Part shown: positions 1 through 46,880 of the stretch, one piece after another | How the letters are laid out: each line of letters begins with the position of its first letter | Position numbering within the stretch: the stretch's first letter is position 1 | Sequence record: MN158206.1 | Source of the DNA: Escherichia phage BEK2 | Strand: one strand, 5' to 3' | Length of the DNA: 46,880 nt | Notes under the pieces: generated by a model | Told to the model about the DNA's origin: nothing | The model's input: the letters and a program-made list of their open reading frames with translations, nothing else | Databases searched by the model: none | Made by a program: the position numbers and the translations under genes

Positions 1-507
1 ATGAGCAAAGCAGCATTAAAGATGGGCGAAGGAAATTTCAAGGCGCTCTACAACAAGAAGTATGGCGATATTGCTATGGTGGCAATCAACCGCAAGTACA
101 CGCCTGAGGAAGTTTTCGATTTTGCGGTGAGATACTTCTCTTGGGCTGAAAGTGAGGTAATCAAAGCTATTGAGACGGCGGCTTTCCATGGCGTGGTTAG
201 TGAAAGCCTTGTACACAAACCGCGAGTGTTTACATTAACCGGGCTGGCGCTCTTTATGGGTGTTAACATCAATAGATTCGCTCGATGGCGCACTGAGGCT
301 GGATACTCTGATGTGATGGAATTTATTGATAACGTAATCTACGAGCAGAAGTACCAGCTTGGAGTTGCGGGTATCATCAACTCTACCATCGTTGGTAAAG
401 AGCTTGGTATTGATAAACCGCAGGAGATTAAGATTAGCAACAACTCCACAGCTAATGACGTTGATAGTATGAAGGAAGCACTGGAGTCCGTGATTAGTAA
501 GCTATAG
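1..507 (+). CDS. terminase small subunit (putative)
   Basis: 168-aa ORF directly upstream of the HNH/terL pair. ATG at nt 1 is served, across the window junction, by AAGGAGG (46868-46874) and a TGgTATAAT promoter (46847-46855). Assignment by size and position only. Confidence 0.55.
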   Translation: MSKAALKMGEGNFKALYNKKYGDIAMVAINRKYTPEEVFDFAVRYFSWAESEVIKAIETAAFHGVVSESLVHKPRVFTLTGLALFMGVNINRFARWRTEAGYSDVMEFIDNVIYEQKYQLGVAGIINSTIVGKELGIDKPQEIKISNNSTANDVDSMKEALESVISKL

Positions 508-547
508 CACTTATTGTTAAAAGAAGAGGCCCAATCAATGAGATAAT
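504..547 (+). promoter_or_regulatory. box promoter cassette P0
   Basis: ATAGCACTTATTGTTAAA (504-521), 21-nt spacer, GATAAT (542-547). The terS stop TAG (505-507) lies inside the box. A GGCCCA/TGGGCC hairpin spans the spacer. Drives the HNH gene. Confidence 0.55.
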
Positions 548-575
548 GGGCCCAACAAACTAGCGAGGTGGCGAT

Positions 576-1088
576 ATGAATTGGCATGATTATTTTGAAT
601 ACAAAGATGGGAAGATTTACTGGAAAGATTACGATAGCGAGAGGCTTGGAAGGAGAAGGATACAGCGAAGATTCATAGGGAAAGAGGTTGGCGGCATTGA
701 TAAAAGCCTAGGGTATGTTAGGGTAAACATGCCTGGTAAAAAATATTGGGTTCATAGAATAATCTGGGAGATGCATAACGGAGTAATACCAGAAGGTATG
801 CAAATTGACCGTATAAATCATGTTAGAAATGTTAATAGGATAGAAAACCTTAGGTTAGTTACAATTCAGGAAAATAGAAAGAATCAGTCAATAAATTCGA
901 GGAATAAGACCGGGGTTACCGGAGTCTGCATAGTATCTAGGACTGGCAAATATGCAGCTCAAATAAAAAAGGATGGAGAGAATATTCACTTGGGATTCTT
1001 TGATAATATTCACGACGCGTCGATTGTCAGGGCGAGGGCTGAATTTATTCTTGGGTATCATAAAAACCACGGGAGGAAAGATGAGTGA
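576..1088 (+). CDS. HNH-family homing endonuclease with AP2-like DNA-binding domain (HNH core degenerate)
   Basis: VHRIIWEMHNG...IDRINHVRNVNRIENLRLVT fits the phage HNH_3 pattern, but the usual D-H is D-R. TGVTGV...GKYAAQI...HLGFFD is AP2-like. Inserted between terS and terL; its stop overlaps the terL start (ATGAGTGA). Confidence 0.8.
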   Translation: MNWHDYFEYKDGKIYWKDYDSERLGRRRIQRRFIGKEVGGIDKSLGYVRVNMPGKKYWVHRIIWEMHNGVIPEGMQIDRINHVRNVNRIENLRLVTIQENRKNQSINSRNKTGVTGVCIVSRTGKYAAQIKKDGENIHLGFFDNIHDASIVRARAEFILGYHKNHGRKDE

Positions 1089-2652
1089 TTTAATCGTATG
1101 GGATGAGCTGACATACGCAGAAAAGATGGCTATCAAGGCCATCTCTGAGCATAGTTTCGAGGGGTTCTTGCGGTGTTTCTTCCAGATAACTCAGGGCGAG
1201 AGATTCAAAATGAATTGGCATGCGAAGTACCTATGCCGTGTTATAGATGAGATTCTCGAGGGAAAGAGAAAGGATACCATCATAAACGTAGCTCCCGGAT
1301 CAGCCAAAACCGAACTTTTTAGCATTCACTTCCCTGTGTATAGCATGATTAAGATTAAGAAGGTCAGGAATCTTAGTTTGTCGTTCTCTGATTCATTGGT
1401 TAAGCGCAACTCCAAACGCGTCCGTGACCTTATTAAGTCAAAGGAATTTCAGGAGCTCTGGCCTTGCACCTTTGGAACGTGCAGGGATGACGAGATTCAG
1501 GTTCTGGATGAGAATGGCAAAGTTAGGTTTGAGTCTATATCCAAGGCGATGGCAGGACAGGTGACGGGAAGCAGGGGAGGCTACATGACTGACGATTATA
1601 GTGGTTGCATAATGCTTGATGACCCACTAAAGCCTGATGACGCGTTAAGTAATGTAAGAAGAGAGGCTGTCAACATGCTTCTCAAGAACACAATTCGTTC
1701 ACGTCGAGCTAGCTCAGTAAAGGGAAAGGAAACGCCAATACTTTCCGTGCAGCAAAGACTTCATGTTCTGGACACTAGCCACTTCATGGAGTCAGGGCAA
1801 ATGGGCATAAAGTTCGACGTAGTGAAAGTTCCAGCCATAGTCACAGAGGATTACGCCGACACGCTTCCTGATTGGATCAAGCAACAATTTATTGATGATG
1901 TTCTTTCATCACCATTTGTAGAGCGGGATGGGGTTAAGTATTACAGCTACTTTCCGGCAAAGGAGTCAATAGAAGACCTGATGGCCATGTGGGATGCTGA
2001 CCAGTACACGTTCCTTAGTCAGTATCAACAAGAACCAGTAGCACTTGGCGGCAATCTGATTAACGTGGATTGGTTCCAGCGCCTTAGCGATACATTCAGA
2101 CCTCCCGCTAAGTATGATTATCGATTCATCACATGCGATACTGCGATGACTACAAAGAGTTATAGTGACTTCTCTGTACTTCAGTTGTGGGGCTATAAGG
2201 ACGCCAAGATTTACCTGATAGACCAGCGCAGAGGTAAGTGGGAGGCGCCAGAGTTGGAAGCTGAACTGCTGGACTTCGAGAAGAAATCAAGGGCAACCAG
2301 TCAGGCAGATGGCATCCTCCGAAAGATTATCATCGAGAAGAAAGCCTCTGGTATCGGTCTTATTCAATCGGCAGGTAGAGTTATGCGAACACCGATAGAG
2401 CCATACGTGCCGGATAACGACAAGCTAACTAGGGTAATGAGCGCATTGCCACAGATTAAAGCTGGTAACGTAGTTCTTCCCGAGTCAGCGTCGTGGTTAA
2501 ACGGATTGCTTACTGAGGTTGCGGCTTTTACGGCAGATGATTCGCATAAGCACGATGACCAAATTGATACCATGACAATGGCAATCAACCTGGTTCTGAA
2601 CATTGCGGACGATCCTAAGGCGCGACTAATGCGCATAGCGGGAATTAAATAG
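1081..2652 (+). CDS. terL: terminase large subunit
   Basis: Walker A-like VAPGSAKT and Walker B-like CIMLDDPLKPDD. C-terminal acidic nuclease-type motifs (ITCDTAMT, HKHDDQIDT). GGGAGG SD before ATG 1081. The 973 start in the ORF track lies inside the HNH gene. Confidence 0.85.
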   Translation: MSDLIVWDELTYAEKMAIKAISEHSFEGFLRCFFQITQGERFKMNWHAKYLCRVIDEILEGKRKDTIINVAPGSAKTELFSIHFPVYSMIKIKKVRNLSLSFSDSLVKRNSKRVRDLIKSKEFQELWPCTFGTCRDDEIQVLDENGKVRFESISKAMAGQVTGSRGGYMTDDYSGCIMLDDPLKPDDALSNVRREAVNMLLKNTIRSRRASSVKGKETPILSVQQRLHVLDTSHFMESGQMGIKFDVVKVPAIVTEDYADTLPDWIKQQFIDDVLSSPFVERDGVKYYSYFPAKESIEDLMAMWDADQYTFLSQYQQEPVALGGNLINVDWFQRLSDTFRPPAKYDYRFITCDTAMTTKSYSDFSVLQLWGYKDAKIYLIDQRRGKWEAPELEAELLDFEKKSRATSQADGILRKIIIEKKASGIGLIQSAGRVMRTPIEPYVPDNDKLTRVMSALPQIKAGNVVLPESASWLNGLLTEVAAFTADDSHKHDDQIDTMTMAINLVLNIADDPKARLMRIAGIK

Positions 2653-2692
2653 CACGAATTGCTAAACATAAAAGCCAGGGATGGCTTATAGT
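2649..2692 (+). promoter_or_regulatory. box promoter cassette P1
   Basis: ATAGCACGAATTGCTAAA (2649-2666), 22-nt spacer containing an AGCCA/TGGCT hairpin, TATAGT (2687-2692). The terL stop TAG is inside the box. Confidence 0.65.
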
Positions 2693-2727
2693 TACTTCAC
2701 ACAAACGAGATGAGAGGAGATAAACAA

Positions 2728-3111
2728 ATGGGACGCACTTCAAAGGTTGTATATCTTGGAAGCAACACTGGAGAGTGTGGTGGTTTTACAGTAGGAAAGG
2801 AATATAAGGCTTACAATTATAATACTGAATATAATTACATTTCAACTTATGATGATAAAGGTAGCTATCGTCAAATCAAGAACGGAGCATTCCACCACTT
2901 CAAACTCCATGATGAGGATGACCATTTTGTAACTGAGACTGAGTGCGCAGTCATGCAGCCCAGCGAAGATAAAAAACCATCTCTAATATATTGCATAAAC
3001 GGTCATGAAGTTGACATGATTGAGTTTGAAAATGTGCGCCATAAGGTTCTAGAGCTTGATGCTTATGGCGTAAAATGCGACACAATCAAGTTCGAAGTAA
3101 AATTCGAGTAA
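2728..3111 (+). CDS. hypothetical protein (insulated cassette between terL and portal)
   Basis: 127 aa; GAGAGGAG SD before ATG 2728. Bounded by P1 and terminator 3133-3155. N-terminus carries the FTVGKEY...YDDKG small-domain signature seen in other cassette-first genes. Confidence 0.6.
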   Translation: MGRTSKVVYLGSNTGECGGFTVGKEYKAYNYNTEYNYISTYDDKGSYRQIKNGAFHHFKLHDEDDHFVTETECAVMQPSEDKKPSLIYCINGHEVDMIEFENVRHKVLELDAYGVKCDTIKFEVKFE

Positions 3112-3132
3112 TCAAAAACTGTGTGATAAACT

Positions 3133-3155
3133 AGCCCCTAAATGGGGCTTTTTTT
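3133..3155 (+). terminator. rho-independent terminator
   Basis: AGCCCC-TAAAT-GGGGCT followed by T7. Confidence 0.8.
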
Positions 3156-3168
3156 ATTGGAGAAAAAC

Positions 3169-4437
3169 ATGGTTAAGACAGACAGCTACGCCAATATATT
3201 TCTCGGCGGCAGTGATGGTAGTGAGATTTACGGGAGCTTACAGAATCAGGAACCTACAATTCTGGGTTCGCTTTATGCAAATAATGCCATAGTGCGTAGA
3301 ATTATCGACACAATCCCTGAGACAGCATTAGCGGCAGGATTCCACATTGATGGCATTGATGATGAGCCTGCCTTCTGGTCACGCTGGGATGATCTAGAAA
3401 TGACGCAGAATATTAACGATGCTTGGTCTTGGGCTAGATTATTCGGTGGAGCCGCTATTGTCGCTATCGTTAAGGACAATAGGGCGCTAACAAGTCCTGT
3501 CAGAGAAGGTGCCGAACTTGAAACTGTTAGAGTTTACGACCGCACACAAGTAAAAGTACAAACTCGCGAGGAGAATCCCCGTAACGCACGTTTTGGTAAG
3601 CCACTAACCTATCGCATTACCACAAATGAGAGCGATATGTTCTATGATGTGCATTACAGCAGAATTCACATCATTGACGGAGAGCGAATTCCTAACGTAA
3701 TGCGTCGGCAAAATGACGGCTGGGGCCGCAGCGTTCTATCCAGTGACATTCTTGACTCAATCAAGGATTACACCAACTGCGAACGACTGGCTACGCAACT
3801 ACTGAGAAGAAAGCAGCAAGCAGTGTGGAAAGCCAAAGGTCTGGCTGAGTTGTGTGATGATAGCGAGGGATTTGGTGCCGCAAGGTTGCGCCTAGCACAG
3901 GTTGATAATAATAGCGGAGTTGGTCAGGCGATTGGGATTGATGCAGAATCTGAAGAGTATAGCGTTCTAAACTCTGACATTGGCGGGATTGATGCGTTTC
4001 TGGATAAGAAGTTTGACAGAATCGTTGCTCTGAGCGGTATTCATGAAATTATCCTCAAGAACAAAAACGTTGGCGGCGTGTCATCAAGTCAAAACACTGC
4101 ACTTGAGACATTCCACAAGCTAATTGACCGCAAGCGTAACTCTGAGCTGCTTCCTGTTCTTGAGTTCTTAATTCCGTTCATCGTTAACGTTGACGAATGG
4201 TCGGTTGAGTTTAACCCCTTAGCTCAGGAATCAAGCAAGGACAAAGCGGAGATTCTGGAGAGGAACGTAAACAGCATCGCGACGCTAATTGCATCTGGCG
4301 CTATGGATATTGATGAGGCGAGAGATACATTGCGTACAATCGCTCCAGAGGTTAAGATTAGTGACGGTTCAGTAGAGACAGAGGTGACAATTAGTGAAAC
4401 CAGTAACGACCCGCTGGAAGTATCCGCAGACAATTGA
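3169..4437 (+). CDS. portal protein
   Basis: 422 aa, located between terL and the Mu-F-like head protein. GGAG SD before ATG 3169 (the 3142 ATG lies inside the terminator hairpin). Acidic C-terminus. Confidence 0.75.
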   Translation: MVKTDSYANIFLGGSDGSEIYGSLQNQEPTILGSLYANNAIVRRIIDTIPETALAAGFHIDGIDDEPAFWSRWDDLEMTQNINDAWSWARLFGGAAIVAIVKDNRALTSPVREGAELETVRVYDRTQVKVQTREENPRNARFGKPLTYRITTNESDMFYDVHYSRIHIIDGERIPNVMRRQNDGWGRSVLSSDILDSIKDYTNCERLATQLLRRKQQAVWKAKGLAELCDDSEGFGAARLRLAQVDNNSGVGQAIGIDAESEEYSVLNSDIGGIDAFLDKKFDRIVALSGIHEIILKNKNVGGVSSSQNTALETFHKLIDRKRNSELLPVLEFLIPFIVNVDEWSVEFNPLAQESSKDKAEILERNVNSIATLIASGAMDIDEARDTLRTIAPEVKISDGSVETEVTISETSNDPLEVSADN

Positions 4438-5122
4438 GAGCCAGGTTAACCGCAATCTAAGTATTGCGGTAACTGAGTTAATTTCAGCAATGAAGGAGTC
4501 AGCAACAAGGCTTAAAATTGATACTGCGGAGGAACTGGAGGAGGAGGATGGATACCTTGATGGGGTAATTGCGGCATTGGTGGCTTCCTTTATATCAACA
4601 ATCCCAGCCATAGGGGCGGCGATATACAGATACAATAGCTCTCAATTTCTTGCGCTTGCAATCAAGACCGGAGGAAGATCCAACCCTAGCGTTCTAGACC
4701 TTGAAGTTAATGGCATTAATGGCGATGAGCCGTGGTATAATGATGACCTTAATCAGTGGGTTTACACCACAAACAAGTCAGCGATTAAATTACTGAATAA
4801 CATTAAAGATGACTTCATTCAAACGGCATCAACAGCACAGAATGGTGACTACGTTGAGTTATCAGATAGGTACAAAACATACAGAAAGCGAACGGCAAAC
4901 ATCGCATCTGGGATTGTGTCAAGCCTAAACTCTACACTTATGAGGCGGAGGATTGATGATGCTGGCGTTAGTCGTTACATCTGGCATGGTATGCTGGACG
5001 ATAGGGAGCGCCAGTCTCACATAGCAAGAGAAGGCCTTAGCTTTAAACTTGGTGGTAACGATATATTTCCAGGTCAAGAATACGGCTGTCGTTGTTGGTC
5101 TGTTCCAGATTGGGAATCATAA
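4394..5122 (+). CDS. head morphogenesis protein (Mu F / SPP1 gp7-like)
   Basis: C-terminal WHGMLDDRERQSHIAREG...PGQEYGCRCW matches the Mu F-type domain signature. GTG start with GAGGTG SD overlaps the portal 3' end; alternative ATG at 4492. Confidence 0.65.
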   Translation: MKPVTTRWKYPQTIESQVNRNLSIAVTELISAMKESATRLKIDTAEELEEEDGYLDGVIAALVASFISTIPAIGAAIYRYNSSQFLALAIKTGGRSNPSVLDLEVNGINGDEPWYNDDLNQWVYTTNKSAIKLLNNIKDDFIQTASTAQNGDYVELSDRYKTYRKRTANIASGIVSSLNSTLMRRRIDDAGVSRYIWHGMLDDRERQSHIAREGLSFKLGGNDIFPGQEYGCRCWSVPDWES

Positions 5123-5134
5123 TAGGAGAATTAA

Positions 5135-6223
5135 ATGAGTAAAATCCGCTATGATAGCGCGAAGGTGAAGGCTCGATTTGATGAAAACGGCTTTCTGGTT
5201 GATACCCCGATTGTTGCACGCGTCGGGGTGCAAACCTACTACCTTCCAGATGGCACAGAACGCAGAGAATTTAGACCAGCCTCGGAGGTCTTTAAGCCTG
5301 ATTCTCTGGATAGTTATCAGGGCAAACCAATTACATTAGGTCATGTATTTGTTAACTCAGATAATGCTAAAGAGGTCGTTGTAGGCGCGGTGTCTGGCTC
5401 AGCAATGCGTGAAGATTCAAATGTGATTGTTCCACTAACTGTTTACGACAAAGAATCAATCGAGAAGGCCAAAAATGGAATTGCTGGTGAGCTATCTGTA
5501 GGGTACTCAACTGTTGACGTTGAGTCCAAAGGCTGGGGTAGTAACGAAACTGGTGAGTATAAGCTAGATGGTGAGTATCAATCACAGGATGAAATTCCTC
5601 CTGACTGGGTTAGATTCGATGCGCTGCAAACTGAAATTAAAGTAAACCATGTCGCGCTGGTATACAAAGGAAGAGCGCAAGTAGCAAAGTTAAATTTTGA
5701 CGCTCAACAGGAAAACCCGTATACTACTGACGTTGATATCAATAAAGAGGATAAACAGGAAATGATTAAGATTAAACTCGACGGCGCGCAGGAATTCGAA
5801 GTTGCACCGGAAATCGCTTCTCACATCGAAGCACTGAACGCAAAGGCTGACACTGCAATCGCAGAGCGCGACGCACTGAAAGCCAAGGTTGATGCAATGC
5901 CTGCTGAAATCGAAGCTGCAGTTGCTAAAGCGAAAGCTGATGCTGATGCCCTGGCCGCTCTGGTTGCCGTTGCCGCTGAAGCTGGTGTCAAAGCTGATGG
6001 TCTGGATTCTAAAGGTATTAAAGTTGCCTACGTTAAAGAAATCTCCGGCCTTGATGTTAGTGAGAAGTCTGACGCATACATCGACGCGGCATTCGACATT
6101 GCCAAAGAATCTGATAAAATGGCTGAAGTACGTAAAGCGACTACCTCTTCCGATAAATCTGACAGCGCCGATGAGCCTAAGAAATTAGATCCGCGTGCTC
6201 GTTTAGCTAAAATTAAGAAATAA
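5135..6223 (+). CDS. head scaffolding protein (putative)
   Basis: 362 aa. Globular N-terminal part, then an Ala/Lys/Glu-rich helical tail (AERDALKAKVDAMPAEIEAAVAKAKADADALAAL). Position is between the Mu-F-like and capsid genes. AGGAG SD. Confidence 0.5.
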   Translation: MSKIRYDSAKVKARFDENGFLVDTPIVARVGVQTYYLPDGTERREFRPASEVFKPDSLDSYQGKPITLGHVFVNSDNAKEVVVGAVSGSAMREDSNVIVPLTVYDKESIEKAKNGIAGELSVGYSTVDVESKGWGSNETGEYKLDGEYQSQDEIPPDWVRFDALQTEIKVNHVALVYKGRAQVAKLNFDAQQENPYTTDVDINKEDKQEMIKIKLDGAQEFEVAPEIASHIEALNAKADTAIAERDALKAKVDAMPAEIEAAVAKAKADADALAALVAVAAEAGVKADGLDSKGIKVAYVKEISGLDVSEKSDAYIDAAFDIAKESDKMAEVRKATTSSDKSDSADEPKKLDPRARLAKIKK

Positions 6224-6235
6224 GGAGTTATAAAC

Positions 6236-6757
6236 ATGGCAATTCGTTCCGTAGCACTGGCTGGTATGATTTCTGATACTTCGCTCTATAACATCGACGG
6301 CGCTTGCGTGGTTGGCGGTGCAGCACCAATTCCGGTTGGCACTTTTGTTGGCGTAACTTCAGCTCAGCCTGTAGATGGTCACAAGGTTGTTGGCCTACCA
6401 GTCGTAACTGGCTCGGCAGTTAAACCTTATGGTGTTGTTGTTAAATCTCATTACGAGACTCCAGATGGCACAGCTCGCGTAAATGAAGCAGTTAACGTAA
6501 TGACTCATGGTCGAATCTGGGTTCGTACAACTCTAGCGGCTGCGCCAGTTTTTGGTAGTAAGGTTTACGTAAACGCGAGTGGCGTTGTTACTACTGAGGT
6601 TGCTACCACTACTTGGGAGACTGGCTTTACATTTGCTGGCGGTTATGTGTCGGCTTACGCTGGCGGCGCTGACCCAATTAAGCAAGGTGAAAGCGTTGAT
6701 GGCGCACTGGTTGAAGTTCAGTTGATTCAATCCGCAGACTCAACCGTCGCCGCTTAA
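6236..6757 (+). CDS. capsid accessory/decoration protein (putative)
   Basis: 173 aa, Gly/Val/Ala-rich, AAGGAG SD. Lies immediately upstream of the major capsid unit and is followed by a strong terminator. Function inferred from position only. Confidence 0.4.
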   Translation: MAIRSVALAGMISDTSLYNIDGACVVGGAAPIPVGTFVGVTSAQPVDGHKVVGLPVVTGSAVKPYGVVVKSHYETPDGTARVNEAVNVMTHGRIWVRTTLAAAPVFGSKVYVNASGVVTTEVATTTWETGFTFAGGYVSAYAGGADPIKQGESVDGALVEVQLIQSADSTVAA

Positions 6758-6775
6758 TAATTAAGATATATAAAG

Positions 6776-6796
6776 CCTCCTTCGGGAGGTTTTTTT
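6776..6796 (+). terminator. rho-independent terminator (UUCG loop)
   Basis: CCTCC-TTCG-GGAGG followed by T7. Confidence 0.85.
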
Positions 6797-6802
6797 ATAC
6801 CA

Positions 6803-6830
6803 TTGCGTGGGCTAAAAACTCGTGTATAAT
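6803..6830 (+). promoter_or_regulatory. sigma70-type promoter for the capsid gene
   Basis: TTGCGT (6803-6808), 16-nt spacer, TATAAT (6825-6830). No palindromic box. Confidence 0.6.
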
Positions 6831-6868
6831 GAATCCGTAGACACCTAACCGAAAAGGAACAATAAAGA

Positions 6869-7813
6869 ATGGCCATTAAATTTGATGCAGAACAAGCAAA
6901 AATCACCGCTCATCTCGAGCAAATGGGCGTAGATAAGGCCGATGCCGCAGGTATCTGGACCGTTAGTCAGCTAACCGCATCTCTGAAACGTGCTTACGAA
7001 AAAGAGTATGCAGACAACTCAGTTGTTAACATTTTCCCTGTAACCAATGAAATCCCTGGTCACGCGAAGTATTTCGAATATCCAGAGTTTGATGGTGTTG
7101 GTATTGCTCAGATTATCGCTGATTACTCTGACGACCTGCCGCTGGTTGATGCATTCATGACCGAGAAGCAAGGTAAAGTGTTCCGTTTCGGTAACGCATT
7201 CCTGATTTCTACTGATGAAATTAAAGCTGGCGCCGCAACTGGTCAATCACTGTCAACTCGCAAGCAGGCGCTGGCTTTCGAAGCGCACGACAACCTGCTT
7301 GATAAACTGGTTTGGTCTGGCTCCACTCCGCACGGTATCCCAAGCGTATTCGATCAGCCGAACATCAACAACGTTGTTGCAACTCCAAACTGGAATTTGC
7401 CGCAGAACGCAATTAATGACGTCACCGCTATGATTGATGCGGTTGAGAGTGCAACTCAAGGCCTCCATCATGTGACTGACATTCTGCTCCCGGCCTCTGC
7501 TCGCCGAGTAATGCAGCAGCTAGTTCCGAATGCCGCCCTGAGCTACGGTGAATTGTTCACTCGTAACAACCCAGGTCTGAATATTCGTTTCTTGCAGTTC
7601 CTGGATAACTACGATGGTGCGGGTGGAAAAGCCGCTCTGGCGTTTGAGAAGAATCCGCTTAACGCTAGCATCGAGATTCCAGAGGCTACTAACGTACTTC
7701 CTGGCCAAGTGAAGGATTTGCATATCAAATACCCCGTAACTTCCAAATCGACAGGCTTGGTAATTTACAGACCTTTAACATTTGCAGTTATCAAAGGCAT
7801 CACCTTTGCTTAA
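6869..7813 (+). CDS. major capsid protein
   Basis: 314 aa; a stand-alone expression unit with its own promoter and strong terminators on both sides. Position follows the scaffold gene. AAGGA SD. Confidence 0.7.
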   Translation: MAIKFDAEQAKITAHLEQMGVDKADAAGIWTVSQLTASLKRAYEKEYADNSVVNIFPVTNEIPGHAKYFEYPEFDGVGIAQIIADYSDDLPLVDAFMTEKQGKVFRFGNAFLISTDEIKAGAATGQSLSTRKQALAFEAHDNLLDKLVWSGSTPHGIPSVFDQPNINNVVATPNWNLPQNAINDVTAMIDAVESATQGLHHVTDILLPASARRVMQQLVPNAALSYGELFTRNNPGLNIRFLQFLDNYDGAGGKAALAFEKNPLNASIEIPEATNVLPGQVKDLHIKYPVTSKSTGLVIYRPLTFAVIKGITFA

Positions 7814-7819
7814 TAAATC

Positions 7820-7842
7820 GCCCTCTTCGGAGGGCTTTTTTT
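7820..7842 (+). terminator. rho-independent terminator (UUCG loop)
   Basis: GCCCTC-TTCG-GAGGGC followed by T7. Confidence 0.85.
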
Positions 7843-7847
7843 ACGTC

Positions 7848-7876
7848 TGTACCAAATGGAATTGTTGGGTTATAAT
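7848..7876 (+). promoter_or_regulatory. possible sigma70-type promoter
   Basis: TATAAT at 7871-7876 with only a weak -35 candidate (TGTACC) 17 nt upstream. Confidence 0.3.
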
Positions 7877-7906
7877 CACTCAATCAGATAAACAAAGGAG
7901 ACAAAA

Positions 7907-8152
7907 ATGATTCGCTTAGAACACACTGGCGCTTGCCTTATCGTTTACAAGGGTGAGAAATATTTGCCTGGTGACACTTTTGAGGTTGATGTAATTTGCG
8001 ACGGACTCAAGCGTTTAATCGCAGAGGGTAAACTCACCATTGAGGGTGACGCCAAAGCAACCAAACAGATCGCGCAAGAAGTTGTTAGCAAGAAAAAGCG
8101 CAAGGAACCGAAAACCATCTCCGAAGCTGAGAGTGGCAACGAGTACAAATAA
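7907..8152 (+). CDS. hypothetical protein
   Basis: 81 aa, AAGGAG SD, Lys-rich C-terminus, followed by a terminator. Confidence 0.55.
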   Translation: MIRLEHTGACLIVYKGEKYLPGDTFEVDVICDGLKRLIAEGKLTIEGDAKATKQIAQEVVSKKKRKEPKTISEAESGNEYK

Positions 8153-8158
8153 CAAACA

Positions 8159-8180
8159 GGGCGCTTCGGCGTCCTTTATT
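8159..8180 (+). terminator. rho-independent terminator (UUCG loop)
   Basis: GGGCGC-TTCG-GCGTCC (one G:U pair) followed by TTTATT. Confidence 0.6.
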
Positions 8181-8193
8181 GTATGGAGCTAAT

Positions 8194-8595
8194 ATGAATG
8201 ATGCAATTTTGGCGTTTATGCGCTCTCTTGTTCCTGCTCTCAAAGCGGTGGATGACGAATCAATTAATGTATGGATTGATTTGGCACGTCTATACGTATG
8301 CGAAAGCAAGTTTGGCGCAGACAAAGATAAGGCCGTAGGACTTTACGCACTACACCTAATGCTTGCTGATGGCGCGTTTAAGGGTGAGAGTGAAGGGCTG
8401 GAAACATACAGCCGTAGAATGGCAAGTTATGCACTGAGCGGTGAATTCTCTATCACCTATGATAGCCAATCAGCAATCCAAGGTGATTTATCATCTTCCT
8501 CCTGGGGGCGCATGTACAAAGCACTGCTCCGCAAGAAAGGTGGCGGCTTCGGTTTAATTACTTCCGCTGGTGGCGGTGGGTGCGGTTGCCGATGA
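8194..8595 (+). CDS. head-tail connector protein (putative)
   Basis: 133 aa. ATG 8194 preceded by GGAG. First of four short, translationally coupled genes between the capsid and tube genes. Confidence 0.45.
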   Translation: MNDAILAFMRSLVPALKAVDDESINVWIDLARLYVCESKFGADKDKAVGLYALHLMLADGAFKGESEGLETYSRRMASYALSGEFSITYDSQSAIQGDLSSSSWGRMYKALLRKKGGGFGLITSAGGGGCGCR

Positions 8596-8963
8596 ACTAC
8601 AACGAAATAGAATCAATTACTCGCGCTGGTATTAACTTCTTTAGTGATGCAAATGGTGTTTATGAAATGAGCACCGGAGCCGGTTATGTTGAAATCGTTA
8701 ACGGCGTTGAGGTAGAGGTTCCTTCGCAGACATCCCAGATAAAAGGATTGGTGCGAGAAATCAAGACGCGCGATATTGATGGCGAGTTTATCCAGTTTGG
8801 CGATAAGCGCGGAATCTTCACGGCACAGGTGGAAATTAAGCAGGGTTATCAGATTAAGGTTGATGGCGAGACTTTCGTTGTTATTGACCCACGGCCCGTT
8901 AAACCAACCGGAACAGTTGTTGGGTATAGACCGATTCTTCGTAGGGTGGCTACTTATGGCTAG
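8592..8963 (+). CDS. head-tail adaptor/closure protein (putative)
   Basis: 123 aa. ATGA start/stop overlap with the upstream gene. Function inferred from position. Confidence 0.4.
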   Translation: MNYNEIESITRAGINFFSDANGVYEMSTGAGYVEIVNGVEVEVPSQTSQIKGLVREIKTRDIDGEFIQFGDKRGIFTAQVEIKQGYQIKVDGETFVVIDPRPVKPTGTVVGYRPILRRVATYG

Positions 8964-9405
8964 TTTTATACCGAAGGCTAATGGCGGGGTTATTGAATTT
9001 AGTCGCTCCATTTCTGAATGGATAGATAAGGTTGAATCTGGAGTTGATGGGGTTGTTGCAGGAACCATTATCAAGACAGCTAATGGCCTGGTAGATCAGT
9101 CACCAGTTGACACTGGTAGATTTAAAGCCAACTGGCAAATAACAGCAAACTCCCCGGCTCAGCAGTCAGTAATTGACTATGATAAACTTGGAACAGAGAC
9201 CAAAAGAGCACTCGCAAGACAGGCAAGGGCGGTAGCCAGAGCAAAGGGAACAAAGGTCATTTACATAACAAGCAGGCTTGATTACTCAATTCACCTTGAA
9301 TATGGCGGCTCGGGTCAGGCGCCAAACGGCATTATTAGGATTGTTCAGATGCGGCTTGGTCGATACTTCCAGGAAGCAGTAGAGGAGGCTAAACGTGCAC
9401 TATGA
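8956..9405 (+). CDS. neck/tail-completion protein (HK97 gp10-like, putative)
   Basis: 149 aa from the in-frame ATG 8956 (overlaps the upstream stop). DTGRFKANW resembles the gp10-family motif. Confidence 0.45.
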   Translation: MASFIPKANGGVIEFSRSISEWIDKVESGVDGVVAGTIIKTANGLVDQSPVDTGRFKANWQITANSPAQQSVIDYDKLGTETKRALARQARAVARAKGTKVIYITSRLDYSIHLEYGGSGQAPNGIIRIVQMRLGRYFQEAVEEAKRAL

Positions 9406-9796
9406 ATTGTCTATAGCTGCTAGGAAATATGTTAATGATTTGCTGGTGAGCAGCTTCCCAGTCAGATATCCGGTATCTTGGGAAAACGTTGCTTTCACTC
9501 CTCCAGCAGATGGCTCTATCTGGCTAAAGTATGACTACATCGAGGTTGACACCGCAACATACGGGCTGAGCAGGAAGTGCAAATACTACGTAGGCATGGT
9601 GCAGATTTCTGTTTTCTTCAGTCCGGGAACTGGAATTGATAGGCCAAGACAAATCGCTAATCAATTGGCAGAATCTATCGTTGATGGTACAATGCTTGAC
9701 AGCGGGACCATTTATGAGTCTGGAGTTGTTAACCCGGTTATCAAATCCAAGTCTGGGTGGTTTATCCCGGTTCATTTTTATGTTCGTCTAGACTAA
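9395..9796 (+). CDS. tail terminator/completion protein (putative)
   Basis: 133 aa. GTG start with GAGGAGG SD. Last gene before the tube gene. Confidence 0.4.
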   Translation: MHYELSIAARKYVNDLLVSSFPVRYPVSWENVAFTPPADGSIWLKYDYIEVDTATYGLSRKCKYYVGMVQISVFFSPGTGIDRPRQIANQLAESIVDGTMLDSGTIYESGVVNPVIKSKSGWFIPVHFYVRLD

Positions 9797-9811
9797 CAAA
9801 AGGAAAAATAC

Positions 9812-10468
9812 ATGGCTCATTTATCAAACGGCACTCAGGTGTTCGTAGAGGGTTCTCGTGGCGAAGCTGTTGCGGTTACAGCAATCTCTAACGCAGCAAG
9901 CCCTGTTTTAACCGTAGCTGACAGCTCTGGTATTGAGGTTGGTAATCACCTCCTGTTTACCGCGTCTTCCTCTACACTGCTTGCTGACAAGCACGTTCGA
10001 GTTACCGCAGTTACTGGTACATCAATCACAGTTGAAGGTATCGATACTTCTAACACCACAAAATTCCCGGCGGGGTTGACTGGTGAGGTGGTTAAGATTA
10101 TTTCCTGGTTCGAGGTTCCGTGCGTTCAGGACGTTTCCACTGACGGCGGCGAGCAGCAATTCGTTAACTTCCAATGCTTGTCCGATGACCGTGAGCAGCA
10201 GATTCCGACTTATAAATCTGCCGTAACTAACACCTTTACCTTTGCTCATGAGTACACCAACCCGGTTTATCCGGTTCTGCGTAACTACGATGAGTCAGGA
10301 CAGGTTGTCGCAATTCATCTGTATGTTCCACGTGCACAGGAGATGCGTTTGCAGTCCGGCACTATCGCTTTCAACGACACGCCAACCATCGGTGTTAACG
10401 AAATCGAAACGGTGTCCATCTCGGTATCAATTCGTGGTCGACTGTCCTCTGTGGCAGCACCAGTTTAA
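9812..10468 (+). CDS. major tail tube protein (putative)
   Basis: 218 aa, AAGGA SD, followed by a strong terminator, upstream of the chaperone pair and tape measure. Confidence 0.65.
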   Translation: MAHLSNGTQVFVEGSRGEAVAVTAISNAASPVLTVADSSGIEVGNHLLFTASSSTLLADKHVRVTAVTGTSITVEGIDTSNTTKFPAGLTGEVVKIISWFEVPCVQDVSTDGGEQQFVNFQCLSDDREQQIPTYKSAVTNTFTFAHEYTNPVYPVLRNYDESGQVVAIHLYVPRAQEMRLQSGTIAFNDTPTIGVNEIETVSISVSIRGRLSSVAAPV

Positions 10469-10476
10469 AGCACAAA

Positions 10477-10496
10477 CCCTCTTCGGAGGGTTTTTT
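10477..10496 (+). terminator. rho-independent terminator (UUCG loop)
   Basis: CCCTC-TTCG-GAGGG followed by T6. Confidence 0.85.
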
Positions 10497-10501
10497 ATTG
10501 C

Positions 10502-10545
10502 ATAGCACTTTTTGCTAAAGCACTTATCCAATCTTCCTGTATAGT
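10502..10545 (+). promoter_or_regulatory. box promoter cassette P2
   Basis: ATAGCACTTTTTGCTAAA (10502-10519), 22-nt spacer, TATAGT (10540-10545), then leader CATCGAAACGAAA (10551-10563). Confidence 0.65.
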
Positions 10546-10578
10546 TAACTCATCGAAACGAAATGAAGGAATTAAGAA

Positions 10579-10827
10579 ATGAATAACGTTAAAAACATTA
10601 TCAAACTTACTGCGGTTCTGGTTGCTTTTTATGCGGTGGTTCAGATTGTTAACCCAACGGGTGAGGCTGATGCAAATAGCAAGGCAAACAAATATACCGT
10701 TGAGTTTGCCAAAGCCGAGCGAGCATGCCAGGAACTTGTAGGTGGTAAGGTTGATCAAATCATGAAGTATGGTAGTGAGATTTGCAAGGATACCGCCGCT
10801 AAGATTGCAAAAGAAAACACTAAGTAA
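10579..10827 (+). CDS. small secreted/membrane protein (moron inside the tail module)
   Basis: 82 aa. N-terminal hydrophobic signal (IIKLTAVLVAFYAVVQIV...ADA), two Cys in the mature part, AAGGA SD. Has its own terminator-promoter cassette upstream. Confidence 0.6.
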   Translation: MNNVKNIIKLTAVLVAFYAVVQIVNPTGEADANSKANKYTVEFAKAERACQELVGGKVDQIMKYGSEICKDTAAKIAKENTK

Positions 10828-10865
10828 TAGAATACATACTCACAAACAATAAGAGGATTAACAAA

Positions 10866-11180
10866 ATGGCAAAGTTCAAACTTTCACTGGCGGCACTCCC
10901 GGACTTTAAGCTACCAGTAAAATTTAAGCTGGCTAACGACCAGGATGTAGAGGTTATTTTTACAGTCAAACACAAGAAAACATCTGAGCTTCAGGAATTG
11001 CTCAGCAAGGAAGATTTGAGCACCAAAGAACTTATTATGGCAATTACCTCTGATTGGGATTTGGAAGAGGAATACAACGAGGATAACGTTAATGAGTTCT
11101 CAGACCTGTTCCCAGCCTCAACCGTAGCGCTAACTACCGCTTATATGCAAGCACTGGCTGGTCAGCGAGTAAAAAACTAA
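10866..11180 (+). CDS. tail assembly chaperone (G-like)
   Basis: 104 aa acidic protein immediately upstream of the tape measure. Ends just after the slippery heptamer. Confidence 0.7.
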   Translation: MAKFKLSLAALPDFKLPVKFKLANDQDVEVIFTVKHKKTSELQELLSKEDLSTKELIMAITSDWDLEEEYNEDNVNEFSDLFPASTVALTTAYMQALAGQRVKN

Positions 11181-11500
11181 AACGAGCGGTGTACCTCCAG
11201 TACCAGTCAGAGCCAACTGATGCCGAACTGGAAGCTATTGGGATGCGCCGCTCTGATTACGAAGATGAAGAGCCTGAGGTTTTACACTTTGACGATAACA
11301 TGATGAAGGCGTGGGACATTTATTGTTCAATGGCTACACAATGGAGAGTCGGAGCTAACGGAGCAACTGGCCTAGATTACAACGTGCTAAATTTCCTCTT
11401 TAGAGTGTATAATGTTTCTGAAGAAGAATTGGTGCTCAGCGATTTACGCATCCTTGAAGCTAAGGCTCTTGAGATGATGGATAACCTGAGAAAAAAATAA
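10866..11500 (+). CDS. tail assembly chaperone GT-like fusion (via -1 frameshift at 11171-11177)
   Basis: The frame of 11189-11500 equals the frame of 10866 minus 1, with no stop between the slip site and 11189. Arrangement is the same as lambda G/GT. Confidence 0.6.
11171..11177 (+). promoter_or_regulatory. -1 programmed frameshift slippery heptamer A_AAA_AAC
   Basis: The zero-frame codons are AAA AAC, followed by TAA. The -1 frame is open from here into ORF 11189-11500. Confidence 0.7.
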
Positions 11501-11518
11501 CCCGCTTCGGCGGGTTTT
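11501..11518 (+). terminator. terminator/attenuator hairpin (UUCG loop)
   Basis: CCCGC-TTCG-GCGGG followed by TTTT, between the chaperone and tape measure genes. Confidence 0.6.
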
Positions 11519-11535
11519 CTATTATGGAGGCTTAG

Positions 11536-14520
11536 ATGGCAACAAATGAATTAGCCGGAATCACGCTAGCCGTAGACGTCTCGCAGGTAGACAGGGGAAC
11601 GCAATCCCTACAGAAGTTCAGACAGGCCAACCAACAGGCTGCCTCTGGGATTAGTGAGTTCGTCAATGCTGAGCAGGTAGCAAAAACTCAGGCCAGAGAC
11701 ACGGCTCGCGCACTTGCTGAGCAGCAAGCATCACTTGCTAAGCTGCAAACGGCTATTGATCCAACTGCGGCAAAGTTCCGTAAACTCCAGGAGGCTGCTG
11801 TAGGTCTGGATAAGGCTTTCGCGGCTGGCGTAGTTCCTGATGAGGAGTTTTTCCGGTTAGGTGAGGCACTTGAAACGCAGAACGCAAAACTTGCCCGATC
11901 ACGTGCGGCGCTAACTGAGGAGGGAAGGGCGGCAGCACAGGCTGCAAAGGATAAGGCAAAAGCAAAGGCAGAGGCTGACAGATTTATCGCATCACTTGAG
12001 CGCCAGGCTCAAGCGGCAACATTGACGCGTGAGGAGTACTTAAAGTTACAGGCTGCTCAGCTTGGGGTAAGTTCTCAGGCAGCGCCTATTATTGACAGAA
12101 TCGCCGATGCATCACAGAAGGCAAACACCCAGTTAATTGCCCAGAGCAAGGCTTTTCAACGCTCTGGCTTAAGCGCAGGTCAATACAAGGCTGCAATCTC
12201 TCAATTGCCAGCGCAGATTACAGACATTGGCACATCACTTGCTGGCGGCATCCCGATCTGGCTTATTGCAATTCAGCAGGGTGGGCAAATTAAGGATGCA
12301 TTTGGTGGTATTGGCAACACCTTTAGATTCGCGCTCGCAGCCTTAAATCCATTCAATGTTGCTGTTGGTGTTTTGGGTGGGGCGCTTGTAGCTCTTGGTG
12401 TCGGTGCAGCTCAGGCTGAAAGTGAATTCAGGGCGTTAAACTCAGCTATTGCATTCTCCAACAACTCTACAATCGCATCAATCTCGCAGGTTAGAGAGTT
12501 GGTTAGCTCTGTTTCTGATGCAACAGGTGCCACCAGAGGGCTTGTGACTAGCATCGCAACAAGCCTTATTGAGCAAGGGAACCTTACGCTGACGCAGATT
12601 GACAAGATTACCAAATCAACCGCCAGATGGGCGCAGCTTACCGGAAAAGATGCAAAGGAAATTACTGGTTACTACAACCAGATTGCGAGCGACCCAATCC
12701 AGGGTTTGGTTGATTTGGATAAGCGCTTTAACTTCCTCACCAAGGGGCAGTTAACGACAATCGAAAACCTTAGGAAGACAAAGGGAGAGGTTGAGGCTGT
12801 TACCGCCGCAATTGACATTTTCAGTAAGTCCCAGGAAGCCAACCTTAACGACATAGCAGCGCAGTTAACTCCACTTGAGCTAGCCTGGAATGATTTCAAA
12901 AAGTACATCTCCGATATCTGGGATGCAATTAGTCGCAGAACAGTTGGGGCACTGAACCTGTTTGTTGACGTAATCGCCGGAACAATTGAGCAGATCAGGG
13001 TATTCATTAACCAGGGGGATGCCCTGATTGGTGAATTCGTAATTAGCGCAACTCAGGCATTGCAGAATATCCCCGGCCTTGATGGTGTCGGTGATGATGT
13101 AATCAAGAGTCAGCAGAAGATTATCGATGCCGCCAAGAAGCAAAACCTTGAGTTAGAAAAGTCTATCAAGGAGCGCGATGCCAGAATCAGGGAGGGAGAG
13201 CTTGGTTACGTTACTCGCAGAGAAAATCAGAATACCAATGAGCAGTCAGGCACGGATGAGGAGTTTGCAAAAAGGAAGAAGGCGCTTCAGGATGAACTTG
13301 ATGCGATCAAGAAAAACAGAGCCGAGGAGAAGGGTAGGGTTAAAGAGCAAAGGGATCTAACGATAGGTTATGAATCTGGCGTGCTGGCACTTCAGGCCCA
13401 ACTCAAGGCTCTTAAGGAAAACAGGGATGTCGGCGCAGTAATAAGCAATGAGAGCAATCAGTATCGTCAGGAGGTTGCTAAATTCCAGATTCTTGAGCAG
13501 AGGCAACTTGATGGCTCAATTACCAAAGAGCAAGCAAGGCTTCTCATTGAAAAGGATAAAGTTCTTGAGTTGGCTAGGCAGAAGGCTGAACTAGGTGACC
13601 AGATTGTTTTGCAGGAGCGAGCCAATAAGTTAGCTGAAGATAACCGCAAGAAGATTCTTCAGATTAACAATGAAGCAAATAACATTGATTTGGGTGCTGG
13701 CCTGTCTTCTCGTGAACAGCAGAGAGCTAAGGAGATTCAGGCTCTTCAGTCCAATCAGGTTAATGCTGGTGGTTCTGTTGATGATGTTGATTTTCAGCAA
13801 TTGCTGGAAGCAAGAAAGGAATACTACAAGCAGGAGGATAATCTTAGGTCAGACTGGCAAGCTGGCGTAACGTCAACCCTCGCTGACTTGACTGAGAAGT
13901 ACACTGATTACAACCAGATTGCTAAGGACTTGACAGTTGCGGCATTCGATGGAATTACAGACCAGATTACAAACCTTGTAACCACTGGTGAGACCAACTT
14001 CAGGGAGTTCACCGCAAACATCCTCAAAATGATTGCGAAGATTGCAACTCAGTTACTTTTGGTTAAGGCTATTGAATCTACAATCAAGAGCTTTGGTGGT
14101 GACACTGGTGCAGGTAGCGCTTTCGAGTCAATAAAGTCAGCAATTGGTTTCGCTGGCGGCGGCTACACTGGTGACGGCGGGAAGTATCAGCCAGCAGGTA
14201 CGGTGCATCGCGGGGAGTTTGTATTCACAAAAGAGGCAACTAGCCGAATTGGTGTGAAAAACCTTTACGCACTAATGAAGGGTTATGCAAACGGCGGAGC
14301 GGTTGGCGGTCCATCTGGTTATGCTAATGGCGGCTTGGTTTCTGGTGGTGCTGATGTTAATGTTAGTGGCATCACTGTTAACGTAAACTCGGGTGTAGGT
14401 AGCGATCCGGAGCAAGCTAAGGCACTGCAAAATGGCGTCAAGGCTATCGTAGCGGAAGAGATTTCTCAGTCCTTCCAGCAAGGCGGAAGAGCTTATCAGT
14501 ACCTTCGAGGATTCAACTAA
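11536..14520 (+). CDS. tape measure protein
   Basis: 994 aa. Long Ala/Gln/Glu-rich helical regions, a central hydrophobic segment (GGIPIWLIAIQQGG...VGVLGGALVALGVGAAQA), Gly-rich C-terminus. GGAGG SD. Confidence 0.9.
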   Translation: MATNELAGITLAVDVSQVDRGTQSLQKFRQANQQAASGISEFVNAEQVAKTQARDTARALAEQQASLAKLQTAIDPTAAKFRKLQEAAVGLDKAFAAGVVPDEEFFRLGEALETQNAKLARSRAALTEEGRAAAQAAKDKAKAKAEADRFIASLERQAQAATLTREEYLKLQAAQLGVSSQAAPIIDRIADASQKANTQLIAQSKAFQRSGLSAGQYKAAISQLPAQITDIGTSLAGGIPIWLIAIQQGGQIKDAFGGIGNTFRFALAALNPFNVAVGVLGGALVALGVGAAQAESEFRALNSAIAFSNNSTIASISQVRELVSSVSDATGATRGLVTSIATSLIEQGNLTLTQIDKITKSTARWAQLTGKDAKEITGYYNQIASDPIQGLVDLDKRFNFLTKGQLTTIENLRKTKGEVEAVTAAIDIFSKSQEANLNDIAAQLTPLELAWNDFKKYISDIWDAISRRTVGALNLFVDVIAGTIEQIRVFINQGDALIGEFVISATQALQNIPGLDGVGDDVIKSQQKIIDAAKKQNLELEKSIKERDARIREGELGYVTRRENQNTNEQSGTDEEFAKRKKALQDELDAIKKNRAEEKGRVKEQRDLTIGYESGVLALQAQLKALKENRDVGAVISNESNQYRQEVAKFQILEQRQLDGSITKEQARLLIEKDKVLELARQKAELGDQIVLQERANKLAEDNRKKILQINNEANNIDLGAGLSSREQQRAKEIQALQSNQVNAGGSVDDVDFQQLLEARKEYYKQEDNLRSDWQAGVTSTLADLTEKYTDYNQIAKDLTVAAFDGITDQITNLVTTGETNFREFTANILKMIAKIATQLLLVKAIESTIKSFGGDTGAGSAFESIKSAIGFAGGGYTGDGGKYQPAGTVHRGEFVFTKEATSRIGVKNLYALMKGYANGGAVGGPSGYANGGLVSGGADVNVSGITVNVNSGVGSDPEQAKALQNGVKAIVAEEISQSFQQGGRAYQYLRGFN

Positions 14521-14550
14521 TTAATGGGGCTTCTGCCCCTAGGGATTTTT

Positions 14551-14901
14551 ATGGCTATTGATACTTTTAACTGGTGCACGCAAGTCCAGGGTGGATCAGC
14601 ATCATTCAGCAATACGAACAACGTGCGAATTGTTAGCTTCGGGAATGGTTTTGAGCAAAGAGGGACTGGTGGTTATCGCAGCAACAAGCGAAGCTACCAG
14701 ATGACCTATACTAACAATGACTGGCGAGAGGTAATGGAATTTTGCTTCAACCACATCATTACCCCGTTCTTCTGGACTACGCCTCAAGGTGACACATCAA
14801 TGTTTGTTATTCAGCAGGATAGCATTAGCGTCACGCCGCTCAGAAAGGATGTTCAGACTGTAAATATGCAATTCGTGGAAGTATTTAGCTCAATGCGTTA
14901 A
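14551..14901 (+). CDS. minor tail protein (lambda M-like)
   Basis: 116 aa from ATG 14551 (the 14524 ATG lies in a GGGGC/GCCCC hairpin). First gene after the tape measure. Confidence 0.6.
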   Translation: MAIDTFNWCTQVQGGSASFSNTNNVRIVSFGNGFEQRGTGGYRSNKRSYQMTYTNNDWREVMEFCFNHIITPFFWTTPQGDTSMFVIQQDSISVTPLRKDVQTVNMQFVEVFSSMR

Positions 14902-14905
14902 ACTA

Positions 14906-14927
14906 AGCCCCTATGAGGGGCTTTTTT
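14906..14927 (+). terminator. rho-independent terminator
   Basis: AGCCCC-TATGA-GGGGCT followed by T6. Confidence 0.75.
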
Positions 14928-14940
14928 ATTGGAGAAATAT

Positions 14941-15696
14941 ATGCTAAGTCCAAAGTTTGAGAATCAGTTGCAAAGCCTTTTCCCTGGCGAGATTGTGACA
15001 CTAATCCAGGTTGACGGAACCTCCTTCGGAAGTCTCGTTTACAACTTCCACAATGAGAACATTTCATACACGCCAGAAGAGATTATGATGGCTCAAATGA
15101 ATGGGGAGCCACTACCAGAGAAGACTATTACATTTCGCGGTGAAGAGTATGGTCCTAGACCTTTCGGTATCTCTGGCATCAATATGACTTCTGACGGCAA
15201 AGCCAACAAAGTAACGCTAACAGTATCAAACGTAGACCAGCGTATTAGCGCACTTATCCGTACTTACAATGGATTGGTTAAAGCTAAGGTTACTATCTGG
15301 ATTACTACGCGTGATAACATCAACGAAGACGGGAGCATCGCTGATGGGGACTATCGCAGATTCGTTTACTTCATTGAGCGACCAAAGCAGGTTGACTACA
15401 AAACCGCATCATTTGAGCTAAGTAGCCCAATGGATATGGATGGAATTTATATCCCAGCGAGACTTGTTCAGTCTGTTTGCTATTTCGCCTCTAGGGGTTG
15501 GTATCGTAGCGGTAATGGCTGCGCTTATGCTGGCAATAGATACTTCAACAAGGATGACGAGCCAGTGTCAGACCCATCATTAGACTTCTGTGCAGGAACT
15601 GTTAACAGTTGCAAACTTAGATTTGGTGAGAATAATCAGTTAGATTTCGGTGGTTGTGCTTCAGCAAGCCTTCAGGCTAAAGCCAACCAGAGTTAA
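14941..15696 (+). CDS. minor tail protein (lambda L-like)
   Basis: 251 aa. ATG 14941 with GGAG SD. C-terminal Cys cluster (CYFASRGWYRSGNGCAYAG...CAGTVNSC) as in L-type tail-tip proteins. Confidence 0.75.
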   Translation: MLSPKFENQLQSLFPGEIVTLIQVDGTSFGSLVYNFHNENISYTPEEIMMAQMNGEPLPEKTITFRGEEYGPRPFGISGINMTSDGKANKVTLTVSNVDQRISALIRTYNGLVKAKVTIWITTRDNINEDGSIADGDYRRFVYFIERPKQVDYKTASFELSSPMDMDGIYIPARLVQSVCYFASRGWYRSGNGCAYAGNRYFNKDDEPVSDPSLDFCAGTVNSCKLRFGENNQLDFGGCASASLQAKANQS

Positions 15697-15706
15697 GGAG
15701 AAATAA

Positions 15707-16465
15707 ATGTTAACACCAAAAGTTAAGCTGGAAATCTTCCAGCACGCAAAGGAAGTGTACCCGCAAGAATGTTGCGGGGTTGTTACCCAGAAGGGTAGGG
15801 CACAGAAATACCACAGAATCAAGAACGCCAGCAAAGACCCCGAAAATGAGTTTGTGCTTGATTCAAATGAGTATTCTGATATCGCATTTGGCTTAGCTGA
15901 TAATGAGTCAATTGTTTACATAGTTCACTCACACACGGGAGATGGTGCGACAACAAGACCTAGCCCGGCTGACATTTGTAGCTGCAATGAATGCGAGATT
16001 CCTTATGTTATCGTCAGCATTCCGGAGGGAGATATGCGCATCCTTGATCCATCAGCTATGCCACTGATTGGTCGCCCGTGGGGTTTGGGTAGCTTTGACT
16101 GCTGGGAGCTGGTGATGGCATTCCACAAGAAATACGGCGTAAAACTGAATGACTACCGCGTTAATTACCCGTGGTGGGAGAAACGGTACAATGAAAATAT
16201 CTATGAAGACAACTGGATTAAGGAAGGATTTGAACTGGTAAAAACTTCAGATATTCCGATTGGCTCAATGATTATGATGCAGGTGCAAAGTGAGGTGGCA
16301 AACCACGCTGGAATCTACATTGGCAACAACAGATTCATTCATCACCTTTATGGTAAAATGAGTTCAGTTGATATCTACTCCGATTACTGGCGAGAGCGCA
16401 CTGTGCGAATCGTTCGCCATAAGGATTTACCAGAGGATGTAATTTATGACCCAGAAACTGATTGA
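15707..16465 (+). CDS. tail tip assembly protein (lambda K-like; JAB/MPN + NlpC/P60)
   Basis: JAMM-type HSHTGDGATTRPSPAD motif, then an NlpC/P60-like FDCWELV...NHAGIYIG...IHH. AAGGAG SD. Confidence 0.8.
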   Translation: MLTPKVKLEIFQHAKEVYPQECCGVVTQKGRAQKYHRIKNASKDPENEFVLDSNEYSDIAFGLADNESIVYIVHSHTGDGATTRPSPADICSCNECEIPYVIVSIPEGDMRILDPSAMPLIGRPWGLGSFDCWELVMAFHKKYGVKLNDYRVNYPWWEKRYNENIYEDNWIKEGFELVKTSDIPIGSMIMMQVQSEVANHAGIYIGNNRFIHHLYGKMSSVDIYSDYWRERTVRIVRHKDLPEDVIYDPETD

Positions 16466-17018
16466 TATTAAGTTAGGCCTATCTTTAGGGCGTAAGTTTG
16501 GCAAGATTCACAAAATGGCAGTGAGCAGCGTTCCTGAAGCAATGCGAGCGCTTTGCTCACAAATTCCTGCTTTCAAGGAGTTCATGAACAGTCATGTTGG
16601 TCAAAACACAAGGTACGCCGTGTTCGTTGATGGTAAAAATGTGAATGAGCATCGAATCTCTGATTTTGGCGCCGTTCAGGAGATACGAATCTTACCAATC
16701 CCGCAAGGTCGTAAGTCTGGCGGCTTGTTTCAGACTATTTTAGGCGCCGCTCTTATCACGGTTGGCATCTTTACCGGGCAGATTTATCTTGTTGGCGCTG
16801 GTGTTTCTCTGGCTGCTGGCGGTATTGCTCAATTACTCTCGCCGCAAGCGACTGGATTAAAGACCCAGAACAACCAAACAAGCAACCGCGCATCATACGC
16901 ATTCGGCTCCGCAGTAAACACGGTGGCAGCTGGCTATCCGGTTTGCCTTCCATATGGCTATCGAACGGTTGGCGGCTCTGTGTTTAGTGCAGGCAGTTAT
17001 TCCGAAGACATTGCTTAA
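16446..17018 (+). CDS. tail assembly protein (lambda I-like)
   Basis: 190 aa. Overlaps the K-like gene. Gly/Ala-rich hydrophobic C-terminal half, as in I-family proteins. Confidence 0.65.
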   Translation: MTQKLIDIKLGLSLGRKFGKIHKMAVSSVPEAMRALCSQIPAFKEFMNSHVGQNTRYAVFVDGKNVNEHRISDFGAVQEIRILPIPQGRKSGGLFQTILGAALITVGIFTGQIYLVGAGVSLAAGGIAQLLSPQATGLKTQNNQTSNRASYAFGSAVNTVAAGYPVCLPYGYRTVGGSVFSAGSYSEDIA

Positions 17019-17025
17019 ATATCAT

Positions 17026-17047
17026 ACCCGCCTAGTGCGGGTTTTTT
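17026..17047 (+). terminator. rho-independent terminator
   Basis: ACCCGC-CTAGT-GCGGGT followed by T6. Confidence 0.75.
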
Positions 17048-17059
17048 ATTTAGTGTAGA

Positions 17060-20000
17060 ATGGCACAAATGATCAAAACAAACATGAGGCTTTGTGATAT
17101 GGCTGAAGATATTAAGATTTATGGTGCTAAGGGTGGTAGTCAGAAGCCGCATCAACCGGTGGAGCAGGAAGATAACCTCATTTCACTAAACAAGGTTAAG
17201 GTGTTGCTTGCTGTCGCTGACGGAGAGGTTGATTCAAACTTCTCAATGAAGGATTTATACCTTGCTGACGTTCCGGTGCAAAACCAGGATGGTAGCTACA
17301 ACTACGAAGGTGTTCGCGCTGAGTTCCGTGCTGGAACGCAGTATCAGGACTATATCGCTGGCCTTGATGGTGCAAACTCAGAGATTCAGGCATCAAGGGA
17401 AATCAAAAACGATACCCCGTACATCATTGCGGTTAACAATACTCAGCTATCGGCGATTCGTGTAAAACTATATTGGCCTCGACTGGTTAAGCAAGAAAGC
17501 AATGGAGACCTGAACGGAACAACTTGTGAGTACGCAATTGACCTGTCTGTTAATGGTGGAGCGTATCAGGAATACACTCGAGGAGTTGCTAACGGGAAGA
17601 CAACTACAGGTTACGACCGCAGCATTCGTGTAAACCTTCCGGCTGAATTTGATAGCGCATTGGTTCGCATCAGAAAGATTACGACAGATTCGACGAGTAG
17701 CACATTGGTTAACGGGATGCAGATTACAACCTATCAGGAAGTAATTGACGCTAAATTCCGCTATCCGCTTACAGCTCTTGTTTACGTTGAGTTTGGCTCT
17801 GACCTTTTTCCTAACGGTATCCCGACAATCTCTATCAAGAAGCGATGGAAGTTGATTCAGGTTCCTACAAACTATGACCCTGAAAGCAGAACTTATAGTG
17901 GCACATGGAATGGTATATTTAAAATGGCATGGTCAAATAACCCTGCGTGGGTTCTTTATGACTTAGTGACAAACCGCCGATATGGTCTTGATCAGAGAGA
18001 GCTTGGTGTAGAGATTGATAAGTGGGGTCTGTACGAAGCTGCGCAATTCTGTGACCAAATGGTTCCAGATGGAAAAGGCGGCATGGAGCCGCGCTACCTG
18101 TGCGATATGGTTGTGCAGAATAAAGTTGAGGCTTACACGCTAATTCGTGATATCTGTTCGATCTTCCGTGGCCTGACTTTCTATGATGGCGAAAAGATTG
18201 GTATCGTAGTTGATAAGCCTCGTAATCCATCTTACATCTTCACGAATGATAACGTTGTAAACGGATTGTTCAGCCGCACCTTTGCCAGTGATAAAAGCCT
18301 TTACACCACGGCAAACGTTCAGTTTGATGATGTTGAGAACAACTATCAGCAGGATATTGAACCAGTATTCGAATTAGAGGCAACTCGTCGTTTTGGATTT
18401 AACCCTGTAGATTTAACTGCGATTGGATGTACTCGCAGAAGTGAAGCAAACAGACGTGGCAGATGGCTACTGAAAACCAACCTGAGAAGCGAAACCATCA
18501 GCTTCACTACCGGGTTGGAAGGTATGATTCCGATGATTGGTGAGGTTATTGCGGTCAATGACGCGGCATGGTCGAGCAACTATCAGTTAAACCTTTCCGG
18601 TCGCATTGAATCAGTCCAGGGATTGCAGGTTTTTACCCCGTTTAAAGTTGACGCAGCGCCTGGCGACAGGATTCTTCTGAACAAGCCTGACGGAAATCCA
18701 GAAGCAAGAACTATTGCAAGCATTTCGGAAGATGGTAGGACGATTAACCTAAACACGGCGTTCAGCTTTGTAGCTCAGCCTGATACTGTGTTCGCAATTG
18801 ATAAGGATAATCTGGCACTTCAGCAGTATGTTGTGACCGGTATTCAAAAAGCAGATACTGATGGTAAGGACTCATTCCAGTATACGATTACTGCGGTAGA
18901 GTACGACCCTAACAAGTATGACGAGATTGACTACGGCGTTAACATTGCTGACCGCCCGACTTCAATTGTGGAACCTGACAGATTGTCGCCACCAGAAAAC
19001 CTGACCGTTTCAAGCTATAGTAAGGTTGTTCAGGGATTATCAGTTGAGACGATGGTAATTGGTTGGGATAAGGCGCCATACGCTAAAACTTACAATGTTC
19101 AGTGGAGGAAAGAGAACGGCAACTGGATTAACGTACCCAGAACAGCTAGCACAGAGGTTGATATCGAAGGTATTTACGCAGGAATCTATGACGTCAGGGT
19201 TCGCAGCGTATCAGATACTGAAAACGTTTCTGCCTGGTCTGACATTGTAACTGTTTCGCTAACTGGCAAGATTGGTCGACCATCTGCGCCTACGGTTATC
19301 ACTGCGTCAACTGATGAAGTATTTGGTATCCGTGTTAAATGGGGATTCCCTGAAGGCTCTGGCGATACTGCTTACACTGAACTTCAGCAGGTTCCAGATA
19401 ATGGTGATGGTACTTACAATCCTGATAGCGCCAGTCTGTTAACTTTGGTCCCGTATCCTCAGTATGAATACTGGCACACACCGATTCAACCAGGCAAGGT
19501 GATTTGGTATCGCGCAAGATTGATTGACAGAATCGGCAATACCTCTGATTGGTCTTATTTCGCTAGAGGCATGAGTACTGACGACGCCAGCATCATCAAC
19601 GATTATATCAAGGTTGATATTGAGGGTTCGGAAGGATTCAAATACCTCGAGCAGAATGCGATTCAAAAGAATCAGGACATTCAGAATCAAGCTGAGGCAA
19701 TTATCGAGAACGCATTGGCTAATGATGGTGATGTTCGTCGCATGACAAAGGAGAACGGCAAACGTAAGGCTGAATATGTTCAGGCAGTTAATCTCATAGC
19801 CGATGAAACTCAGGCGCGTGTAGAGGCTCTCACGCAGCTTAAAGCGCAGATAGATGATGAAATTGTTGGTCAGATTACAACAATTGAAACAGCGCTAGCT
19901 ACAGAGACTGAAGCCAGGGCAACAGCTGACACGGCTTTAACCGCAAGGATTGGTGATAACGAGGCGGCAATAAACCAGAAGCTAGACGCGTTCTCTAATG

Positions 20001-20485
20001 CCACATCAACTGGCGTACAGTACGGAATTAGTTTGGGCCTTAAATACAATGGGCAGACTTATTCATCGGGTATGAGCATGGAACTTGTTGGCACTGGTGA
20101 CAATGTTCGCAGTCAATTCATTTTTGACGCAAACAGATTCGCGATCAGTAATGGCATTGGTTCTGGTTCCGGTCAGTGGCAACTCCCCTTCGTTGTCGAG
20201 AATGGAAACGTGATAATCCAGAGCGCAGTAATCGCCGATGGCTCAATCAGTAACGCTAAGATTGGTAACTTTATTCAGTCTAGTAATTACGTGGCTGGCT
20301 CAAATGGTTGGAGGATATCAAAGGATGGAGCAAGTGAATTCAATAATGTGGTTGTTAGGGGCGCCCTATACGCATCCGAAGGTAACTTTGCTTTTAACGG
20401 AACAAACAATACGGTACAGATTAACGGGAACGGAATCACTGTTAACTTACCTGGAGGAGGAAGAGTTGTGGTAGGTACGTTCTAA
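17060..20485 (+). CDS. tail tip / host-specificity protein (lambda J-like)
   Basis: About 1140 aa. The N-terminal GAKGGSQKPHQPVEQEDNLIS parallels the J N-terminus. FN3-like repeats lie around aa 640-800. Start is ambiguous (ATGs at 17060, 17069, 17085, 17099). Confidence 0.85.
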   Translation: MAQMIKTNMRLCDMAEDIKIYGAKGGSQKPHQPVEQEDNLISLNKVKVLLAVADGEVDSNFSMKDLYLADVPVQNQDGSYNYEGVRAEFRAGTQYQDYIAGLDGANSEIQASREIKNDTPYIIAVNNTQLSAIRVKLYWPRLVKQESNGDLNGTTCEYAIDLSVNGGAYQEYTRGVANGKTTTGYDRSIRVNLPAEFDSALVRIRKITTDSTSSTLVNGMQITTYQEVIDAKFRYPLTALVYVEFGSDLFPNGIPTISIKKRWKLIQVPTNYDPESRTYSGTWNGIFKMAWSNNPAWVLYDLVTNRRYGLDQRELGVEIDKWGLYEAAQFCDQMVPDGKGGMEPRYLCDMVVQNKVEAYTLIRDICSIFRGLTFYDGEKIGIVVDKPRNPSYIFTNDNVVNGLFSRTFASDKSLYTTANVQFDDVENNYQQDIEPVFELEATRRFGFNPVDLTAIGCTRRSEANRRGRWLLKTNLRSETISFTTGLEGMIPMIGEVIAVNDAAWSSNYQLNLSGRIESVQGLQVFTPFKVDAAPGDRILLNKPDGNPEARTIASISEDGRTINLNTAFSFVAQPDTVFAIDKDNLALQQYVVTGIQKADTDGKDSFQYTITAVEYDPNKYDEIDYGVNIADRPTSIVEPDRLSPPENLTVSSYSKVVQGLSVETMVIGWDKAPYAKTYNVQWRKENGNWINVPRTASTEVDIEGIYAGIYDVRVRSVSDTENVSAWSDIVTVSLTGKIGRPSAPTVITASTDEVFGIRVKWGFPEGSGDTAYTELQQVPDNGDGTYNPDSASLLTLVPYPQYEYWHTPIQPGKVIWYRARLIDRIGNTSDWSYFARGMSTDDASIINDYIKVDIEGSEGFKYLEQNAIQKNQDIQNQAEAIIENALANDGDVRRMTKENGKRKAEYVQAVNLIADETQARVEALTQLKAQIDDEIVGQITTIETALATETEARATADTALTARIGDNEAAINQKLDAFSNATSTGVQYGISLGLKYNGQTYSSGMSMELVGTGDNVRSQFIFDANRFAISNGIGSGSGQWQLPFVVENGNVIIQSAVIADGSISNAKIGNFIQSSNYVAGSNGWRISKDGASEFNNVVVRGALYASEGNFAFNGTNNTVQINGNGITVNLPGGGRVVVGTF

Positions 20486-20489
20486 AACA

Positions 20490-20509
20490 AAGGCCCCGAA
20501 AGGGGCCTT
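20490..20509. terminator. bidirectional terminator between convergent genes
   Basis: AAGGCCCC-GAAA-GGGGCCTT. Confidence 0.75.
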
Positions 20510-20513
20510 ATCT

Positions 20514-21449
20514 TTAATACATGTCAGGAAGGTAAGGAAGTGGTGTTGATATTGTTACGTCAGGCCTATTCCCTATCTCGTATCTGACAATCCTTGAACC
20601 GGTTCCTGAGCGAACATAACCATTGCTCATCACGATTCCTTTGTTTCTCAACTCCTTATATGCTGGTATTGCCCTTGTGTTAAATCCACATCTAAGTATT
20701 GGGAAGTAAGAGTCACCAATGTACTGGTTGCTACCTGATAGGTTTATGAATCCAGAAACAACCAATGGCCTTGTGACGGTTGATAAAGTGCAGGCACCAT
20801 TTGAGTTAAATATGTTAAGTCCCGGACCAGGGGTTGGTGCTACCATCTGAAAAATAATCAAGTCCATAGTGACACTTCCTGGGGTATCACCAGTATCTTC
20901 AGTATTTATGTTTGTACATATTAACTGATTGCTCCCATTGTACTCAACTGACACACCGGAGTTGCTCCACTTTCCAAATGGAATTCCATAAATTGGCAGC
21001 GTGTAAGTGTCGGTGAAAGATATACTCTGAGCAAACTTGCACACCAACAACCTGTCAGTGGTGGTTATCGAAGTAAAATCAGTACTATTCGCAACATAAA
21101 TACCCTGGCCAGCCGATGCTCTTAGTACCTCAACAACAGTGCCAGAAAATTGCGTTATACGGTCAGAGTATCCATTCTCGTAACCAATTGATATTGTTCC
21201 GCTTGATTCTGTTGATGAAAATCCATTTATGTAGTAAATCTCAACTCCCCTATCAAGTTCGAATGAGTAGGCGCCATTGTTAGGGATAAGGAACCTTGAC
21301 GCTCCTTCATTGCCCTGAATTGAAAATGTCTTACTAAACCCGCCGCTAGAAACGTTGAAATTGCCAGCGAAATTCAATGCCCGCATCCCTGCGGTAATTG
21401 TCATTGGCTTCCTTCCATCATTGAGGTCTATATAAATACCTTGAGCCAT
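20514..21449 (-). CDS. hypothetical protein; candidate receptor-binding protein
   Basis: 311 aa from ATG 21449 (AAGGAG SD; TAATG overlap with the lipoprotein gene). Gly/Ser/Thr/Asn-rich, beta-type composition. Convergent with the J-like gene. Confidence 0.45.
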   Translation of the reverse strand: MAQGIYIDLNDGRKPMTITAGMRALNFAGNFNVSSGGFSKTFSIQGNEGASRFLIPNNGAYSFELDRGVEIYYINGFSSTESSGTISIGYENGYSDRITQFSGTVVEVLRASAGQGIYVANSTDFTSITTTDRLLVCKFAQSISFTDTYTLPIYGIPFGKWSNSGVSVEYNGSNQLICTNINTEDTGDTPGSVTMDLIIFQMVAPTPGPGLNIFNSNGACTLSTVTRPLVVSGFINLSGSNQYIGDSYFPILRCGFNTRAIPAYKELRNKGIVMSNGYVRSGTGSRIVRYEIGNRPDVTISTPLPYLPDMY

Positions 21450-21679
21450 TAATTCCACTCCTTAGAGCCATAATCACTAACAGATCCACCGGAGCCTTTA
21501 ATACCAGCGTAGCGAATATCAACCTCACCAGCAGGAACAACTACACCACCTTTCCACTTAGACACGCACACGCCGTTTGCTTGCGTTGCACACCAACCAT
21601 CCGGGCGAGGACCAGAAGAACAACCAACTGCCATGATTACTGCTGCTGCGATGATTGCTGATTTGATGAAGTTATTCAT
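21449..21679 (-). CDS. small lipoprotein, Cor-like superinfection-exclusion candidate
   Basis: 76 aa from ATG 21679. Signal peptide plus lipobox ([12 protein letters not shown]). AAGGA SD. Location next to the tail-tip genes matches cor in T1/phi80-type phages. Confidence 0.55.
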
Positions 21680-21714
21680 TTTGTATTCCTTAGTAATTTC
21701 GTTTCGATGGAGTA

Positions 21715-21758
21715 ATAGTATCGCATCCTTGCGATCAGTGTTTAGCAATTAGTGCTAT
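21715..21758 (-). promoter_or_regulatory. box promoter cassette P3
   Basis: Minus strand: ATAGCACTAATTGCTAAA (21758-21741), 22-nt spacer, TACTAT (21720-21715), leader CCATCGAAACGAAA. The box encodes the last five residues (NSTNC) and the stop of the methyltransferase. Confidence 0.65.
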
Positions 21759-22431
21759 TCGCCAAAAATACAGCTCTTGCAAATCCACGAGGTGTAAGAC
21801 TGCGAATTACCTTTGTTTTCTTGCTCTTCCCGCCTAGCTTCTTGTGCTGGTCTGAGTATCCATCATTAACGTCAACTGGTGAGGCTTGAGGCCATTTAAA
21901 CCCATTGCCAGACCAAATGCACGTCTTCTTAGGATATGCGTCTCTTGGCTTTATTAGGTCGCTAAAAAACGGGTGTAAATCATCTTCCGGCAAATAGCCT
22001 CCGTATTCGTAAGGGTGAAACGTGTTATCAGGTTTACTCCAGAGCGATGACAGCACGCTGACTGGGTTCTCAATCATGTATGGAACTCCGTATTTTTCAG
22101 CCAGTTTAAAAGCAACCTTGCAAGTCTCTGCCGCCTCAATTTGGAAGTTTTGGTTGGCTAGGCGCTTACGCTCAAAGTGTGCTGCCCCGCTCACGGCTAA
22201 ATCCGTACAGGGCGGGAATGCCATGATAAAATCAGGCTTCACATCAAAATCAAAACTGGAATCTATCCAGGCATTAACGTATGTAATGTTCTCATGCTCA
22301 ACCTTTGCATTTAAGTCACTGTAGCTCCCGTGGTCGGAATCATCAAAGTTGAAGCAGCAGCATGTGTGGCCAGCTTCAGCCCAATCATTTACAGCCAAAC
22401 CAGAACCATCAAATAAAGACCAGATAACCAT
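21742..22431 (-). CDS. DNA (cytosine-5) methyltransferase, compact form
   Basis: Motif I SLFDGSG, motif [13 protein letters not shown], motif VI MIENPV, C-terminal [11 protein letters not shown]. Only 229 aa. Confidence 0.75.
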
Positions 22432-22460
22432 TTCAAAACCCTCTTCGTTAAAGTGCGGCG

Positions 22461-22504
22461 ATTATACTGCACAAAATTTATTGTTCTTTAGCAATTCGTG
22501 CTAT
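22461..22504 (-). promoter_or_regulatory. box promoter cassette P4
   Basis: Minus strand: ATAGCACGAATTGCTAAA (22504-22487), 22-nt spacer, TATAAT (22466-22461). The Rha stop TAG is inside the box. Confidence 0.65.
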
Positions 22505-23172
22505 TTCTTTTCCAGCAGCAGCTTGATGTCAATGCCGAGATTATTCTCAATCAATCCGGTCAGCGCATCATTCTTTTCTTTAAGAGCGAAGCATTGCGCT
22601 TCATACTTAAATCTTTCCTCCATCTCATTCGAGCGACTAGCCCAACACTGGCGAGCCTCACAAGCCAGCATATCGAGTTTTTCATCGGTATTCTTATCCA
22701 TGAGTAAGATCTCATTTATTCTTTGCTCTGCAACAATGCGCTGGCTCAGGTGTGCATTTTGCGCATTAGCCACACCAAGCATCATTCGAGCCTCTTTTAG
22801 CTCATCAATGCTTACCATCCGGCTGATTACTTCTGCTTGTTTTTTAACTAACGCCTCGAGCTCATGAAGTCGACGGATAACTCTGCGACGAAGAACTACG
22901 CTGTAGCCAGTGATTAGCGTTTCGGTGAGTTCCTTGTTGAGTAAAATCTCAGATGTATAGCCTCGATTATCCGTAAGTACTTGATAATCATCATGACCCA
23001 AATCTGGGGCATCGTTATAATGTAACAATTCATTGATCATTTCCTTTGTGTCGCGAACGACGTGATCATGACGCTTACCTGTCAATTCAGCAATTTCCTT
23101 CGTGCTCATCATGGTTTTTGGCTGTTCTTTGTACGCTTCAATTTTCATTTTAGTCTCTCTTATGCTTTTCAT
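22501..23172 (-). CDS. Rha-family phage regulatory protein
   Basis: STKEIAELTGKRHDHVVRDTKEM is the Rha-domain signature; coiled C-terminal half. ATG 23172 sits in the 3' arm of an 8-bp hairpin (ATGGCTCA/TGAGCCAT), so ATG 23148 or 23112 may be the real start. Confidence 0.7.
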   Translation of the reverse strand: MKSIRETKMKIEAYKEQPKTMMSTKEIAELTGKRHDHVVRDTKEMINELLHYNDAPDLGHDDYQVLTDNRGYTSEILLNKELTETLITGYSVVLRRRVIRRLHELEALVKKQAEVISRMVSIDELKEARMMLGVANAQNAHLSQRIVAEQRINEILLMDKNTDEKLDMLACEARQCWASRSNEMEERFKYEAQCFALKEKNDALTGLIENNLGIDIKLLLEKK

Positions 23173-23252
23173 GGCTCAGATTTGAGCCATCGCTTGGTTT
23201 TGCTCTACCGATTTTCGGTAGACCAAGCAGCACCATTGCCACCATGCGACTA

Positions 23253-23296
23253 AATATACCTAAAGATAGTCAGTTGTCTTTAGCAATTAGTGCTAT
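23253..23296 (-). promoter_or_regulatory. box promoter cassette P5
   Basis: Minus strand: ATAGCACTAATTGCTAAA (23296-23279), 22-nt spacer, TATATT (23258-23253). Confidence 0.6.
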
Positions 23297-23320
23297 TTAT
23301 CGCCAATTTCACCACAAATC

Positions 23321-23645
23321 ACAGTTACACGTAACCGATGTAACTCGATGTATACAATCTCATTCGCGGAAAATGATATACGCGCCGTTACGCAAATTTA
23401 CGCAATAGTTACATTAAAATATCTATATATATCAACCTTTTACTATTATTATTATTATATATATTACTGTGTATATCATGTAACTACTGTTCTGGAGTGT
23501 TCCGGTTATAATTTTAATATCATGTGGATTTATACAGTATTGTGTGGCAGCCATACCAATGCACCCCCCGCAAGAAACGGTATACACGATATACACGATG
23601 GTTACATTGAGCTATATCTGGGCTGAGATGCCATTTTACGTAACA
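23321..23645. repeat. non-coding iteron/AT-rich region A (homolog of 41906-42231)
   Basis: More than 8 copies of GTAAC/GTTAC (often CGTAAC). (TA)n and (TAT)n runs (23443-23466). TATACACGA x2 (23581-23598). A 42-nt block (23603-23644) is 36/42 identical to 42189-42230. Only junk ORFs (poly-Tyr). Confidence 0.8.
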
Positions 23646-23699
23646 AGTTGCAATGCCTACACGGAATTACAAGTATTCACGCGTAAGTTTAAATCAACG

Positions 23700-23743
23700 A
23701 TTGGCAAAACCAATTGGACTGGCTACGGTACCGAATATATAGT
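23700..23743 (+). promoter_or_regulatory. degenerate box promoter cassette P6
   Basis: ATTGGCAAAACCAAT inverted repeat (23700-23714) at the box position, TATAGT (23738-23743), leader CATCGAAAGCAAGC (23749-23762). Confidence 0.45.
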
Positions 23744-23780
23744 TACCTCATCGAAAGCAAGCAACCAGAGAGATACAGAA

Positions 23781-23975
23781 ATGACCTACTACATTATCAA
23801 AGAGAAAAACAACGCACTGTTCGGCGATTGCTACTTTGGAGGCGAGGCCGGTTACACCACCGATAAGAATGAGGCAGACCGATTCGATACCAAAGAAGAA
23901 GCCAGGGATGTGCTGACTGGTTACTTCACTGAAGAAGATTTGAAGTCTGTTAAAGTAGTTAAGGTCAAGGGGTGA
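23781..23975 (+). CDS. hypothetical protein
   Basis: 64 aa from ATG 23781. The upstream part of track ORF 23544-23975 is non-coding region A plus the promoter. Confidence 0.55.
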   Translation: MTYYIIKEKNNALFGDCYFGGEAGYTTDKNEADRFDTKEEARDVLTGYFTEEDLKSVKVVKVKG

Positions 23976-23978
23976 GTT

Positions 23979-24944
23979 ATGAGCTTTAAGGTTTTTACAA
24001 GGGAGGAACTATCAAACTCGGAGTACCACGCTGAAACTGAACACATCTCAGGTTCCTCACTTGTCGAGATTATTCAGGGTTCACCAGCCAAGTGGAGGTT
24101 TAAGCAACGCAATAGCGATAGCAAGGCTCTTAAGTTTGGAACGCTGAGTCACACGTATATCCTAGAGGGTGACATGTTTGATAAAGAATACCTTCGAGCT
24201 ACAGACCTTGATGCGATTGATGGATTAATTACAAGCCAAGCAGGATTATCAGCAGCACTTAAAAAAGTTGGTGTAGCTGGCACGTCCGGGAAGGGGTATA
24301 GCGAGCTCGTAGAAATGATGTATCGTTCTGGTGAGGATTGGCCTGTTAAATGGTTAATTGAGCAGCAGGAGGGCGCGCAGGCGCTCGTGGAGGGTAAGGA
24401 GTTGGTTAGCGCCGCAGACTATGACAAAGTGATAGCTATGCGTGAGGTTCTTTGCAACATTCCGGAATATGATGCAATTGTGAACAGCGAGACGGCGCAG
24501 AAAGAGTTATCAATATTCGGTGAGATTCTAGGTGTTGGAGTTAAGATTCGAATCGACCACGTAGATGTTATTGATGGTGTGGTTCGGATCACAGATTATA
24601 AAACGACAGCGGACGCAAGCCCAGAAGGATTTGGTAAATCAGCATTCAATCACGGATACCTTGCAAAAATGGCATTACAGCGTGATCTATTTGTTAAGGC
24701 ATTCAACGAGAAGCGCAAGGTTGTTGTAGGATTGCTGGCACAGGAGAAGGTGGAGCCATACTTACCAATGCTGTACACCTTAACTGACGAACAGCTTCGA
24801 ATCGGTAGGTTGCAGTATCTTGAGGCGCTGGCTACTTACAAGAAGTGTAAGGAGCTAGATAGCTGGCCAGGGTACTCTAATGGCATTACAGAGCAAGAGC
24901 TATTAGTTCCTGAGTGGGCATTAAAACAATATAAAGAAATCTAA
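23979..24944 (+). CDS. PD-(D/E)XK recombination exonuclease (RecE/YqaJ-like)
   Basis: IRIDHVDV...VRITDYKT has the D...(D/E)xK arrangement. Sits immediately upstream of ERF and SSB. AAGGGGTGA SD. Confidence 0.7.
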   Translation: MSFKVFTREELSNSEYHAETEHISGSSLVEIIQGSPAKWRFKQRNSDSKALKFGTLSHTYILEGDMFDKEYLRATDLDAIDGLITSQAGLSAALKKVGVAGTSGKGYSELVEMMYRSGEDWPVKWLIEQQEGAQALVEGKELVSAADYDKVIAMREVLCNIPEYDAIVNSETAQKELSIFGEILGVGVKIRIDHVDVIDGVVRITDYKTTADASPEGFGKSAFNHGYLAKMALQRDLFVKAFNEKRKVVVGLLAQEKVEPYLPMLYTLTDEQLRIGRLQYLEALATYKKCKELDSWPGYSNGITEQELLVPEWALKQYKEI

Positions 24945-24988
24945 ATAGCACGAATTGCTAAAACAAGGTGGGATAGCTGAGGTATAGT
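24945..24988 (+). promoter_or_regulatory. box promoter cassette P7
   Basis: ATAGCACGAATTGCTAAA (24945-24962) directly after the stop TAA, 22-nt spacer, TATAGT (24983-24988). Confidence 0.65.
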
Positions 24989-25020
24989 TATACCATCAAC
25001 AACGGACGAGGTTAAAGAAA

Positions 25021-25200
25021 GTGAGAATATTTGAAAGTAAAAGCTGTAGCGACATTGAGATATTCGTTAATGAAAATGATGGATTAATTCAAACAATAGA
25101 CATATACCAAGATGGAGATGTTGTCGTTATAAGTGAAAAATGTAAGGCGATAGAGATTGCAGAATATATTTTAAAAATTTCAGAATACCTTGAGGACTGA
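25021..25200 (+). CDS. hypothetical small protein
   Basis: 59 aa, below the ORF-track cutoff. GTG start with GAGG about 10 nt upstream. Stop is 1 nt before the erf ATG. Contains IDIYQDGDVVVI, resembling the small-domain family. Confidence 0.45.
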   Translation: MRIFESKSCSDIEIFVNENDGLIQTIDIYQDGDVVVISEKCKAIEIAEYILKISEYLED

Positions 25201-25201
25201 C

Positions 25202-25852
25202 ATGCAAATTTCAGAATCATGCAAATCAATTTTAAAGGCGCTTCACACTGCAAAGGCTATGTTTGCAAAAGCGGAAAAAACAAAGTGTAACAATCACCTA
25301 AATAATAGATATGCAACTTTAGAAGACGTACTAGCGGCTGTTGAGCCTGGTTTAGATGAGTGCGGGTTGGTGATGTTCCAGAGTGTTCTTGATGATGAAC
25401 AAACGAATCGTATGAAGGTTGAAACTAAGTTGTTTCATGCAGAATCTGGAGAGTGGGTCAGCTTCTTAATGATTGTCCCAATCAGTAAGAATGATGCACA
25501 AGGTTATGGCTCAGCTTTAACATACGCTAGACGTTACGGAATCACGGCTGCCCTTGGTCTTAGCCAGGCAGATGATGATGGAAATCTGGCGGCTAAGGGA
25601 GTTAAAGACTTTAAACGAGAACTCGAGAAATGCAACACTCTTGATGAGCTTCGTAGTGTATGGAAGGAGGCCAAACAATCACTTGATGCGGCAGGATGGA
25701 AGGTTTTTGAACCTCACATTATCGAGCGAAAAGCAGAGATAGAGGCTAATGCAGCAACTGGCTTCAACCCAGCCACACCTAAGAAAGTTGCAGAAAAAAG
25801 TAGTGATAAAGAAAAGAATGAAGTAGAATCACAACAAATCGACACATTCTAA
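25202..25852 (+). CDS. erf: ERF-family single-strand annealing protein
   Basis: 216 aa from ATG 25202 (GAGGA SD). N-terminal core NNRYATLEDVLAAVEPGL...YGSALTYARRYG resembles ERF. Lies between the exonuclease and SSB. Confidence 0.7.
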   Translation: MQISESCKSILKALHTAKAMFAKAEKTKCNNHLNNRYATLEDVLAAVEPGLDECGLVMFQSVLDDEQTNRMKVETKLFHAESGEWVSFLMIVPISKNDAQGYGSALTYARRYGITAALGLSQADDDGNLAAKGVKDFKRELEKCNTLDELRSVWKEAKQSLDAAGWKVFEPHIIERKAEIEANAATGFNPATPKKVAEKSSDKEKNEVESQQIDTF

Positions 25853-25893
25853 TTTAATAGGGGCCTCGGCCCCAACAAACAGAGAGATAAAAT

Positions 25894-26319
25894 ATGCACG
25901 TAATTACTGGTCAGATTCGCCGCGCTCCATTCACTAAAGAAGGTCAAAACGCCAATGGTAACTGGAAAATGTTCGCGGTTGATTTGAGTGAGCGATACAA
26001 AGATAAAGATGGTCAATCGCAATATACGAATTACAGAGCCGTCTTCTTCGCTAAAGAATCCATGTTAGACTGGTATAATGAAGCATTTCAAGAGGGTAAG
26101 ATTGTTAGTGTTAGCTCTGAAAGCCTGGCTGTTGATGTTCGTGATAAAGATAGCAAGACTTACGTAACTGTTAACATGAACAATCCTCGTCTTGAGTTTA
26201 GCCAGCGTGGCGATACAGCACCACAACAGCATGGGCAAAAGCAACAACAGAAAACTCAGCAACAGCAGCGTCAGCAACCTCAGCAACAACAACAGGTTGA
26301 AGACGATATTCCCTTCTGA
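25894..26319 (+). CDS. ssb: single-stranded DNA-binding protein
   Basis: OB-fold-sized N-terminus, Gln-rich linker, canonical acidic tip DDIPF at the C-terminus. Confidence 0.85.
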   Translation: MHVITGQIRRAPFTKEGQNANGNWKMFAVDLSERYKDKDGQSQYTNYRAVFFAKESMLDWYNEAFQEGKIVSVSSESLAVDVRDKDSKTYVTVNMNNPRLEFSQRGDTAPQQHGQKQQQKTQQQQRQQPQQQQQVEDDIPF

Positions 26320-26350
26320 TAAAAGATAAAGCCACTTTCTGATTTTGATA

Positions 26351-26374
26351 AAAAGGAGCCTTACGGCTCCTTTT
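26351..26374. terminator. bidirectional terminator
   Basis: AAAA-GGAGCC-TTAC-GGCTCC-TTTT between convergent genes. Confidence 0.8.
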
Positions 26375-26379
26375 ATTAC

Positions 26380-27588
26380 TTAAACACCAGTCAGTCTAGA
26401 TAACTCCCTACGTAGAAGCGCGCACTCTAGAGCGAGGCACTCCTCCATTCGAACCATCCATATTTCTCCAGCATCCTTACTTTCATCGGCATCCCATTTT
26501 TCGTGAATAAGTATTCCGTAATCACATGCGTCCAGACCTGCTTTAAGGAACTTGTCTCTGATGTCTTGAGCAATTACACCAATGTGTAGACGAGCTTCAT
26601 TGTCTCCCTTCTCAGAAACTGCCCTCTTCATTTTCCACTGCTTGTAATTTACTGTACTCCAGGCATCAAGAACTTCGTCAGGAATATCACCTATAAAAAC
26701 CTTGTGGTTTTCATCGGAAACAACTGTAGGTGCGTTCTGAAAATACGCATTGTTATATGTCAGTGATGCATATCCAATGTTATGCGTCGCGGTAACGTCA
26801 GGTGCAAGTGTTCTTGTTCTAAGTATTCCCGACACATTACCTCCTCCGAAGTTTACAGCAGCAGTAGTATTTAGCTCTGCACCACTTACGAACTCCTGAA
26901 TCCAGGGGCCTACCGAAGATGAGGATATTTGTCGACGCCACCCCGTCTGCGATGCGCCATTAGTTCGCAATGTTTGTATGGTGTCGTTATTACCTATAAG
27001 GTACTCAACATCCATAATTGATGCACCAGTGCCTCTAGTTGGTACATCTGTGAACACAGAGAATACGGAGCCTGGAATGTAATATCGACCTGGTGTTTTT
27101 ATGTTAGACAGAAGGTTTCCGTTTGATGATGCACTAGAAGCCGTCATGAACTCGATCAATCCAAACTGAAAAACTTTATGCCAACCAGAATCCACGTAAT
27201 TAGCAGCGGCAGATCTATTTATGTGACGTGACCAAAGACCGTTTTCGTTCTGGTAAAAAAAAGAAATCTTATTGTTAGCCTCAAGTGAAGCGTAAACAGT
27301 TAGACGACCAGAAAGTCGTGCGCCGTTGGTTAGAGAAGGCATATCAAATTCTGTGTTTACACTCTGTGCAATCTCCGTCATAAATATGGCGTTATTTGGC
27401 ATTCTGGTAGCAATCAGAGACACAGTCGCTTCATCTGCGGTAATACCTAGTTCAGCAAGTTTAGTCAGAGTCATTACACCGGACTGGTCGTTGAGTCTAC
27501 CTATCTGAGACTCTATCATCATTAAGGCTTCGTCGAGGGAGTCTTTATTGGCAGTAAGAATGTTGGCATCGAGGGTTAATTTTTCCAT
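26380..27588 (-). CDS. tail fibre protein with C-terminal intramolecular chaperone (S74-type) domain
   Basis: The C-terminal ~110 aa (DEVLDAWSTVNYKQWKMK...RLHIGVIAQDI...LEECLALECALLRRELSRL) match the self-cleaving chaperone-domain pattern of endosialidase/T5 pb1-type fibres. Confidence 0.75.
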   Translation of the reverse strand: MEKLTLDANILTANKDSLDEALMMIESQIGRLNDQSGVMTLTKLAELGITADEATVSLIATRMPNNAIFMTEIAQSVNTEFDMPSLTNGARLSGRLTVYASLEANNKISFFYQNENGLWSRHINRSAAANYVDSGWHKVFQFGLIEFMTASSASSNGNLLSNIKTPGRYYIPGSVFSVFTDVPTRGTGASIMDVEYLIGNNDTIQTLRTNGASQTGWRRQISSSSVGPWIQEFVSGAELNTTAAVNFGGGNVSGILRTRTLAPDVTATHNIGYASLTYNNAYFQNAPTVVSDENHKVFIGDIPDEVLDAWSTVNYKQWKMKRAVSEKGDNEARLHIGVIAQDIRDKFLKAGLDACDYGILIHEKWDADESKDAGEIWMVRMEECLALECALLRRELSRLTGV

Positions 27589-27598
27589 TTTAATATCC

Positions 27599-29116
27599 TT
27601 AAATTGTGAGGTCTACGTATAGTGGTTTGTGGTCACCTATAGCGAGAGGTGTATCTACAGAGCCATATTCACCTTGTTCTGAAAAACCTTTGTGGAATAT
27701 GCGATCAAGATACCATGTACCGCCGTTATTGCTGGTATTAATCTCCCCATTCCGGTTAACCATTGTGAAACCTGCGTCTATGAATGGTTGAAAATCAGAA
27801 TCGTTGTTGGTGTTCCAGTCACCCATCAATACGACATGGCTGTGTGTTTCTGCTGCAGCCATGCTTGCTAACTCGGTTATCATGGCACTAATGCGTTCCT
27901 GTGATAGCGCTAGATGAGTATTATAAACTACAACCGTTGTGCCGTTAACTTTCATCTCAGCTCTTACATAACTCCTGTATTCTGTGTCGCCTACTGTTGG
28001 TTGAGATAAGAAACGGGATCCGGTGACATTGGTTAGCGGTCGAGTTGAAGCTACCATGTTCCCGTAGTTTCTACCGAAGCTGAACCACTCTGAAGTTGAC
28101 TGGAAACCCGATCCGTAAGGGTAAAGCGCTAATTCGGATGCTCGCAAGTTGGGTACAGTATAGCTTTCCTGGCCGCCAACAAAATCCGCACCTATCCGTA
28201 GCCACCAAGTATTAATGTCAACGATTCGCTGCCTGTTAGCGTAGTCACCACCGAAATATCCACTTATACTGCCGGCTCCCCAGTTGTTCCAAGTGACGAA
28301 ACGAACCTTGTTAGAAGTAATTGCGTCTTCGCGCTCTCGAATCATCTGGCGTACGTTATCAGTTGAAGTTGCGACGATCTGTTCCCTAAGGGTAGCATCT
28401 GTTAGGCCAATCCATGCTGTCGGGCCTATTCCGCCAGTCGAATCCACGGTTGAGTTTGCTGGAACAACCTTAGGAAGTTCACCTCCCCACACGTAAGATG
28501 CTGCATTGCCATCTTTAATATCTATTATTTGCTGTGTTTTTGATTCAATTGTAACGCCATCCTGAAAGCTACCAATTAAGGCACCAGAAACAGAAGCGGC
28601 ACTTGCTGCGGCCTGTTGCGCAGATGTGGAAGCTGATGATGCGCTCAATTCGGATGATTGCTTATCCTGTGATACCTGATAAGCATCACTTGATACTTGA
28701 GCGCCAATGGTGACAATTTCTCCATATTGTGTGTTAATTTGGTTAACATCATTTGAAAATTTATCCTGATCAAAATCCTTAAAAACATCAACAGCTGTTG
28801 CAACTTCCGTTTCACGTGACTGGTAGTAACGAAGAGTTTCTGCAACATCCTGAGCCAAACCTTGAACGGTAATCCCATCGTGCGCAAGGATTGCGTAACC
28901 AGTTCCAGCAGGAACGGTTTCAGAGTTGGGGTTGTAAACATTAATCTGCGTATCGCTGATAATTTCTGAGATGGTGTAAATCTGTACCGGCTCTGTTTTA
29001 AATACAATGGTTGCACCAACTCTGATCAGTGTAAGTGGTGCCTTCCATGTTGTACCTACGCCAATAACCTCGCCATTTGCGGCCAGCGAAGCTGTTCCTA
29101 AGTCATAAATTGCCAT
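27599..29116 (-). CDS. tail fibre-like protein with C-terminal endonuclease/exonuclease/phosphatase (EEP) domain
   Basis: 505 aa from ATG 29116 (AAGGAG SD). Fibre-like N-terminus and a Ser/Ala-rich linker (SSELSASSASTSAQQAAASAASVS). EEP motifs: VTWNNWG, GGQE, VYNTHL, GDWN, LDRIF, GDHKP. Confidence 0.7.
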   Translation of the reverse strand: MAIYDLGTASLAANGEVIGVGTTWKAPLTLIRVGATIVFKTEPVQIYTISEIISDTQINVYNPNSETVPAGTGYAILAHDGITVQGLAQDVAETLRYYQSRETEVATAVDVFKDFDQDKFSNDVNQINTQYGEIVTIGAQVSSDAYQVSQDKQSSELSASSASTSAQQAAASAASVSGALIGSFQDGVTIESKTQQIIDIKDGNAASYVWGGELPKVVPANSTVDSTGGIGPTAWIGLTDATLREQIVATSTDNVRQMIREREDAITSNKVRFVTWNNWGAGSISGYFGGDYANRQRIVDINTWWLRIGADFVGGQESYTVPNLRASELALYPYGSGFQSTSEWFSFGRNYGNMVASTRPLTNVTGSRFLSQPTVGDTEYRSYVRAEMKVNGTTVVVYNTHLALSQERISAMITELASMAAAETHSHVVLMGDWNTNNDSDFQPFIDAGFTMVNRNGEINTSNNGGTWYLDRIFHKGFSEQGEYGSVDTPLAIGDHKPLYVDLTI

Positions 29117-29139
29117 CGTGTAAAGTCTCCTTTTGTAAA

Positions 29140-29157
29140 ATAGCACGAATTGCTAAG
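29140..29157 (+). promoter_or_regulatory. orphan box copy, antisense to the local operon
   Basis: ATAGCACGAATTGCTAAG on the + strand between two minus-strand genes. Nearest -10-like hexamer is TATAAA (29180-29185) at 24 nt, and it runs straight into the terminator hairpin. Confidence 0.5.
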
Positions 29158-29182
29158 TTGGATTGTAGCATCTTTCGGGTAT

Positions 29183-29204
29183 AAAAAACCTCCCGAAGGA
29201 GGTT
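29183..29204 (-). terminator. rho-independent terminator (UUCG loop on minus strand)
   Basis: Minus strand: AACCTCC-TTCG-GGAGGTT followed by T6. Overlaps the primase stop codon. Confidence 0.8.
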
Positions 29205-30126
29205 AGCTATTCAATAAGTCACTTGCCTTATATATCTTCTTCCTGATGCCGCTCTTGAATGAGTATTCATCATTTGGTATTACCACGTCAATACACCTGT
29301 CATCCGCAACGCAAAGCAACTCTCTGTCAAGTTTGCACGCCACTCTCAGCTTTTGGTTTCTAAGCGCGTAAGCAACCATTTCCATGTTGTAACTGGAGTA
29401 GCAAACAAGCACACAGCGGTTGCCAGTAGCAATGTGAACACGATAGCCGTCAATGAGATTATCGACCAGATAAGCGAACTCACCATCCTTAAGGGAACCA
29501 ATAACAGCCACAGACTGGCGAGTGTAATCTTTTGCGGCATAACTAACATCTCCTTCTTCATTGATAAACATTACATTGCACATTTCTTCTGATATACCAT
29601 CACCATAAGCCATGAAGCAAGGTATTGCATGGATTAATTCACCTGATTTTGCTCTACCAACATCAAAGCCAAACTCGCTATAGATTCCCTCGTATATACT
29701 GAGTGGGGTTGATTCTACTCTTTCCGTCCTTCCCATTATCTCTAAGCATCTTTCGTGGTCAATTTGAGCGCCCATTTTGTAGAGCTGGGTTCTTGATGCT
29801 TGCTTGTTTGCCTTGTTGACAACCTCAACCGGGATAAGGTTTAGCCACTCACCGAGAACGTCGATACACTCACTGAATGACTCGCCTCGCAGCTTCTGGA
29901 CCCAGAGAATTCCATCCCCTGAGCCGCACTGGTTGCAGATAATGCCACCATCACCATCTTCGCTAACCTTGTTTGTCCATCTCGCGCGATCGTTTCCACC
30001 GCAATAGATGCATGGCTTGTGCTTCTTGGTCTGGAAAAACTTAGGATCTGCGCCGCAGATGTTTATAAGCGCCTTATCCCACAGTCCGCGCATTCTTGGT
30101 AGAACCTCTTTCTTATCGTAGTGCAT
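29203..30126 (-). CDS. DNA primase (zinc-ribbon type)
   Basis: N-terminal CIYCGG...CNQCGSGDG zinc-binding pattern as in P4-alpha/T1-type primases. Lies in the replication gene neighbourhood. Confidence 0.6.
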   Translation of the reverse strand: MHYDKKEVLPRMRGLWDKALINICGADPKFFQTKKHKPCIYCGGNDRARWTNKVSEDGDGGIICNQCGSGDGILWVQKLRGESFSECIDVLGEWLNLIPVEVVNKANKQASRTQLYKMGAQIDHERCLEIMGRTERVESTPLSIYEGIYSEFGFDVGRAKSGELIHAIPCFMAYGDGISEEMCNVMFINEEGDVSYAAKDYTRQSVAVIGSLKDGEFAYLVDNLIDGYRVHIATGNRCVLVCYSSYNMEMVAYALRNQKLRVACKLDRELLCVADDRCIDVVIPNDEYSFKSGIRKKIYKASDLLNS

Positions 30127-30164
30127 ATTAATCTATCTCTTAACAAATAAAAAAGGATGTACCT

Positions 30165-30209
30165 ATTATGGCACATCCAATTCTTTACTCTTTAGCTTTT
30201 CGTGCCAAT
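30165..30209 (-). promoter_or_regulatory. box promoter cassette P9 (variant box)
   Basis: Minus strand: TTGGCACGAAAAGCTAAA (30208-30191) right after the stop TAA, 22-nt spacer, CATAAT (30170-30165). A GGATGT/ACATCC hairpin plus a T-run overlaps the -10. Confidence 0.5.
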
Positions 30210-30397
30210 TAAATAACAAAGTGATGAGTCATTCTTCGCGACAAAAAAGACTCAAGATATTTTTCAATTACGTCCTTTTTACCAGTTTTTTTGTTGTAGG
30301 CGTATGGAGTTCCGCTGGTGTTATCAACTTTACCAACAAATTTGTCGCCATCAACGTTAAAGATTGCTACGAATTTACATTTAGGTAATTTGTTCAT
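30209..30397 (-). CDS. hypothetical small protein
   Basis: 62 aa, AAGGA SD. Confidence 0.55.
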   Translation of the reverse strand: MNKLPKCKFVAIFNVDGDKFVGKVDNTSGTPYAYNKKTGKKDVIEKYLESFLSRRMTHHFVI

Positions 30398-30438
30398 TTT
30401 GTATATCCTTGTTTAGTTTATCGGCTTTCGATGTGTTA

Positions 30439-30482
30439 ACCATACCTCATCCATGAGAAATGTCTTTAGCTTTTCGTGCTGC
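30439..30482 (-). promoter_or_regulatory. box promoter cassette P10 (inside coding sequence)
   Basis: Minus strand: GCAGCACGAAAAGCTAAA (30482-30465), 22-nt spacer, TATGGT (30444-30439), leader ACATCGAAAGCCGA. The box is translated as AARKAK near the C-terminus of the HTH protein. Confidence 0.5.
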
Positions 30483-30932
30483 CTCGTTAGCGGCCTTAAT
30501 CTTGCGCCATGAGCGACACTCTGGCTTGGTGGCTAATTCTGCATCAGTGACCACGCGCAGCATGTGACGTTTTTTGCAGCGCAGGGTTAGAGGCTTGCCA
30601 TTGCCGTCGAATTGCAGATCTGGTCGGCAGAATGTGGCTCTAAAACCTTCCCCGGTTCGTTTGTAGTAGTTGTGCGATAACTGAGCACCACGTGCGGAAA
30701 TCATGCCGCGCTTAAACCATTCTTCTACAGCCTGTGGTGTTACCTTTAGCTGCTTTGCGATATTCGCTTTTGTGCCGAAGAAATCAAGAACTATATCTAG
30801 TCGCGCGCGTAGTCCGGCTCTTACTTCATCTTTTAAAACGTAGTAGCCTGAAGGTCGTTTGCGTTGTTTTTTGTCTTCAGTGCGGATAGTTCCGTTGTTC
30901 CCGTTGATTGTTCGCTTGTCGACTGTATTCAT
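30447..30932 (-). CDS. HTH DNA-binding protein (Cro/YdaS-like), candidate transcription regulator
   Basis: GTKANIAKQLKVTPQAVEEWFKRG is a helix-turn-helix segment. Basic N- and C-termini. GAGGT SD. Confidence 0.6.
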   Translation of the reverse strand: MNTVDKRTINGNNGTIRTEDKKQRKRPSGYYVLKDEVRAGLRARLDIVLDFFGTKANIAKQLKVTPQAVEEWFKRGMISARGAQLSHNYYKRTGEGFRATFCRPDLQFDGNGKPLTLRCKKRHMLRVVTDAELATKPECRSWRKIKAANEAARKAKDISHG

Positions 30933-30944
30933 TTCATTACCTCA

Positions 30945-30987
30945 GTAGCATTTTTTGTTAAAAGTCATTCTGATTTGATGGTAGTAT
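30945..30987 (+). promoter_or_regulatory. box promoter cassette P11 (variant box) for the helicase operon
   Basis: GTAGCATTTTTTGTTAAA (30945-30962), 21-nt spacer, TAGTAT (30982-30987) with TG two nt upstream. Confidence 0.5.
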
Positions 30988-31014
30988 TGTACTCAATTAA
31001 ACGCTACAAGACAA
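30986..31014 (-). promoter_or_regulatory. sigma70-type promoter for the HTH gene
   Basis: Minus strand: TTGTCT (31014-31009), 17-nt spacer, TACAAT (30991-30986). Its -10 overlaps the -10 of P11 by 2 bp. Confidence 0.5.
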
Positions 31015-31033
31015 TTTTTATAGGAATTTAGAT

Positions 31034-33028
31034 ATGTTGCCTATCGAGAAGCTGGTTGCCAACTTCGACAAAGAAAGAATCAAGCAGATTCAGAAAGACT
31101 ATCAGTTTGGTGAGATAACCCCTTACGAATTCCAGTGTGTAACATTTGATGCAATTGGCAAGGCTATTGGGAAGTACGAGGCCCCATTTATCGCTGACCT
31201 TTCAGTATCTGCGGGTAAGACAATCATTCTTGCCATGATTGGTAAGCGCATGGAGCAATTGGGGTTGCCTTATATGGTGCTCTCTCGCCAGTCAGAGATA
31301 ATCGGTCAGAACTCGGAAGAACTTCGCAATTTCGGCATCCGTAACAGCGTCTATTGCGCTGGCCTTAACGTTAAATCAGTTTACTACCCGACTATAGTGG
31401 CTAGTGAAGGCACTGCGGCTAACGGCTTGTTTAAGGGGCTTGGTGACTATGTTCCGGCAGTTATAGCTATAGATGAATGCCACATGGTAGATCACATGGA
31501 TATCGTGGAAGCAGAGGAGAACGAAGAAACATTTGAGCAAATGAGCACAAAGAAAGGCGAGATGGTTTTCAAGGATGGCGTTAATACCGGATTGCTTGGC
31601 ACTGGTCGCGCACAGTACACGCTAATAATTATTGAGATGAAGCGCCGATGCAAAGAAAAGTACGGTCGTGAGCTTCGTATCTTTGGCCTTACTGGCAGCC
31701 CGTATCGTAACAATGATCATATTGTCGTTAGCAATCCAAATGTTCGTGGATTCTGGCGCAAAACAGTGATTCAGGTTCCAACGAATTACCTTGTTGATTT
31801 GGGGTTTGTTGTACCAACCGTTTACGGAGAGGTTGGTGATTTGGGTTACGACCTTAGCGAATTTTCGCCAGACGGTAGTGATGGTGTGAAAGACTTTAGT
31901 AAGAAAGAAATGGATGCGATGACTGCGAAGATTCACGACAACCAATCCATGACTCAAAAGATAATGCAGTTTGTCGTCAAAATACTGGAGACTCGCAACG
32001 CCGCATTGGTCACCTGCGCTGGAAAACTCCATTGTGATGAGGCTGCTGCGGCATTGCCGGATGGATACCCTTACGCCATTATCACCGATTCTACCGGAGA
32101 GAGGAAGCGCAGAGAGATTCTTGCAGATTGCCAGACTGGAAAGTACAAGATTATCTTTCAGATTGGATGCCTAACTACGGGCGTAAACCAACCGCTGTGG
32201 GATACTAGCGTCATACTACGCAAGATTGGCAGTCTAACATTAATGATTCAGCTTCTTGGTCGTGGCATGCGAAAACTAAAAAAGGCGCACATAGATGCTG
32301 GGTTCAAGAAGGAAGACCACTTGGTATTAGACTTTGCCGGAGCGCTTGATGACATGGCAGAGCTTTACTTTGACCCAATAATTGAAGAGATTCAGGCTGA
32401 AAAGTTTAAATCCTCAAGAAAAGGTGGTGGTGAGGTTCGCCAGTGTCCGCAATGTGGATATGAGAACTCGCCATTTGCTAGACGCTGTAGCAATAAGATT
32501 GATGGTGTTAGATGCGATCACTTTTTCCAGTTCACAACATGTGATGATATTACCGACCAACAAACAAAGGCAGTAATCAAGAAAGGTTGTGGAACTAAAA
32601 ATGACATAGCAGCAAAAGTTTGTCGTGAATGCGGAGAAATGCTTAAAGACCCAAACGCTAACCTGACTGGAAAGATGTATCGTCGCGGAGACTATTTGCG
32701 TGTTTATGACTTCCAGGTTGGATTGAGCAAAAATCAAACTGGCATAGTAGTTAAGTATAATATCATGGCGCACAACGGAGAAAGATTTAACGCTTGGGAG
32801 TTCTTTAATCCAGAGTCTGACCATCGAGTTTGTAGTGTGCTGTGGAAAAACTTTTGCCTTTCTCATATTGAGAATCGCACAGAAGCAGCACGAATTGGCA
32901 GACTGAAGAATGCCAGAATGATTATGACTAACGCAGATAAGTTTCGTGCGCCAGTCCAGGTGACACACCGCAAGAATGGCAAAGGAAAGGACGTGATCGC
33001 TTTTAAGAATTTTGGAGAATTGTTATGA
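31034..33028 (+). CDS. SF2 DNA helicase with C-terminal zinc ribbons
   Basis: Walker A SVSAGKT, DEAH-type AIDECH, motif VI-like LLGRGMR. Two CxxC...CxxC ribbons (CPQCGYEN...RRCS; CGTKND...CRECG). Confidence 0.85.
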   Translation: MLPIEKLVANFDKERIKQIQKDYQFGEITPYEFQCVTFDAIGKAIGKYEAPFIADLSVSAGKTIILAMIGKRMEQLGLPYMVLSRQSEIIGQNSEELRNFGIRNSVYCAGLNVKSVYYPTIVASEGTAANGLFKGLGDYVPAVIAIDECHMVDHMDIVEAEENEETFEQMSTKKGEMVFKDGVNTGLLGTGRAQYTLIIIEMKRRCKEKYGRELRIFGLTGSPYRNNDHIVVSNPNVRGFWRKTVIQVPTNYLVDLGFVVPTVYGEVGDLGYDLSEFSPDGSDGVKDFSKKEMDAMTAKIHDNQSMTQKIMQFVVKILETRNAALVTCAGKLHCDEAAAALPDGYPYAIITDSTGERKRREILADCQTGKYKIIFQIGCLTTGVNQPLWDTSVILRKIGSLTLMIQLLGRGMRKLKKAHIDAGFKKEDHLVLDFAGALDDMAELYFDPIIEEIQAEKFKSSRKGGGEVRQCPQCGYENSPFARRCSNKIDGVRCDHFFQFTTCDDITDQQTKAVIKKGCGTKNDIAAKVCRECGEMLKDPNANLTGKMYRRGDYLRVYDFQVGLSKNQTGIVVKYNIMAHNGERFNAWEFFNPESDHRVCSVLWKNFCLSHIENRTEAARIGRLKNARMIMTNADKFRAPVQVTHRKNGKGKDVIAFKNFGELL

Positions 33029-33444
33029 AAATTACAGACAAAGTTGACTACATTGAGTTTTACCATGGCCCGGTTAAGTCTTGCCCGAAAGAGGATGACG
33101 AGCAAATCTTTTGCTCTGATTGGGTTAAGTATAACTATCCAGAGATGGTATTTTTCCACTGCGTGAATGAGGGTAAGAAAACCATTGGTCAGGCAAGAAA
33201 AGACCAGGCCAAGGGGCTTCTCAAAGGCGTATCAGACTGTATGTTTCTTATTCCCGAATCTATCCGAGGAAAGTACCCTTTCGGAGCCATAGAGCTAAAG
33301 AGGGCTGGGAAGACGCAGGCTAGTCCGGTCAGCGACGAGCAGAAGTCATTCCTTAAAAGCGTAAGAGAATCAGGAGGTTTTGCCGGGGTAGCCTACGGTC
33401 GCGAGGGTTTTCTAGCGGCGTTTAAAGAAATGATTTCAAAATAG
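33025..33444 (+). CDS. VRR-NUC domain nuclease
   Basis: GVSDCMF...GAIELKRAG has the D...ExK arrangement. ATGA overlap with the helicase gene. Confidence 0.7.
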   Translation: MKITDKVDYIEFYHGPVKSCPKEDDEQIFCSDWVKYNYPEMVFFHCVNEGKKTIGQARKDQAKGLLKGVSDCMFLIPESIRGKYPFGAIELKRAGKTQASPVSDEQKSFLKSVRESGGFAGVAYGREGFLAAFKEMISK

Positions 33445-33484
33445 CACGAATTGCTAAAGACGTTTCGTTGAGTTGGTGTATTAT
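33441..33484 (+). promoter_or_regulatory. box promoter cassette P12
   Basis: ATAGCACGAATTGCTAAA (33441-33458; stop TAG inside), 22-nt spacer, TGtATTAT/TATTAT (33479-33484), leader CATCGAAACGAAACG (33490-33504). Confidence 0.7.
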
Positions 33485-33522
33485 CTATTCATCGAAACGA
33501 AACGCACAAAGAGAGAAAGAAA

Positions 33523-33723
33523 ATGGCTACTATCTTTACTGGTAAAATCTACGAATCACGCAAAACTGGTTATGAATATGAGTTGGTTATCACAGAAGAT
33601 GGTTACATACTTACTGATACTGATGATATGTCTTACGCATTCGAAGTTAGCCCGACTTACAAAGATGACCTGGAAACTGTTAAAAACGCATTTGGCGAAA
33701 AATTTGATGAGGTATTCGAATAA
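33523..33723 (+). CDS. hypothetical small protein (FTGKIYE...ITEDG family)
   Basis: 66 aa. Preferred over overlapping ORF 33473-33742 because it follows the leader/SD and couples (TAATG) to the next gene. Confidence 0.6.
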   Translation: MATIFTGKIYESRKTGYEYELVITEDGYILTDTDDMSYAFEVSPTYKDDLETVKNAFGEKFDEVFE

Positions 33724-33944
33724 TGGCAATTTTTACATTTGAAAATCAATGGGAAGTTTTCCAGGCGATGGCGGCTAAGGAGTTGCATAAAGCTGGGTAT
33801 AAATATAATGGCTGGGATATGGTTTGGTGCCTGGACATGAGTTTTGAACATGATTACCTGAACACAGATATCGAAACATGGCGTGACCGTATGGTTGCAG
33901 ACATTACTGAAATGAAAAAAGATTGCCCAGAGGATTTTGAATAA
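33723..33944 (+). CDS. hypothetical protein
   Basis: 73 aa, TAATG coupling at both ends. Confidence 0.6.
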   Translation: MAIFTFENQWEVFQAMAAKELHKAGYKYNGWDMVWCLDMSFEHDYLNTDIETWRDRMVADITEMKKDCPEDFE

Positions 33945-34069
33945 TGAAAATTGCAGACAAAGAGATGTTCGAGATCGCACAGACTTATGCAAGTTACGCA
34001 GTTAAAACTGGTTCAGAATATTGCTGGATGTGCGCTAAAGAATACCTAAAAATGGCTTACGGACTATGA
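33944..34069 (+). CDS. hypothetical micro-protein
   Basis: 41 aa, not in the ORF track. It exactly fills the gap, with TAATG and ATGA overlaps to its neighbours. Confidence 0.45.
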   Translation: MKIADKEMFEIAQTYASYAVKTGSEYCWMCAKEYLKMAYGL

Positions 34070-34314
34070 TAGTTGAAACAGGACGAGCCGCAGTATGGGC
34101 GCACTGCGGAGAGGCGGGAATCCAGGATGACATTAAGCAGATCTCTCGCTTCTTTGACATAAAAGATATTAGCGTTGTGTTCAATGGTAAATTCTCTTAC
34201 ATGGATGATCGACCAAGAAAATACGTAAGAGTTAAGCCAGGTGTCGGGATTGATGTTAATGAGTTCCTCAAATCTGAGGGATACAAGTTTAAGATAAAGA
34301 AGCCTAAGGATTAA
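34066..34314 (+). CDS. hypothetical protein
   Basis: 82 aa, ATGA coupling. Confidence 0.6.
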   Translation: MIVETGRAAVWAHCGEAGIQDDIKQISRFFDIKDISVVFNGKFSYMDDRPRKYVRVKPGVGIDVNEFLKSEGYKFKIKKPKD

Positions 34315-34316
34315 GC

Positions 34317-34568
34317 ATGTTGGGTTTAGATTTTCAGCCAGAGCATTACGATTTAGTGCATGGGAAAAGTGGCACAAAGTTTAGAGCGATACCTATTACT
34401 GACTGGTTTCCTCCTGATTATGTGGATGTGAATGCAAAAACTAAAGAAGGTAAGTGGGTGCAGATTTATCATTCTCCAGCATGCGGAAACCTGTGCATGA
34501 CTGACCTTGACCAGAAGTTAACAATTAGTGCTGATTTAATTGACTACTGGTTAAAAGAAGTTGAATGA
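34317..34568 (+). CDS. hypothetical protein
   Basis: 83 aa, AAGGA SD. Confidence 0.6.
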   Translation: MLGLDFQPEHYDLVHGKSGTKFRAIPITDWFPPDYVDVNAKTKEGKWVQIYHSPACGNLCMTDLDQKLTISADLIDYWLKEVE

Positions 34569-34650
34569 AGATCATAATACTAGTAGCATTAGTCCCACTG
34601 TTTAGCTCTACTATCTTATACTTTATCGTAATGAATTAAGGAACTTATAA

Positions 34651-35781
34651 ATGGCAACTGCAAAGATTAGCAACGAACAACTACGCGAAGAACTGGCAAG
34701 TGGCATGACCAACAAGGCAATCGCAGAGAAGTACGGAATGAACATTCGCAATGTTGAATTGCGTCGTAGTAAATTGGCTAAGAGCGGGGAATTGCACGGG
34801 AACCCAGGCATCAAGAAACTAGTTCCTGACGGTTATATGGTTAAAGGCACATCAACAATGATTGACGCGGAAGGTAACGAGAAGATCAGATGGGTTAAAA
34901 CTTCAATAGATAATGAGCGACTTGAGGTTTTAATGGAGCAAGCGCGTGAGGCTTTTTGCTCTGATTTGCCAAAGGCAGATTCGGTCACCCACTCAGGTAA
35001 TGAGGTAAATTCTGAATTAATGACTCTTTACCCGATTTTTGATATCCATATCGGCATGATGGCTCATCGACATGAGTCTGGTGAAAATTATGACACCAAT
35101 ACCGCAGAGAAATTAATGGAATCATATTTCGATCATGCAATTTCTGTATCACCATCATCAGAGAAGGCTGTGATTTTGGTTGGCGGTGATTTCCTTCACT
35201 CTGACGGACTGGAGGCTGTAACTCCAGCAAGTGGGCACTGCCTTGATCAAGATAGTCGATATGCCAAGTTAGTTTATGTGGCAATTCGCTCAATTCGCGG
35301 TGCGGTAGAGAAGATGCTTAAGAAACACAAGGAAGTCGAGATTCAAATCATAGAGGGAAATCATGACCAAAGTGGTATGATTTGGCTTCGTGCGGCAATG
35401 GCTGCATTTTATGAAAGCGAGAGTCGCGTGTTTGTTGATACCAGCCCGGCAATCATGCACAAAACACGATTTGGCTCAACACTACTTGGTTACACGCACG
35501 GTCACACGATGAAGAAAGCAGAAGGCAGGCTTGCAGCTATGGCAACTGATTACAGGAAAGATTTTGGTGAGTGTGAATTTGTTTATTGCCACTCCGGGCA
35601 TTTTCACCACGCAACTGTTACAGAGTGCACTCTTGGGATTGATGAGGTTCACCCAGCTCTGGCTAGCAAGGATGCATATGCCGCTCGAGGAGGGTGGCGA
35701 TCATATCGCCAAGCGGCTGCAATTGTTTACCACAAGAATTTTGGCGAGGTTGGTAGACACATTTATCGCCCAGGTATGTAA
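34651..35781 (+). CDS. HTH-domain / calcineurin-like metallophosphoesterase fusion protein
   Basis: N-terminal GMTNKAIAEKYGMNIRNVELRRSKL (HTH). Phosphoesterase motifs DIHIG, GGDFLH, GNHD, THGH, GHFHH. Confidence 0.7.
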   Translation: MATAKISNEQLREELASGMTNKAIAEKYGMNIRNVELRRSKLAKSGELHGNPGIKKLVPDGYMVKGTSTMIDAEGNEKIRWVKTSIDNERLEVLMEQAREAFCSDLPKADSVTHSGNEVNSELMTLYPIFDIHIGMMAHRHESGENYDTNTAEKLMESYFDHAISVSPSSEKAVILVGGDFLHSDGLEAVTPASGHCLDQDSRYAKLVYVAIRSIRGAVEKMLKKHKEVEIQIIEGNHDQSGMIWLRAAMAAFYESESRVFVDTSPAIMHKTRFGSTLLGYTHGHTMKKAEGRLAAMATDYRKDFGECEFVYCHSGHFHHATVTECTLGIDEVHPALASKDAYAARGGWRSYRQAAAIVYHKNFGEVGRHIYRPGM

Positions 35782-35825
35782 ATAGCACTTTTTGCCTAAA
35801 GCATGCCGTAGAAATGCGGCATAAT
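35782..35825 (+). promoter_or_regulatory. box promoter cassette P13 (1-nt insertion variant)
   Basis: ATAGCACTTTTTGCCTAAA (35782-35800) directly after the stop TAA, an ATGCCG/CGGCAT hairpin in the spacer, CATAAT (35820-35825). Confidence 0.5.
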
Positions 35826-35866
35826 TACCACATCTAAACGAGATGAACTAAACGAGGAAACACAAA

Positions 35867-36043
35867 ATGACTAAAATGATTTATTGCACCAAAAACAATT
35901 CCAAGACCCTGCCATTTACAGTTAACCAGCCGTACAACGCAGAGTACCAGGGCGATGGATATTACAAGATTTATGGAGACGATATGAAGCACATCTTAGC
36001 GCCGATTGATGGTTCGTTGGTTGAATTTATTATCGCTGACTAG
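35867..36043 (+). CDS. hypothetical small protein (FTVNQPY...YGDD family)
   Basis: 58 aa, below the track cutoff. Follows P13 and is followed by a strong terminator. Confidence 0.5.
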   Translation: MTKMIYCTKNNSKTLPFTVNQPYNAEYQGDGYYKIYGDDMKHILAPIDGSLVEFIIAD

Positions 36044-36070
36044 CGCAGCAAAAACATAGTGTTACGAACG

Positions 36071-36095
36071 GGGAGCCTTTTGGCTCCCTTTTTTT
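36071..36095 (+). terminator. rho-independent terminator
   Basis: GGGAGCC-TTTT-GGCTCCC followed by T7. Confidence 0.85.
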
Positions 36096-36173
36096 ATGCT
36101 TCTTTTCCTAGCGGTGCTAATGTATCATTCTTTTATTAACTTAAACATTGACAAATACATAAAGGTGGATCAC

Positions 36174-36389
36174 ATGAGGGAGGTAATTAACGCCGCTACG
36201 GCATCAACTGGAGGCGCTGCGGTAACTGGCGCGGCAACTGGTCAAATGACTATAGCAATAATCAGCCTTATCGCTCTAATCATTTTTGGAGCCTGGGGTG
36301 CTTACTGGAAGTATAAGGATAGTCAAGCTATTCGTCGAGCCCTTGAGTCTGGCGACCTGAAAACGGCAATCAATATAAGGAGCAAGTAA
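36174..36389 (+). CDS. holin (pinholin-like)
   Basis: 71 aa from ATG 36174 (AAGGTGG SD). A weakly hydrophobic Gly/Ala-rich segment, a strong TM (MTIAIISLIALIIFGAWGAYW), and a charged C-terminus. Immediately upstream of the SAR endolysin. Confidence 0.65.
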   Translation: MREVINAATASTGGAAVTGAATGQMTIAIISLIALIIFGAWGAYWKYKDSQAIRRALESGDLKTAINIRSK

Positions 36390-36875
36390 ATGAAGCAGAA
36401 GCTGGCCATTAGTGCTGCGACAGCTGCGGCAATATACATAGCAGCGCCACTTATTGAGCTTGTGGAGGGTGTAGAGAATAAGCCGTATATTGACATTGCT
36501 GGGGTGAAAACAGTTTGTTCAGGGATCACTGGCAACGACGTAGTTTGGGGTAAAACTTACAGTAACAGGGAATGCAGAAACCTGCTGGAGAAACACATTC
36601 AGATTCATGGGAAGCATGTTCAGGATGCTGTAACCTACCAAATTGCACCGCAGACAAGGGCGGCTTTAATCAGCTTTAGCTACAATGTTGGCGGCTCTGC
36701 GATGAGGAAGTCTACGGCTGTTAAATTAATTAACCAGGGCAAGATTGAGCAAGGTTGCAAGGCTCTCGGGATGTGGGACAAGGCTCGAGTTAACGGGAAA
36801 CTGAAGGTAGTTAAAGGCCTGGTGAATCGCAGGAATGAGGAGATTAAGTTATGCTTAAGTGGATTGCAGCGTTAG
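36390..36875 (+). CDS. SAR endolysin (T4-lysozyme/GH24 type)
   Basis: N-terminal signal-anchor AISAATAAAIYIAAPLI. Catalytic E-x8-D-x5-T spacing in EGVENKPYIDIAGVKT. Overall pattern as in the P21 R family. Confidence 0.8.
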   Translation: MKQKLAISAATAAAIYIAAPLIELVEGVENKPYIDIAGVKTVCSGITGNDVVWGKTYSNRECRNLLEKHIQIHGKHVQDAVTYQIAPQTRAALISFSYNVGGSAMRKSTAVKLINQGKIEQGCKALGMWDKARVNGKLKVVKGLVNRRNEEIKLCLSGLQR

Positions 36876-37240
36876 TGATGTGCGTAGCTTTATCTGGATG
36901 CTCAGCAACATCTGCTCTGACCGGGTTAATTGGCAGCAAGCCAGAGATTAGCGCACAGGCTGGAGCAGAAAACAACAATGTTGGAGTTGGGTTAACGAAT
37001 AAGGTTGACCACAGTAACTCCAGCGATGCCACCGTCAAAGATTCTAAGGTTGGTTCACTAGATAGCTCGAGCGGGAAAAAGACTTCTGATAACTCTATTA
37101 AGGCATCAACAATCACGGCAGAAAAGATTGAGATTACAAACAACGAATCATCAGCGCTTCCGTGGGTTGGAACTGGGGCTATGGGGTTACTGGTTTTTGT
37201 TCTCCTGGCCGTAATCTTAAGACGTAAAAAAGCCTCCTAA
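36851..37240 (+). CDS. unimolecular spanin (u-spanin)
   Basis: Lipobox LSG-C at the N-terminus plus a C-terminal TM (WVGTGAMGLLVFVLLAVIL) in one 129-aa chain, as in T1 gp11. Overlaps the endolysin 3' end. Confidence 0.75.
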   Translation: MLKWIAALVMCVALSGCSATSALTGLIGSKPEISAQAGAENNNVGVGLTNKVDHSNSSDATVKDSKVGSLDSSSGKKTSDNSIKASTITAEKIEITNNESSALPWVGTGAMGLLVFVLLAVILRRKKAS

Positions 37241-37258
37241 TGGAGGCTATGCTTTTCT
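37226..37258. terminator. bidirectional terminator
   Basis: AGCCTCC-TAAT-GGAGGCT flanked by an A-run and T-runs, between convergent genes. Confidence 0.7.
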
Positions 37259-37265
37259 TTTCTAT

Positions 37266-37463
37266 TTAATCTCTTTCAACCGTGAAAGTTTTGCTAAATT
37301 GCTCATTTGTCATAGTTACAAATCCATTTCTGTGCTTAACCTTCATGTTTTCACTTCCGGCATACATATACTCATATACTCTACCGACAGTAAAGTAAAT
37401 GAAGCACATTTCCTCTCTCTCACTCAGGTTTGCAAAAGACATGCCTTTATATTTGGCCTTCAT
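37266..37463 (-). CDS. hypothetical small protein (FTVGRVYE family)
   Basis: 65 aa, AAGGA SD, first gene after P14. Confidence 0.55.
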   Translation of the reverse strand: MKAKYKGMSFANLSEREEMCFIYFTVGRVYEYMYAGSENMKVKHRNGFVTMTNEQFSKTFTVERD

Positions 37464-37499
37464 GATAATTTCCTTTCTCTTCTTAGTTTATATGGATTA

Positions 37500-37543
37500 A
37501 TAATAACAAAAGCCCACAAGGGGCTTTTAACAAAAGGTGCTAT
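37500..37543 (-). promoter_or_regulatory. box promoter cassette P14 with nested terminator
   Basis: Minus strand: ATAGCACCTTTTGTTAAA (37543-37526) right after the stop TAA, a 22-nt spacer holding a hairpin plus T-run, TATTAT (37505-37500). Confidence 0.55.
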
Positions 37544-37879
37544 TTAAGAGAATAACTCGTCGTCCGTCATTGTTCCTATATTCATCATCTCTTTTATGTA
37601 CTTGCTCTCATACCCGCTAAGTGCCTCGAAATTGAAATCAAACGGCCTCTTCAGGCTACCCTTGCTAACAAACTCACCACACTTACCATTAATGTAACCC
37701 GCACTCAACATCTTCGCGCAAAACTCCTTTGAAGCAGCGCTGCAAAATTCCCTATGCGACAACCCGGCGGCTTTGCTAAATCTCTGAGAGTCCTTGTGTT
37801 GGTAGATGAATCGCGCCAAATGCTGCCGTGTGAAATATGAATACGACTCGCAGAACTTAAATATATCTAGCAGGAACAT
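37544..37879 (-). CDS. hypothetical protein
   Basis: 111 aa. Start lies 4 nt after the stop of the P-loop gene (GGGGTG SD). Confidence 0.6.
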   Translation of the reverse strand: MFLLDIFKFCESYSYFTRQHLARFIYQHKDSQRFSKAAGLSHREFCSAASKEFCAKMLSAGYINGKCGEFVSKGSLKRPFDFNFEALSGYESKYIKEMMNIGTMTDDELFS

Positions 37880-37882
37880 TCA

Positions 37883-39466
37883 TCACCCCAGCAGTCGCGG
37901 ATTAATGTAAACCTTATCACCAATCAGGCACGTGTAGTTTTTCTCGTCAAGCATTGGCAGTAGGTGATCTTTAATCTTCGTCATTACCCCAGCCTGAGCC
38001 TCGAACGGCTTAACCTTTCGAGCAGCTTCATATAATGAGCGAATACCAACTACACCCTTGCCGTTCTTTCCTTGCTTGATCAGGATATCAATCAGCTTAT
38101 TCATCTCGGCATTATCGCCAGCGTGACCAGCGGCGTTAGCAGATGAAAGATAAGTCTTGCTAAGTTCATTGAACATAATTACAGCTTCTTGCATGGTATC
38201 AAGCTCAATCTCTCTTGACTTCTGTGGACTCCCGCCATTTGGGTTAAACCAGTTACGCACAGTGTGAAGAACCGCCGCAATCCTGATGGCCTGCTTATCG
38301 AACTTACCCAGGGCGCCGCGCAACATTGTGTGGGAATACTTCCCGCCGTCCGCAAGGTGAGGCTCCATCTCCTGACGTGCGCGGTTAAGATACTTCATTG
38401 CTGAGTTGCTCACTGTCAACTTAACATCTTGCTCATTCATTATTTCATGAACTAATCGGAAATAGTCGGCCTTGAGTCCACCATCAATTGGCTCATATGT
38501 TGAATCTCCATTCTCATCAACAAACACACGCTCGCCCAAAAATGACTTTTCACGCACAAGCAGAAATCGCTCCGACACACCGATACCACGTGCGCCAGCG
38601 TTCATGATTGCATTGATTGTTTCGTCTTGCGCAATTACTGAGATGCAACCCATAGCAACGAAGCTCATGTTGTTCTCTGCGTTCGCACGCGCAATGGACA
38701 CGTTACCAGCATCCCATGCCTTCAGTACAAGTTCGCTGTTCGTCTTCTTGGATCCGTCACCGTACGTCATACCTAGCAGTGAGTTGACGCTCGTCGCCTC
38801 ATCAGAGATAACCGCGAAGTTACCTTGTCGGTTGTTTATTCGTGCCAGACCTTCCGGCGTGGTGTCGGATACAGGGAAAACGATATCACAAAGTTTCTCG
38901 AGCTTTTCCTCAAGCTCCTCCTTCTCCTCAAAAAGAGAAGCCATCTCTGAAGGAGATTTCTCCTGCTTCATCTCTTTGGATAATGCAGATAGTTTGGCCA
39001 TGATCTTCTTGCGCTCACGCTTGCGAACTTCATTAAGACGCTCAGTCTCAGCAATCATTGGAGCAATCGATAGCGAGTTAATTGCTGATTTACCAGTTGA
39101 TGGCGGCTGGCTTGTCACGACGTAGAGCGCAGTTGGTTGTTGGGTTCCATGATACTCAACTGTAAATCGGCCCAGCATCGCAGCGGAAATACACCCCAGG
39201 AAGTGCATGTATGCGGACGACTCAGGAAACTGAACCGAACGAGCTATGTTAGATGACAGTTTGCCAACAACATCAATATCATTACCTAGTGAGATTACGG
39301 GATACTTGTCATTAGCTGCATCAATCTCGACCGGAGCCTTCCAAAATGATTGAGAATGACGATAGCCATTGGCATTGATAGCGACGCGCAGGGGTGGGAG
39401 GTTGTCCGCAGCAGCAATTGCCATAACCTGTTCAACAGACAGTTTATCTTCGTTGAAATCAAACAT
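37883..39466 (-). CDS. P-loop NTPase, DUF3987/YfjI-like (candidate replication initiator/helicase-type protein)
   Basis: 527 aa. Walker A SQPPSTGKSA, Walker B NFAVISDEAT. N-terminal 42 aa and C-terminal ~70 aa are paralogous to ORF 42798-43322. Family name is from recollection and needs an HMM search. Confidence 0.6.
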   Translation of the reverse strand: MFDFNEDKLSVEQVMAIAAADNLPPLRVAINANGYRHSQSFWKAPVEIDAANDKYPVISLGNDIDVVGKLSSNIARSVQFPESSAYMHFLGCISAAMLGRFTVEYHGTQQPTALYVVTSQPPSTGKSAINSLSIAPMIAETERLNEVRKRERKKIMAKLSALSKEMKQEKSPSEMASLFEEKEELEEKLEKLCDIVFPVSDTTPEGLARINNRQGNFAVISDEATSVNSLLGMTYGDGSKKTNSELVLKAWDAGNVSIARANAENNMSFVAMGCISVIAQDETINAIMNAGARGIGVSERFLLVREKSFLGERVFVDENGDSTYEPIDGGLKADYFRLVHEIMNEQDVKLTVSNSAMKYLNRARQEMEPHLADGGKYSHTMLRGALGKFDKQAIRIAAVLHTVRNWFNPNGGSPQKSREIELDTMQEAVIMFNELSKTYLSSANAAGHAGDNAEMNKLIDILIKQGKNGKGVVGIRSLYEAARKVKPFEAQAGVMTKIKDHLLPMLDEKNYTCLIGDKVYINPRLLG

Positions 39467-39496
39467 TACTTCTCTCCGTATTGTTTCTGAGCGGAC

Positions 39497-39539
39497 ATTA
39501 TATCAACGACCGCTTATAATTCATTATCAATTTTGCTAT
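39497..39539 (-). promoter_or_regulatory. box promoter cassette P15 (variant box)
   Basis: Minus strand: ATAGCAAAATTGATAAT (39539-39523) right after the stop TAA. TTGATA is followed by a 22-nt spacer and TATAAT (39502-39497). Confidence 0.55.
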
Positions 39540-39893
39540 TTACAGGTATTGCGCCTCAAAATGGTACGTCTGGCAAAGAGTGTAAAATCCAACATCCTCG
39601 CTGCGGTAAAGCTGCCAAGCATTACCATCCTCATCGTAAATGTAACCGGCATTTTGCCCTATCCCGGCATGCATAGATACCTGGTAGCGCTTTCCTTCTT
39701 TAAAGTCTTTTTTAACTCCTGACTTGTGGTTAACCTTTGTGCAGTAAAGCGTCTTAGTCTTGACGTACTTACCGCGCTCTTCGAGGTTAACCCATTTGCC
39801 ATCTTTCTTAATCTGCTCCACACCATCTTTAACGCGAGCTTTGTAGAGTACGTTTTCGTTGCTGATCCAGCTTTTAGTAATCGTAGTGGTCAT
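39540..39893 (-). CDS. hypothetical protein (FKEGKRY...YDEDG family)
   Basis: 117 aa, AAGGA SD, first gene after P16. Confidence 0.6.
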   Translation of the reverse strand: MTTTITKSWISNENVLYKARVKDGVEQIKKDGKWVNLEERGKYVKTKTLYCTKVNHKSGVKKDFKEGKRYQVSMHAGIGQNAGYIYDEDGNAWQLYRSEDVGFYTLCQTYHFEAQYL

Positions 39894-39929
39894 TTTGTTT
39901 TCCTTTTCGTGTTTCGTTTCGATGAGATT

Positions 39930-39973
39930 AATATACAGGAAAAGCCCCGAAGGGCTTTAGCAATTAGTGCTAT
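39930..39973 (-). promoter_or_regulatory. box promoter cassette P16 with nested terminator
   Basis: Minus strand: ATAGCACTAATTGCTAAA (39973-39956), a 22-nt spacer containing AGCCC-TTCG-GGGCT, TATATT (39935-39930), leader CATCGAAACGAAAC. The box encodes NSTNC plus the stop of the upstream gene. Confidence 0.65.
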
Positions 39974-40208
39974 TTATTTCCTTGAGTCCAAGTGGCGTTA
40001 TCACTACCTTATACCAAGTTCCAATCTCTGGCTTATTTACATTATATGCCAGCTCTACATAACCTAGCCGAAATAGTTTTGGTATACCTCTGGATGACTT
40101 GCCACAATCACGAATCCTGCCGCGATTAAGGTCATAGCTTATTTGATGAATCTCTCCATTATGAATACAGTGGAGGGTTTTTATTGCGGATTCAGAAATT
40201 TTAATCAC
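39957..40208 (-). CDS. hypothetical protein
   Basis: 83 aa. GTG start in a GTGA overlap with the upstream micro-ORF. C-terminus NSTNC is encoded by the box. Confidence 0.5.
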   Translation of the reverse strand: MIKISESAIKTLHCIHNGEIHQISYDLNRGRIRDCGKSSRGIPKLFRLGYVELAYNVNKPEIGTWYKVVITPLGLKEINSTNC

Positions 40209-40375
40209 TTATTTTCACCGTTAATATTCTTCGCATTCTCTATCGCCTTGAGCATAATTTCATGACTCTCAAGCAAGTCCTCGCGGAACCAGTCGCCGCA
40301 AGGCCAGCCCTTACCAGACATCTTTGACACAACTTCAAAATCCCAATAACTCAAATCTGAAGGTAATAGCATCAT
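40205..40375 (-). CDS. hypothetical micro-protein
   Basis: 56 aa (MMLLPSDLSYWDFEVV...), translated by hand. ATGA and GTGA overlaps with both neighbours. Confidence 0.45.
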   Translation of the reverse strand: MMLLPSDLSYWDFEVVSKMSGKGWPCGDWFREDLLESHEIMLKAIENAKNINGENK

Positions 40376-40611
40376 TTCACCTCATCAAAAGTTGCAATCC
40401 CAGGAATAAACATTCCAACCTTCCATCCTGCAATGGCAATCCAGCCAGAATCGTTCTTGTGCGGTCGCTCAGCGCCTTTAATTAACCATTCGTTCGGGAT
40501 TGTCTTGCCGTTAATGATTAGTGGCTCAGCGTCGTACATAGAGCCTTTAACGAACGGTGTCAAAACCTTCTTATCGGTACTGGTAATAACGTTAGTGCAG
40601 CGAATTTTCAT
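40372..40611 (-). CDS. hypothetical protein
   Basis: 79 aa, ATGA coupling at both ends. Confidence 0.55.
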   Translation of the reverse strand: MKIRCTNVITSTDKKVLTPFVKGSMYDAEPLIINGKTIPNEWLIKGAERPHKNDSGWIAIAGWKVGMFIPGIATFDEVK

Positions 40612-40781
40612 TGCACCACCTCAAACTCACCAGGGTGAATAACAAGCGGTTTAGATGTGCCATCCATTATTACCACCCTACCATCTCCGCAATCCATGAA
40701 TACATCGTAAACTTCGCCAATCTCAATGCCGTAATAATCTGTTGTGTAAATCGTGTCAAACTTAACAATCTTAATTTTCAT
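40608..40781 (-). CDS. hypothetical micro-protein
   Basis: 57 aa (MKIKIVKFDTIYTTDYYGIEIGEVYDVF...), translated by hand. ATGA overlap downstream. Confidence 0.45.
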   Translation of the reverse strand: MKIKIVKFDTIYTTDYYGIEIGEVYDVFMDCGDGRVVIMDGTSKPLVIHPGEFEVVQ

Positions 40782-40791
40782 ATCTCAATCC

Positions 40792-40968
40792 TCAAAATGG
40801 AATGCAGTCTTGGCAGCCAAGTCCATCGCAGCACAGGAATTCATCCTCTGACTGGAATTGCTTAGCCAGATCAATATCTATTCGTCCGCGGACAACCATT
40901 TCGGTGTAATCTTCGTTAAGACCAATCAGTGCGCATTCGTGACGTAACTTATCTTTATCAATCTTCAT
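40792..40968 (-). CDS. hypothetical micro-protein (Cys-rich C-terminus)
   Basis: 58 aa (MKIDKDKLRHECALIG...LCCDGLGCQDCIPF), translated by hand. Weak SD. Confidence 0.4.
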   Translation of the reverse strand: MKIDKDKLRHECALIGLNEDYTEMVVRGRIDIDLAKQFQSEDEFLCCDGLGCQDCIPF

Positions 40969-41022
40969 ATCTATACCATCGTTTGGTTTGTGCCGGATGT
41001 CGTCCGGCGGCGATATAATTTA

Positions 41023-41262
41023 TTAGTGCTGCTTTGCTGTGTAAAACTTCCAGTCATCCTGGACTTCAATCAATGTCCCGTTGGCTATCATTGCACTAAG
41101 GCTATCTTCAGTAAGGAGAGTTCTCAGCCAGGTATATTTGTTTCCTACGCGAACATTGCCACAGTTATTAAACACGCTACCGTTTACCAGCATCATCTCA
41201 ACGCCTTTTGAGCCAGGCTTAGTGAAGAGGCGTTTTTCTGTTTTAGTGGTCTGGATGCTCAT
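41023..41262 (-). CDS. hypothetical protein
   Basis: 79 aa, GGAG SD, first gene after P17. Confidence 0.55.
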   Translation of the reverse strand: MSIQTTKTEKRLFTKPGSKGVEMMLVNGSVFNNCGNVRVGNKYTWLRTLLTEDSLSAMIANGTLIEVQDDWKFYTAKQH

Positions 41263-41300
41263 TTTTATCTCCGGTGTGTTCGTTTCGTTTCGATGAAGTA

Positions 41301-41344
41301 ACTATACGCCATCCGTGGCGGTGAGTTTTAGCAATTCGTGCTAT
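41301..41344 (-). promoter_or_regulatory. box promoter cassette P17
   Basis: Minus strand: ATAGCACGAATTGCTAAA (41344-41327), a 22-nt spacer with a CGCCA/TGGCG hairpin, TATAGT (41306-41301), leader CATCGAAACGAAACG. The box encodes NSTNC plus a stop. Confidence 0.7.
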
Positions 41345-41633
41345 TGCGTTCGATGTATGCATTAATTTCTTCAGCAGTTTCCATTGCGGAGCGGAAAGCG
41401 CCTTTTGCGTGGCGAGAATCTCGGAATGACTGGAAAAATTTACGAGCAACGTTTGCGAACATCGCGCCAGTGATACGAGAATCACCGAAATTAGTTTCGA
41501 TTGAGTTACTGATGCCATCACGGAACTCATTCTCAGCCATGAACATCTCAGCCATTTCTGCGGTGGCGAAAAGGTCTGCCAGTGCTTGCATGTTTTCGTG
41601 GTCAGCTTTAGTGAAAAGGTTCATGTTAATCAT
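41328..41633 (-). CDS. hypothetical protein
   Basis: 101 aa, helical/acidic, GGAG SD. C-terminus NSTNC is encoded by the box. Confidence 0.6.
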   Translation of the reverse strand: MINMNLFTKADHENMQALADLFATAEMAEMFMAENEFRDGISNSIETNFGDSRITGAMFANVARKFFQSFRDSRHAKGAFRSAMETAEEINAYIERNSTNC

Positions 41634-41670
41634 TTTTGTGTCTCCGTGAGTTCTTCGTTTCGATGGAGTA

Positions 41671-41715
41671 ATAATAGCGAATCACACCCGATCGGTCATT
41701 AGCAAAAAGTGCTAT
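41671..41715 (-). promoter_or_regulatory. box promoter cassette P18
   Basis: Minus strand: ATAGCACTTTTTGCTAAT (41715-41698), 23-nt spacer, TATTAT (41676-41671), leader CCATCGAAACGAAG. Confidence 0.6.
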
Positions 41716-41728
41716 TCGTTAGATTTAT

Positions 41729-41816
41729 GGATTGTTGCAGATATTGCAATGATTCACATAATTATTGCACATACAGCAATATTGCTTCAGATGCAATGAT
41801 GTTTTTGATTGTTGCG
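41729..41816. repeat. cluster of ATTGCA/TGCAAT-type short repeats and palindromes
   Basis: GATTGTTGC x2 (41730, 41807), TGCAATGAT x2 (41745, 41792), palindromes ATTGCAAT (41744-41751) and GCAATATTGC (41776-41785). Non-coding. Confidence 0.7.
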
Positions 41817-41905
41817 AAAAGTGAAATGAAGTGGGGAGTGAGCGAATGAAAGATGGATGGACTACCATACAAGTTGATTTTGATTCTGGCTGGGCCATTT
41901 TCACG

Positions 41906-42231
41906 CCTACACGTAACGCCAGTAGCGCGATGTAAGCCAAGGCCAATCGTTACGTGAGTTACGCGCAGCTACGCCCGGACTTACACTATAAGTGCTTAAT
42001 ATATATATATATCTTCTTTCTATTATTATTATTAATATTAATATTATTGTATGTAAGTCGTGTAACGTGGGTCCTAGCGATATCTATATGTTTTTTCCTA
42101 TCAGAATACATTATTGCTATTTTATGTGGGATTTAGCCAGTATGGGGCCATTGCACTCATTTGCCTCGTTACACGCACGACACGAAACTACATTGAGCTA
42201 TAGCTGGGCTGGTGTGCCATTTCGCGTAACG
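41906..42231. repeat. non-coding iteron/AT-rich region B (homolog of 23321-23645)
   Basis: CGTAACG/CGTTACG copies at 41912, 41948, 41958, 42062, 42167, 42225. (TA)n at 41998-42012 and (TAT)n at 42021-42048. A 42-nt block (42189-42230) is 36/42 identical to 23603-23644. Confidence 0.8.
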
Positions 42232-42258
42232 ACCCCCAAAAGTTACCAAAAATTACAC

Positions 42259-42287
42259 TTGACTACATGTGTAAGTCGGGATATGAT
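42259..42287 (+). promoter_or_regulatory. sigma70-type promoter
   Basis: TTGACT (42259-42264), 17-nt spacer, TATGAT (42282-42287). No palindromic box. Confidence 0.65.
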
Positions 42288-42318
42288 GGACTCAACTTAA
42301 ACGAGAGGAGTGATAGAG

Positions 42319-42798
42319 ATGAACGAGAAGGTAACATTAGGCCAAGTGATTCGTGAGATGGTAAAGGCGGCGCTTAAGTCTGAGGATAAGCAGATCAGCG
42401 TGACACTCAACAAGATTGAGAGCCTTATTGGCGCAGAGGAGGGTGGTCTACATAAGCTTAAGAGCTCATACATCTATAATACAACGGCTCGCATGCCTGA
42501 GTTGAGAGATGCCGGACTGAAGGCGACCCACCATTATGATGAGGATGAGGGTGATAGTGAGTTTGGTGAAACCACTCTGGCTGGGGAAAAGAAGTTAGTT
42601 ATCAAGCTGATTCCTGGAGCTGCAAACATTGGAATCAGGAAGAAGACCAACGACGCGATCAAGGATGAGGCAATCAATGGGTTCAAGGCCAAGATTTCGA
42701 AGGTGATGCCAGACCTCTCTGAGTATGAGGGTGAAGCGCTTGCAGCCGCCATGAAGGCCATTAAGGATTACCGTTTAATTATTGAGGAGATTAAGTAA
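42319..42798 (+). CDS. hypothetical acidic protein
   Basis: 159 aa from ATG 42319 (GAGAGGAG SD). TAATG coupling to the truncated P-loop paralog. Confidence 0.6.
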   Translation: MNEKVTLGQVIREMVKAALKSEDKQISVTLNKIESLIGAEEGGLHKLKSSYIYNTTARMPELRDAGLKATHHYDEDEGDSEFGETTLAGEKKLVIKLIPGAANIGIRKKTNDAIKDEAINGFKAKISKVMPDLSEYEGEALAAAMKAIKDYRLIIEEIK

Positions 42799-43322
42799 TG
42801 TTTGACTTTAACGAGGATAAACTGACAGAAGAGCAGGTTATGCAAGTAGCCATGGCAGATAGCCTTCCACCACTACGTGTTGCAATCAGCGCTAACGGGT
42901 ATCGACAGTCAACGGCGTTTTGGGGTTCGATTGATACCTCAGAGGTGTATAGTGGTGATGAGCTTGGTGTACTGATTAAAATCATCAGGAAAATGGGAGT
43001 TAACGGCAAAGGAGTTGTCGGCATTAGGTCTCTATACGAAGGTGCTCGCAAGGTTAAGCCCTTTGAGGGTAGCAATGGAATCATGGCGCGTATTAAGGAT
43101 GAGCTCATCCCAGCTCTAGAGGAAATTAATATCGCTTGCCTAATTGGAGATAAGATTTATGTCCACCCAGCTATCATTGATGAGTACTGGCAACCCAACT
43201 TCAAAACTTACGAAGGTGAGCACCCCAGTAGACTACCACACCACTTGCGATACAGTGACGATGAGATAATAAAGGCGATTCGGTTCTACTGGGAAGCTAA
43301 ATCACTGCTTAGCGGCGGATAG
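42798..43322 (+). CDS. domain-deleted paralog of the 37883-39466 P-loop protein (N- and C-terminal modules only)
   Basis: First 42 aa are 32/42 identical to the full-length protein. NGKGVVGIRSLYEGARKVKPFE matches its C-terminal module. No Walker motifs. Unique 45-aa tail. Confidence 0.7.
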   Translation: MFDFNEDKLTEEQVMQVAMADSLPPLRVAISANGYRQSTAFWGSIDTSEVYSGDELGVLIKIIRKMGVNGKGVVGIRSLYEGARKVKPFEGSNGIMARIKDELIPALEEINIACLIGDKIYVHPAIIDEYWQPNFKTYEGEHPSRLPHHLRYSDDEIIKAIRFYWEAKSLLSGG

Positions 43323-43362
43323 CACGAATTGCTAAAAGGGGATTCATCCTGACTGGTATAAT
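43319..43362 (+). promoter_or_regulatory. box promoter cassette P19
   Basis: ATAGCACGAATTGCTAAA (43319-43336; stop TAG inside), 22-nt spacer, TGgTATAAT (-10 at 43357-43362). Confidence 0.7.
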
Positions 43363-43392
43363 CCCCACATCAACCACGCGAATGGAAGTTAA

Positions 43393-43524
43393 GTGACCAT
43401 ATACGAACATAGATTCAGCAGCAGGGGTATTGATATGCTTCTGCACTATATAGACGAAAAATACGCAAAGCTCATGCTTAAGACGCATGGCGGCACAATA
43501 ACGAGGATTAACAAAAATGGCTAA
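43393..43524 (+). CDS. possible micro-ORF
   Basis: 43 codons from GTG 43393, ending in a TAA that overlaps the next gene's start region. Weak SD; speculative. Confidence 0.25.
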   Translation: MTIYEHRFSSRGIDMLLHYIDEKYAKLMLKTHGGTITRINKNG

Positions 43525-44149
43525 AATTATCATTCTTAACGGACCCGCTTCTATTGGTAAGGACACTATTGGCAACGCGTTATGCTATGATTACCGATGC
43601 ATCAAAACCAGCCTTAAGCGTCCAATGTTTGAAATTGCCGAGTCAATCCTGGGGGTGGAGGCATTCAGTAAGTTCATCACGGCTTATGATGACCGAGATC
43701 AGAAAGAGATGCCTCAGAGCTTCCTTGGTGGCAAGACCTGCCGCGAGTTCATGATCTGGATTAGCGAAACGGTAGTCAAGCCTCTATTTGGCAACCAGCA
43801 ATTCGGTAAGCTGATGAGCGAACATATAAATCTGTGTGATGAAGGATTCACGTTCGTTTGCACTGATGGCGGGTTCACTGATGAAGTCATAAAGCTTGTT
43901 GAAGATGGTCACGATGTTACCGTTGTGCGTCTATTTATGGATGGCAAGACCTTCGCAGGCGATAGTCGTAATTACATCCACATTGAAGAATCTCAGTTCC
44001 ATTACTGCTCGTGGTATCAGGAGTGTGACGTGCATCTAATAAGTGGTGACATTGATGGCGGTGTCCTGGCGGTGGCTGAGGCTTGCGGTATTAGCTCATC
44101 AGTCCCAGAGGTTGATGTTTACGAGTGGGAAGATGGATTGCCCTGGTAA
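43517..44149 (+). CDS. P-loop kinase-like protein (possible dNMP kinase)
   Basis: N-terminal ILNGPASIGKDT Walker A, typical of small nucleotide/nucleoside kinases. GAGGA SD. Substrate not inferable. Confidence 0.5.
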   Translation: MAKIIILNGPASIGKDTIGNALCYDYRCIKTSLKRPMFEIAESILGVEAFSKFITAYDDRDQKEMPQSFLGGKTCREFMIWISETVVKPLFGNQQFGKLMSEHINLCDEGFTFVCTDGGFTDEVIKLVEDGHDVTVVRLFMDGKTFAGDSRNYIHIEESQFHYCSWYQECDVHLISGDIDGGVLAVAEACGISSSVPEVDVYEWEDGLPW

Positions 44150-44193
44150 ATAGCACTTTTTGCCTAACCCTCTTCGGAGGGTTTTGTTATAGT
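44150..44193 (+). promoter_or_regulatory. box promoter cassette P20 with nested terminator
   Basis: ATAGCACTTTTTGCCTAA (44150-44167), CCCTC-TTCG-GAGGG-TTTT (44168-44185), TATAGT (44188-44193), leader CATCGAAAGCAAAC. Confidence 0.6.
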
Positions 44194-44231
44194 TATCCCA
44201 TCGAAAGCAAACAACCAAACGGAGCTACAAA

Positions 44232-44324
44232 ATGATTTCTTTACTGATGATTATCCCTGCTGTTATCGCCCTGGGTCTGATGGTTAGTGCTGGTGAGTTC
44301 TACGTCCCAGTCAACAAGAAATAG
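44232..44324 (+). CDS. possible 30-aa membrane peptide
   Basis: MISLLMIIPAVIALGLMVSAGEFYVPVNKK. GGAG SD 8 nt upstream. Stop TAG lies inside the next box. Confidence 0.35.
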   Translation: MISLLMIIPAVIALGLMVSAGEFYVPVNKK

Positions 44325-44363
44325 CACGAAATGATAAGCCGCTCCGGCGGGTTTTGTTATAGT
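44321..44363 (+). promoter_or_regulatory. box promoter cassette P21 (degenerate right half) with nested terminator
   Basis: ATAGCACGAAATGATAAG (44321-44338), CCGC-TCCG-GCGG-GTTTT, TATAGT (44358-44363). Near-duplicate of P20. Confidence 0.5.
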
Positions 44364-44392
44364 TAGTTCACACCAAGCGAGAGGAAAGAGAA

Positions 44393-44485
44393 GTGAAGCA
44401 ATACCCATCAAGCAATCACCATAACGGTCACATCATGCAGTTCTATCGCCACAATCTGAAGACTAATGGAGTATTTGGAAAATGA
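44393..44485 (+). CDS. possible 30-aa peptide
   Basis: GTG start after GAGAGGAAAGAG. ATGA overlap with the next gene. Confidence 0.3.
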
Positions 44486-44721
44486 TTACAATTAACCTGT
44501 CAGATAAAGACGCAGAAATGCTAAAGAGTATTATTATGAAACCAATGTACTCCACGCTCTCATTCGAGCAGATGCGAGTAGTGAAAGAAGTTGGCACACA
44601 GATTAATAATCAGCAGTTCGACGTTAGCGACTTCGATTCATCTCGTCAATACGAGTCGCTTAGCGTCAATGCTGCGTACATTGATAAAGCAGTATGGGAA
44701 AAGGCGAGAAATAAAAAATGA
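44482..44721 (+). CDS. hypothetical protein
   Basis: 79 aa, translationally coupled at both ends. Confidence 0.55.
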
Positions 44722-44855
44722 TTTACATCCACACGTACTACACTGGTAAGTTTAATAGCGTTAAGCATGCTCGAGTTCACGATAGCTACGATAGTGCAAA
44801 GGCTCAATGGTTGGTTCTTGGTGGTGATATTAATTCATATAGAGTCGCTGAATAG
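44718..44855 (+). CDS. hypothetical micro-protein
   Basis: 45 aa. ATGA overlap upstream; stop TAG inside box P22. Confidence 0.45.
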   Translation: MIYIHTYYTGKFNSVKHARVHDSYDSAKAQWLVLGGDINSYRVAE

Positions 44856-44895
44856 CACTAATTGCTAAAACAGTATTGGGGTAATTTGTTATAGT
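44852..44895 (+). promoter_or_regulatory. box promoter cassette P22
   Basis: ATAGCACTAATTGCTAAA (44852-44869), 22-nt spacer, TATAGT (44890-44895), leader CATCGAAACGAACG (44901-44914). Confidence 0.7.
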
Positions 44896-44925
44896 TACCC
44901 CATCGAAACGAACGAGGAAGCAGAA

Positions 44926-45105
44926 ATGAAATTCCAACAAGGCGACCCCAAGCTCCAGGCCAACCACTTCGATGGCTACGCAACATTCATCATCGCCCAG
45001 GCATGCGGAATGTGTGAAGAGCCTCAGGTTCACACAATCCACTTAACCGAAGAGCAAGCCCGAGAGCTGGCTTACGAAATTCTAGAGCAATTGAACCGAA
45101 TTTAA
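44926..45105 (+). CDS. hypothetical small protein
   Basis: 59 aa, GAGGA SD, first gene after P22. Antisense ORF 44830-45042 rejected. Confidence 0.5.
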   Translation: MKFQQGDPKLQANHFDGYATFIIAQACGMCEEPQVHTIHLTEEQARELAYEILEQLNRI

Positions 45106-45156
45106 CGCGCCTAAAGCGCATTCTAACGAACGATAATTTAAGTAAGGTGATTCATC

Positions 45157-45288
45157 ATGGAAGTACAAGAAAGCCCAGTAGGGTGGTGTAAGAGAATGCA
45201 GGACGAAGCTAAGACTGGTGAAGAGGCAATGGCTTACTACGAACTGGCGCAAATGTGGATGGAACGGGAGAAGAAGAGAAATGACTAA
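45157..45288 (+). CDS. hypothetical micro-protein
   Basis: 43 aa, AAGGTGA SD. 8-nt overlap (ATGACTAA) with the next ORF. Confidence 0.4.
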   Translation: MEVQESPVGWCKRMQDEAKTGEEAMAYYELAQMWMEREKKRND

Positions 45289-45433
45289 CACTTGTGTATT
45301 TTTTTATGACGGTGAATTTATTGATGACTTAATCTACTTCAATGAAAAGTATGGCGACACATTCGAATGCGACGGCGACAATCTCGAGGTTCTGTCAACT
45401 TTCAATAGGGGTGGAAAAAATGAACTTCACTGA
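45281..45433 (+). CDS. hypothetical micro-protein
   Basis: 50 aa from the internal ATG of track ORF 45218-45433. Confidence 0.45.
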   Translation: MTNTCVFFYDGEFIDDLIYFNEKYGDTFECDGDNLEVLSTFNRGGKNELH

Positions 45434-45572
45434 ATATGTGATTGCATGTGAACGACTGGTTTTCGATATGAAGACTTTCCACTGGTTCATCATTAAGGAT
45501 CTAATTAAGCCTTATAAGCAATGCGTTACGCCAGAGGCATTTATAAAGAACTTCTATAGCACTAAAAGCTAA
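45420..45572 (+). CDS. hypothetical micro-protein
   Basis: 50 aa from ATG 45420 (GGGGTGG SD). The C-terminal YSTKS plus stop is encoded by box P23. Confidence 0.5.
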   Translation: MNFTEYVIACERLVFDMKTFHWFIIKDLIKPYKQCVTPEAFIKNFYSTKS

Positions 45573-45599
45573 ACGCAGTCGCCACGGATGGCATATAAT
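45556..45599 (+). promoter_or_regulatory. box promoter cassette P23 (variant right half)
   Basis: ATAGCACTAAAAGCTAAA (45556-45573), a 22-nt spacer with the same CGCCA/TGGC hairpin as P17, TATAAT (45594-45599). Confidence 0.6.
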
Positions 45600-45629
45600 T
45601 ACCATATCAAAACAAAGAGAGATTGAGAT

Positions 45630-45740
45630 ATGACAAGTTATGGTTCTTACACACTTGGTGAGCTATATGACGCTTATTACTCATGGGGTTCAGCATCAGA
45701 ATGCGATGCAGACACAAAGGCAGTAATAATTGAGGATTGA
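45630..45740 (+). CDS. possible micro-ORF
   Basis: 36 aa, weak SD, first ORF after P23. Confidence 0.35.
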   Translation: MTSYGSYTLGELYDAYYSWGSASECDADTKAVIIED

Positions 45741-45743
45741 GAT

Positions 45744-45983
45744 ATGTTCGGACTAAACGAGTCAATGTTCAATGCGGTAAAGCGCCAGGCTAAAAAGCTC
45801 AACGATAAGTATGAGTCATTAAGCAAACTGGAACGCAAGAATGATAAGTTTGTTGCGTGTGTAATCACTGAAGTTTGGGAGCCAGTTTCTACGGTAATCA
45901 GCAGAGATCGCTTTGTCTGGGTAGCTGGTTATTTGCGAGGCCGCGTTGGTCATGACGAGAATGGGGATAGTCTTTATGAGTGA
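45744..45983 (+). CDS. hypothetical protein
   Basis: 79 aa, GAGGA SD. Confidence 0.55.
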   Translation: MFGLNESMFNAVKRQAKKLNDKYESLSKLERKNDKFVACVITEVWEPVSTVISRDRFVWVAGYLRGRVGHDENGDSLYE

Positions 45984-46044
45984 ATTAACAATCTGGTTTA
46001 TCGCGGGGCTGATTGCTTGGGGTTACTTTATGGTGGTCGCATGA
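45976..46044 (+). CDS. possible 22-aa membrane peptide
   Basis: MSELTIWFIAGLIAWGYFMVVA bridges two genes with overlapping start/stop codons. Speculative. Confidence 0.25.
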   Translation: MSELTIWFIAGLIAWGYFMVVA

Positions 46045-46283
46045 GAACACTTAGGCAGATCTTGAACGGTTGCAAGAAGCATCATTATGTATTTAACAAG
46101 TCTAGAGTGCCCCAGGGTCGTATTGGTTGTGATGAGTACTTTTGCATAAAATGCTTGCACATAATTCACATAAACCATAGGCCATTAAGCTTAAGAAAGC
46201 CTAAGATAGAATCCCTATACGGATACCAGCCGAAAGATAGTGGACATATGTGGGTGATTGGAAAACCGCCAGTTAAACGGTAA
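46041..46283 (+). CDS. hypothetical protein (Cys-containing, possible zinc ribbon)
   Basis: 80 aa from ATG 46041. Contains GC...GCDEYFCIKC. Confidence 0.5.
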   Translation: MRTLRQILNGCKKHHYVFNKSRVPQGRIGCDEYFCIKCLHIIHINHRPLSLRKPKIESLYGYQPKDSGHMWVIGKPPVKR

Positions 46284-46297
46284 TTGTTAAAAAGAGC

Positions 46298-46326
46298 TTG
46301 CATCACTGACTGGAATTATCTAACAT
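46298..46326 (+). promoter_or_regulatory. sigma70-type promoter upstream of the tRNA
   Basis: TTGCAT (46298-46303), 17-nt spacer, TAACAT (46321-46326). Confidence 0.5.
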
Positions 46327-46492
46327 TAACCACGTAGACAAACGAGCCATCCAAGATGGAACGGCGCACGGAGCGCAACTACTAAGTCCGTTGCTCATTA
46401 TGTAGCTCATGCGGCATTAAGACCTAGCGCAAATAGGCATATTAACCGGCTGTATCAGGCAGCCCCGGAGCCGTAACCGGGACTCATTCAAA

Positions 46493-46569
46493 GCTCGAGT
46501 GGCGAAAGTGGATATCGCAAGAGACTTCTAATCTCTAGATTGCTGGTTCGAATCCAGCCTCGGGCGCCA
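46493..46569 (+). tRNA. tRNA-Arg (anticodon UCU), CCA encoded
   Basis: Hand-folded cloverleaf. Acceptor GCTCGAG/CTCGGGC (one G:U). D stem GCGA/TCGC. Anticodon stem AGAGA/TCTCT with loop CT-TCT-AA (anticodon at 46527-46529). 5-nt variable loop. T arm GCTGG-TTCGAAT-CCAGC. Discriminator G plus CCA. Confidence 0.9.
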
Positions 46570-46584
46570 ATAAAGGAGTTCATT

Positions 46585-46767
46585 ATGTGGGATGTGAAGT
46601 TGTCCATTCGCTTAATGGGCCGCTCGTGCAAGAATTGCACTCAAGATTATATCGCGTCAGTTGCCGCAATCAGCGCTGAGGATGCGGTAGCGAAAGTAAA
46701 AGAGATGTCAGGCGCTGACCCTGATACTCACAAATTCCTGGTTGCTTACGTTCGTGAGCGAAAGTAA
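46585..46767 (+). CDS. hypothetical protein
   Basis: 60 aa from ATG 46585 (AAGGAG SD). The upstream part of track ORF 46540-46767 is the tRNA 3' end. Confidence 0.55.
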   Translation: MWDVKLSIRLMGRSCKNCTQDYIASVAAISAEDAVAKVKEMSGADPDTHKFLVAYVRERK

Positions 46768-46811
46768 AAAGTGTTATACCCTCGTTAAGTTTCGTTTCTC
46801 TCGTTGTTTTT

Positions 46812-46835
46812 AGCCCTCGCTTGAGGGCTTTTTTT
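46812..46835 (+). terminator. rho-independent terminator
   Basis: AGCCCTC-GCTT-GAGGGCT followed by T7. Confidence 0.85.
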
Positions 46836-46846
46836 CGCCTGCAATA

Positions 46847-46855
46847 TGGTATAAT
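46847..46855 (+). promoter_or_regulatory. extended -10 promoter (TGgTATAAT) reading across the window junction into terS
   Basis: TG at 46847-46848, TATAAT at 46850-46855, followed by AAGGAGG (46868-46874) and then the ATG at nt 1. Confidence 0.55.
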
Positions 46856-46880
46856 CTGACCTCAACAAAGGAGGATTAAC

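Follow-up and report, generated by a model that had tools for sequence, protein, structure and literature searches.

The stretch of DNA analysed here (the window) is the 46,880-nt record MN158206.1 of Escherichia phage BEK2. An open reading frame at 27599..29116 (minus strand, read from 29116 to 27599) encodes 505 amino acids plus stop, annotated in GenBank as "tail fibers protein" (QGH76808.1); an earlier note on this DNA had its coordinates and length right, and the strand is minus. The gene is identical to its counterpart in Escherichia phage BEK3 (MN158207.1), an Rtp-like member of the Drexlerviridae, and its product is called the BEK3 fibre below. It belongs to PHROG tail-fibre families phrog_24092 (E 1e-61) and phrog_31166. 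A second gene of 402 codons (26380..27588, minus strand; QGH76807.1, "hypothetical protein") lies immediately downstream.

The two-gene locus

The fibre gene starts with the ATG at 29116, and its ribosome-binding site, AAGGAG, lies 10 nt before it at 29132-29127. A longer version would start from a GTG at 29146, which has no ribosome-binding site. A terminator scan and direct reading of the sequence suggest a control region at 29120..29204 (minus strand), putative since it consists of consensus matches only: a terminator-like hairpin 3′ of the primase gene (29204-29187, from the scan), and an extended −10-like TGcTACAAT (29170-29162). The locus sits between the SSB and primase genes, matching Rtp and JulesPiccard, in which a single ordinary fibre gene occupies this place. 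At the DNA level, homology with other Rtp-like phages extends out of the primase gene through approximately the first 115 codons of the fibre gene and ends there. The base composition of the two genes is that of the genome, with no compositional sign of recent transfer.

The fibre protein was previously described as having three parts, a fibre-type N-terminus, a Ser/Ala-rich linker, and a C-terminal endonuclease/exonuclease/phosphatase (EEP) domain. All three are there, but a fourth, between linker and EEP domain, had been missed. The virion anchor (approximately residues 1-140; 28697..29116, minus strand, as are all features below) is of a type common to Drexlerviridae lateral fibres and depolymerases: residues 1-167 match the Drexlerviridae Klebsiella depolymerases 7lzj, 7vyv, and 7vz3 in a phmmer search of the PDB (E ~1e-35). 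The linker (residues 141-182; 28571..28696) is 67% Ser, Ala, or Gln. The additional part is a Tail_spike_N domain (residues 182-238; 28403..28573; Pfam PF18668, E 7.3e-15), with PDB matches to tailspikes 9lna, 8x8m, 5w6f, 4oj5, and 5w6h; in tailspikes of the CBA120 and G7C types this module stands ahead of the catalytic domain, and the EEP domain thus takes the place of the catalytic beta-helix in ordinary tailspikes. A helical neck follows (residues 241-268; 28313..28396), comprising helices 2-9 and 15-25 of the AF2 model, in which N254, R262, and A265 are conserved among close relatives (columns N14, R22, and A25 of alignment A1). The EEP domain itself covers residues 269-505 (27602..28312).

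The downstream gene begins 10 nt past the fibre stop codon, with a ribosome-binding site overlapping that stop, which makes co-transcription very likely, as judged from the gene arrangement. In its N-terminal part (residues 1-235; 26884..27588), the product is predicted to form a helix and a beta-rich globular domain, the part kept in all the partner proteins described below; residues 3-221 match phrog_22156 (E 8.3e-19). A short stalk (residues 236-290) and an S74 intramolecular chaperone (residues 291-402; together 26383..26883) make up the remainder. The Peptidase_S74 match (E 3e-11) includes the Ser...Lys self-cleavage motif, with cleavage predicted before S291, between VV and SDENHK, and the chaperone of GA-1 gp12 (3gud) matches it as well. 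The S74 chaperone and its SD..K motif are shared with phage T5 pb1 and other S74 fibres; the likeness to T5 pb1 covers only residues 255-402, the chaperone with its short stalk. The GenBank note on polymannose O-antigen binding is an over-transfer, because the N-terminal 235 residues of the partner have no counterpart in T5.

The EEP domain and its active site

The EEP match (PF03372, residues 296-496) has an E-value of 7.5e-11 and scores 42.6 bits against a cutoff of 24.5, and the domain has the four-layer alpha/beta-sandwich fold of the EEP superfamily. The six motifs quoted in the earlier note are all present and in order between residues 274 and 498: VTWNNWG (274-280), FVGGQE (312-317), VVYNTHL (396-402), LMGDWN (430-435), YLDRIF (469-474), and IGDHKP (493-498). 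Together they provide every residue of the EEP set for metal binding and catalysis (N, E, H, D-x-N, D, D-H), as N277, E317, H401, D433, N435, D471, D495, and H496. These residues are invariant in alignment A1; in alignment A6, of 33 divergent representatives with 16% mean column identity, they are the sole invariant columns. The pattern speaks for purifying selection on exactly the eight catalytic residues.

A profile search assigning another fold had been named as a refutation; the searches made here uphold the EEP call. The A1 profile finds 3teb (1.5e-7), TDP2 (~0.007), one Apn2 chain (0.01), 4ruw, and 3g6s in the PDB, and the BEK3 motifs align with TWN, SHL, and GDxN of TDP2. DNase I, ExoIII, APE1, and sphingomyelinase gave no match to the family profile in the PDB at E ≤ 0.1, and an NCBIfam search merely a sub-threshold generic EEP match.

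One lead on the chemistry comes from the nearest relatives outside phages. GlcNAc-PDase is an EEP sugar-specific phosphodiesterase of the PGAP2IP/Cwh43 cluster (PMC10704324). The BEK3 protein has no match to the corresponding family, PF23226 (PGAP2IP / GlcNAc-PDase type), at E ≤ 1, but it is matched (E-values to 1.9e-32) by more distant bacterial relatives of the phage EEP profile, its nearest ones outside phages, which are multidomain proteins of surface type. BEK3 is not filed under PF23226, and the relation is a lead on chemistry only. Bacteroides BT3783 (PDB 3MPR/4C1R) and GlcNAc-PDase are soluble secreted or periplasmic catabolic enzymes, whereas the BEK3 domain is part of a fibre; their reactions take off terminal phosphate or PC/PE groups, and neither is known to cut a chain.

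Linkage, mobility, and hosts

In all loci examined (eight phage lineages and two prophage types), the gene immediately 3′ of the EEP fibre gene encodes a homologue of the 402-residue protein. Six other phage partners match phrog_22156 with E-values from 6.5e-14 to 1.5e-168, and hhalign relates the partner types at 98.5% (PM116/PA28) and 99.9% (the 1919D3 protein). EEP and partner identities co-vary across the same four sub-clades. The EEP domain is the sole region common to all proteins preceding a partner gene: the BEK3 version has the Drexlerviridae anchor, but the same domain is found behind a T7 gp17 N-terminus in CR44b, CtuP_B1, and P0067, behind a P22 head-binding domain in P0004 and P0057, and behind Tail_spike_N in the Kuttervirus Se-J and in Citrobacter koseri and E. 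coli prophages. Proteus phages and one Providencia genome are further carriers. The pair moves as one cassette between differing virion anchors.

The earlier note had rightly seen the downstream gene as a coupled, S74-bearing one, but treated it as a second fibre next door; from its distribution it is more than that, an obligate, co-inherited companion of the EEP domain. This in turn qualifies the EEP domain's supposed distal position: it is C-terminal in the protein, but with an obligate partner the fibre, once assembled, may really end elsewhere. The partner is similar to receptor-binding proteins. In CR44b, GenBank annotates both gp17 (EEP) and gp17.01 (partner) as having "matches in mass spectrometry analysis" of virions, and gp17.01 was described as a putative tailspike by Toribio et al. 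(PMC4038870). Physical contact between EEP protein and partner is suggested by their linkage and co-variation. Like T2 gp38 and Mu/P2 Tfa, which are fibre-tip adhesins with a gene of their own or assembly proteins that stay on the fibre, the partner is a small protein encoded directly 3′ of a fibre gene, found in virions (CR44b), and co-varying with the fibre tip; the analogy extends to neither sequence nor fold, and unlike in those systems the tip on which it would sit is an enzyme domain.

Several of the carriers have informative hosts. CR8, CR44b, and CrRp3, podophages of two podovirus subfamilies with EEP cassettes, all infect Citrobacter rodentium, whose O-antigen is a candidate receptor for them; CrRp3 and CR44b are 52% (EEP) and 48% (partner) identical, compared with 25-38% to most others. 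The C. rodentium O-antigen is that of E. coli O152 (PMC11412857, PMC12501221), and O152 and O173 are among the 6 of 182 serogroups (O84, O152, O160, O172, O173, and O181) with sugar-phosphate-sugar backbones, in which monosaccharides are bridged by phosphodiesters (PMC9912281). The sole complete E. coli genome found with an EEP cassette, strain 1919D3, carries an O173 wzx/wzy cluster. The genome was reached by a DNA search with the C. koseri cassette via their shared anchor, so that carriers number at least one; the phosphodiester-O-antigen hypothesis had been written down before this case was found. O173 wzy is present in only 5 of 5426 genomes, and the 1919D3 cluster includes a Stealth hexose-1-phosphate-transferase-type gene (Stealth_CR2, E 2e-40). 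DNA searches of E. coli genomes with the BEK3 EEP domain, the BEK3 partner, and the CR44b and W22 cassettes gave no match, a scan of species-representative genomes for the EEP domain found none, and IMG/VR yielded two C. koseri-type prophage loci only.

The prophage copies also adjoin O-antigen-modifying genes: gtrA/gtrB/GtrII in 1919D3, and the conversion gene Acyl_transf_3 in C. koseri. A phosphate-linked O-antigen, one of the targets originally proposed, thereby gains independent support from these genes and from the hosts of the homologues. The phosphodiester-bridged O-units are those of homologues' hosts (C. rodentium O152-type and E. coli O173); the BEK3 sub-clade comprises BEK3, W22, one metagenomic phage, and the C. 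koseri prophages, and none of the hosts found for it has a known O-antigen structure.

The strain on which BEK3 was isolated is a rough K-12, a host on which lateral fibres are normally dispensable (PMC11990801); the L-shaped fibres of T5 and the lateral fibres of BEK3 belong to systems of this kind. The lateral fibres of Drexlerviridae and T5-like phages are described as binding O-antigen (PMC11990801).

Possible roles of the cassette

We consider it probable, with some reservation, that the two genes encode a receptor-binding module in two parts, and that its EEP domain cleaves a phosphodiester-linked surface glycan. The 505- and 402-residue proteins would form one cassette on the lateral tail fibre of BEK3, the former docking to the virion by its Drexlerviridae-specific anchor and displaying a catalytically intact, metal-dependent phosphoesterase where ordinary tailspikes bear a glycosidase or lyase beta-helix. 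The partner would be a receptor-binding-protein-like subunit, in BEK3 trimerising with the help of its self-cleaving S74 chaperone, and most likely remaining on the EEP-bearing fibre to add binding specificity. The most likely activity of the EEP domain is hydrolysis of phosphodiester bonds in a phosphate-containing surface glycan. Because of the hosts of the homologues and the O-antigen-modifying genes beside the prophage copies, O-antigens with repeat units linked sugar-1-phosphate-sugar are the best candidate substrate; what serotype BEK3 targets we infer by extension. With the O-antigen cut, the phage could reach the outer membrane and its central fibre bind the terminal receptor there.

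Parts of this scheme have precedents. In CBA120 TSPs and G7C gp66-gp63.1, as in BEK3, a lineage-specific anchor is followed by Tail_spike_N and then by an enzyme domain aimed at O-antigen (in BEK3, presumably so), and a second receptor-binding protein is encoded next door and probably hangs on the first. The catalytic modules differ, being beta-helix glycosidases or lyases or SGNH esterases in that group and an EEP phosphoesterase here; the phrog_22156 partner is also unrelated to XD-type branching domains, and its attachment to the EEP protein is presumed. The Klebsiella Drexlerviridae depolymerases (7lzj, 7vyv, 7vz3) have a homologous anchor and the same virion position on a T1/Rtp-like siphovirus, but are approximately 900 residues long and carry the name depolymerase in their PDB depositions; in BEK3, all that lies beyond the anchor is replaced by Tail_spike_N and EEP domains, and a separate partner gene is added. 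Virion enzymes that hydrolyse a phosphodiester-linked polymer at adsorption are known in phi29/GA-1 gp12 and staphylococcal GDPD tail proteins, which act on teichoic acid; these differ from BEK3 in fold (beta-helix or GDPD), in their Gram-positive hosts, and in their poly-alditol phosphate substrates.

An alternative to which we give a small chance is that the domain strips phosphate-linked decorations and leaves the chain uncut. Side groups of phosphoethanolamine, phosphocholine, or glycerol or ribitol phosphate would be candidates, as would sugar phosphates in terminal position, whether the carrier is O-antigen, LPS core, or ECA. The SGNH esterase tailspikes offer a parallel, since they merely deacetylate their glycan (G7C gp63.1, for example, modifies O-antigen without cutting it), and such a role would fit the two characterised sugar-active EEP enzymes, BT3783 being a sugar phosphatase and GlcNAc-PDase taking PC/PE off GlcNAc-6-P. 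The Proteus and Providencia carriers fit as well, the O-antigens of these genera being rich in phosphate-linked substituents. However, in the two cases where the host is best defined (O152-type and O173), the serogroup is a rare one with phosphodiesters in the backbone itself, and a backbone cut would serve the phage better. The EEP fold might alternatively be a docking platform, mainly structural, for a partner that is the real receptor-binding element, with catalysis irrelevant. That EEP is the one region shared by all proteins preceding a partner gene, and that it co-varies with a partner resembling receptor-binding proteins, would be expected of such a platform. Yet only the eight catalytic and metal residues are invariant, at approximately 16% mean column identity, and invariance of these alone indicates selection for catalysis rather than for an interface; docking and catalysis can moreover coexist, and we regard a purely structural role as very improbable.

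Two further alternatives keep the catalysis and change the substrate, and both seem unlikely. A virion-borne nuclease could ease access to cells by attacking extracellular DNA of the biofilm matrix or capsule-associated DNA. But the cassette behaves like a host-specific receptor-binding protein, swapped among unrelated phages of one host (CrRp3 and CR44b), with a dedicated receptor-binding-like partner, with O-antigen conversion genes adjoining, and with phosphodiester O-antigens associated, while diversification by host is not something that extracellular DNA would select for; the family profile also missed DNase I and ExoIII, like sphingomyelinase, at E ≤ 0.1. The acidity of the EEP domains (pI 4.5-5.4) is at best a weak further argument, as we judge it non-discriminating for substrate; DNase I is acidic too. 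A membrane-proximal, phospholipid-type target would imply a sphingomyelinase- or phospholipase C-like activity that loosens or strips the outer leaflet, acting on phosphates of lipid A or the core, or on the anchors of ECA (phosphoglyceride) or group 2 capsules (lyso-PG). Were the target a conserved one such as lipid A or ECA, neither the strong diversification into sub-clades linked to hosts nor the association with O-antigen conversion genes and rare O-serogroups would be accounted for; the description of Drexlerviridae and T5-like lateral fibres as O-antigen binders (PMC11990801) also argues against it.

Hydrolysis of a phosphodiester-linked glycan by a two-part module is accordingly the reading we prefer. 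A more specific version of it, to which we would give slightly less than an even chance, is that EEP-plus-partner cassettes are an unrecognised class of depolymerase, in which two subunits hydrolyse the phosphodiesters of glycosyl-phosphate O-antigen backbones (O152- and O173-like, and other phosphate-bridged surface glycans) rather than glycosidic bonds, with the partner supplying sugar recognition. In the literature searched (PF03372 in phages, BEK3, BASEL, Ackermannviridae, and tailspike modularity), we found no description of an EEP or phosphodiesterase tail-fibre module, and no experimental degradation of a host polysaccharide by one; the linkage of the EEP gene to a phrog_22156 partner and the mobility of the cassette appear to be new here.

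The known phage receptor-binding enzymes, which are used for host-range prediction, serotyping, and as anti-virulence enzymes, are glycosidases, lyases, or esterases. A class of phosphodiesterases, if real, would explain how phages pass O-antigens and capsules bridged by phosphate, where the phosphate link is beyond the reach of glycosidases. An EEP domain with a phrog_22156 partner would then be a sequence marker predicting phosphate-bridged hosts; such cassettes could predict, type, or strip rare phosphodiester-linked serogroups, and would be reagents for cleaving glycosyl-phosphate polymers, a chemistry common to several vaccine-relevant capsules. The obligate partner raises the separate question of how two-component fibre tips are built.

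Domain structure and setting of the fibre gene

Sequence identity between the window and the genome of Escherichia phage BEK3 (MN158207.1; Drexlerviridae, Braunvirinae; E. coli K514 as isolation host) is 100%, a few one-base differences in length aside. The two sequences are 46880 and 46884 nt long; the offset to MN158207.1 is 0 near 22 kb, +3 at the fibre genes and +4 at the primase, which puts a few single-base differences in intergenic regions, including the one that separates the fibre genes from the primase gene.

An earlier note had proposed, from the sequence alone, a 505-aa tail-fibre-like protein ending in an endonuclease/exonuclease/phosphatase (EEP) domain. The open reading frame exists (29116 to 27599, minus strand); an AAGGAG site lies 10 nt ahead of its ATG (29116), while an alternative longer GTG start at 29146 lacks such a ribosome-binding site. 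All six quoted EEP motifs are found in the order claimed, and the assignment of residues 269-505 to an EEP domain is borne out by Pfam (PF03372, E 7.5e-11, above threshold). The proposed layout of fibre-type N-terminus, linker and EEP domain also stands, but it missed a Tail_spike_N domain between the last two (residues 182-238; PF18668, E 7e-15), a module that CBA120-type tailspikes (PDB matches) also have ahead of their catalytic domain. The N-terminal anchor (residues 1-167) matches Klebsiella Drexlerviridae depolymerases (PDB 7lzj and 7vyv, E about 1e-35) and tail-fibre PHROGs; the linker (residues 141-182) is 67% Ser/Ala/Gln. Eight EEP residues (N277, E317, H401, D433, N435, D471, D495, and H496) are invariant in close homologues, and these are also the sole invariant columns in an alignment of 33 distant cluster representatives with a mean column identity of 16%, which points to selection for catalysis at the putative active site.

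In the related phages Rtp and JulesPiccard, a single conventional fibre gene (960 and 704 aa, respectively) occupies this position between SSB and primase. The DNA of other Rtp-like phages is homologous to that of BEK3 across the primase gene and about 115 codons at the start of the fibre gene, but no further, so the distal part of the fibre has been replaced. A strong terminator-like hairpin directly past the primase stop codon (AACCTCC-TTCG-GGAGGTT plus a T run; 29187-29204, minus strand) and an extended -10-like element upstream of the fibre gene (TGcTACAAT; 29162-29170, minus strand) suggest transcription of the fibre cassette from a promoter of its own, without read-through from the primase operon. 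Elsewhere in the window, a 229-aa ORF annotated as hypothetical (21742-22431, minus strand) has no Pfam match at E<=0.001; C5-cytosine methyltransferase-like motifs can be picked out by eye (21 residues, not shown). An annotated homing endonuclease gene (MN158207.1 576-1088, plus strand; about 576-1088 in the window) separates the genes for the two terminase subunits, small and large.

Distribution of the EEP domain and its partner

A tblastn search of 50,697 phage records found the EEP domain in 17, including Escherichia phage W22 (Justusliebigvirus, 57% identity), Citrobacter phages CR44b and CR8 (Kayfunavirus) and CrRp3 (Vectrevirus), Proteus phage PM116, “Pseudomonas” phage PA28 (classified as Novosibovirus), Cronobacter phage vB_CtuP_B1, and four Salmonella Kutterviruses. 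Further carriers, Citrobacter koseri prophages among them, came from metagenomes and genomes, and 43 clusters passed E<=1e-30 when the profile was run against 1.84 billion representatives. In predicted structures of viral proteins, close resemblance to the EEP model is limited to these phage proteins, the remaining matches being giant-virus EEPs. The N-terminus varies with lineage (a T7 gp17 N-terminus, a P22 head-binding domain, Tail_spike_N or short anchors): the usual signature of a horizontally exchanged receptor-binding protein (RBP) module.

Some records deserve comment. The PA28 record (OM234793.1) is labelled as a P. aeruginosa phage and UNVERIFIED; its cassette most resembles the one carried by PM116, a Proteus phage (EEP domain, 43%), and the host label may be wrong. 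“Pseudomonas phage PsgS01F” has the same length and match statistics as E. coli phage UALMA_PCEc3. Molineuxvirinae carriers have a second, larger RBP gene just upstream of the EEP gene (PM116 locus L007, 972-2816; CrRp3 locus L006, 1052-2788), in PM116 with a pectate-lyase-like beta-helix domain, and so carry two different enzymatic RBPs each.

In BEK3, the EEP gene is followed by a gene for a 402-aa partner (27588 to 26380, minus strand), which starts 10 nt past the EEP stop codon and has a ribosome-binding site overlapping it. At all loci examined, a homologue of about the N-terminal 235 residues of this protein is encoded directly downstream of the EEP gene: W22 gene 141, Se-J gp099, CR44b gp17.01, CrRp3 cds9, QQM14952 in vB_CtuP_B1, ANU80132 in PM116, a 215-aa ORF in PA28, S74 proteins of 445 aa in a 131-kb metagenomic phage and 428 aa in the C. 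koseri prophages, and a 266-aa protein in a prophage remnant of E. coli 1919D3. These residues belong to the uncharacterised family phrog_22156 (E 8e-19 for BEK3, 6.5e-14 to 1.5e-168 for six other partners); profile-profile comparison extends the match to the PM116/PA28-type (98.5%, E 3.6e-15) and 1919D3 (99.9%, E 3.7e-36) partners. By pairwise identity, EEP domains and partners fall into the same four sub-clades (BEK3, W22, metagenomic phage and C. koseri; CR44b, CrRp3 and CtuP_B1; Se-J and 1919D3; PM116 and PA28), so the two genes are inherited as a unit. GenBank notes record both CR44b gp17 and gp17.01 as detected by mass spectrometry; the latter was named a putative tailspike in the genome announcement (PMC4038870). 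The EEP domain is the sole element common to all proteins preceding the partner, which suggests this domain, or a site beside it, as the place where the partner docks.

Partners of the BEK3 sub-clade have an additional short stalk and S74 chaperone, with a VV|SDENHK motif at residues 289-296. The GenBank note on the BEK3 partner reads [quoted passage not shown]; the likeness of this protein to T5 pb1-type fibres is confined to this chaperone and stalk (residues 255-402), and the note looks like an over-transferred annotation.

Hosts with phosphodiester O-antigens

Fold comparison singled out no particular EEP branch, so hosts were examined for a substrate. CR8/CR44b and CrRp3 belong to different podovirus subfamilies but share the host C. 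rodentium ICC168/ICC180, and CR44b and CrRp3 are 52% (EEP) and 48% (partner) identical; with phages on other hosts, identity is 25-39%. C. rodentium has the same O-antigen as E. coli O152 (PMC11412857, PMC12501221), one of just six of 182 E. coli serogroups (O84, O152, O160, O172, O173, and O181) in which, according to a 2023 review, a phosphodiester joins two monosaccharides (PMC9912281).

The phosphodiester-O-antigen hypothesis was recorded before being tested on E. coli genomes. When 5,426 complete genomes were searched at the DNA level with the C. koseri cassette, one of them, strain 1919D3, proved to encode an annotated EEP RBP (31% identity to the BEK3 protein over 342 aa, E 4e-37, all catalytic residues kept). 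Its galF-gnd locus has annotated O173-family wzx and wzy genes, the latter carried by five of the 5,426 genomes, and includes a Stealth-family gene (locus L018, 19878-20876; Stealth_CR2 E 2e-40, CR3 E 5e-6). Stealth proteins are hexose-1-phosphate transferases, and this one presumably makes the sugar-1-phosphate bridge. Upstream, the cluster is interrupted by ISAs1 remnants. Two cassette sub-clades are thus tied by carrier host (O152-type C. rodentium and O173 strain 1919D3) to two of the six phosphodiester-backbone serogroups, the E. coli case being one genome. The BEK3 sub-clade has no host of known O-antigen structure and, in DNA searches, no E. coli prophage counterpart. BEK3 itself was isolated on a rough K-12 derivative; lateral fibres of the BEK3 type are normally dispensable on such hosts (PMC11990801). 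The O152 and O173 antigens are closely related. The wzy of E. coli SE11 (NC_011415.1, 2357346-2358425), a strain usually cited as O152, matches the O173-family polymerase at 99.1% identity; if that serogroup is right, O152/O173 typing may be confused in annotation or serology.

Possible function of the cassette

Most likely, the fibre and partner genes form a mobile two-gene receptor-binding cassette, in which the EEP domain is predicted to hydrolyse the phosphodiesters of a phosphate-bridged surface glycan (an O-antigen is the most plausible one) and the partner would contribute binding. The earlier observation is confirmed and its interpretation supported. In prophages, the cassette is followed on the opposite strand by gtrA, gtrB and GtrII (1919D3; locus L017, 8016-10725) or an Acyl_transf_3 acyltransferase gene (C. 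koseri; locus L013, 8524-9579), typical lysogenic-conversion modules for O-antigen modification. Temperate phages typically place such genes beside an O-antigen-directed RBP. Further support comes from a known sugar-specific EEP phosphodiesterase, GlcNAc-PDase, which clusters with PGAP2IP/Cwh43 (PMC10704324). Outside phages, the phage EEP profile has its closest relatives in surface-type proteins of several domains (Big_2, cadherin-like, FIMAH), whose EEP domains match the PGAP2IP-type model PF23226; the BEK3 domain itself does not match it.

Removal of phosphate-linked decorations, leaving the chain unbroken, is less well supported than cleavage of a phosphodiester backbone of the O152 or O173 kind. 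The same holds for a nuclease acting on extracellular DNA. Lipid A, core or ECA phospholipid is also a less well supported target. A purely structural role for the EEP domain would account for partner docking, but is less well supported given the signs of selection on its active site.

No description of the EEP-partner module was found in the literature searched, and its database labels are automatic domain names only. Enzymatic phage RBPs as such are already known; what is new here is the predicted catalytic chemistry and the obligate partner.

Follow-up and report, generated by a model that had tools for sequence, protein, structure and literature searches.

The box that precedes nearly every operon of Escherichia phage BEK3, a T1-like phage (Drexlerviridae), is by its sequence a consensus-grade marbox, an identification that is new here, and activation of these promoters may fall to host proteins rather than to the phage regulator. 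The window is the whole 46,880-nt stretch of BEK3 DNA, and the part of it considered most closely is the 101-bp gap between a leftward gene for a helix-turn-helix (HTH) regulator and a rightward operon for a helicase and a VRR-NUC nuclease. The best reading of this gap, to which we give an even chance, is that a putative class II marbox promoter for the helicase competes with a plain σ70 promoter for the regulator. Throughout, we infer the transcription starts, the box-binding protein, and the regulatory effect of promoter overlap.

Sequence and position of the box

The marbox is bound by host activators of the AraC family, namely MarA, SoxS, and Rob and, in Klebsiella, RamA. Its consensus is gcactaattgctaaa (PMC5684230), and its published pattern is GCAHWWWWTGYYAAA (PMC6900184). 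When the window was searched with this pattern, allowing up to one mismatch, there were 21 matches where 1.77 were expected, and 100 shuffles never gave more than 6. Four of the BEK3 copies are identical to the consensus at 15 of 15 positions. On a matrix that we built from 33 MarA ChIP-seq sites, the BEK3 boxes score 13.1 to 19.2 bits and the helicase box 15.1 bits, compared to a median of 10.9 and an upper quartile of 14.1 for the genuine sites. When the box was aligned with the MarA profile, the mean column correlation was 0.92 in the forward register and 0.47 in the next best register, and the information content of the box is highest at the two marbox recognition elements.

We then compared the promoter geometry with that of host promoters. 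In a forward-oriented marbox, as defined previously (PMC6900184, PMC8811837), GCAC is distal and AAA is next to the core promoter, which is the arrangement of the helicase box. Class II sites are forward, overlap the −35 region, and are centered between −36 and −55 (PMC12052159), the RamA site at micF being centered at about −41 (PMC8811837). In E. coli micF, 35 nt separate the G of GCA from the −10, and the site spans −48 to −34; for fumC and ybjC, taking the best −10-like hexamer of each, the distances are 34 and 36. In the phage, 18 of 21 box promoters have 35 nt between the G of GCAC and the −10, two have 34 nt (the helicase promoter included), and one has 36 nt. The helicase promoter has its box, at 34 nt, in the class II position, with the position relative to +1 resting on the predicted start. 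The −10s of the box promoters are near consensus (17/21 match TATAAT at five or six of six positions), and the TG of an extended −10 is found in 8/21, the helicase promoter among them. In an alignment of 22 box copies, 21 of which are box promoters, the −10 is in most box promoters followed by the element CATCGAAACGAA, of which a degenerate version, CAATTAAACGCT, is present at the helicase promoter. The one copy without a −10, at 29143 (+), is conserved in T1. In T1 there are 22 boxes with the spacing seen in BEK3, and the box was found at exactly the same place in 12 of the 12 Drexlerviridae lineages compared, T1 included.

The box has been published before, as an unexplained 21-nt repeat aaATAGCACnnnTTGnTAAAA in TLS, T1, Rtp, and Rogue1 (PMC11447400). 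The re-annotation of TLS listed three σ70-like intergenic promoters only and left the function of the repeat open, the roles offered being a stoperator, an enhancer site, or an UP element (PMC11447400). The TLS repeat is the same element, with the same sequence, intergenic, oriented with transcription, and upstream of start codons; marbox identity, the fixed distance to the −10, and the copy in the regulator/helicase gap are not in that paper (PMC11447400). The TLS repeats are defined as intergenic, pointing with transcription, and ~76 nt before a start codon, and the helicase box fits this description: it is intergenic, points toward the helicase gene, and starts 89 nt before the ATG at 31034. 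caGTAGCATTTTTTGTTAAAA departs from aaATAGCACnnnTTGnTAAAA in having G for the first A of ATAGCAC and T for the C of GCAC, and in one flanking base. Our literature search returned no paper linking the marbox, MarA, SoxS, or RamA with T1-like phages.

Layout of the regulator–helicase gap

Every element named in the initial annotation was found at its coordinates in a sequence check (Table 1). The gap is the sole noncoding DNA upstream of the HTH gene, and an Rfam scan of the whole window returned a single tRNA and no match in the gap. Whether the gap is one compact bidirectional promoter, as its layout suggests, we regard as evenly balanced.

Table 1. Coordinates of features in and around the regulator–helicase gap and of other promoters in the window
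Feature	Position	Strand	Details
HTH regulator gene, 161 aa	30447–30932	−	ATG at 30932
Rightward operon	31034–33444	+	helicase 31034–33028; VRR-NUC nuclease 33025–33444
SD of HTH gene, GAGGT	30943–30939	−	two bases from box
Predicted 5′ UTR of HTH mRNA, 47 nt	30933–30979	−	predicted start ~30979; geometry from sequence
Helicase box, 18 nt, GTAGCATTTTTTGTTAAA	30945–30962	+	from sequence
Helicase box, 20-bp form, GTAGCATTTTTTGTTAAAAG	30945–30964	+	from sequence; marbox pattern match
Marbox core, 15 bp, GCATTTTTTGTTAAA	30948–30962	+	0 mismatches to GCAHWWWWTGYYAAA
Extended −10	30979–30987	+	TG 30979–30980; TAGTAT 30982–30987
Predicted rightward start region, CAATTAAACGCT	30994–31005	+	start predicted from box-copy alignment
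Leftward −10, TACAAT	30986–30991	−	30986–30987 common with rightward −10
Leftward −35, TTGTCT	31009–31014	−	17-nt spacer to TACAAT
Box promoter of 62-aa gene	30439–30479	−	GCACGAAAAGCTAAA 30479–30465, 20 nt, TATGGT 30444–30439, then CATCGAAAGCCGA
Primase box promoter	30165–30205	−	GCACGAAAAGCTAAA 30205–30191; CATAAT 30170–30165
Strong σ70 promoter elsewhere, TTGACT-17-TATGAT	42259–42287

On the rightward side, the box, the −10, and family conservation support the proposed box-type promoter for the helicase/VRR-NUC operon. Its −10 (TGG-TAGTAT) aligns with the −10 of the family, which is TATTAT in relatives. No −35-like hexamer is present 16 to 18 nt upstream of TAGTAT (for TTGTTA in the box the spacer would be 21 nt), and a σ70 scan listed no + strand site at this −10. 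A displaced −35 within the box (TTGCTA or TTGTTA) was ruled out as the spacer would be 21 to 22 nt.

On the leftward side, the initial annotation had placed a σ70-type promoter whose −10 overlaps the rightward −10, and this too is supported. Because its hexamer score of 9/12 is at the chance rate (16 such sites found in 8 kb vs. 16.0 expected), the support rests on position and comparison. A bottom-strand −10 overlaps the top-strand −10 in every lineage examined. In eight other genera the overlap is 5 bp (top TATTATA, bottom TATAATA), with a perfect bottom-strand TATAAT opposite the helicase TATTAT, and in phage Motto the bottom hexamer is TATCAT. The 2-bp overlap is peculiar to the lineage of BEK3, Sd1, and Veterinaerplatzvirus, in which the leftward −10 stretch is 100% identical and its flanks have diverged by ~10%. 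In Klebsiella phage KLPN1, the matching −35 is TTGTCA, with a 16-nt spacer.

An alternative here, which we find rather unlikely, is that the leftward hexamers of BEK3 arose by chance, so that the 2-bp overlap would have no regulatory meaning, and that transcription of the HTH gene begins at AATACT (shift +1) or within the helicase gene, or is constitutive at a low level. The chance frequency of 9/12 sites favors it, as does the register of BEK3, which is unlike that of the eight other genera (the −10 offset is 4 bp, and at an offset of 1 the bottom hexamer would be AATACT); the −35 candidates are also weak in TR1 and in the group of phiEB49, CJ19, and e4/1c. It is however at odds with the gap being the only noncoding DNA upstream of the HTH gene, with the overlapping bottom-strand −10 in every lineage, and with the invariant stretch in BEK3 and its two relatives.

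The claim that the box lies inside the predicted 5′ UTR of the regulator was borne out, its complement corresponding to +18 to +35. The description of the two promoters as face-to-face has to be revised. With predicted starts at ~30994/5 (+) and ~30979 (−), transcripts would diverge without overlap, whereas the starts of a convergent pair are each downstream of the other, so that the transcripts overlap. Here the rightward start is predicted on the right, and the pair is better described as divergent with overlapping cores. Bidirectional promoters are defined by divergent starts 7 to 25 bp apart; the predicted starts of BEK3 are separated by 15 to 16 bp.

Proteins that may act at the box

The reading that we prefer would work as follows. 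The helicase promoter would carry a marbox in forward orientation and no −35 hexamer, as in host class II promoters such as micF, and one activator molecule at about −41 would replace −35 recognition by contacting σ70 region 4 and the alpha C-terminal domain. The leftward arm would be an ordinary σ70 promoter (TTGTCT-17-TACAAT), the transcript of which must cross the box. Because the leftward −10 overlaps the rightward −10, a single open complex could form at a time; the earlier statement that polymerases cannot occupy both promoters as open complexes simultaneously stands as a physical point. Greater activator-assisted occupancy by polymerase at the helicase promoter would then be expected to leave fewer starts at the regulator gene. 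Overlapping promoters of this type in E. coli showed reciprocal stimulation, not exclusion (bioRxiv 10.1101/2020.01.31.928960).

Several points speak against a marbox reading, in addition to the chance-level leftward hexamers and a 15-bp start spacing that is outside the favored bidirectional classes. T1-like phages grow well in ordinary, unstressed laboratory cultures. In unstressed cells, MarA and SoxS are scarce and Rob is largely sequestered (PMC5684230), and activation by RamA is modest, about twofold (PMC8811837). The main text of a Klebsiella transposon screen with two Drexlerviridae phages is without ramA, rob, marA, or soxS (PMC13412088), where redundancy between paralogs could hide an effect. 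A further point is that box-bearing close relatives are labelled as Pseudomonas or Vibrio phages: the phages recorded as Pseudomonas phage Motto and Vibrio phage Vc1 both have the HTH homolog, and the same boxes are present in Motto. These host labels look doubtful, as the GC content of Motto is 44.8% and the closest relatives are Citrobacter and Salmonella phages. As for a phage-encoded activator, a six-frame search of BEK3 and T1 with phmmer and hmmsearch found no MarA/SoxS-like ORF (best E-value 0.11, noise), a weak negative.

Growth of T1-like phages in unstressed laboratory cells would be readily accounted for if no activator were needed. The σ70 holoenzyme would then use the strong or extended −10s, and the box would be an UP-like or bent enhancer, or a host-factor site of no consequence. 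We consider this unlikely. It is consistent with the near-consensus −10s and the TG motifs described above, and the authors of the TLS paper put forward roles as an UP element or an enhancer (PMC11447400). Nevertheless, the distance from box to −10 is fixed within 1 bp, the box is conserved across the family though spacers are otherwise free to vary, and its information peaks at the two marbox recognition elements. UP elements are A/T tracts, unlike the GCAC core of the box, which is G+C. The G+C core, the marbox peaks, the fixed distance, and the conservation together point to a sequence-specific protein partner.

Could this partner be the HTH protein itself, as the initial annotation had raised as a possibility? 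Residues ~31 to 95 of the protein form a Cro-like HTH domain, accompanied by an invariant basic N-terminal motif (DKRTxNGNNGTxR...) and by a C-terminal extension of unknown fold. It belongs to PHROG 2856 ("transcriptional regulator") and matches Pfam P22_Cro below the family cut-off. In the AF2 model (pLDDT 87.9) there is a single Cro-like domain, for which the best Foldseek matches are the Cro proteins 3bd1, 6on0, 2hin, and 1rzs (Xfaso 1, N15, and P22 Cro among them), with target TM-scores of 0.64 to 0.73 and weak E-values, 0.016 or higher. The gene product thus fits, as modeled, a Cro-like HTH regulator with an all-alpha Cro fold and one helix-turn-helix.

If it bound the box, HTH protein made early from the leftward σ70 promoter would activate the box promoters and block its own gene, an autoregulatory early-to-middle switch that we judge improbable. 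What makes it attractive is that, within the leftward cluster, every gene except the HTH gene has a box promoter of its own, the HTH gene using a plain σ70 promoter instead, and that this gene and the adjoining box are conserved together across the family; the N-terminal motif of the protein is as constant as the box. There is at least one strong σ70 promoter elsewhere in the window (Table 1), which makes a σ70-then-box cascade conceivable. The box also holds a pseudo-dyad, TAGCA-N5-TGCTA, the half-sites of which are spaced by 10 bp and could suit a Cro-like dimer. However, the conserved asymmetric C of GCAC and 3′ AAA are hallmarks of the marbox and have no mirror in the dyad, and one would have to attribute to chance that the box agrees with the host site in sequence, orientation, and spacing. 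The exposed residues of the recognition helix vary by genus (QAVEEW, QVVQQW, QTVNQW, QTVQGW, and VTVRNAY) while the box is invariant. Moreover, the protein is predicted to fold into just one domain, of the Cro type, and the Cro proteins that it resembles are known repressors. Boxes also precede many small genes of unknown function, some perhaps early (this timing is assumed). With a box before almost all operons, it is simpler to require a factor that is already there at time zero. Given the identity of the box, the Cro-like fold, and the variable recognition helix, binding of the box by the HTH protein is not supported.

Candidate operators for the HTH protein were also considered. There are no inverted or direct repeats of at least 9 nt in 30900–31040, such as Cro/CI-type palindromic operators would provide, and the sole dyad in this region is the 5-bp TAGCA/TGTTA within the box. 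A symmetric operator TAGCA-N5-TGCTA was rejected, the dyad being real but the most conserved of the asymmetric bases, the C of GCAC and the 3′ AAA, unmirrored; the dyad counts only toward the HTH-protein model. TTGTARCGTTTA is at the same place in the BEK3 lineage and T1 and is absent from nine other loci, and CGTGTAACG-like words are not enriched in large intergenic regions (9 found vs. 5.8 expected); neither was retained.

Two other leftward promoters have particular locations: the box promoter of the 62-aa gene sits inside the 3′ end of the HTH gene, and the CATAAT of the primase promoter is in the loop of a terminator hairpin (30178–30155).

That the boxes are repressor-bound roadblocks similar to the stoperators of mycobacteriophage L5, an idea from the TLS paper (PMC11447400), is very improbable: the sites are asymmetric, intergenic, and all oriented with transcription, and the conserved box at 29143 lacks a −10, but 21 of 22 copies are followed by a −10 at a fixed 34 to 36 nt and by a conserved start region, which is promoter architecture. 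The G+C core and the fixed distance to the −10 led us to judge both the UP-element and the stoperator readings unlikely.

Related systems and implications

The closest parallels to the box promoters are the mar/sox/rob class II promoters (micF, fumC, ybjC, and lpxC P2) and the RamA-dependent micF of Klebsiella, which have the same 15-bp site. In host and phage alike, the site is in forward orientation, centered at about −40 or −41, with no usable −35, and its distance to the −10 is 35 nt in micF and, as the modal value, in the phage (34 nt at the helicase promoter). The phage differs from the host class II regulon in that the sites 1) belong to a virulent phage, 2) are found at ~21 promoters and most operons, 3) are closer to consensus than most host sites, and 4) include one, at the helicase, whose −10 region is common to a divergent promoter.

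For the gap as a whole, the parallel is with the symmetric bidirectional σ70 promoters of E. coli (Warman et al., bioRxiv 10.1101/2020.01.31.928960). Eight relatives (T1, KLPN1, pSf-1, Pocis76, TR1, phiEB49, CJ19, and e4/1c) have exactly the 18-bp class, in which the −10 hexamers of the two strands are offset by 1 bp, with hexamer positions 2 and 6 base-paired. In contrast, BEK3 has a 2-bp overlap and a start spacing of ~15 bp, which is not a favored class. BEK3 also differs from the E. coli promoters in that one arm would rely on an activator site upstream, whereas the other would use a −35.

Similarities with other phages are more distant. As in the PR/PRM and Cro/CI regions of lambda, a Cro-like regulator is divergent from replication genes across a short regulatory gap, but 30900–31040 has no palindromic operators, the asymmetric site matches that of a host activator, and the phage is virulent. 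As in the middle promoters of T4, where a MotA box works through sigma appropriation, a phage-wide box replaces the −35 before a good −10. The T4 box is however at about −30 and needs the phage-encoded MotA and AsiA, whereas the BEK3 box is centered at about −40 and equals a host site.

T1-like phages are classic contaminants in the laboratory and in fermentation, and to our knowledge they have genes for neither an RNA polymerase nor a sigma factor. If the box does work as a marbox, the repeat of TLS and T1 would be explained, the gap would be a natural activator-biased bidirectional promoter, and phage growth would be linked to the multidrug-resistance regulators of enteric bacteria, which bears on phage–antibiotic therapy. 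We suggest only tentatively, as somewhat less than an even prospect, that T1-family phages have nearly their whole transcription program wired to host MarA/SoxS/Rob (RamA) through ~21 class II marbox promoters per genome. Were this wiring true, phage development would be tuned by the antibiotic, oxidative, or bile-salt stress state of the host, and at the bidirectional promoter the level of activator would decide between the replication genes, expressed from the box, and the Cro-like regulator, expressed from σ70.

The box family of BEK3 and the host marbox

BEK3 (MN158207.1) is a T1-like virulent phage of the Drexlerviridae (Braunvirinae). Our census of its repeated promoter element, the box, found 22 copies in the window, 21 of which display the full architecture: taAATAGCAC(t/g)aATTGCTAAA, 20 nt, a -10 hexamer (most commonly TATAGT, 7/21), and CATCGAAACGAA. 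Counting from the G of GCAC, the -10 lies 35 nt away in 18 promoters and deviates by one base in the other three: 34 nt in two, including the helicase promoter, and 36 nt in one. T1 has 22 box matches with the same spacing. This element had been recorded in the re-annotation of TLS as a direct repeat of 21 nt, aaATAGCACnnnTTGnTAAAA, which occupies 18 intergenic sites there and has counterparts in T1, Rtp, and Rogue1; stoperator, enhancer site, and UP element were offered as roles (PMC11447400).

In most box promoters, the conserved element CATCGAAACGAA starts 4-5 nt past the -10 (e.g., 10551-10562) and would supply the first bases of the transcripts; the related CAACTTAAACGAG follows a sigma70 promoter at 42259-42287, so this type of element is not specific to box promoters. 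Several box promoters carry terminator-like G+C hairpins with T runs between box and -10, where one short stretch seems to end one transcription unit and begin the next. There is also an orphan high-scoring box, GCACGAATTGCTAAG (29143-29157, +), with no -10 at the proper distance. It opposes its flanking genes, between the start of a tail-fibre gene and the primase terminator, and the same sequence occurs in the T1 locus (L012, 34905-34919, +).

In the host, the marbox is an asymmetric binding site for monomers of AraC-family activators, namely MarA, SoxS, Rob, and, in Klebsiella, RamA. The published pattern 5'-GCAHWWWWTGYYAAA-3' (PMC6900184) has 21 matches with at most one mismatch in the window vs. 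1.77 expected (shuffle maximum 6), and the helicase box, the copy between the regulator and helicase genes, matches it exactly. Four other boxes agree with the consensus gcactaattgctaaa (PMC5684230) at 15/15 positions. We scored the boxes on a weight matrix built from the 33 MarA ChIP-seq sites of Sharma et al. The phage boxes reach 13.1-19.2 bits and the helicase box 15.1, compared with 10.9 (leave-one-out median) and 14.1 (upper quartile) for genuine sites. The ypeC marbox, gcattttttgctaaa, is one base apart from the helicase box. Compared column by column, the phage box and MarA profiles give r = 0.92 when aligned as expected in register and orientation; the closest competing register reaches 0.47. 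Judged by its sequence, the Drexlerviridae box is a marbox.

Its position is that of class II marbox promoters, in which a forward site overlaps the -35 region, with its centre between -36 and -55 (PMC12052159); the RamA site of micF is centred at about -41 (PMC8811837). Direct reading of the E. coli micF promoter gave GCACTGAATGTCAAA, 20 nt, and TAGAAT, the site covering -48 to -34 of the annotated start, with 35 nt from G to -10, identical to the commonest spacing in the phage. For fumC and ybjC, the hexamers most like a -10 are found at 34 and 36 nt, and the 34-nt spacing of the helicase promoter is within this micF/fumC/ybjC range. Most related lineages have an offset of 36 from the T of TAGCA in this promoter, equal to 34 from the G.

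Probable paired promoters between the regulator and helicase genes

The 101-bp gap is flanked by divergent units, the HTH gene encoding a Cro-like regulator on one side and the helicase/VRR-NUC operon on the other. The promoter elements proposed here by the initial annotation were all found in place.

Features of the regulator/helicase region and of box promoters in the window
Feature	Position	Strand	Remark
Helicase box GTAGCATTTTTTGTTAAA	30945-30962	+	contains exact marbox-pattern match
Rightward -10 TAGTAT	30982-30987	+	extended -10, TG at 30979-30980
Leftward -35 TTGTCT	31014-31009	-	17-nt spacer to TACAAT
Leftward -10 TACAAT	30991-30986	-	30986-30987 common to both -10 hexamers
SD of HTH gene	30943-30939	-	two bases off box
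HTH gene, 161 aa	30447-30932	-	62-aa gene, then primase beyond it, same strand
Helicase	31034-33028	+	first gene of rightward operon
VRR-NUC	33025-33444	+	same operon as helicase
Box promoter of 62-aa gene	box 30479-30465, TATGGT 30444-30439	-	within 3' end of HTH gene; matrix scan
Box promoter of primase	box 30205-30191, CATAAT 30170-30165	-	-10 in loop of terminator hairpin; matrix scan
Nested terminator-like hairpins	44168-44187; 37525-37506 (-); 30178-30155 (-)		between box and -10

In a generic sigma70 scan the leftward site scores 9/12, but such sites number 16 per 8 kb vs. 16.0 in shuffles, and because the count equals the shuffle expectation this score by itself carries no weight. The same scan found no plus-strand sigma70 promoter in the gap. 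TTGTTA inside the box was rejected as a -35 since its spacer would be 21 nt, which leaves the helicase promoter without a -35. With starts predicted ~7 nt past each -10 hexamer, the rightward start (~30994/5) is right of the leftward one (~30979), so the transcripts diverge, and "face-to-face", as the pair had been described, is a misnomer, although the two promoter cores overlap completely. The rightward arm (box plus TAGTAT) is very probably a real promoter; for the sigma70-type leftward arm as drawn, we lean towards the same view. The leftward promoter region includes TTGTARCGTTTA (31002-31013, -), present in the BEK3 lineage and T1 (L012, 36492-36503, -) and absent from the nine other loci searched; it may have arisen by chance or may be an operator that spans these lineages.

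Our comparison of this gap covers 12 lineages (BEK3, Veterinaerplatzvirus, Sd1, TR1, phiEB49, CJ19, e4/1c, KLPN1, pSf-1, Pocis76, T1, and Motto). In 12/12, a "TTT-type" box, ATAGCAYTTTTTGYTAAA, adjoins the regulator SD and is followed by a -10, mostly TATTAT. The BEK3 helicase copy is slightly degraded (leading A to G; TATTAT to TAGTAT), TATTAT being kept in its close relative Veterinaerplatzvirus. In eight genera, an A follows the TATTAT of the top strand, and the complement, TATAATA, holds a perfect TATAAT offset by one base, the same layout as the commonest E. coli bidirectional promoter, with starts 18 bp apart and -10 positions 2 and 6 paired (bioRxiv 10.1101/2020.01.31.928960). In contrast, the -10 found most often in the other box promoters, TATAGT, gives AACTAT on the opposite strand. 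Leftward -35 candidates in relatives include TTGAAT-17 (T1), TTGTCA-16 (KLPN1), TTGAGT-16 (pSf-1), and TTTAAA-17 (Pocis76). In BEK3, Sd1, and Veterinaerplatzvirus, which are identical from 30986 to beyond the helicase ATG with flanks ~10% different, the bottom hexamer is displaced 3 bp to TACAAT, with a 2-bp overlap. On this 12-lineage comparison, a putative leftward promoter over the helicase -10 is a family feature, and the 2-bp register a lineage variant.

Since the 62-aa gene and primase each have a box promoter, the HTH gene stands apart as the sole gene of its cluster predicted to be served by a sigma70-type promoter alone. T1 has a box before primase too. At least one strong sigma70 promoter lies elsewhere, TTGACT-17-TATGAT at 42259-42287, in which the second of two large non-coding regions (23300-23560 and 41715-42320) terminates. 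Both regions, candidate early-promoter or origin regions, contain numerous short and inverted repeats (e.g., CACGTAACG/CGTTACGTG and TGTAAGTCG) as well as tracts of (TA)n and (TTA)n; genome-wide, CGTGTAACG-like words show no significant enrichment. The 72 CDS features listed in the GenBank record do not include a tRNA gene that Rfam RF00005 matches with 63 bits at 46493-46566 (+). The window differs from that record by 4 bases of indels and is shorter by 4, the offset being 0 to ~23.1 kb, -3 at 23.56 kb, and -4 by 30.4 kb, so that near the gap window positions equal record coordinates minus 4; an AT-repeat region near 23.4 kb is the site of at least part of this difference.

Candidate box-binding proteins

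That the phage boxes actually use host MarA, SoxS, or Rob is a reading we favour slightly. Against it, unstressed cells contain little MarA and SoxS, and Rob is reported to be mostly sequestered (PMC5684230); activation by marbox-binding proteins is modest (PMC8811837); and the main text of a transposon screen in Klebsiella with two phages of the Drexlerviridae names none of these regulators (PMC13412088), in which the presence of four paralogues could hide an effect. A weak test for MarA/SoxS-like ORFs in BEK3 and T1 detected none. Two Tempevirinae-like phages with non-enterobacterial hosts on record, Pseudomonas phage Motto (ON843697.1) and Vibrio phage Vc1 (NC_054898.2), both carry an HTH homologue, and in Motto (44.8% GC) 17 promoters of the same marbox type occur within 40 kb. 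Their host labels would also speak against use of host factors, but they look unreliable; if they are correct, the boxes function in the absence of MarA, SoxS, or Rob of enterobacterial kind.

The initial annotation had suggested that the HTH protein itself might bind the box, an idea that keeps some plausibility because the box has a pseudo-dyad, TAGCA-N5-TGCTA, usable by a Cro-like dimer. The evidence runs against it, though not decisively. The HTH protein falls in PHROG 2856 ("transcriptional regulator"), with a Pfam P22_Cro match below cut-off, and its confident AF2 model (pLDDT 87.9, residues 1-20 at low confidence) is a single all-alpha HTH domain. Its best solved-structure matches are the Cro proteins Xfaso 1, N15, and P22 (target TM-scores 0.64-0.73, weak E-values), and none of the best 50 matches listed is AraC-type. 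Among 36 aligned homologues, the exposed recognition-helix residues vary by genus (QAVEEW, QVVQQW, QTVNQW, QTVQGW, and VTVRNAY), whereas the box is unchanged across genera. The invariant part is an N-terminal basic motif, DKRTxNGNNGTxRxxDxxxR...EVxAGLxxR; the most conserved part is not the HTH but residues 5-44 (DKRTxNGNNGTxRxxDxxxRxKRPxGYYVLKDEVxAGLxAR, 14 invariant positions).

A predicted switch at the replication operon

As the most likely mechanism, we propose that the helicase promoter works as a class II marbox promoter: a MarA-family protein occupying about -48 to -34 would replace the missing -35 contact and help the sigma70 holoenzyme to engage the extended -10. The regulator promoter would be activator-independent and have its melting region in common with the helicase promoter, so that only one open complex could form at a time, and the leftward transcript would have to pass the occupied box at +18 to +35. 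High activator activity would then favour the replication operon, and low activity the Cro-like regulator. A regulatory role for the overlap is tentative; overlapping divergent E. coli promoters show mutual stimulation, not competition (bioRxiv 10.1101/2020.01.31.928960), which counts against the proposed host-factor switch.

The Drexlerviridae repeat, class II marbox promoters, and bidirectional promoters were each already known, and we found no literature linking marbox, MarA, SoxS, or RamA to T1-like phages. Two points appear to be new at the level of sequence: 1) the Drexlerviridae repeat is a consensus marbox in class II position, and 2) the regulator/helicase junction would couple a class II marbox promoter and a sigma70 promoter via a shared -10 region.

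Follow-up and report, generated by a model that had tools for sequence, protein, structure and literature searches.

The window analysed here, 46,880 nucleotides of Escherichia phage BEK2 (MN158206.1), carries about 20 compact intergenic cassettes in which the same elements follow one another in the same order: a box, a 22-nt spacer, a -10 hexamer, a 5-nt discriminator, CA(T) and an A-rich, T-poor segment, with a start codon at the end of a leader of 22–36 nt. In the cassette on which this work is centred, the box TAGCACGAATTGCTA (33442–33456, + strand) forms a palindrome of the 5-5-5 type with its centre near -42, and the gene upstream ends on the TAG that the box contains. It is followed by a variable spacer of 22 nt (33457–33478, +) and by the -10 hexamer TATTAT (33479–33484, +), in place of TATAGTTA, which a first-pass annotation of the same DNA had taken for the -10. 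The motif CATCGAAACGAAAC lies at 33490–33503 (+) and comprises C(-1), the predicted start A(+1) at 33491 and the initial transcribed sequence to +13; the start codon of the gene is at 33523 (+).

A 6-kb query covering positions 31000–37000 of the window was 100% identical to Escherichia phage BEK3 (MN158207, 46,884 bp), a virulent T1-like phage (Drexlerviridae, Braunvirinae). The annotation of BEK3 includes no gene for an RNA polymerase, and the TLS paper expects the host transcription apparatus to serve T1-like phages (PMC11447400).

Eight matches to CATCGAAACGAAAC with at most two mismatches were found in the window, compared with 0.50 expected, and none of 100 shuffled sequences reached this number. 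Three copies match at 14 of 14 positions: the one at 33490 and two on the reverse strand, at 39911–39924 (box 39958–39972, terminator-like hairpin in the spacer) and at 41282–41295 (box 41329–41343, -10 TATAGT). On the + strand, CATCGAAACGAAAT at 10551–10564 is preceded by a box (10503–10517) and by TATAGT (10540–10545); CATCGAAAGCAAAC at 44199–44212 is preceded by a box (44151–44165), a terminator-like hairpin in the spacer and TGT-TATAGT; and CATCGAAACGAACG at 44901–44914 comes after an inverted repeat, GGGGTAA..TTACCCC, which surrounds the -10 and ends at -1. The other reverse-strand copies are CATCGAAACGAAAT at 21696–21709 (box 21743–21757, -10 TACTAT), CATCGAAAGCCGAT at 30420–30433 (variant box CAGCACGAAAAGCTA, 30467–30481) and CATCGAAACGAAGA at 41652–41665 (box 41700–41714). 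A further copy on the + strand, CATCGAAAGCAAGC at 23749–23762, belongs to a box-less promoter formed by TTGGAC, 18 nt and TATAGT (23738–23743). Weaker versions are present on the + strand at 2698–2711 (CACACAAACGAGAT), 24994–25007 (CATCAACAACGGAC), 35831–35844 (CATCTAAACGAGAT) and 43368–43381 (CATCAACCACGCGA); the last one has a CATCAACCAC start that it shares with T1 and with an unrelated contig of 109 kb. Altogether about 20 cassettes of the window carry CATCGAAACGAAAC or a weaker version of it. The ten strong copies listed in the first-pass annotation are thus real to within one base, the 30.4-kb copy spanning 30420–30433, as are its four weaker versions; its statement that the motif follows box promoters is correct for most copies and fails for the one at 23749.

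Each copy in the window starts 5 nt 3' of a -10-like hexamer and is oriented towards the next gene, so that C and A are the sixth and seventh bases past the hexamer; the A of CATCG is the seventh base in every copy, as had been proposed. The start codon had been placed 15–40 nt further on, and is found about 9–23 nt past the 14-mer. No copy of the motif was detected in the window outside a promoter-like context, nor upstream of its promoter-less internal genes. The sequences that flank the 14-mer are unrelated from copy to copy, and the copies are therefore not recent duplicates.

The box TAGCACnnnTTGCTA has 16 matches in the window with at most one mismatch, compared with 0.44 expected, and the preceding gene often ends within it; stop codons lie in the box or adjoin it. 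Its TTGCTA is 22 nt from the -10 and not 16–18 nt, the exception to this arrangement being the box-less 23749 copy, with TTGGAC at 18 nt. All of 18 window cassettes have a -10 whose second base is A and whose sixth is T. TGn is in register in 5 of the 18 and is shifted by one base in two more; many cassettes have neither a -35 at 16–18 nt nor a correctly placed TGn. A scan of the window with the canonical -35/-10 consensus gave 28 sites for 35.1 expected and did not pick up the cassettes. The spacer sequences are unrelated among window cassettes, the discriminator is 5 nt long and often C-rich, and the predicted leaders are essentially unstructured (minimum free energy 0 to -4.4 kcal/mol).

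The box has been encountered before, as a 21-nt direct repeat described for TLS, T1, Rtp and Rogue1, the function of which was left open there (PMC11447400). This repeat, aaATAGCACnnnTTGnTAAAA, is the box of these same cassettes; it is co-oriented with transcription, lies about 76 nt 5' of start codons, and is considered as a stoperator, an enhancer or an UP element, only three sigma-70-like promoters having been found in that work, the latest analysis of TLS (PMC11447400). The accessible text and supplementary tables of the TLS paper give the 21-nt repeat only, and are silent on the CATCGAAAC start and on a -10 located 22 nt away (PMC11447400).

Conservation downstream of the -10 was analysed in the whole T1-like family. 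IMG/VR was scanned with the box, 16–26 nt and TATAGT, all downstream bases being left unspecified, and the T1 cassettes were added; the 421 unique cassettes obtained fall into 243 clusters when grouped by the gene that follows. A spacer length of 22 nt was found in 202 of 271 family cassettes (about 75%). G is present at -14 in 178 of the 243 and T at -15 in 109; T and G at these positions may mark an extended -10. The -10 columns reach 2.0 bit, a value to which the selection pattern contributed, since it required part of these bases. Past the -10, the consensus of the 243 non-orthologous cassettes is C(-1)A(+1)TCGAAACGAA, the columns reading ..cCc C A T c g A A A c g A A. Columns -1 to +11 carry 0.1–0.9 bit and spell CATCGAAACGAA, compared with about 0.05 bit for spacer columns; the values are 0.72 at -1, 0.87 at +1, 0.40 at +2, 0.59 at +5, 0.76 at +6, 0.53 at +7, 0.62 at +10 and 0.61 at +11. 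The 14-mer of the window is therefore the consensus of the T1-like family, and the block lies, as had been supposed, at the predicted start site and beyond it.

In the family, CATCGAAA is the commonest 8-mer at the start register (46 of 243), and CATC, found near the start in 95 of the 243 cassettes, is in the exact register in 87 of these. At +2, 142 of the 243 cassettes have T and 40 have C, and T does not exceed about 12% at any position from +4 to +12. The strength of the motif varies: a match of at least 11 of 14 was found in 64 of the 243 clusters (about 26%) and a match of 14 of 14 in 19, the distribution being bimodal.

Comparison of orthologous cassettes (37 clusters) showed that the block also diverges more slowly than its surroundings. 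Divergence was 0.122 at -1 to +7; the spacer gave 0.217 and the discriminator 0.219 (Wilcoxon test, p=8e-4 for each), and positions +8 to +19 gave 0.194 (p=0.016), so that -1 to +7 diverges about 1.8 times less than its flanks. Because the block is conserved above spacer and discriminator both between and within orthologous cassettes, it is under purifying selection of its own, strongest at -1 to +7, and does not merely accompany recognition of the -10. On this point the first-pass annotation, which had regarded the shared leader as not needed for promoter recognition, is supported.

Many family cassettes contain an additional element. The segment from the end of the box to -1 folds at -9.5 kcal/mol, compared with -4.1 for shuffled sequences, and z is below -2 in 64% of the cassettes. 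In many of them the sequence of the hairpin arms varies and complementarity is kept, the -10 is enclosed and the 3' arm stops exactly at -1 (GGGGTAA..TTACCCC at 44853 of the window, GGGGTA..TACCCC at 1451 of T1). Other cassettes have a terminator-like GC hairpin with a T-run in the spacer; only some of the window hairpins have a T-run on their 3' side. From its position between the end of the box and -1, the hairpin is outside any RNA begun at the motif.

This architecture resembles that of the promoter-early stem-loop (PeSL) cassettes of the T4-type phages RB49 and phi1, for which promoter and terminator activity was demonstrated by experiment (PMC2839356). As described there, PeSLs are repeated and intergenic, carry the stop codon of the upstream gene and a strong sigma-70-like promoter, and have a stem-loop, often GGGG..CCCC, located between or over the -35 or the -10 and followed by a Shine-Dalgarno sequence (SD) and ATG (PMC2839356). 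The window cassettes have the same plan, in about 20 copies: intergenic position, stop codon, promoter, stem-loop, SD and ATG. They differ in that PeSLs have a normally spaced -35 and an AT-rich upstream region, without a palindromic TAGCAC..TGCTA box at 22 nt, and the start motif is not among the PeSL elements described in the accessible text of that report (PMC2839356).

Occurrence of the motif outside T1-like phages was examined by two scans of IMG/VR. A scan for TAnnnT-N5-CATCGAAACGA gave at least 121 matches; the box is present in only 10 of the 121 matches listed, many of the others lying behind an ordinary -35/-10 pair. A scan with the bare 14-mer provided an unbiased test. The 80 matches listed consist of 48 phi80-type PL leaders, 6 T1 cassettes and 26 other contexts, and in 7 of these 26, among the matches listed, TAnnnT is present in the exact register, for about 0.4 expected. 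The PL promoter of phi80 reads TTGACC-17-TTTAAT-tactc and then CATCGAAACGAAACATCGACAGC, with the exact 14-mer CATCGAAACGAAAC; the annotated O-L region ends at C(-1), nutL follows, and N starts about 410 nt 3' of the motif. In phi80-type lambdoid phages a host sigma-70 promoter is thus followed by the identical 14-mer in the same register (TTTAAT-tactc-CATCGAAACGAAAC), and this start is conserved behind many differing operator and promoter cores. PL differs from the T1-like cassettes in its canonical -35 at 17 bp, in its nutL leader and in being present as one copy per genome with no repeated cassette. A search of Rfam with the motif-bearing lambdoid leader matched no family.

Other phage groups use the same start, which in T4-like phages and further contigs comes after canonical -35/-10 promoters. 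A T4-like contig close to the Cronobacter phages S13 and LPCS28 has the whole motif or just the first 11 bases of it behind -10 elements, and one copy has a PeSL-like hairpin, GGGGTC..GACCCC, around the -10 and then ATCGAAACGA. The T4-like phage KVP40 has CATCGAAACGA and TATCGAAACGA starts behind -10 elements, and an 18-nt identity, CATCGAAACGAAACATCG, links the lambdoid PL to a T4-like phage. In the unclassified 109-kb contig, promoter starts read CATCGAAACAAAC, CATCGAAACGAAGG, CATCAACCAC (the T1 and window variant mentioned above) and ACATCGAGAGGGG, and some of the copies have no ribosome-binding site on their 3' side. A scan of bacterial genomes gave 117 matches for roughly 70 expected by chance; those in a promoter context belong only to Enterobacterales prophages, T1-like contigs and several Vibrio loci, and the remaining matches are chance hits in coding sequence.

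A partial likeness extends to phage T7, in which the A1 start reads CATCGAGAGG and the A3 start CATGAAACGAC (annotated starts CATCGAGAGGG and CATGAAACGACAG; C immediately before ATCGAGAGGG in A1 and before ATGAAACGACAG in A3). The host enzyme uses both, and both are strong early promoters of the phage. The motif has CATCGA in common with A1, and CAT and GAAACGA in common with A3; the A1 sequence is purine-rich with no U from +3 to +20. However, identity with A1 stops after +5 and identity with A3 requires a shift of 1 nt; both T7 promoters have canonical -35 elements with no box and no hairpin, and the A1 discriminator is 7 nt long.

The motif is therefore a separable module, independent of the upstream promoter type and of the phage family. 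Within the T1-like family, no correlation was observed between its strength and the -10 score, TGn, the type of hairpin or the length of the spacer. Because the same start sequence is present at promoters of unrelated phages, it is probably a general 'good start' module rather than a private control layer of this phage.

The explanation that we favour, and consider reasonably probable, is that CATCGAAACGAAAC contains the transcription start of host sigma-70 promoters, with C at -1 and A at +1, together with roughly the first 13 bases of their transcripts, and that it aids start choice and promoter escape. The assignment to the start site and the first transcribed bases stands on firmer ground than the escape mechanism. 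No mapped 5' end for a T1-like phage was found in the literature, and the T1-like start point is for this reason a predicted one. The CA would fix the start 7 nt past the -10. The segment that comes next is rich in purines and lacks U after +2, a pyrimidine-G step at +5 to +7 and any -10-like hexamer, which would let the polymerase traverse initial transcription and escape fast, as experiments have shown for the similar T7 A1 start, AUCGAGAGGG; a U-poor, unpaired 5' end of the RNA would be a by-product.

Published work on initial transcribed sequences gives this proposal a frame. The T7 A1 initial sequence confers facile escape on three promoters, and escape at A1 takes place at +8 (PMC12464699), next to the best-conserved stretch of the T1-like cassettes, -1 to +7. 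On the non-template strand, purine-rich sequences favour escape and pyrimidine-rich ones are unfavourable (PMC12464699); escape is slowed by pyrimidine-G steps near +6, and promoter output can vary more than 10-fold with the initial sequence (PMC5961368). With initial sequences of the T5 N25 type, changes from +1 to about +20 alter productive output more than 10-fold and leave recognition unaffected (PMC5961368; PMC12464699). The motif has the composition of an escape-favouring initial sequence, being purine-rich within +1 to +20 with no pyrimidine-G around +6: in ATCGAAACGAAAC, 9 of 13 bases are purines, +5 to +7 are AAA, and CG steps are present only at +3/+4 and +8/+9. The T5 N25 work reported no common consensus motif, whereas here a specific consensus recurs across phage families. 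The first-pass annotation had postulated a second layer of control, with promoter escape among its forms; that form is the reading preferred here, and what finds no support is the notion of a leader peculiar to box promoters or read by a phage-specific factor, in view of the box-less promoter, phi80 PL, the T4-like phages and T7 A1 and A3.

A different role for the same bases would be to stabilize the 5' end of the RNA, a second nucleotide that is a pyrimidine and the absence of U after +2 making a poor substrate for RppH and RNase E and hence longer-lived messages. RNase E cleavage favours a U two bases past the cut, and T is scarce from +4 to +12. The use of the motif at phi80 PL, where start codons are distant, is compatible with such a role. 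The second nucleotide preferred by E. coli RppH is a purine (PMC7144940), and the base at +2 is here mostly T or C. However, the 5' ends of the leaders are unpaired, which is what RppH needs, and the known solution would be a protective 5' hairpin; furthermore, constraint among orthologues peaks at -1 to +7 and includes the untranscribed C(-1), for which a role at the level of DNA and polymerase is a better fit. We regard stabilization as unlikely.

Similarly doubtful is the idea of a portable, sequence-specific start module read by a particular host component, kept for that reason, and not through generic rules of composition, across unrelated phage families of Enterobacterales and Vibrio, among them T1-like phages, phi80-type lambdoids and T4-like phages, and spread by recombination of promoter cassettes. 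A defined contact of the initially transcribing polymerase and a 5'-end-binding protein would be candidate readers.

Recombination might also account for the block with no function of its own, if it hitch-hiked with cassettes that spread and are homogenized within and between phages, a process proposed for the PeSL cassettes. The PeSL report describes cassettes of the same architecture in RB49 and phi1 that recombine with each other (PMC2839356), the arrangement of a hairpin around the -10 followed by ATCGAAACGA is found in a T4-like phage too, and identical 14- to 18-mers are present in unrelated phages. Gene conversion would, however, also homogenize the spacer, the discriminator and the remainder of the leader, all of which are unrelated among copies; divergence within orthologous cassettes is lowered specifically at -1 to +7; and the motif lies behind promoter cores, such as phi80 PL, that share nothing else with the T1 cassette. 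It is thus quite improbable that the block is a passive passenger.

A translational enhancer, or a ribosome standby site in the short leader, can be given very little weight, although leaders of 22–36 nt place the motif close enough for contact with a 30S subunit positioned on the start codon, are A-rich and unstructured, and in some cassettes have AAACGAG running into the Shine-Dalgarno sequence. The motif keeps a constant distance from the -10 but not from the start codon, at phi80 PL the gene is some 410 nt away, some copies of the 109-kb contig have no ribosome-binding site after them, and the promoter-less internal genes of the window have no copy. As a common function, the translational role offered by the first-pass annotation is therefore unlikely.

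Least credible of all is a DNA or RNA binding site for a regulator or nuclease specific to the T1 family: the motif is sharply bounded, repeated about 10–20 times, 3' of a family-specific box in all cases but the box-less 23749 copy, and contains a weak 3-bp dyad (TCGAAACGA), but phages that have no regulators in common with the T1-like group (lambdoid, T4-like and unclassified ones) carry it as well, it also follows the box-less window promoter, its strong form is confined to about 26% of family cassettes, and mutual information between columns of the initial transcribed sequence peaks at adjacent or near-adjacent pairs, with the UCG/CGA stem pairs outside the top 12. The same distribution speaks against a phage-specific operator and against the phage RNA-binding factor that had been suggested, and the ranking of column pairs led us to reject a UCG/CGA mini-hairpin. 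A sigma-dependent promoter-proximal pause element of the lambda PR' type was also rejected, as there is no T at +3 to +13 and hence no -10-like hexamer is possible. To our knowledge, the motif does not fit the consensus sequences of IHF or Hfq.

Certain observations run counter to promoter escape as the step on which the motif acts. Many window cassettes lack the -35 and TGn, so that the polymerase may not bind tightly and a step other than escape may be the limiting one. The motif itself contains CG steps, at +3/+4 and +8/+9. The 14 of 14 matches in 19 independent T1-like clusters and the 18-nt identity across families exceed what generic rules for initial sequences would give. The strong form is present in about a quarter of the family cassettes only and is hence not obligatory.

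A literature search using the motif string, promoter motifs of Drexlerviridae, and start-site or transcriptome data for T1-like phages returned nothing relevant beyond the TLS paper. That initial transcribed sequences tune strong phage promoters is already known, as are promoter-plus-stem-loop cassettes and the T1 box. In the literature searched, two points appear to be new: that a -10 at 22 nt and a conserved CATCGAAACGA start follow on from the box repeat, and that one start sequence is common to sigma-70 promoters in several phage groups that are unrelated to one another. In T1-like phages the signals for transcription are ill-defined, and taking the 21-nt repeat as the first part of a cassette made up of box, 22 nt, -10 and CATCGAAAC start gives about 20 testable promoters per genome. 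The recurrence of one start sequence behind unrelated cores is a hint from natural selection of a well-performing initial sequence in E. coli and its relatives, and the consensus could be used in promoter design, if it works.

The box of each cassette in the window, for example that at 33442-33456, is a 5-5-5 palindrome (TAGCA N5 TGCTA). Its centre lies some 42 bp ahead of the predicted transcription start, and the box is separated from the -10 hexamer by a rigid distance of 22 nt. This geometry resembles that of a class II activator site more closely than that of a -35 element. In both BEK3, the phage analysed here, and T1, the TAG within the box TAGCAC very often serves as stop codon for the gene that lies upstream, as observed in the window at 33442-33444, 505-507, 2650-2652 and 43320-43322, and in T1 in the cassettes at 1451, 2270, 3536, 6532 and 38954. 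In the remaining cassettes the stop codon is a TAA directly before the box, or lies in the box centre or in its 3' part. Similarly, the PeSL (promoter-early stem-loop) cassettes of T4-type phages have the upstream stop codon at their beginning (PMC2839356).

Between the end of the box and -1, the cassettes of the family have a folding energy of -9.5 kcal/mol, compared with -4.1 kcal/mol for shuffled sequences. In many cassettes the -10 hexamer is enclosed by inverted repeats that end exactly at -1, with arms of variable sequence and conserved complementarity (window 44872-44900, 43337-43367 and 24976-24993; T1 1451-1500; and others); in other cassettes the spacer carries a terminator-like GC hairpin followed by a T-run. 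Candidate roles for the hairpin are attenuation, protection of RNA 3' ends, or a recombination site.

A perfect box is present at 29141-29155 (plus strand), between the start of the tail-fibre gene (29119, minus strand) and the end of the primase gene, in an orientation that opposes both genes; it is followed by TATAAA and then by the primase terminator hairpin. This box may belong to an antisense or a decayed cassette, and an identical arrangement is found in T1 at 34903. Ahead of the primase gene lies a cassette (30155-30207, minus strand) whose box is a variant, TGGCACGAAAAGCTA; it carries the hairpin GGATGTGCCATAATAGGTACATCC around CATAAT, followed by TTTTTTATTT, and here the element resembles a simple intrinsic terminator. 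The small and the large terminase gene are separated by an inserted HNH homing endonuclease gene (576-1088), which is preceded by a degenerate cassette composed of the box at 505-519, GATAAT and CAACAAAC.

A second class of leader was observed in T1-like cassettes, in which the start is TATTGAAG or TCGTTGAG and a conserved AACCAATCAG(A)GG lies immediately 5' of the start codon (T1 3536, 4865 and 47116, the last on the minus strand). Among the 243 clusters of family cassettes, 10 have TATTGAAG as their start 8-mer.

The PL operator/promoter cores of phi80-type lambdoid prophages are of many different kinds, belonging to differing immunity types; they share one common leader, which they meet exactly at the start base (L158 9330-9400, L296 160-225 and about 48 other loci among the matches listed); therefore, the mosaic boundary coincides with +1. 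In repeated cassettes of a 109-kb unclassified contig (2046, 4051, 4970 and 7149) and of KVP40 (3725 and 6119), the -35 itself lies inside a terminator hairpin (AAAGGGTTGACnnnnGTCAGCCCTTT), followed by a -10 and a CATCGAAAC-type start. These cassettes are another terminator-promoter fusion design.

As a possible candidate for a protein that binds the box, BEK3 encodes a Roi-like DNA-binding protein (22501-23148, minus strand). Another possible candidate is the product of a gene (30451-30936, minus strand) that lies between those for primase and helicase, a position like that of the C2-like regulator in T1.

Some T1-like sequences are recorded under unexpected host names. The records of Campylobacter phage A110b and Pseudomonas phage PsgS01F are about 85-87% identical to a 6-kb BEK3 query, the latter sharing its length and hit statistics with the record of an E. 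coli T1-like phage, and T1-like cassettes occur on a 46,669-bp contig of a Nitratidesulfovibrio liaohensis assembly. All three cases probably reflect host mis-assignment or contamination.

Follow-up and report, generated by a model that had tools for sequence, protein, structure and literature searches.

A core-less paralog that evolves in step with the termini of a DUF3987 helicase in T1-like phages, and its possible role in helicase loading

The T1-like coliphage analyzed here (Drexlerviridae, Braunvirinae; denoted BEK3 in the comparisons below), from which the window, a stretch of 46,880 nt, is derived, encodes two related proteins: a full-length replicative helicase and a 174-aa protein (hereinafter, the short form) that, by sequence similarity and structural modeling, is a paralog of the two ends of the helicase. 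The in-step evolution of these end-pieces with those of the resident helicase points to an accessory regulator of helicase loading, to the extent that function can be read from sequence. We propose, with a probability of roughly 40%, that the short form is a motor-less mimic of the helicase termini that would restrain helicase loading at an origin specified by the product of the adjacent gene, DUF7174.

A DUF3987 helicase and its core-less paralog

Both genes are located exactly where the preliminary description had placed them, namely at 37883..39466 on the minus strand (527 aa) and at 42798..43322 on the plus strand (174 aa), in divergent orientation and separated by 3331 nt. The Walker A (PPSTGKSA) and Walker B (AVISDEAT) motifs reported for the long ORF are present, and its suggested DUF3987 assignment is borne out by a Pfam match to PF13148 (E=5.7e-41; 141 bits, with a cutoff of 27) that aligns aa 81-430 with profile positions 3-349 of 364. 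Residues Q120, P121, P122, G125, K126, S221 and E223 are invariant across 60 homologs, and D222 is nearly so. This protein (phrog_2373) has an MCM-type AAA+ fold; it is a bona fide member of the DUF3987 / SF6 family of MCM-like replicative helicases from phages and other mobile elements (Kazlauskas et al. 2016, PMC4889955; AgaPH, PMC11724360; BcMCM, PMC2715239) and is predicted to unwind DNA, an ATP-dependent activity that has been demonstrated for AgaPH, a distant member of the family (PMC11724360). A Zn-ribbon primase is encoded separately in the same genome.

The N module of the helicase (aa 1-45; 39332..39466, minus strand) consists of three short helices (11-21, 25-33 and 36-41) and contains a motif, PLRVAINANGYR..SFW, that is retained even among helicases with 72% identity. 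For the C-terminal module (aa 448-527; 37886..38125, minus strand), the AlphaFold2 (AF2) model shows the alpha1-beta1-alpha2-alpha3-beta2-beta3 topology (H451-468, E472-474, H475-482, H494-508, E512-515, E518-521) and matches solved winged-helix (WH) domains, a fold that the preliminary description had proposed to look for; a C-terminal wHTH has been described in DUF3987 proteins (PMC4889955). The helicase gene is always flanked by a gene for a 117-aa protein immediately upstream (39540..39893, minus strand) and a gene for a 111-aa protein immediately downstream (phrog_2794; 37544..37879, minus strand), the latter being kept even in Webervirus (L028).

A BLASTP comparison of the two proteins yielded two separate significant HSPs, one between helicase residues 1-73 and short-form residues 1-69 (55% identity, E=7e-21) and the other between residues 448-526 and 51-127 (59% identity, E=1e-29), so that the claimed restriction of the relationship to the two ends holds; recounting also gave 32 identities among the first 42 residues. 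The core of about 400 aa that was described as missing from the short form corresponds approximately to helicase residues 46-447. A Pfam search of the short ORF produced no match and the AAA+ ATPase core is entirely missing; hence the short ORF cannot be a helicase. The protein has no Pfam family and matches the profile of phrog_7327, annotated as 'unknown function', over almost its entire length (E=1.3e-76; residues 1-173 on profile positions 1-178 of 179).

The AF2 model of the short form (pLDDT 79.8) includes only a three-helix unit, a WH and a tail, with a confident fold prediction for both shared modules. The N module (aa 1-45; 42798..42932, plus strand), homologous to helicase aa 1-45, contains the same three helices, and the WH (aa 52-127; 42951..43178, plus strand) is homologous to helicase aa 448-526. 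In the models, the two modules pack as one compact body, and a 140-aa DTL protein, predicted independently, superimposes over the whole length with a TM score of 0.92. The tail (aa 128-174; 43179..43319, plus strand) comprises a disordered linker (137-148) and a terminal amphipathic helix (154-171); it is unique, as had been noted, but spans 47 rather than 45 aa. In tblastn searches, the tail is confined to short-form genes, with a single location in each of 79 phage records. The motif of its terminal helix (..EEV..A.E.Y+..K.L) persists in short forms with less than 35% identity, and the overall architecture, together with the tail helix, is retained below 30% identity. Intact alleles, about 174 aa in length, number in the hundreds; clustering at 90% identity resolves more than 120 groups, almost all of 173-177 aa.

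Selection, in-step evolution and distribution of the short form

The previously estimated DNA identity of about 70% between the paralogs applies to the N module (70%) but is too high for the C module (63%). Identity at third codon positions is 38-41%, compared to 66-86% at positions 1 and 2, and synonymous sites are saturated, from which it follows that the duplication is old and that both copies are under purifying selection, in agreement with the earlier view that this is a maintained duplication and not an assembly artefact. At equal pS (~0.65), dN/dS is about 0.23 for the short form and 0.03 for the helicase, values indicating that purifying selection acts on the short gene.

At sites at which the helicase termini differ between lineages, the short form matches the helicase of its own lineage, with ratios of concerted to swapped sites of 11:1, 18:0 and 14:0 (p=0.006, 8e-6 and 1e-4); this signal comes from three lineages, two of which are represented only by metagenomic contigs, and the comparisons share lineages. 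The identity matrix of the N modules is diagonal-dominant (0.71/0.58/0.89 with the own helicase and 0.42-0.58 with other helicases). In L068 and L069, the N module of the short form is 89-93% identical to that of the own helicase, and dN/dS between the two short-form N modules is 0.05, while a short-gene dS of 1.3-2.3, against a helicase dS of 0.45, reveals exchange of the cassette between phages.

Recent DNA copying is excluded as the source of this likeness because third-position identity between the paralogs is low in every genome (0.29-0.49; paralog pS of 0.88-0.90) and the shared residues use different codons: the lineage motifs ANGMRY and AGKGFVSLR are coded differently in the paralogs, including different Ser and Arg codon families, as are the L069 N modules, 40/45 identical at the protein level. 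A single exact paralog match of 24 nt in L069, over the wing (LIGEKVFF), hints at micro-conversion, and it is possible that own-lineage matching goes back to ancient conversion of the short gene by the helicase gene followed by synonymous saturation. In some phages (L016, JeanPiccard), the short-form WH falls to 22-30% identity with the helicase WH, a divergence not easily squared with strict mimicry on the part of this module.

The short gene is limited to one clade, has been lost from some of its members and is disrupted in 4/15 genomes; nonsense alleles that delete the tail or the N module occur in propagated phages, including a family of 43 records. The gene is missing from most Drexlerviridae, even from lineages that have DUF7174 and a helicase 84% identical, and L022, L036 and L038 possess the same helicase and DUF7174 without it. 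Because the gene is missing or disrupted so often, any role it plays must be dispensable, and the short form is accessory rather than the core copy-control element envisaged previously. Among relatives, the pair recurs across lineages of this one clade, but neither its presence nor the inverted layout is general: the bracketing by inverted genes, true of the window, is not conserved in L068 and L069, where the helicase block and the short gene share a strand.

The DUF7174 cassette and the origin-like element

The DUF7174 gene (phrog_4841; 42310..42798, plus strand; Pfam DUF7174, 7e-48; GenBank start at the ATG at 42319) directly precedes the short gene in every lineage that has the latter, including the most divergent ones. 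Its TAA stop overlaps the short-form ATG (TAATG), and a GAGGAG Shine-Dalgarno sequence lies within its 3' end, ahead of the short form, which is thus probably translationally coupled to DUF7174. A consensus scan detected a sigma-70-like promoter before this cassette (TTGACT-17-TATGAT, 10/12; 42259..42287, plus strand).

Farther upstream lies an origin-like element (41913..42231), in which an AT-rich block (~41995-42055; 92-94% AT) is flanked on both sides by five copies of CGTTAC/GTAACG (plus GTGTAA). The same iteron/AT-rich architecture keeps a fixed spacing to DUF7174 in all lineages; across 18 loci, it is located 297-371 nt ahead of that gene. Judged on this architecture, the element is likely a candidate origin; alternatively, it could be an operator/promoter region. 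The iteron motif is lineage-specific and co-varies with the DUF7174 allele, not with the helicase or the short form, a correlation that is confounded by physical linkage.

Possible modes of action and comparison with known systems

Under the scheme that we favor, the AAA+ motor would have been cleanly excised, with the N-terminal three-helix unit and the C-terminal WH staying behind and gaining a new tail that ends in a conserved amphipathic helix. The short form would be expressed early, coupled to DUF7174, from a cassette abutting the origin-like element. DUF7174 would act as the iteron-reading origin protein, and the helicase would be recruited to the origin and assembled via its terminal modules. 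The short form would take the same protein contact or contacts as these modules, on a phage partner whose divergence follows that of the lineage; this partner could be DUF7174 (through its conserved part), the Zn-ribbon primase or, through its ATPase tier, a neighboring helicase protomer. As a result, helicase loading could be competitively timed or limited. The proposal in the preliminary description of a regulator, competitor or adaptor thus survives, given the purifying selection and the concerted evolution with the helicase, whereas the iteron binding by the shared modules proposed there does not.

A broader and more tentative possibility is that the DUF7174-short cassette and the iteron/AT-rich element make up a T1-like replication-initiation module, in which DUF7174 would represent a new family of iteron-specific initiators and the short form a loader or gatekeeper, evolved from the docking modules of the helicase and kept compatible by protein-level co-evolution, that joins or gates assembly of the helicase ring. 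A positive role, with the tail helix binding DUF7174 and the N module and WH docking onto the helicase ring as a seventh subunit or ring-opener that promotes loading, seems unlikely. The concerted evolution and the DUF7174 junction fit it as well as they fit restraint of loading, and the tail helix, kept in all short forms and absent from the helicase, fits a second, distinct interface. There is well-established precedent, in DnaC and DnaA, for a loader arising from a paralog of a replication protein. However, a required loader should not be so easily lost; L022, L036 and L038 manage with the same helicase and DUF7174 alone, and propagated phages, among them the 43-record family, have alleles lacking the tail or the N module.

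A role in counter-defence appears rather unlikely: a host sensor would read the terminal modules of the helicase, and an abundant early short form would soak up or blind it. Such a decoy must track its model, consistent with the own-lineage matching; the gene is presumably early, and it is accessory and patchy, with a great many alleles and a constraint about 8-fold weaker than that on the helicase; and it is swapped between phages as a cassette, as is typical of counter-defence genes. Phage helicases can also trigger defence, as UvsW and D10 do with retron Eco11, albeit helicases of a different class (PMC12746101). Conversely, the PADLOC defence and anti-defence models gave no match, no link of DUF3987 helicases to defence was found in the literature searched, the overall dN/dS is well under 1 and positive selection was demonstrated at no site, and the strict translational coupling to DUF7174 beside an origin-like element points to replication. 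If true, the decoy reading would amount to a new counter-defence principle.

The initiator-and-titration arrangement suggested in the preliminary description, in which the shared WH binds the iterons, the helicase is a self-loading initiator akin to SaPI Rep and the short form competes for the same DNA sites in copy control, is quite improbable. SaPI Rep, of the MCM clade, does read iterons via its C-terminal WH (PMC9371898), the WH modules are mildly basic (+3.8 in the helicase, +1.8 in the short form), and the short gene adjoins the iterons. Nevertheless, iteron type is uncoupled from both proteins: between BEK3 and JeanPiccard, with helicases 98.5% identical and the helicase WH identical or one residue apart, the iterons switch completely (CGTTAC and GTATAC, respectively), which argues that the shared modules are not iteron readers. 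The same iterons also accompany very different short forms (L011 and L012, the latter with BEK3-type iterons and a short form just 50% identical to that of BEK3) or none (L022, with JeanPiccard-type iterons), and the canonical WH recognition helix is acidic and contains Pro (IMARIKDELIPALEE). Finally, a decaying remnant of the duplication, functionless and kept similar to the helicase by occasional gene conversion, would agree with the disrupted copies (4/15), the relatives without the gene and the possible 24-nt conversion tract in L069, but is disfavoured as highly improbable by the selection statistics (dN/dS of 0.23 overall and 0.05 for the N module at saturated synonymous sites), the hundreds of intact ~174-aa alleles, the persistence of architecture and tail helix below 30% identity and the confidently predicted folding of both modules.

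Among the phages of E. coli and Klebsiella, the T1-like ones are some of the most common, and even a recent re-annotation lists neither an origin nor iterons for them (PMC11447400). The locus described here brings together, as one concrete module, a candidate origin whose iterons vary by lineage, DUF7174 as candidate specificity protein, the MCM-like helicase and a motor-less paralog of the latter. As a naturally occurring mimic with a gene of its own, obliged to keep pace with its parent, the short form could reveal, through its co-varying residues, the surfaces that are important in the termini of the DUF3987 helicase.

With the DUF3987 / SF6 helicases, the long ORF shares the Pfam match, the Walker A and B motifs, the MCM-like AAA+ fold, the C-terminal WH and the separately encoded Zn-ribbon primase, whereas the short ORF lacks the ATPase core altogether; the literature searched contained no account of such helicases being accompanied by a core-less paralog. 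MCM-clade helicases such as SaPI Rep use their WH and C-terminal domains for origin and protomer contacts (PMC9371898). The SaPI Rep-type origin resembles the element in the window, a putative origin in which an AT-rich block close to replication genes is likewise bordered by short repeats on either side. Yet in SaPI Rep and SCCmec Cch (PMC9371898, PMC7581432), the WH of the SaPI helicase itself sets iteron specificity, while here the iterons follow a separate gene, DUF7174, and SaPIs have no WH-only paralog comparable to the short form. The likeness of the shared module to the C-terminal WH domains of Orc1/Cdc6/ORC and MCM is at the level of the fold, given a sequence identity of just 6-15%.

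Motor-less derivatives are familiar among viral replication proteins, for example HSV-1 OBPC (UL8.5) with respect to UL9, papillomavirus E8^E2 to E2, polyomavirus 17kT to large T and T7 gp4B to gp4A. These derivatives are isoforms produced from the same gene by internal starts or splicing, and therefore identical in sequence to the parent; they retain its interaction or DNA-binding modules and are usually negative modulators of the full-length protein. The short form likewise shares interaction modules with a full-length protein and has no catalytic part, but it is a separate, anciently diverged gene in another operon that combines both termini with a new tail and must keep pace with its parent through co-evolution.

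The short form and its gene neighborhood

Both open reading frames that the preliminary description had placed in the window are present in the genome of this phage (here BEK3; Drexlerviridae, Braunvirinae), namely the long ORF (37883-39466, minus strand, 527 aa), which encodes a DUF3987/MCM-like AAA+ replicative helicase, and the short ORF (42798-43322, plus strand, 174 aa), which encodes a core-less paralog (the short form). As had been proposed, the kinship is limited to the two ends: pairwise protein alignment with BLASTP yields two independent significant HSPs, one between helicase residues 1-73 and short-form residues 1-69 (55% identity, E=7e-21) and the other between 448-526 and 51-127 (59%, E=1e-29), and the NTPase core, about 400 residues, is missing from the short form. 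The unique tail is there too, with a length of 47 residues rather than 45, and a tblastn search of 50,697 phage records found it confined to short-form genes. At the DNA level the shared modules are 70% and 63% identical, and identity between the paralogs is 38-41% at codon position 3 versus 66-86% at positions 1 and 2, which indicates that the duplication is old, as originally suggested, and that both retained copies have been under purifying selection throughout.

Both ORFs are annotated as 'hypothetical protein' in the sequence record; in the better annotated relative JeanPiccard (Bas02), the long ORF is a 'putative helicase' and the short one is hypothetical. The long ORF belongs, as an ordinary member, to a known family, and the short-ORF family is already catalogued but uncharacterised (PHROG 7327, function listed as unknown). 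Pfam, NCBIfam and PADLOC yielded no match for the short ORF, and neither NCBIfam nor PADLOC any for its upstream neighbor DUF7174 and the neighbors in the helicase operon. No significant PDB relative was found by sequence search, whether the query was either of the two proteins or a profile of the short form or DUF7174, and a BFVD fold search retrieved family members only. The structural model of the short form (pLDDT 79.8) consists of three parts: N-terminal helices (11-21, 25-33 and 36-41), the same three as in the helicase; a winged helix (WH) with alpha-beta-alpha-alpha-beta-beta topology (55-122); and a disordered linker (137-148) with a terminal helix (154-171) after it. Sequence similarity hints that the N module (LTEEQVM..A..D.LPPLRVAI.ANGYR) may be related to a widespread small unit preceding AP2-type DNA-binding domains. 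The eukaryote-like metagenomic protein P0271 (633 aa) contains five tandem MTAEEALAAAEAEGLPLIRSAASSSGYKHV repeats, then an AP2-like unit, with the repeats aligning to positions 9-38 of the short-form profile (E=3e-7). Other replication and recombination genes in the genome encode a separate Zn-ribbon primase (29203-30126), an SF2 helicase, SSB, an Erf-like recombinase and an exonuclease; no DNA polymerase gene was found in the BEK3 genome.

The short gene is always the second in a two-gene cassette, with DUF7174 the first in every lineage, the most divergent included. In BEK3, the DUF7174 stop codon overlaps the short-gene start (TAATG), a GAGGAG Shine-Dalgarno sequence lies 8 nt upstream of that start, and a sigma-70-like promoter (TTGACT-17-TATGAT) is predicted ahead of the cassette. 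DUF7174 (42310-42798, plus strand, and its homologs at all loci) is highly allelic, with 32-90% identity among phages whose helicases are >91% identical; conserved N- and C-terminal segments (VTLGEVIR.MV..AL, LKSSYIYNT..RM.EL and FK.R.LK..P......GDE..GA..AI..Y.E.IKE.K) flank a variable middle. In the divergent metagenomic loci L068 (1-4800) and L069 (3494-10001), the helicase block and lysis cassette are inverted relative to BEK3, so that helicase and short form are co-oriented.

The palindrome TTAGCAA-N4-GTGCTAT (arms TAGCA...TGCTA) occurs at 18 window sites with at most 3 mismatches versus 0.26 expected (for example, 10502-10518, 24945-24961, 33441-33457, 35782-35798, 37527-37543, 41328-41344, 41699-41715, 43319-43335 and 44150-44166). 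Most copies lie exactly at gene ends, one overlapping the short-ORF stop codon, and several are followed by promoter-like -10 boxes, such as TGGTATAAT at 43354-43362. The motif is kept in all related lineages and is probably a regulator site or module-boundary element.

Distribution and selective constraint

The helicase is represented in 924 phage records (901 full length) and the full-length short form in only 112, a set that approximates the 129 records with a helicase at least 90% identical to that of BEK3. Among 1.84 billion representative proteins searched with a profile, only 48 matched the short form, all from this phage group; these include about 10 clusters at 50% identity, 164-185 residues long, all of which contain the N module, WH and a terminal amphipathic helix. 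DUF7174 is present and the short gene absent in loci L036 and L038 (helicase about 84% identical) and in L022, a closer relative (93%); phage ES likewise has no short form.

The short gene is disrupted in 4 of the 15 genomes examined, each time by a different lesion: TAG at codon 141 in phage DTL (8671-9195), TGA at codon 140 in the 12210I family (10001-10528; 43 records), TAA at codon 37 in CEB_EC3a, and TGA plus a frameshift in IME542. The DTL and 12210I stops are independent and occupy adjacent codons of the disordered linker, immediately ahead of the tail helix, and beyond them the tail remains intact and in frame; a tail-less protein may have been selected repeatedly, read-through may give rise to isoforms, or the placement may be coincidental.

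Among 13 phages having both genes, synonymous divergence is equal for the two (pS about 0.6), and dN/dS is approximately 0.03 for the helicase versus 0.23 for the short form. Thus, the protein encoded by the short gene is functional yet accessory, with constraint roughly 8-fold weaker than that of the helicase. Its alleles fall into >120 clusters at 90% identity, compared to a single cluster of 640 members for the helicase. At a mean dN/dS of 0.23, strong positive selection finds no support as the source of this diversity, which reflects weaker constraint. A separate case is Klebsiella phage KL (NC_049838.1), where only the last ~96 codons of a DUF3987 helicase are left (7001-7288, unannotated), upstream of a conserved 110-aa gene; either a viable Webervirus has naturally lost most of its helicase gene or the assembly is wrong.

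Concerted evolution with the resident helicase

Inside the BEK3 group, comparison of each short form with its own and non-own helicases lacks power, as the helicase termini hardly vary there (92-93% identical). We therefore recovered two further lineages with both genes, L030 (helicase 83% and short form 35% identical to those of BEK3) and L069 (72% and 29%, respectively), the latter accompanied by L068, with a partial helicase. The search for more divergent pairs was otherwise largely unsuccessful: most metagenomic contigs were too short, metagenome and IMG/VR scans returned the same phages, and no L030-like or L069-like short forms were found in GenBank. The presence of homologous tails in all short forms and of DUF7174 ahead of each implies a single origin of the short gene. 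This notwithstanding, where two lineages have different residues in the helicase termini, the short form of each has the residue of its own helicase far more often than that of the other lineage: concerted and swapped sites number 11 and 1 for BEK3-L030 (p=0.006), 18 and 0 for BEK3-L069 (p=8e-6), and 14 and 0 for L030-L069 (p=1e-4), in pairwise comparisons that share lineages and cover three lineages only, two of them metagenomic. Examples of residues common to both proteins are ANGYRQ/H in the N module and NGKGVVGIR and CLIGDKxY in the WH for BEK3; ANGMRY, and AGKGFVSLR and CMIxxRVY, for L030; and ANGYSAARSFW, and LIGEKVFFNP, for L069, where the two N modules are identical at 40 of the 45 positions.

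Recent gene conversion between the paralogs can be rejected given that identity at third positions is 0.29-0.49 throughout the 14 genomes analyzed, matching motifs differ in their codons, down to the family of Ser and Arg codons used, and paralog pS is 0.88-0.90; the longest exact matches in these genomes span 11-24 nt. Ancient conversion followed by saturation may lie behind the matching, and the 24 nt of perfect identity over the L069 wing may stem from a micro-conversion. Between L068 and L069, dN/dS of the short-form N module is 0.05, with pN of 0.48 for the remainder of the protein, and dS is 1.3-2.3 for the short genes versus 0.45 for the helicases, which indicates that the cassette was exchanged between phages, with the N module still matching the helicase of its lineage. 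Conversion or not, selection holds the short-form N module, and less strongly the WH, to the version of the resident helicase. This concerted evolution is the main new result of the analysis.

The origin-like element and a possible role of the short form

A 676-nt non-coding region separates the cassette from the leftward operon containing the helicase. In its left half, six motifs containing TTGCA/TGCAA cluster at 41725-41830 (ATTGTTGCA, ATATTGCAAT, TTATTGCACA, AGCAATATTGCT, GATGCAATGA and ATTGTTGCG); this half is 87-93% conserved across all BEK3-group relatives whatever the DUF7174 type and is likely a regulatory region for the leftward operon. The right half contains an origin-like element (41913-42231) with an AT block of ~60 nt (about 41995-42055; 92-94% AT) flanked on both sides by five copies of CGTTAC/GTAACG, which is found 24 times genome-wide versus 13.9 expected, five of these inside 320 nt. 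GC skew mirrors gene orientation only and does not help in placing an origin.

The AT block lies 297-371 nt upstream of DUF7174 in all 18 comparison loci with enough sequence (L002, L004-L007, L010, L012-L014, L016, L022, L030, L032, L036, L038, L067-L069); across lineages it is 82-94% AT and is flanked by 4-7 copies of a lineage-specific 6-7-mer: GTATAC in JeanPiccard and L022, GTTACA/TAGATA in L005 and L007, ATAACG in L010 and L014, GGTTACA in L030, CGCGTAA in L036, GGAATA in L038, and ACTACG in L068 and L069. BEK3, DTL and L012, with DUF7174 79-88% identical, have a common motif, as do JeanPiccard and L022 (97%). The helicases of BEK3 and JeanPiccard are 98.5% identical, with the WH one residue apart, yet the motifs differ; L011 and L012 combine a BEK3-type DUF7174 and flanking DNA with short forms only 48-50% identical to that of BEK3; and L022 has the repeats without a short form. 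Thus, the motif tracks the DUF7174 allele, and neither the helicase nor the short form, with physical linkage confounding the inference. This uncoupling argues against the earlier idea that the shared modules read the iterons. Judged by sequence, the pattern has the look of an initiator-origin specificity cassette with a candidate origin; the element and DUF7174 are possibly a T1-family origin with its specificity protein.

In the mechanism we propose, DUF7174 would be an iteron-specific origin protein, and the MCM-like helicase would be recruited and assembled via its terminal modules. The short form would be a motor-less mimic of these modules, taking the same protein contact on a lineage-diverging partner, with its conserved tail helix as a putative second interface. 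Candidate partners are the conserved part of DUF7174, the primase, or a neighboring helicase protomer, the last option in view of the domain swap of the C-terminal domains in SaPI Rep (PMC9371898). Given the ready loss of the gene and the persistence of truncated alleles, we tentatively favor a competitive, timing or limiting role (probability of about 0.4) over that of a required loader, which seems unlikely. An anti-defense decoy is possible but somewhat less probable still; the retron-Eco11 study concerns the SF2 helicases UvsW and D10 (PMC12746101), and literature searches on DUF7174 and on defense escape in Drexlerviridae helicases returned nothing relevant. Titration of iterons by the shared modules, the role first envisaged for the short form as a copy-control factor, appears improbable given the behavior of the repeat motif, and a functionless remnant is very unlikely.

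Initiation of T1-family replication is still undefined (PMC11447400), and the main interest of this locus is that it makes this process directly testable. A search of the literature on truncated helicase paralogs found no paper on the relationship between the short form and the helicase. Truncated isoforms of replication proteins that keep the binding modules and are missing the motor include HSV OBPC, papillomavirus E8^E2, polyomavirus 17kT and T7 gp4B. By analogy, these appear to be the closest functional counterparts of the short form, which differs from them in having a separate gene that diverged long ago instead of arising as an isoform, in keeping both parental termini, in having gained a new tail, in its location in a different operon from the parent, and in tracking the parent through concerted evolution.

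Follow-up and report, generated by a model that had tools for sequence, protein, structure and literature searches.

A proposed T1-family box promoter that may overlap the terminator of the upstream gene in Escherichia phage BEK2

On balance we read the 44-nt element at positions 39930–39973 (minus strand) of Escherichia phage BEK2 as a T1-family box promoter that overlaps the Rho-independent terminator of its upstream gene. The promoter half would probably be read by host sigma-70 RNA polymerase, with a box-binding protein at a class-II-activator-like position. In the terminator half, a stem-loop would fill the sequence-neutral spacer between box and -10, and its U-tract would run into the -10. 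The window, that is, the whole 46,880-nt stretch of DNA analysed here (MN158206.1), is 100% identical to Escherichia phage BEK3 (Drexlerviridae, T1/Rtp-like) and contains about 22 box cassettes. Only a few of their nested hairpins are predicted to be true terminators, and most probably are not.

Box and putative promoter architecture

The box is the published 21-nt direct repeat of the T1 family, as judged by its match to the TLS consensus aaATAGCACnnnTTGnTAAAA. It has the form ATAGCAC-N3-TTGCTAAA, with a dyad TAGCA-N5-TGCTA, and is conserved asymmetrically, ATAGCAC more strongly than TTGnTA. ATAGCAC occurs 19 times in the window against 6.3 expected, a count reached by none of 100 shuffles. 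Each cassette has a -10 hexamer 22 (±1) nt past the box and a conserved cAtc start, and lacks a -35; the distance from the start of ATAGCAC to the start of the -10 is 38 nt in almost every case. Relatives were collected by an IMG/VR scan with the box pattern, in which chance single matches were mixed with genuine T1-like contigs and were filtered by requiring a -10. In these cassettes the offset is 38 in 136, 37 in 15 and 39 in 12, giving a spacer of 22 ±1 nt. The original prediction that the spacer is free in sequence and fixed in length is therefore borne out. Its further suggestion, a geometry set between a bound factor and RNA polymerase, is compatible with the layout, since the dyad centre (offset 8) would lie at about -42 if transcription starts at the A of cAtc (offset 50) and there is no -35; the factor itself is a candidate.

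The consensus of the relatives, TATaaT...cAtc, shows the classical -10 conservation at T-12, A-11 and T-7, with cAtc 6–7 nt further on, and roughly half of the class A cassettes and of those lacking a hairpin have TG at -15/-14 (classes are defined below). A search for a -35 hexamer in the cassettes gave best matches averaging 2.6/6, with at least 4/6 in only ~10%. TTGCTA, which lies 22 nt from the -10, was on these grounds ruled out as a true -35, as was a hidden -35 in the spacer. A sigma-54 promoter (TGGCAC-N5-TTGC) was likewise ruled out: the box reads TAGCAC-N3-TTGC, with AG for GG and a gap of 3 nt, not 5. Cassettes face their downstream gene, with the box co-oriented with transcription in all cases, and they also fill divergent junctions, where promoters must exist.

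The cassette at 39930–39973

The minus-strand sequence of the element (39973 to 39930) is ATAGCACTAATTGCTAAA-GCCC-TTCG-GGGC-TTTTCCTG-TATATT. Its parts are as follows (d, terminator discriminant; nT, T-tract score).

39956–39973 (minus): box ATAGCACTAATTGCTAAA, the T1-family direct repeat with dyad TAGCA-N5-TGCTA, matching the TLS consensus
39941–39958 (minus): class A hairpin AAAGCCC-UUCG-GGGCUUU inside the 22-nt spacer; -10.2 kcal/mol, z -2.4, d = +14
39936–39943 (minus): T-run and tail TTTTCCTG, the U-tract of the putative nested terminator, running into the -10; nT 4.4
39930–39935 (minus): -10 TATATT, 38 nt past the box start

The A-run that ends the box is reused as the 5' arm of the hairpin, and the nT of its tail compares with 4.4 to 5.8 for stand-alone terminators. 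A G.U variant of the hairpin is found in BEK6 and a +1-nt variant in AugustePiccard. Transcription is predicted to begin at the A of cAtc, near 39923. The downstream gene encodes 117 aa from an ATG at 39893, placing the box start 80 nt from the start codon, and the T1-family repeat-to-start-codon distance is ~76–80 nt. Upstream of the box lies an unannotated 83-aa ORF with no similarity to the AugustePiccard gene in the equivalent position.

Stop codons within the box

The stop codon of the upstream gene is built into the box, either as the aTAG of ATAGCAC or as a TAA directly before it, so that its last base lies at +3 or -1, counted from the box start, in most cassettes. Past the stop, nothing is unconstrained except the spacer and the 6 nt that separate the -10 from the start. 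A terminator would thus be nested in the promoter because the stop lies in the box, leaving it only the promoter's neutral positions. This overlap, the main reason for the nesting, had been overlooked in the original prediction. A single 45-nt stretch can accommodate stop codon, regulator site, terminator, extended -10 and -10, a layout that mainly reflects extreme genome compaction.

Hairpin classes in the window

Three classes of hairpin were distinguished by position: in class A the hairpin lies directly past the box and is followed by a T-run; in class B the stem abuts the -10 and has no U-tract; in class C the two arms flank the -10. The last of these, inverted repeats around the -10, is the commonest class and had escaped the earlier survey. 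Cassettes are named below by their box start.

44150–44193 (plus): class A cassette; box 44150–44167, hairpin AACCCTC-TTCG-GAGGGTT at 44166–44183, tail TTGT, -10 TATAGT at 44188–44193; d = +22
44321–44363 (plus): class A cassette, borderline; box 44321–44338, hairpin CCGC-TCCG-GCGG at 44339–44350, tail GTTTTGT, -10 TATAGT at 44358–44363; d = -2
37500–37543 (minus): class A cassette; box 37526–37543, hairpin AAAAGCCCC-TTGTG-GGGCTTTT at ~37507–37529, -10 TATTAT at 37500–37505; d = +12
30149–30208 (minus): cassette with degenerate box TTGGCACGAAAAGCTAAA at 30191–30208, hairpin GGATGTGCC-ATAATA-GGTACATCC at 30155–30178, T6 at 30149–30154; d = +45
2673–2686 (plus): class B hairpin AGCCA-GGGA-TGGCT, abutting -10 TATAGT (2687–2692), no T-run; box 2649–2666; d = -17
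35803–35822 (plus): class B hairpin ATGCCG(UAGAAAU)GCGGCAU, overlapping the start of -10 CATAAT (35820–35825); box 35782–35799; d = -15
41307–41320 (minus): class B hairpin CGCCA-CGGA-TGGCG, abutting the -10 (41301–41306); box 41327–41344; d = -24
45581–45592 (plus): weak class B hairpin GCCA-CGGA-TGGC; box 45556–45573, -10 at 45594–45599
21721–21734 (minus): class B hairpin TCGCA-AGGA-TGCGA, abutting -10 TACTAT (21715–21720); box 21741–21758
44877–44902 (plus): class C hairpin, inverted repeat TGGGGTAATT/AGTTACCCCA flanking -10 TATAGT (44890–44895); box 44852–44869
43338–43366 (plus): class C hairpin GGGGATT...AATCCCC, enclosing -10 TATAAT (43357–43362); box 43319–43336; -13.4 kcal/mol
528–552 (plus): class C hairpin GGCCC...GGGCC, enclosing -10 GATAAT (542–547); box 504–521

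The hairpins listed in the original prediction are all present, each at or within a few nucleotides of its predicted position. The accompanying claim, that a T-run leads from the spacer hairpin into the -10, holds for four cassettes (39973 and 37543 on the minus strand, 44150 and 44321 on the plus strand) and not elsewhere. A U-tract directly 3' of the stem is found in class A (tails TTTTCCTG, TTTTGT, GTTTTGT and TTTTGT) and in cassette 30208 (T6); it is absent from class B (2649, 35782, 41344, 45556 and 21758) and from class C, whose tails resemble TCGAAACG. The stem predicted at 30171–30186, with six Ts and overlapping CATAAT, does exist with its T6, but is really a strong 24-nt hairpin at 30155–30178 (minus) that carries CATAAT, the -10, within its loop. 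The cassette lies upstream of the primase gene, and the T1 ortholog of the hairpin is annotated as a terminator (35930–35971).

In cassette 44150 the TGt creates an extended -10. The TAG of box 44321 is the stop codon of an unannotated 30-aa ORF (44232–44324), and the TAGs of boxes 2649–2666 and 504–521 end the large and small terminase genes, respectively. The BEK6 ortholog of cassette 37543 has changed stem and loop bases with pairing kept. The class C hairpin at 44877–44902 folds to -14.2 kcal/mol in the sense and -10.3 kcal/mol in the antisense orientation.

Fold stability and predicted terminator strength

The minimum free energy (MFE) of each cassette was compared with those of 200 dinucleotide shuffles (last figure, shuffles folding as well).

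39973 (minus): MFE -10.2 kcal/mol, z -2.4, 5/200
44150: MFE -10.5 kcal/mol, z -3.4, 1/200
37543 (minus): MFE -11.0 kcal/mol, z -3.4, 1/200
30208 (minus): MFE -17.2 kcal/mol, z -5.3, 0/200
2649: MFE -7.9 kcal/mol, z -2.9, 1/200
35782: MFE -11.7 kcal/mol, z -4.3, 0/200
21758 (minus): MFE -6.7 kcal/mol, z -3.5, 2/200
44321: MFE -8.7 kcal/mol, z -1.5, 23/200; alone not significant
41344 (minus): MFE -6.7 kcal/mol, z -1.7, 15/200; alone not significant
45556: MFE -4.8 kcal/mol, z -0.65, 43/200; alone not significant

Seven of the ten stems are therefore more stable than their shuffles, while 44321, 41344 and 45556 are individually no better; the hairpin of 45556 is kept in AugustePiccard and BEK6. 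Three cassettes without a hairpin fold to ~0 kcal/mol. Across the window, a fold of -5 kcal/mol or lower is attained by 8 of 23 spacers and by 7.6% of genomic 24-mers (binomial p = 2e-4); for -7 kcal/mol or lower the figures are 6 of 23 and 2% (p = 5e-6).

Resemblance to intrinsic terminators was scored by a d'Aubenton-Carafa-type discriminant of hairpin plus T-tract, in our own, uncalibrated re-implementation with ViennaRNA energies. The values were +22 for 44150, +14 for 39973, +12 for 37543, +45 for 30208 and -2 for 44321, with only 1% of background windows scoring above zero. On these scores the four class A spacer hairpins and the hairpin at 30155–30178 look like intrinsic terminators, 44321 being borderline. 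The stems described as weaker in the original prediction are present as selected hairpins; these class B structures have no U-tract and fail the discriminant, with d of -15 to -55. The proposed element that stops one transcript and restarts another accordingly finds partial support, in about 5 of 22 cassettes (d of +12 to +45, with 44321 at -2), the others not qualifying.

The predicted nested terminators score below the 11 stand-alone terminators of the same genome (d of +20 to +64), and their U-tracts, shortened by the -10, hold only ~4 T. Class A would thus comprise canonical yet shortened terminators, in which the U-tract may also provide the TG of the extended -10 (3/4 cases). Given these scores, any insulation by nested terminators is probably leaky. 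The idea of insulated small gene blocks fits the 30-aa ORF at 44232–44324, which is bracketed by two class A cassettes, but is weakened by the lower strength of nested relative to stand-alone terminators.

Selection, strand and context across the family

The excess of stable folds extends to T1-like phages as a whole. A spacer fold of -10 kcal/mol or lower is seen in 21% of real cassettes, in 1.5% of between-cassette chimeras and in 0.5% of shuffles; for the 40-nt region the corresponding shares are 45% in real cassettes, 12% in chimeras, 4% in shuffles and 8% in the genome. A scan of hairpin register gave peaks over controls at centre offsets of 29.5–30.5 and 37.5–38.5, and a compensatory change separates tacccgcgaaagcgggta in T1 from tagccgcgaaagcggcta in AugustePiccard. 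Of the spacer hairpins, 46 fold more stably as sense than as antisense RNA and 11 do the opposite (p = 3e-8), GNRA and UUCG loops being formed by the sense strand; for class C the counts are 83 and 13 (p = 5e-13). Many counted cassettes are orthologs, so that these p-values overstate independence. Only 2 of 11 cassettes at divergent junctions fold to -8 kcal/mol or lower, against 51 of 83 elsewhere (Fisher p = 0.009, again counting orthologs), an exception at such a junction being cassette 41715 (minus strand; -9.8 kcal/mol). The hairpin in front of one orthologous gene belongs to class A, B or C depending on the phage, and one relative is hairpin-less there. Hairpins occur in ~60% of cassettes overall and 35–40% have none.

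Because stability is in excess, sense folds outdo antisense folds, hairpins are largely absent from divergent junctions and classes swap, these data point to an RNA-level role on read-through transcripts. Cassettes that follow a stand-alone terminator (10502 and its orthologs, and T1 40308) have no internal hairpin, which suggests that the hairpin replaces a terminator. In the T1 record itself, terminators at 38973–39001, 39998–40024, 41980–42007 and 35930–35971 are annotated within cassettes with box starts at 38953, 39976, 41956 and 35995. An Rfam scan of the window returned one tRNA and nothing else.

Competing explanations

Possible, if rather unlikely, is that all three classes serve mainly as intercistronic mRNA stabilisers or processing barriers and that termination is incidental. 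Cleavage of read-through RNA in the AU-rich -10/leader segment, by RNase E for instance, would then leave a hairpin that shields the upstream message from 3' exonucleases. Sense-strand bias and dependence on a co-directional upstream gene suit any RNA-level role, this one included, and most family hairpins have no U-tract: relatives hold 48 class B against 5 class A spacer hairpins, together with 97 of class C. Class B fails the terminator discriminant. Interchange of the classes at one orthologous position means that their common function is an RNA hairpin past the upstream stop, not necessarily termination; with classes B and C devoid of a U-tract, the shared function may be something else. 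Stabilisation alone, however, does not account for the canonical A-run, GC stem, tetraloop and T-run of class A and of hairpin 30155–30178, nor for their scores above zero where 1% of background windows score so, nor for the missing hairpin behind stand-alone terminators. Under the overlapping terminator–promoter reading that we prefer for the 39930–39973 element, classes B and C are most likely weak terminators, pause hairpins or 3'-end protectors of the upstream mRNA.

RNA polymerase retained on DNA after termination could restart at a nearby promoter. A more speculative extension, which we hold doubtful, is that the cassettes are terminate-and-reinitiate modules: polymerase would stay on the DNA, a box-bound Cro-like activator would capture it, and transcription would restart 10–15 nt downstream. 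In this scheme the U-tract-less hairpins, among them the class B subset with a CsrA-like CA-N-GGA-UG loop, would tag read-through RNA, since locally initiated RNA has none, and the two transcript populations of one gene would fare differently with host RNA-binding proteins or RNases. Polymerase recycling, or facilitated re-initiation following intrinsic termination, is the subject of PMC11347151; the likeness, a terminator a few nucleotides from a promoter, is purely conceptual.

The cassettes might also not be promoters at all. In that case the box, acting on DNA or on the read-through RNA, would govern elongating polymerase at the next hairpin in the manner of a stoperator or a nut/put signal, and the '-10' would be an AU-rich tail. 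We consider this improbable, despite the TLS authors' suggestion of stoperators or enhancer sites and the constant co-orientation of the box with transcription and its overlap with stop codons. By sequence inspection, the box could even fold as a 5-bp RNA stem in which the TTGCTA/TTGTTA variants keep G-C or G.U pairs, but the TGATA variant in 44321 breaks that stem. Further points against it are the TAnnnT fixed at 22 ±1 nt with classical T-12, A-11 and T-7 and cAtc after 6–7 nt, the cassettes that head divergent transcription units having no other promoter, and the 35–40% of cassettes that offer no hairpin to act on. The annotations of BEK3, BEK6, AugustePiccard and T1 list no repressor, and TLS has been described as virulent. 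The orientation does match that of stoperators of the mycobacteriophage L5 type, asymmetric sites at which the repressor of a temperate phage blocks elongation; the strict spacing to the -10 points instead to initiation.

Slightly less probable again is that the inverted repeats act as promoter DNA, either as a cruciform or pre-melted -10 loop, as in N4, or as a palindromic site tuning initiation. Such a role would fit the centring of class C at offset 37.5–38.5 (~-12), where the loop would expose the first -10 bases, and the presence of hairpins in ~60% of cassettes. Yet the position of the hairpin relative to the -10 varies, 35–40% of cassettes do without one, and arms that covary instead of being conserved are not a protein site. 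G.U pairs favour the sense strand (e.g. -15.3 versus -5.6 kcal/mol), against a two-strand cruciform, and divergent junctions, whose promoters must still work, show no more folding than background. Strand asymmetry, variable position and this background-level folding disfavour a cruciform or N4-like DNA hairpin. An N4-type hairpin promoter was rejected on the first two grounds and on the annotation tables of BEK3, BEK6, AugustePiccard and T1, which list no phage RNA polymerase gene; none is reported for TLS. Fortuitous pairing within GC-richer intergenic spacers is very improbable and was ruled out by the shuffle, chimera and register controls: three of ten stems are individually no better than dinucleotide shuffles, but window-wide enrichment is significant (p = 2e-4 to 5e-6), chimera and register controls fall far under the real cassettes, and orthologs show compensatory and G.U changes.

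Comparison with known systems

Published annotation gives only about three canonical promoters per T1-like genome and leaves the 21-nt repeat unexplained. In TLS, the function of direct repeats DR1–18 was left open by the authors (stoperator, enhancer site or UP-like element), and terminator T62 (39643–39660) begins directly past DR12 (39622–39642). A T1 'transcripton' is described in PMC11447400, summarising Roberts et al. 2004. The present box shares motif, orientation and distance to start codons with the TLS/T1 repeat, and terminators are annotated there too, within cassettes in T1 and directly past a repeat in TLS. The TLS paper lists repeats and terminators apart, with no fixed -10 at 22 nt, stop codon in the box, nesting, hairpin classes or strand bias. 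A full-text literature search for 'ATAGCAC' returned only unrelated primer matches, and a literature search for a terminator inside a promoter gave no direct example.

Like intrinsic terminators of E. coli and its phages, class A and hairpin 30155–30178 have an A-run, a 5–9-bp GC-rich stem, a UUCG-type loop and a T-run right past a stop codon; unlike stand-alone intrinsic terminators, the nested ones have the U-tract cut to ~4 T by the -10, and classes B and C have none.

Among promoters lacking a -35, class II activators such as CRP and FNR bind at -41.5, the Mu Mor/C sites lie near -43.5, and lambda CII acts at pRE; extended -10 promoters form a further group. The cassettes resemble these in the dyad predicted to lie at ~-42, the missing -35, the strict distance to the -10 and the frequent TG at -15/-14. 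They differ in that the box fits none of the CRP/FNR, Mor/C or CII sites and is conserved asymmetrically, and the likeness depends on a predicted start site. In T4 middle promoters, a MotA box ~12 nt from the -10 and centred at -30 works with AsiA. As is proposed here, a phage box there replaces the -35 and is joined to a sigma-70 -10, and TTGCTAAA loosely recalls the MotA box TGCTTtA; the TTGCTA element, however, lies 22 nt from the -10, and none of 10 proteins scanned matched MotA or AsiA.

REP-type hairpins and the 3' hairpins at T7 RNase III sites are intercistronic stabilisers. Classes B and C are similarly U-tract-less, stable, strand-specific and placed just past a cistron, but show neither a repeated REP sequence nor long dsRNA, and their location within a promoter is unusual.

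Candidate factor and implications

One protein gene of the window may encode a box-binding factor.

30447–30932 (minus): candidate box-binding factor, 161 aa, conserved in T1-like phages; Cro-like helix-turn-helix plus an extra C-terminal domain

Its gene is preceded by a sigma-70-like promoter, TTGTCT-17-TACAAT (30986–31014). The structure shows only the Cro-like helix-turn-helix and a C-terminal domain without a match, which does not tie the protein to the box, and we only infer that it might be the factor. The window also encodes a Rha-like protein (22501–23172, minus).

A second lead concerns the RNA-binding protein CsrA. The motif CA-N-GGA-UG occurs in five class B hairpins, whose stems covary and whose loops contain the GGA. 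In the CsrA motif RUACARGGAUGU, ACA is 100% conserved in SELEX, whereas the class B hairpins have only CA.

The arrangement is not a new principle, as activator-type promoters are familiar and so are terminators placed next to promoters. Our literature search found no map of transcript starts or 3' ends for the T1-like phages (Drexlerviridae), a very common group of coliphages. The proposed reading, in which the repeat is the upstream half of a promoter without a -35 and the hairpins are 3' signals of the upstream genes, would supply testable coordinates and a candidate regulator. It may also yield very compact terminator–promoter parts for synthetic biology and a better annotation of this phage family.

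The repeat cassette and its -10-like hexamer

The sequence is 100% identical to that of Escherichia phage BEK3 (MN158207.1; Drexlerviridae, Braunvirinae), a T1/Rtp-like virulent siphophage of E. coli. Its box, ATAGCAC-N3-TTGCTAAA, belongs to a published family: the 2024 re-annotation of phage TLS describes a 21-nt direct repeat, aaATAGCACnnnTTGnTAAAA, present in 21 copies in the orientation of transcription, ~76 nt 5' of start codons, and also found in T1, Rtp and Rogue1 (PMC11447400). Its authors left its function undecided among a stoperator, an enhancer-binding site and an UP-like element, and listed only three canonical sigma-70 promoters in the TLS genome (PMC11447400).

ATAGCAC occurs 19 times in the window against 6.3 expected, a count reached in 0 of 100 shuffles. 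The ~22 cassettes, each comprising box, 22-nt spacer, -10 and leader, lie on both strands and always point toward the downstream gene. In each, a -10-like hexamer (TATAGT, TATAAT or TATTAT) begins 38 nt past the ATAGCAC start, 22 nt 3' of TTGCTA. Across T1, BEK6, AugustePiccard and IMG/VR contigs, this offset is 38 in 136 cases, 37 in 15 and 39 in 12, with remaining offsets at about background. The original prediction, that the spacer is free in sequence and fixed in length, was therefore correct, and a factor-to-polymerase geometry is a plausible cause of the fixed spacing.

The column consensus, ATAGCACtaaTTGcTAAAa-N-TATaaT.acc.cAtc.aaa, retains T-12, A-11 and T-7 of the classical -10 pattern, together with a conserved A 6-7 nt 3' of the hexamer that is likely the transcription start. 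No -35 element was found in the cassettes, the best TTGACA match at 16-18 nt averaging 2.6/6. Counted from the putative start, the dyad TAGCA-N5-TGCTA is centred at ~-42, which is the class II activator position.

The leader past the -10 is also strongly conserved in most cassettes (TAcyTCATCGAAACGAAAC, offsets +44 to +62; for example 39911-39929 and 41282-41300, both minus strand). It forms an A/C-rich, unstructured 5' UTR common to many genes, and may serve promoter escape, translation enhancement or another role. A further perfect box, ATAGCACGAATTGCTAAG, at 29140-29185 (+) lies between the minus-strand tail fibre and primase genes, with TATAAA ~24 nt 3' of it. It faces the primase gene 3' end antisense and runs into a minus-strand terminator (29187-29204). 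The element may be a relic or may act as an antisense promoter.

Three classes of cassette hairpin

All of the hairpins originally listed are present, and the observation is confirmed. A single type had been described, with a T-run leading into the -10; this holds for class A, whereas class B has no T-run and class C had been missed. Spacers were folded against 200 dinucleotide shuffles, and terminator grade was scored with our own implementation of a d'Aubenton-Carafa-type discriminant, d, which combines hairpin stability and T-tract quality.

Cassette hairpins, named by box start, with spacer minimum free energy (MFE, kcal/mol), shuffle z-score and d
Class A: stem from the box-end A-run, UUCG-type loop, TTTT(G/C), then the -10
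39973(-), at 39930-39973: MFE -10.2, z -2.4, d +14
44150(+): MFE -10.5, z -3.4, d +22
44321(+): MFE -8.7, z -1.5 (alone not significant), d -2
37543(-): MFE -11.0, z -3.4, d +12
Class B: stem adjoining the -10, no T-run; d -15 to -55
2649: MFE -7.9, z -2.9
35782: MFE -11.7, z -4.3
41344(-): MFE -6.7, z -1.7 (alone not significant)
45556: MFE -4.8, z -0.65 (alone not significant)
21758(-): MFE -6.7, z -3.5
30482(-): stem as for the class
Class C: inverted repeat on both sides of the -10
44877-44902, 43338-43366, 528-552 and 24967-24997: examples
30208(-), hairpin at 30155-30178: class C plus T6; MFE -17.2, z -5.3, d +45
Reference sets
11 stand-alone terminators, same genome: d +20 to +64
Random 60-nt windows: d >0 in 1%

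In class C the 5' arm lies inside the spacer and the 3' arm between the -10 and the start. The T-run's TG supplies an extended -10 in 3 of the 4 class A cassettes, and TG at -15/-14 occurs in about half of the cassettes that are hairpin-less or class A. Three cassettes without a hairpin have an MFE of ~0 kcal/mol. Across the window, 8 of 23 spacers have an MFE of -5 kcal/mol or below, compared with 7.6% of genomic 24-mers (p = 2e-4), and 6 of 23 one of -7 or below, compared with 2% (p = 5e-6). Taken with the z-scores, this enrichment shows that the spacers as a set fold more stably than shuffled ones, the comparison on which the original prediction was to be judged.

Five class B hairpins share CA-N-GGA-TG, each time at offset 28-35 from the box start, with GGA in the loop and covarying stems:
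2676-2683 (+)
41310-41317 (-)
45583-45590 (+)
21724-21731 (-)
30448-30455 (-)
The motif is similar to the CsrA SELEX ligand RUACARGGAUGU, except that the ligand's ACA is reduced to CA. The window holds 17 copies of CANGGATG, where 5.9 are expected.

Selection on the hairpins

Comparisons among relatives indicate selection for the hairpins, acting on the RNA of read-through transcripts. Among 135 unique spacers, 21% fold at -10 kcal/mol or below, compared with 1.5% of chimeras (5' and 3' halves taken from different cassettes) and 0.5% of shuffles. Over the 40 nt between box end and start, the corresponding values are 45%, 12% and 4%, with 8% for genomic windows. An unbiased register scan returned two favoured hairpin centres, one at offset 29.5-30.5 for class B and one at 37.5-38.5 for class C, each several-fold above chimera controls. 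Orthologs show compensatory change (tacccgcgaaagcgggta in T1, tagccgcgaaagcggcta in AugustePiccard), and BEK6 keeps G.U pairing at 39973(-) (AAGTCC...GGGCTT).

The sense RNA fold is the stabler in 46 spacer hairpins and the antisense in 11 (p = 3e-8), and in 83 and 13 class C hairpins, respectively (p = 5e-13), p-values that are optimistic because the statistics include non-independent orthologs. This strand bias argues against cruciforms or protein palindromes, which are accordingly disfavoured. GNRA and UUCG loops appear in the sense orientation. Cassettes at divergent junctions, with no upstream co-directional gene, are no stabler than background (mean -5.8 kcal/mol; -8 reached in 2/11), compared with a mean of -9.5 kcal/mol and 51/83 in the others (Fisher p = 0.009, optimistic for the same reason). 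The internal hairpin is absent from cassettes with a stand-alone terminator upstream (10502 and its orthologs, and T1 40308).

Function and nesting of the hairpins

The discriminant scores indicate terminator-grade signals in about five cassettes; the four located in the spacer are weaker than ordinary terminators because the -10 truncates the U-tract. The proposal that each cassette terminates the upstream transcript and restarts transcription, insulating gene blocks, is partly supported: it survives for ~5 of 22 cassettes, where termination is probably leaky, and the remainder fall short. In front of one gene and its orthologs (39540-39893, minus strand), BEK3, BEK6 and AugustePiccard carry class A, the IMG/VR relative L096 class B and T1 class C; the relative L010 has no hairpin. 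This exchange counts against simple termination and restart, and is one point in favour of the hairpins serving to stabilise RNA, a reading we consider rather improbable. If the classes are interchangeable, their shared function would be to place a stable RNA hairpin behind the stop codon, and this hairpin could act in leaky termination, pausing or 3'-end protection after processing. For 39973(-) itself, we lean slightly towards a terminator nested in a promoter.

Compaction around a stop codon within the box offers the best explanation of the nesting. In most cassettes the stop codon that closes the upstream ORF has its last base at +3 (the TAG of ATAGCAC) or -1 (a directly preceding TAA) relative to the box start, so that coding sequence and regulatory repeat systematically overlap (for example at 2650-2652, 505-507, 33442-33444, 43320-43322, 44147-44149 and 24942-24944). 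Constraint on box, -10 and conserved leader leaves the 22-nt spacer and the 6 nt that follow the -10 as the only free positions past the stop codon, and the hairpin arms are located exactly there. Such compaction would place hairpins within the promoter in all three classes.

A 30-aa hydrophobic ORF, MISLLMIIPAVIALGLMVSAGEFYVPVNKK, at 44232-44324 (+), with a Shine-Dalgarno sequence, is missing from the BEK3 annotation. It is flanked by two class A cassettes, and the next box's TAG is its stop codon.

Candidate box factors

A 161-aa protein (30447-30932, minus strand; phrog_2856), homologous to T1 ST23 and conserved across T1-like contigs, is offered purely as a lead for the box factor. Its AlphaFold model (mean pLDDT, the per-residue confidence, 88) contains a predicted Cro-like helix-turn-helix domain (TM-score ~0.7 against Xfaso1, N15 and P22 Cro structures); the C-terminal domain was unmatched in the structure comparison. 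Upstream of its gene lies one of the few sigma-70-like promoters, TTGTCT-17-TACAAT (30986-31014, minus strand), which overlaps the helicase-gene box cassette (30945-30987, plus strand) back-to-back. In TLS, promoter P57 and repeat DR11 are adjacent on opposite strands (PMC11447400), at what we infer to be the corresponding locus. The second candidate is a Rha/Ant-like protein (22501-23172, minus strand).

Other features of the genome

Between the divergent early gene blocks lie ~575 nt of non-coding DNA (41725-42300), containing TTGCA/TGCAA-type repeats, a (TA)n run, ATT/AAT repeats (~41990-42060) and a near-consensus sigma-70 promoter, TTGACT-17-TATGAT (42259-42287); the region may be an origin or control region. 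A tRNA gene at 46493-46566 (+) scores 63 bits against Rfam RF00005, and its AugustePiccard counterpart is annotated tRNA-Arg (AGA). The small and large terminase genes are separated by an inserted homing endonuclease gene (576-1088, plus strand), just 3' of cassette 504. At cassette-flanked positions, BEK6 and AugustePiccard have other small ORFs or homing endonuclease genes, which suggests that cassette boundaries are insertion hot spots.

Relation to known elements

Single pieces of this arrangement are already known. The T1 GenBank record lists 'rho-independent terminators' at 38973-39001, 39998-40024, 41980-42007 and 35930-35971, which sit within cassettes with box starts at 38953, 39976, 41956 and 35995, respectively, and in TLS Table S1 terminator T62 begins 1 base past DR12 (PMC11447400). 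Our search of the accessible literature returned no account of the nested hairpins, of a -10 at fixed distance, of a stop codon inside the box, of the strand bias or of classes B and C, and no transcription start or 3' end maps for T1-like phages. The composite is one of intrinsic terminators or intercistronic hairpins overlapping an activator-type, -35-less promoter, each of a known kind, and is in principle unsurprising. What it provides is a set of specific, testable coordinates for an unexplained repeat and for the unmapped transcription programme of a very common phage family.
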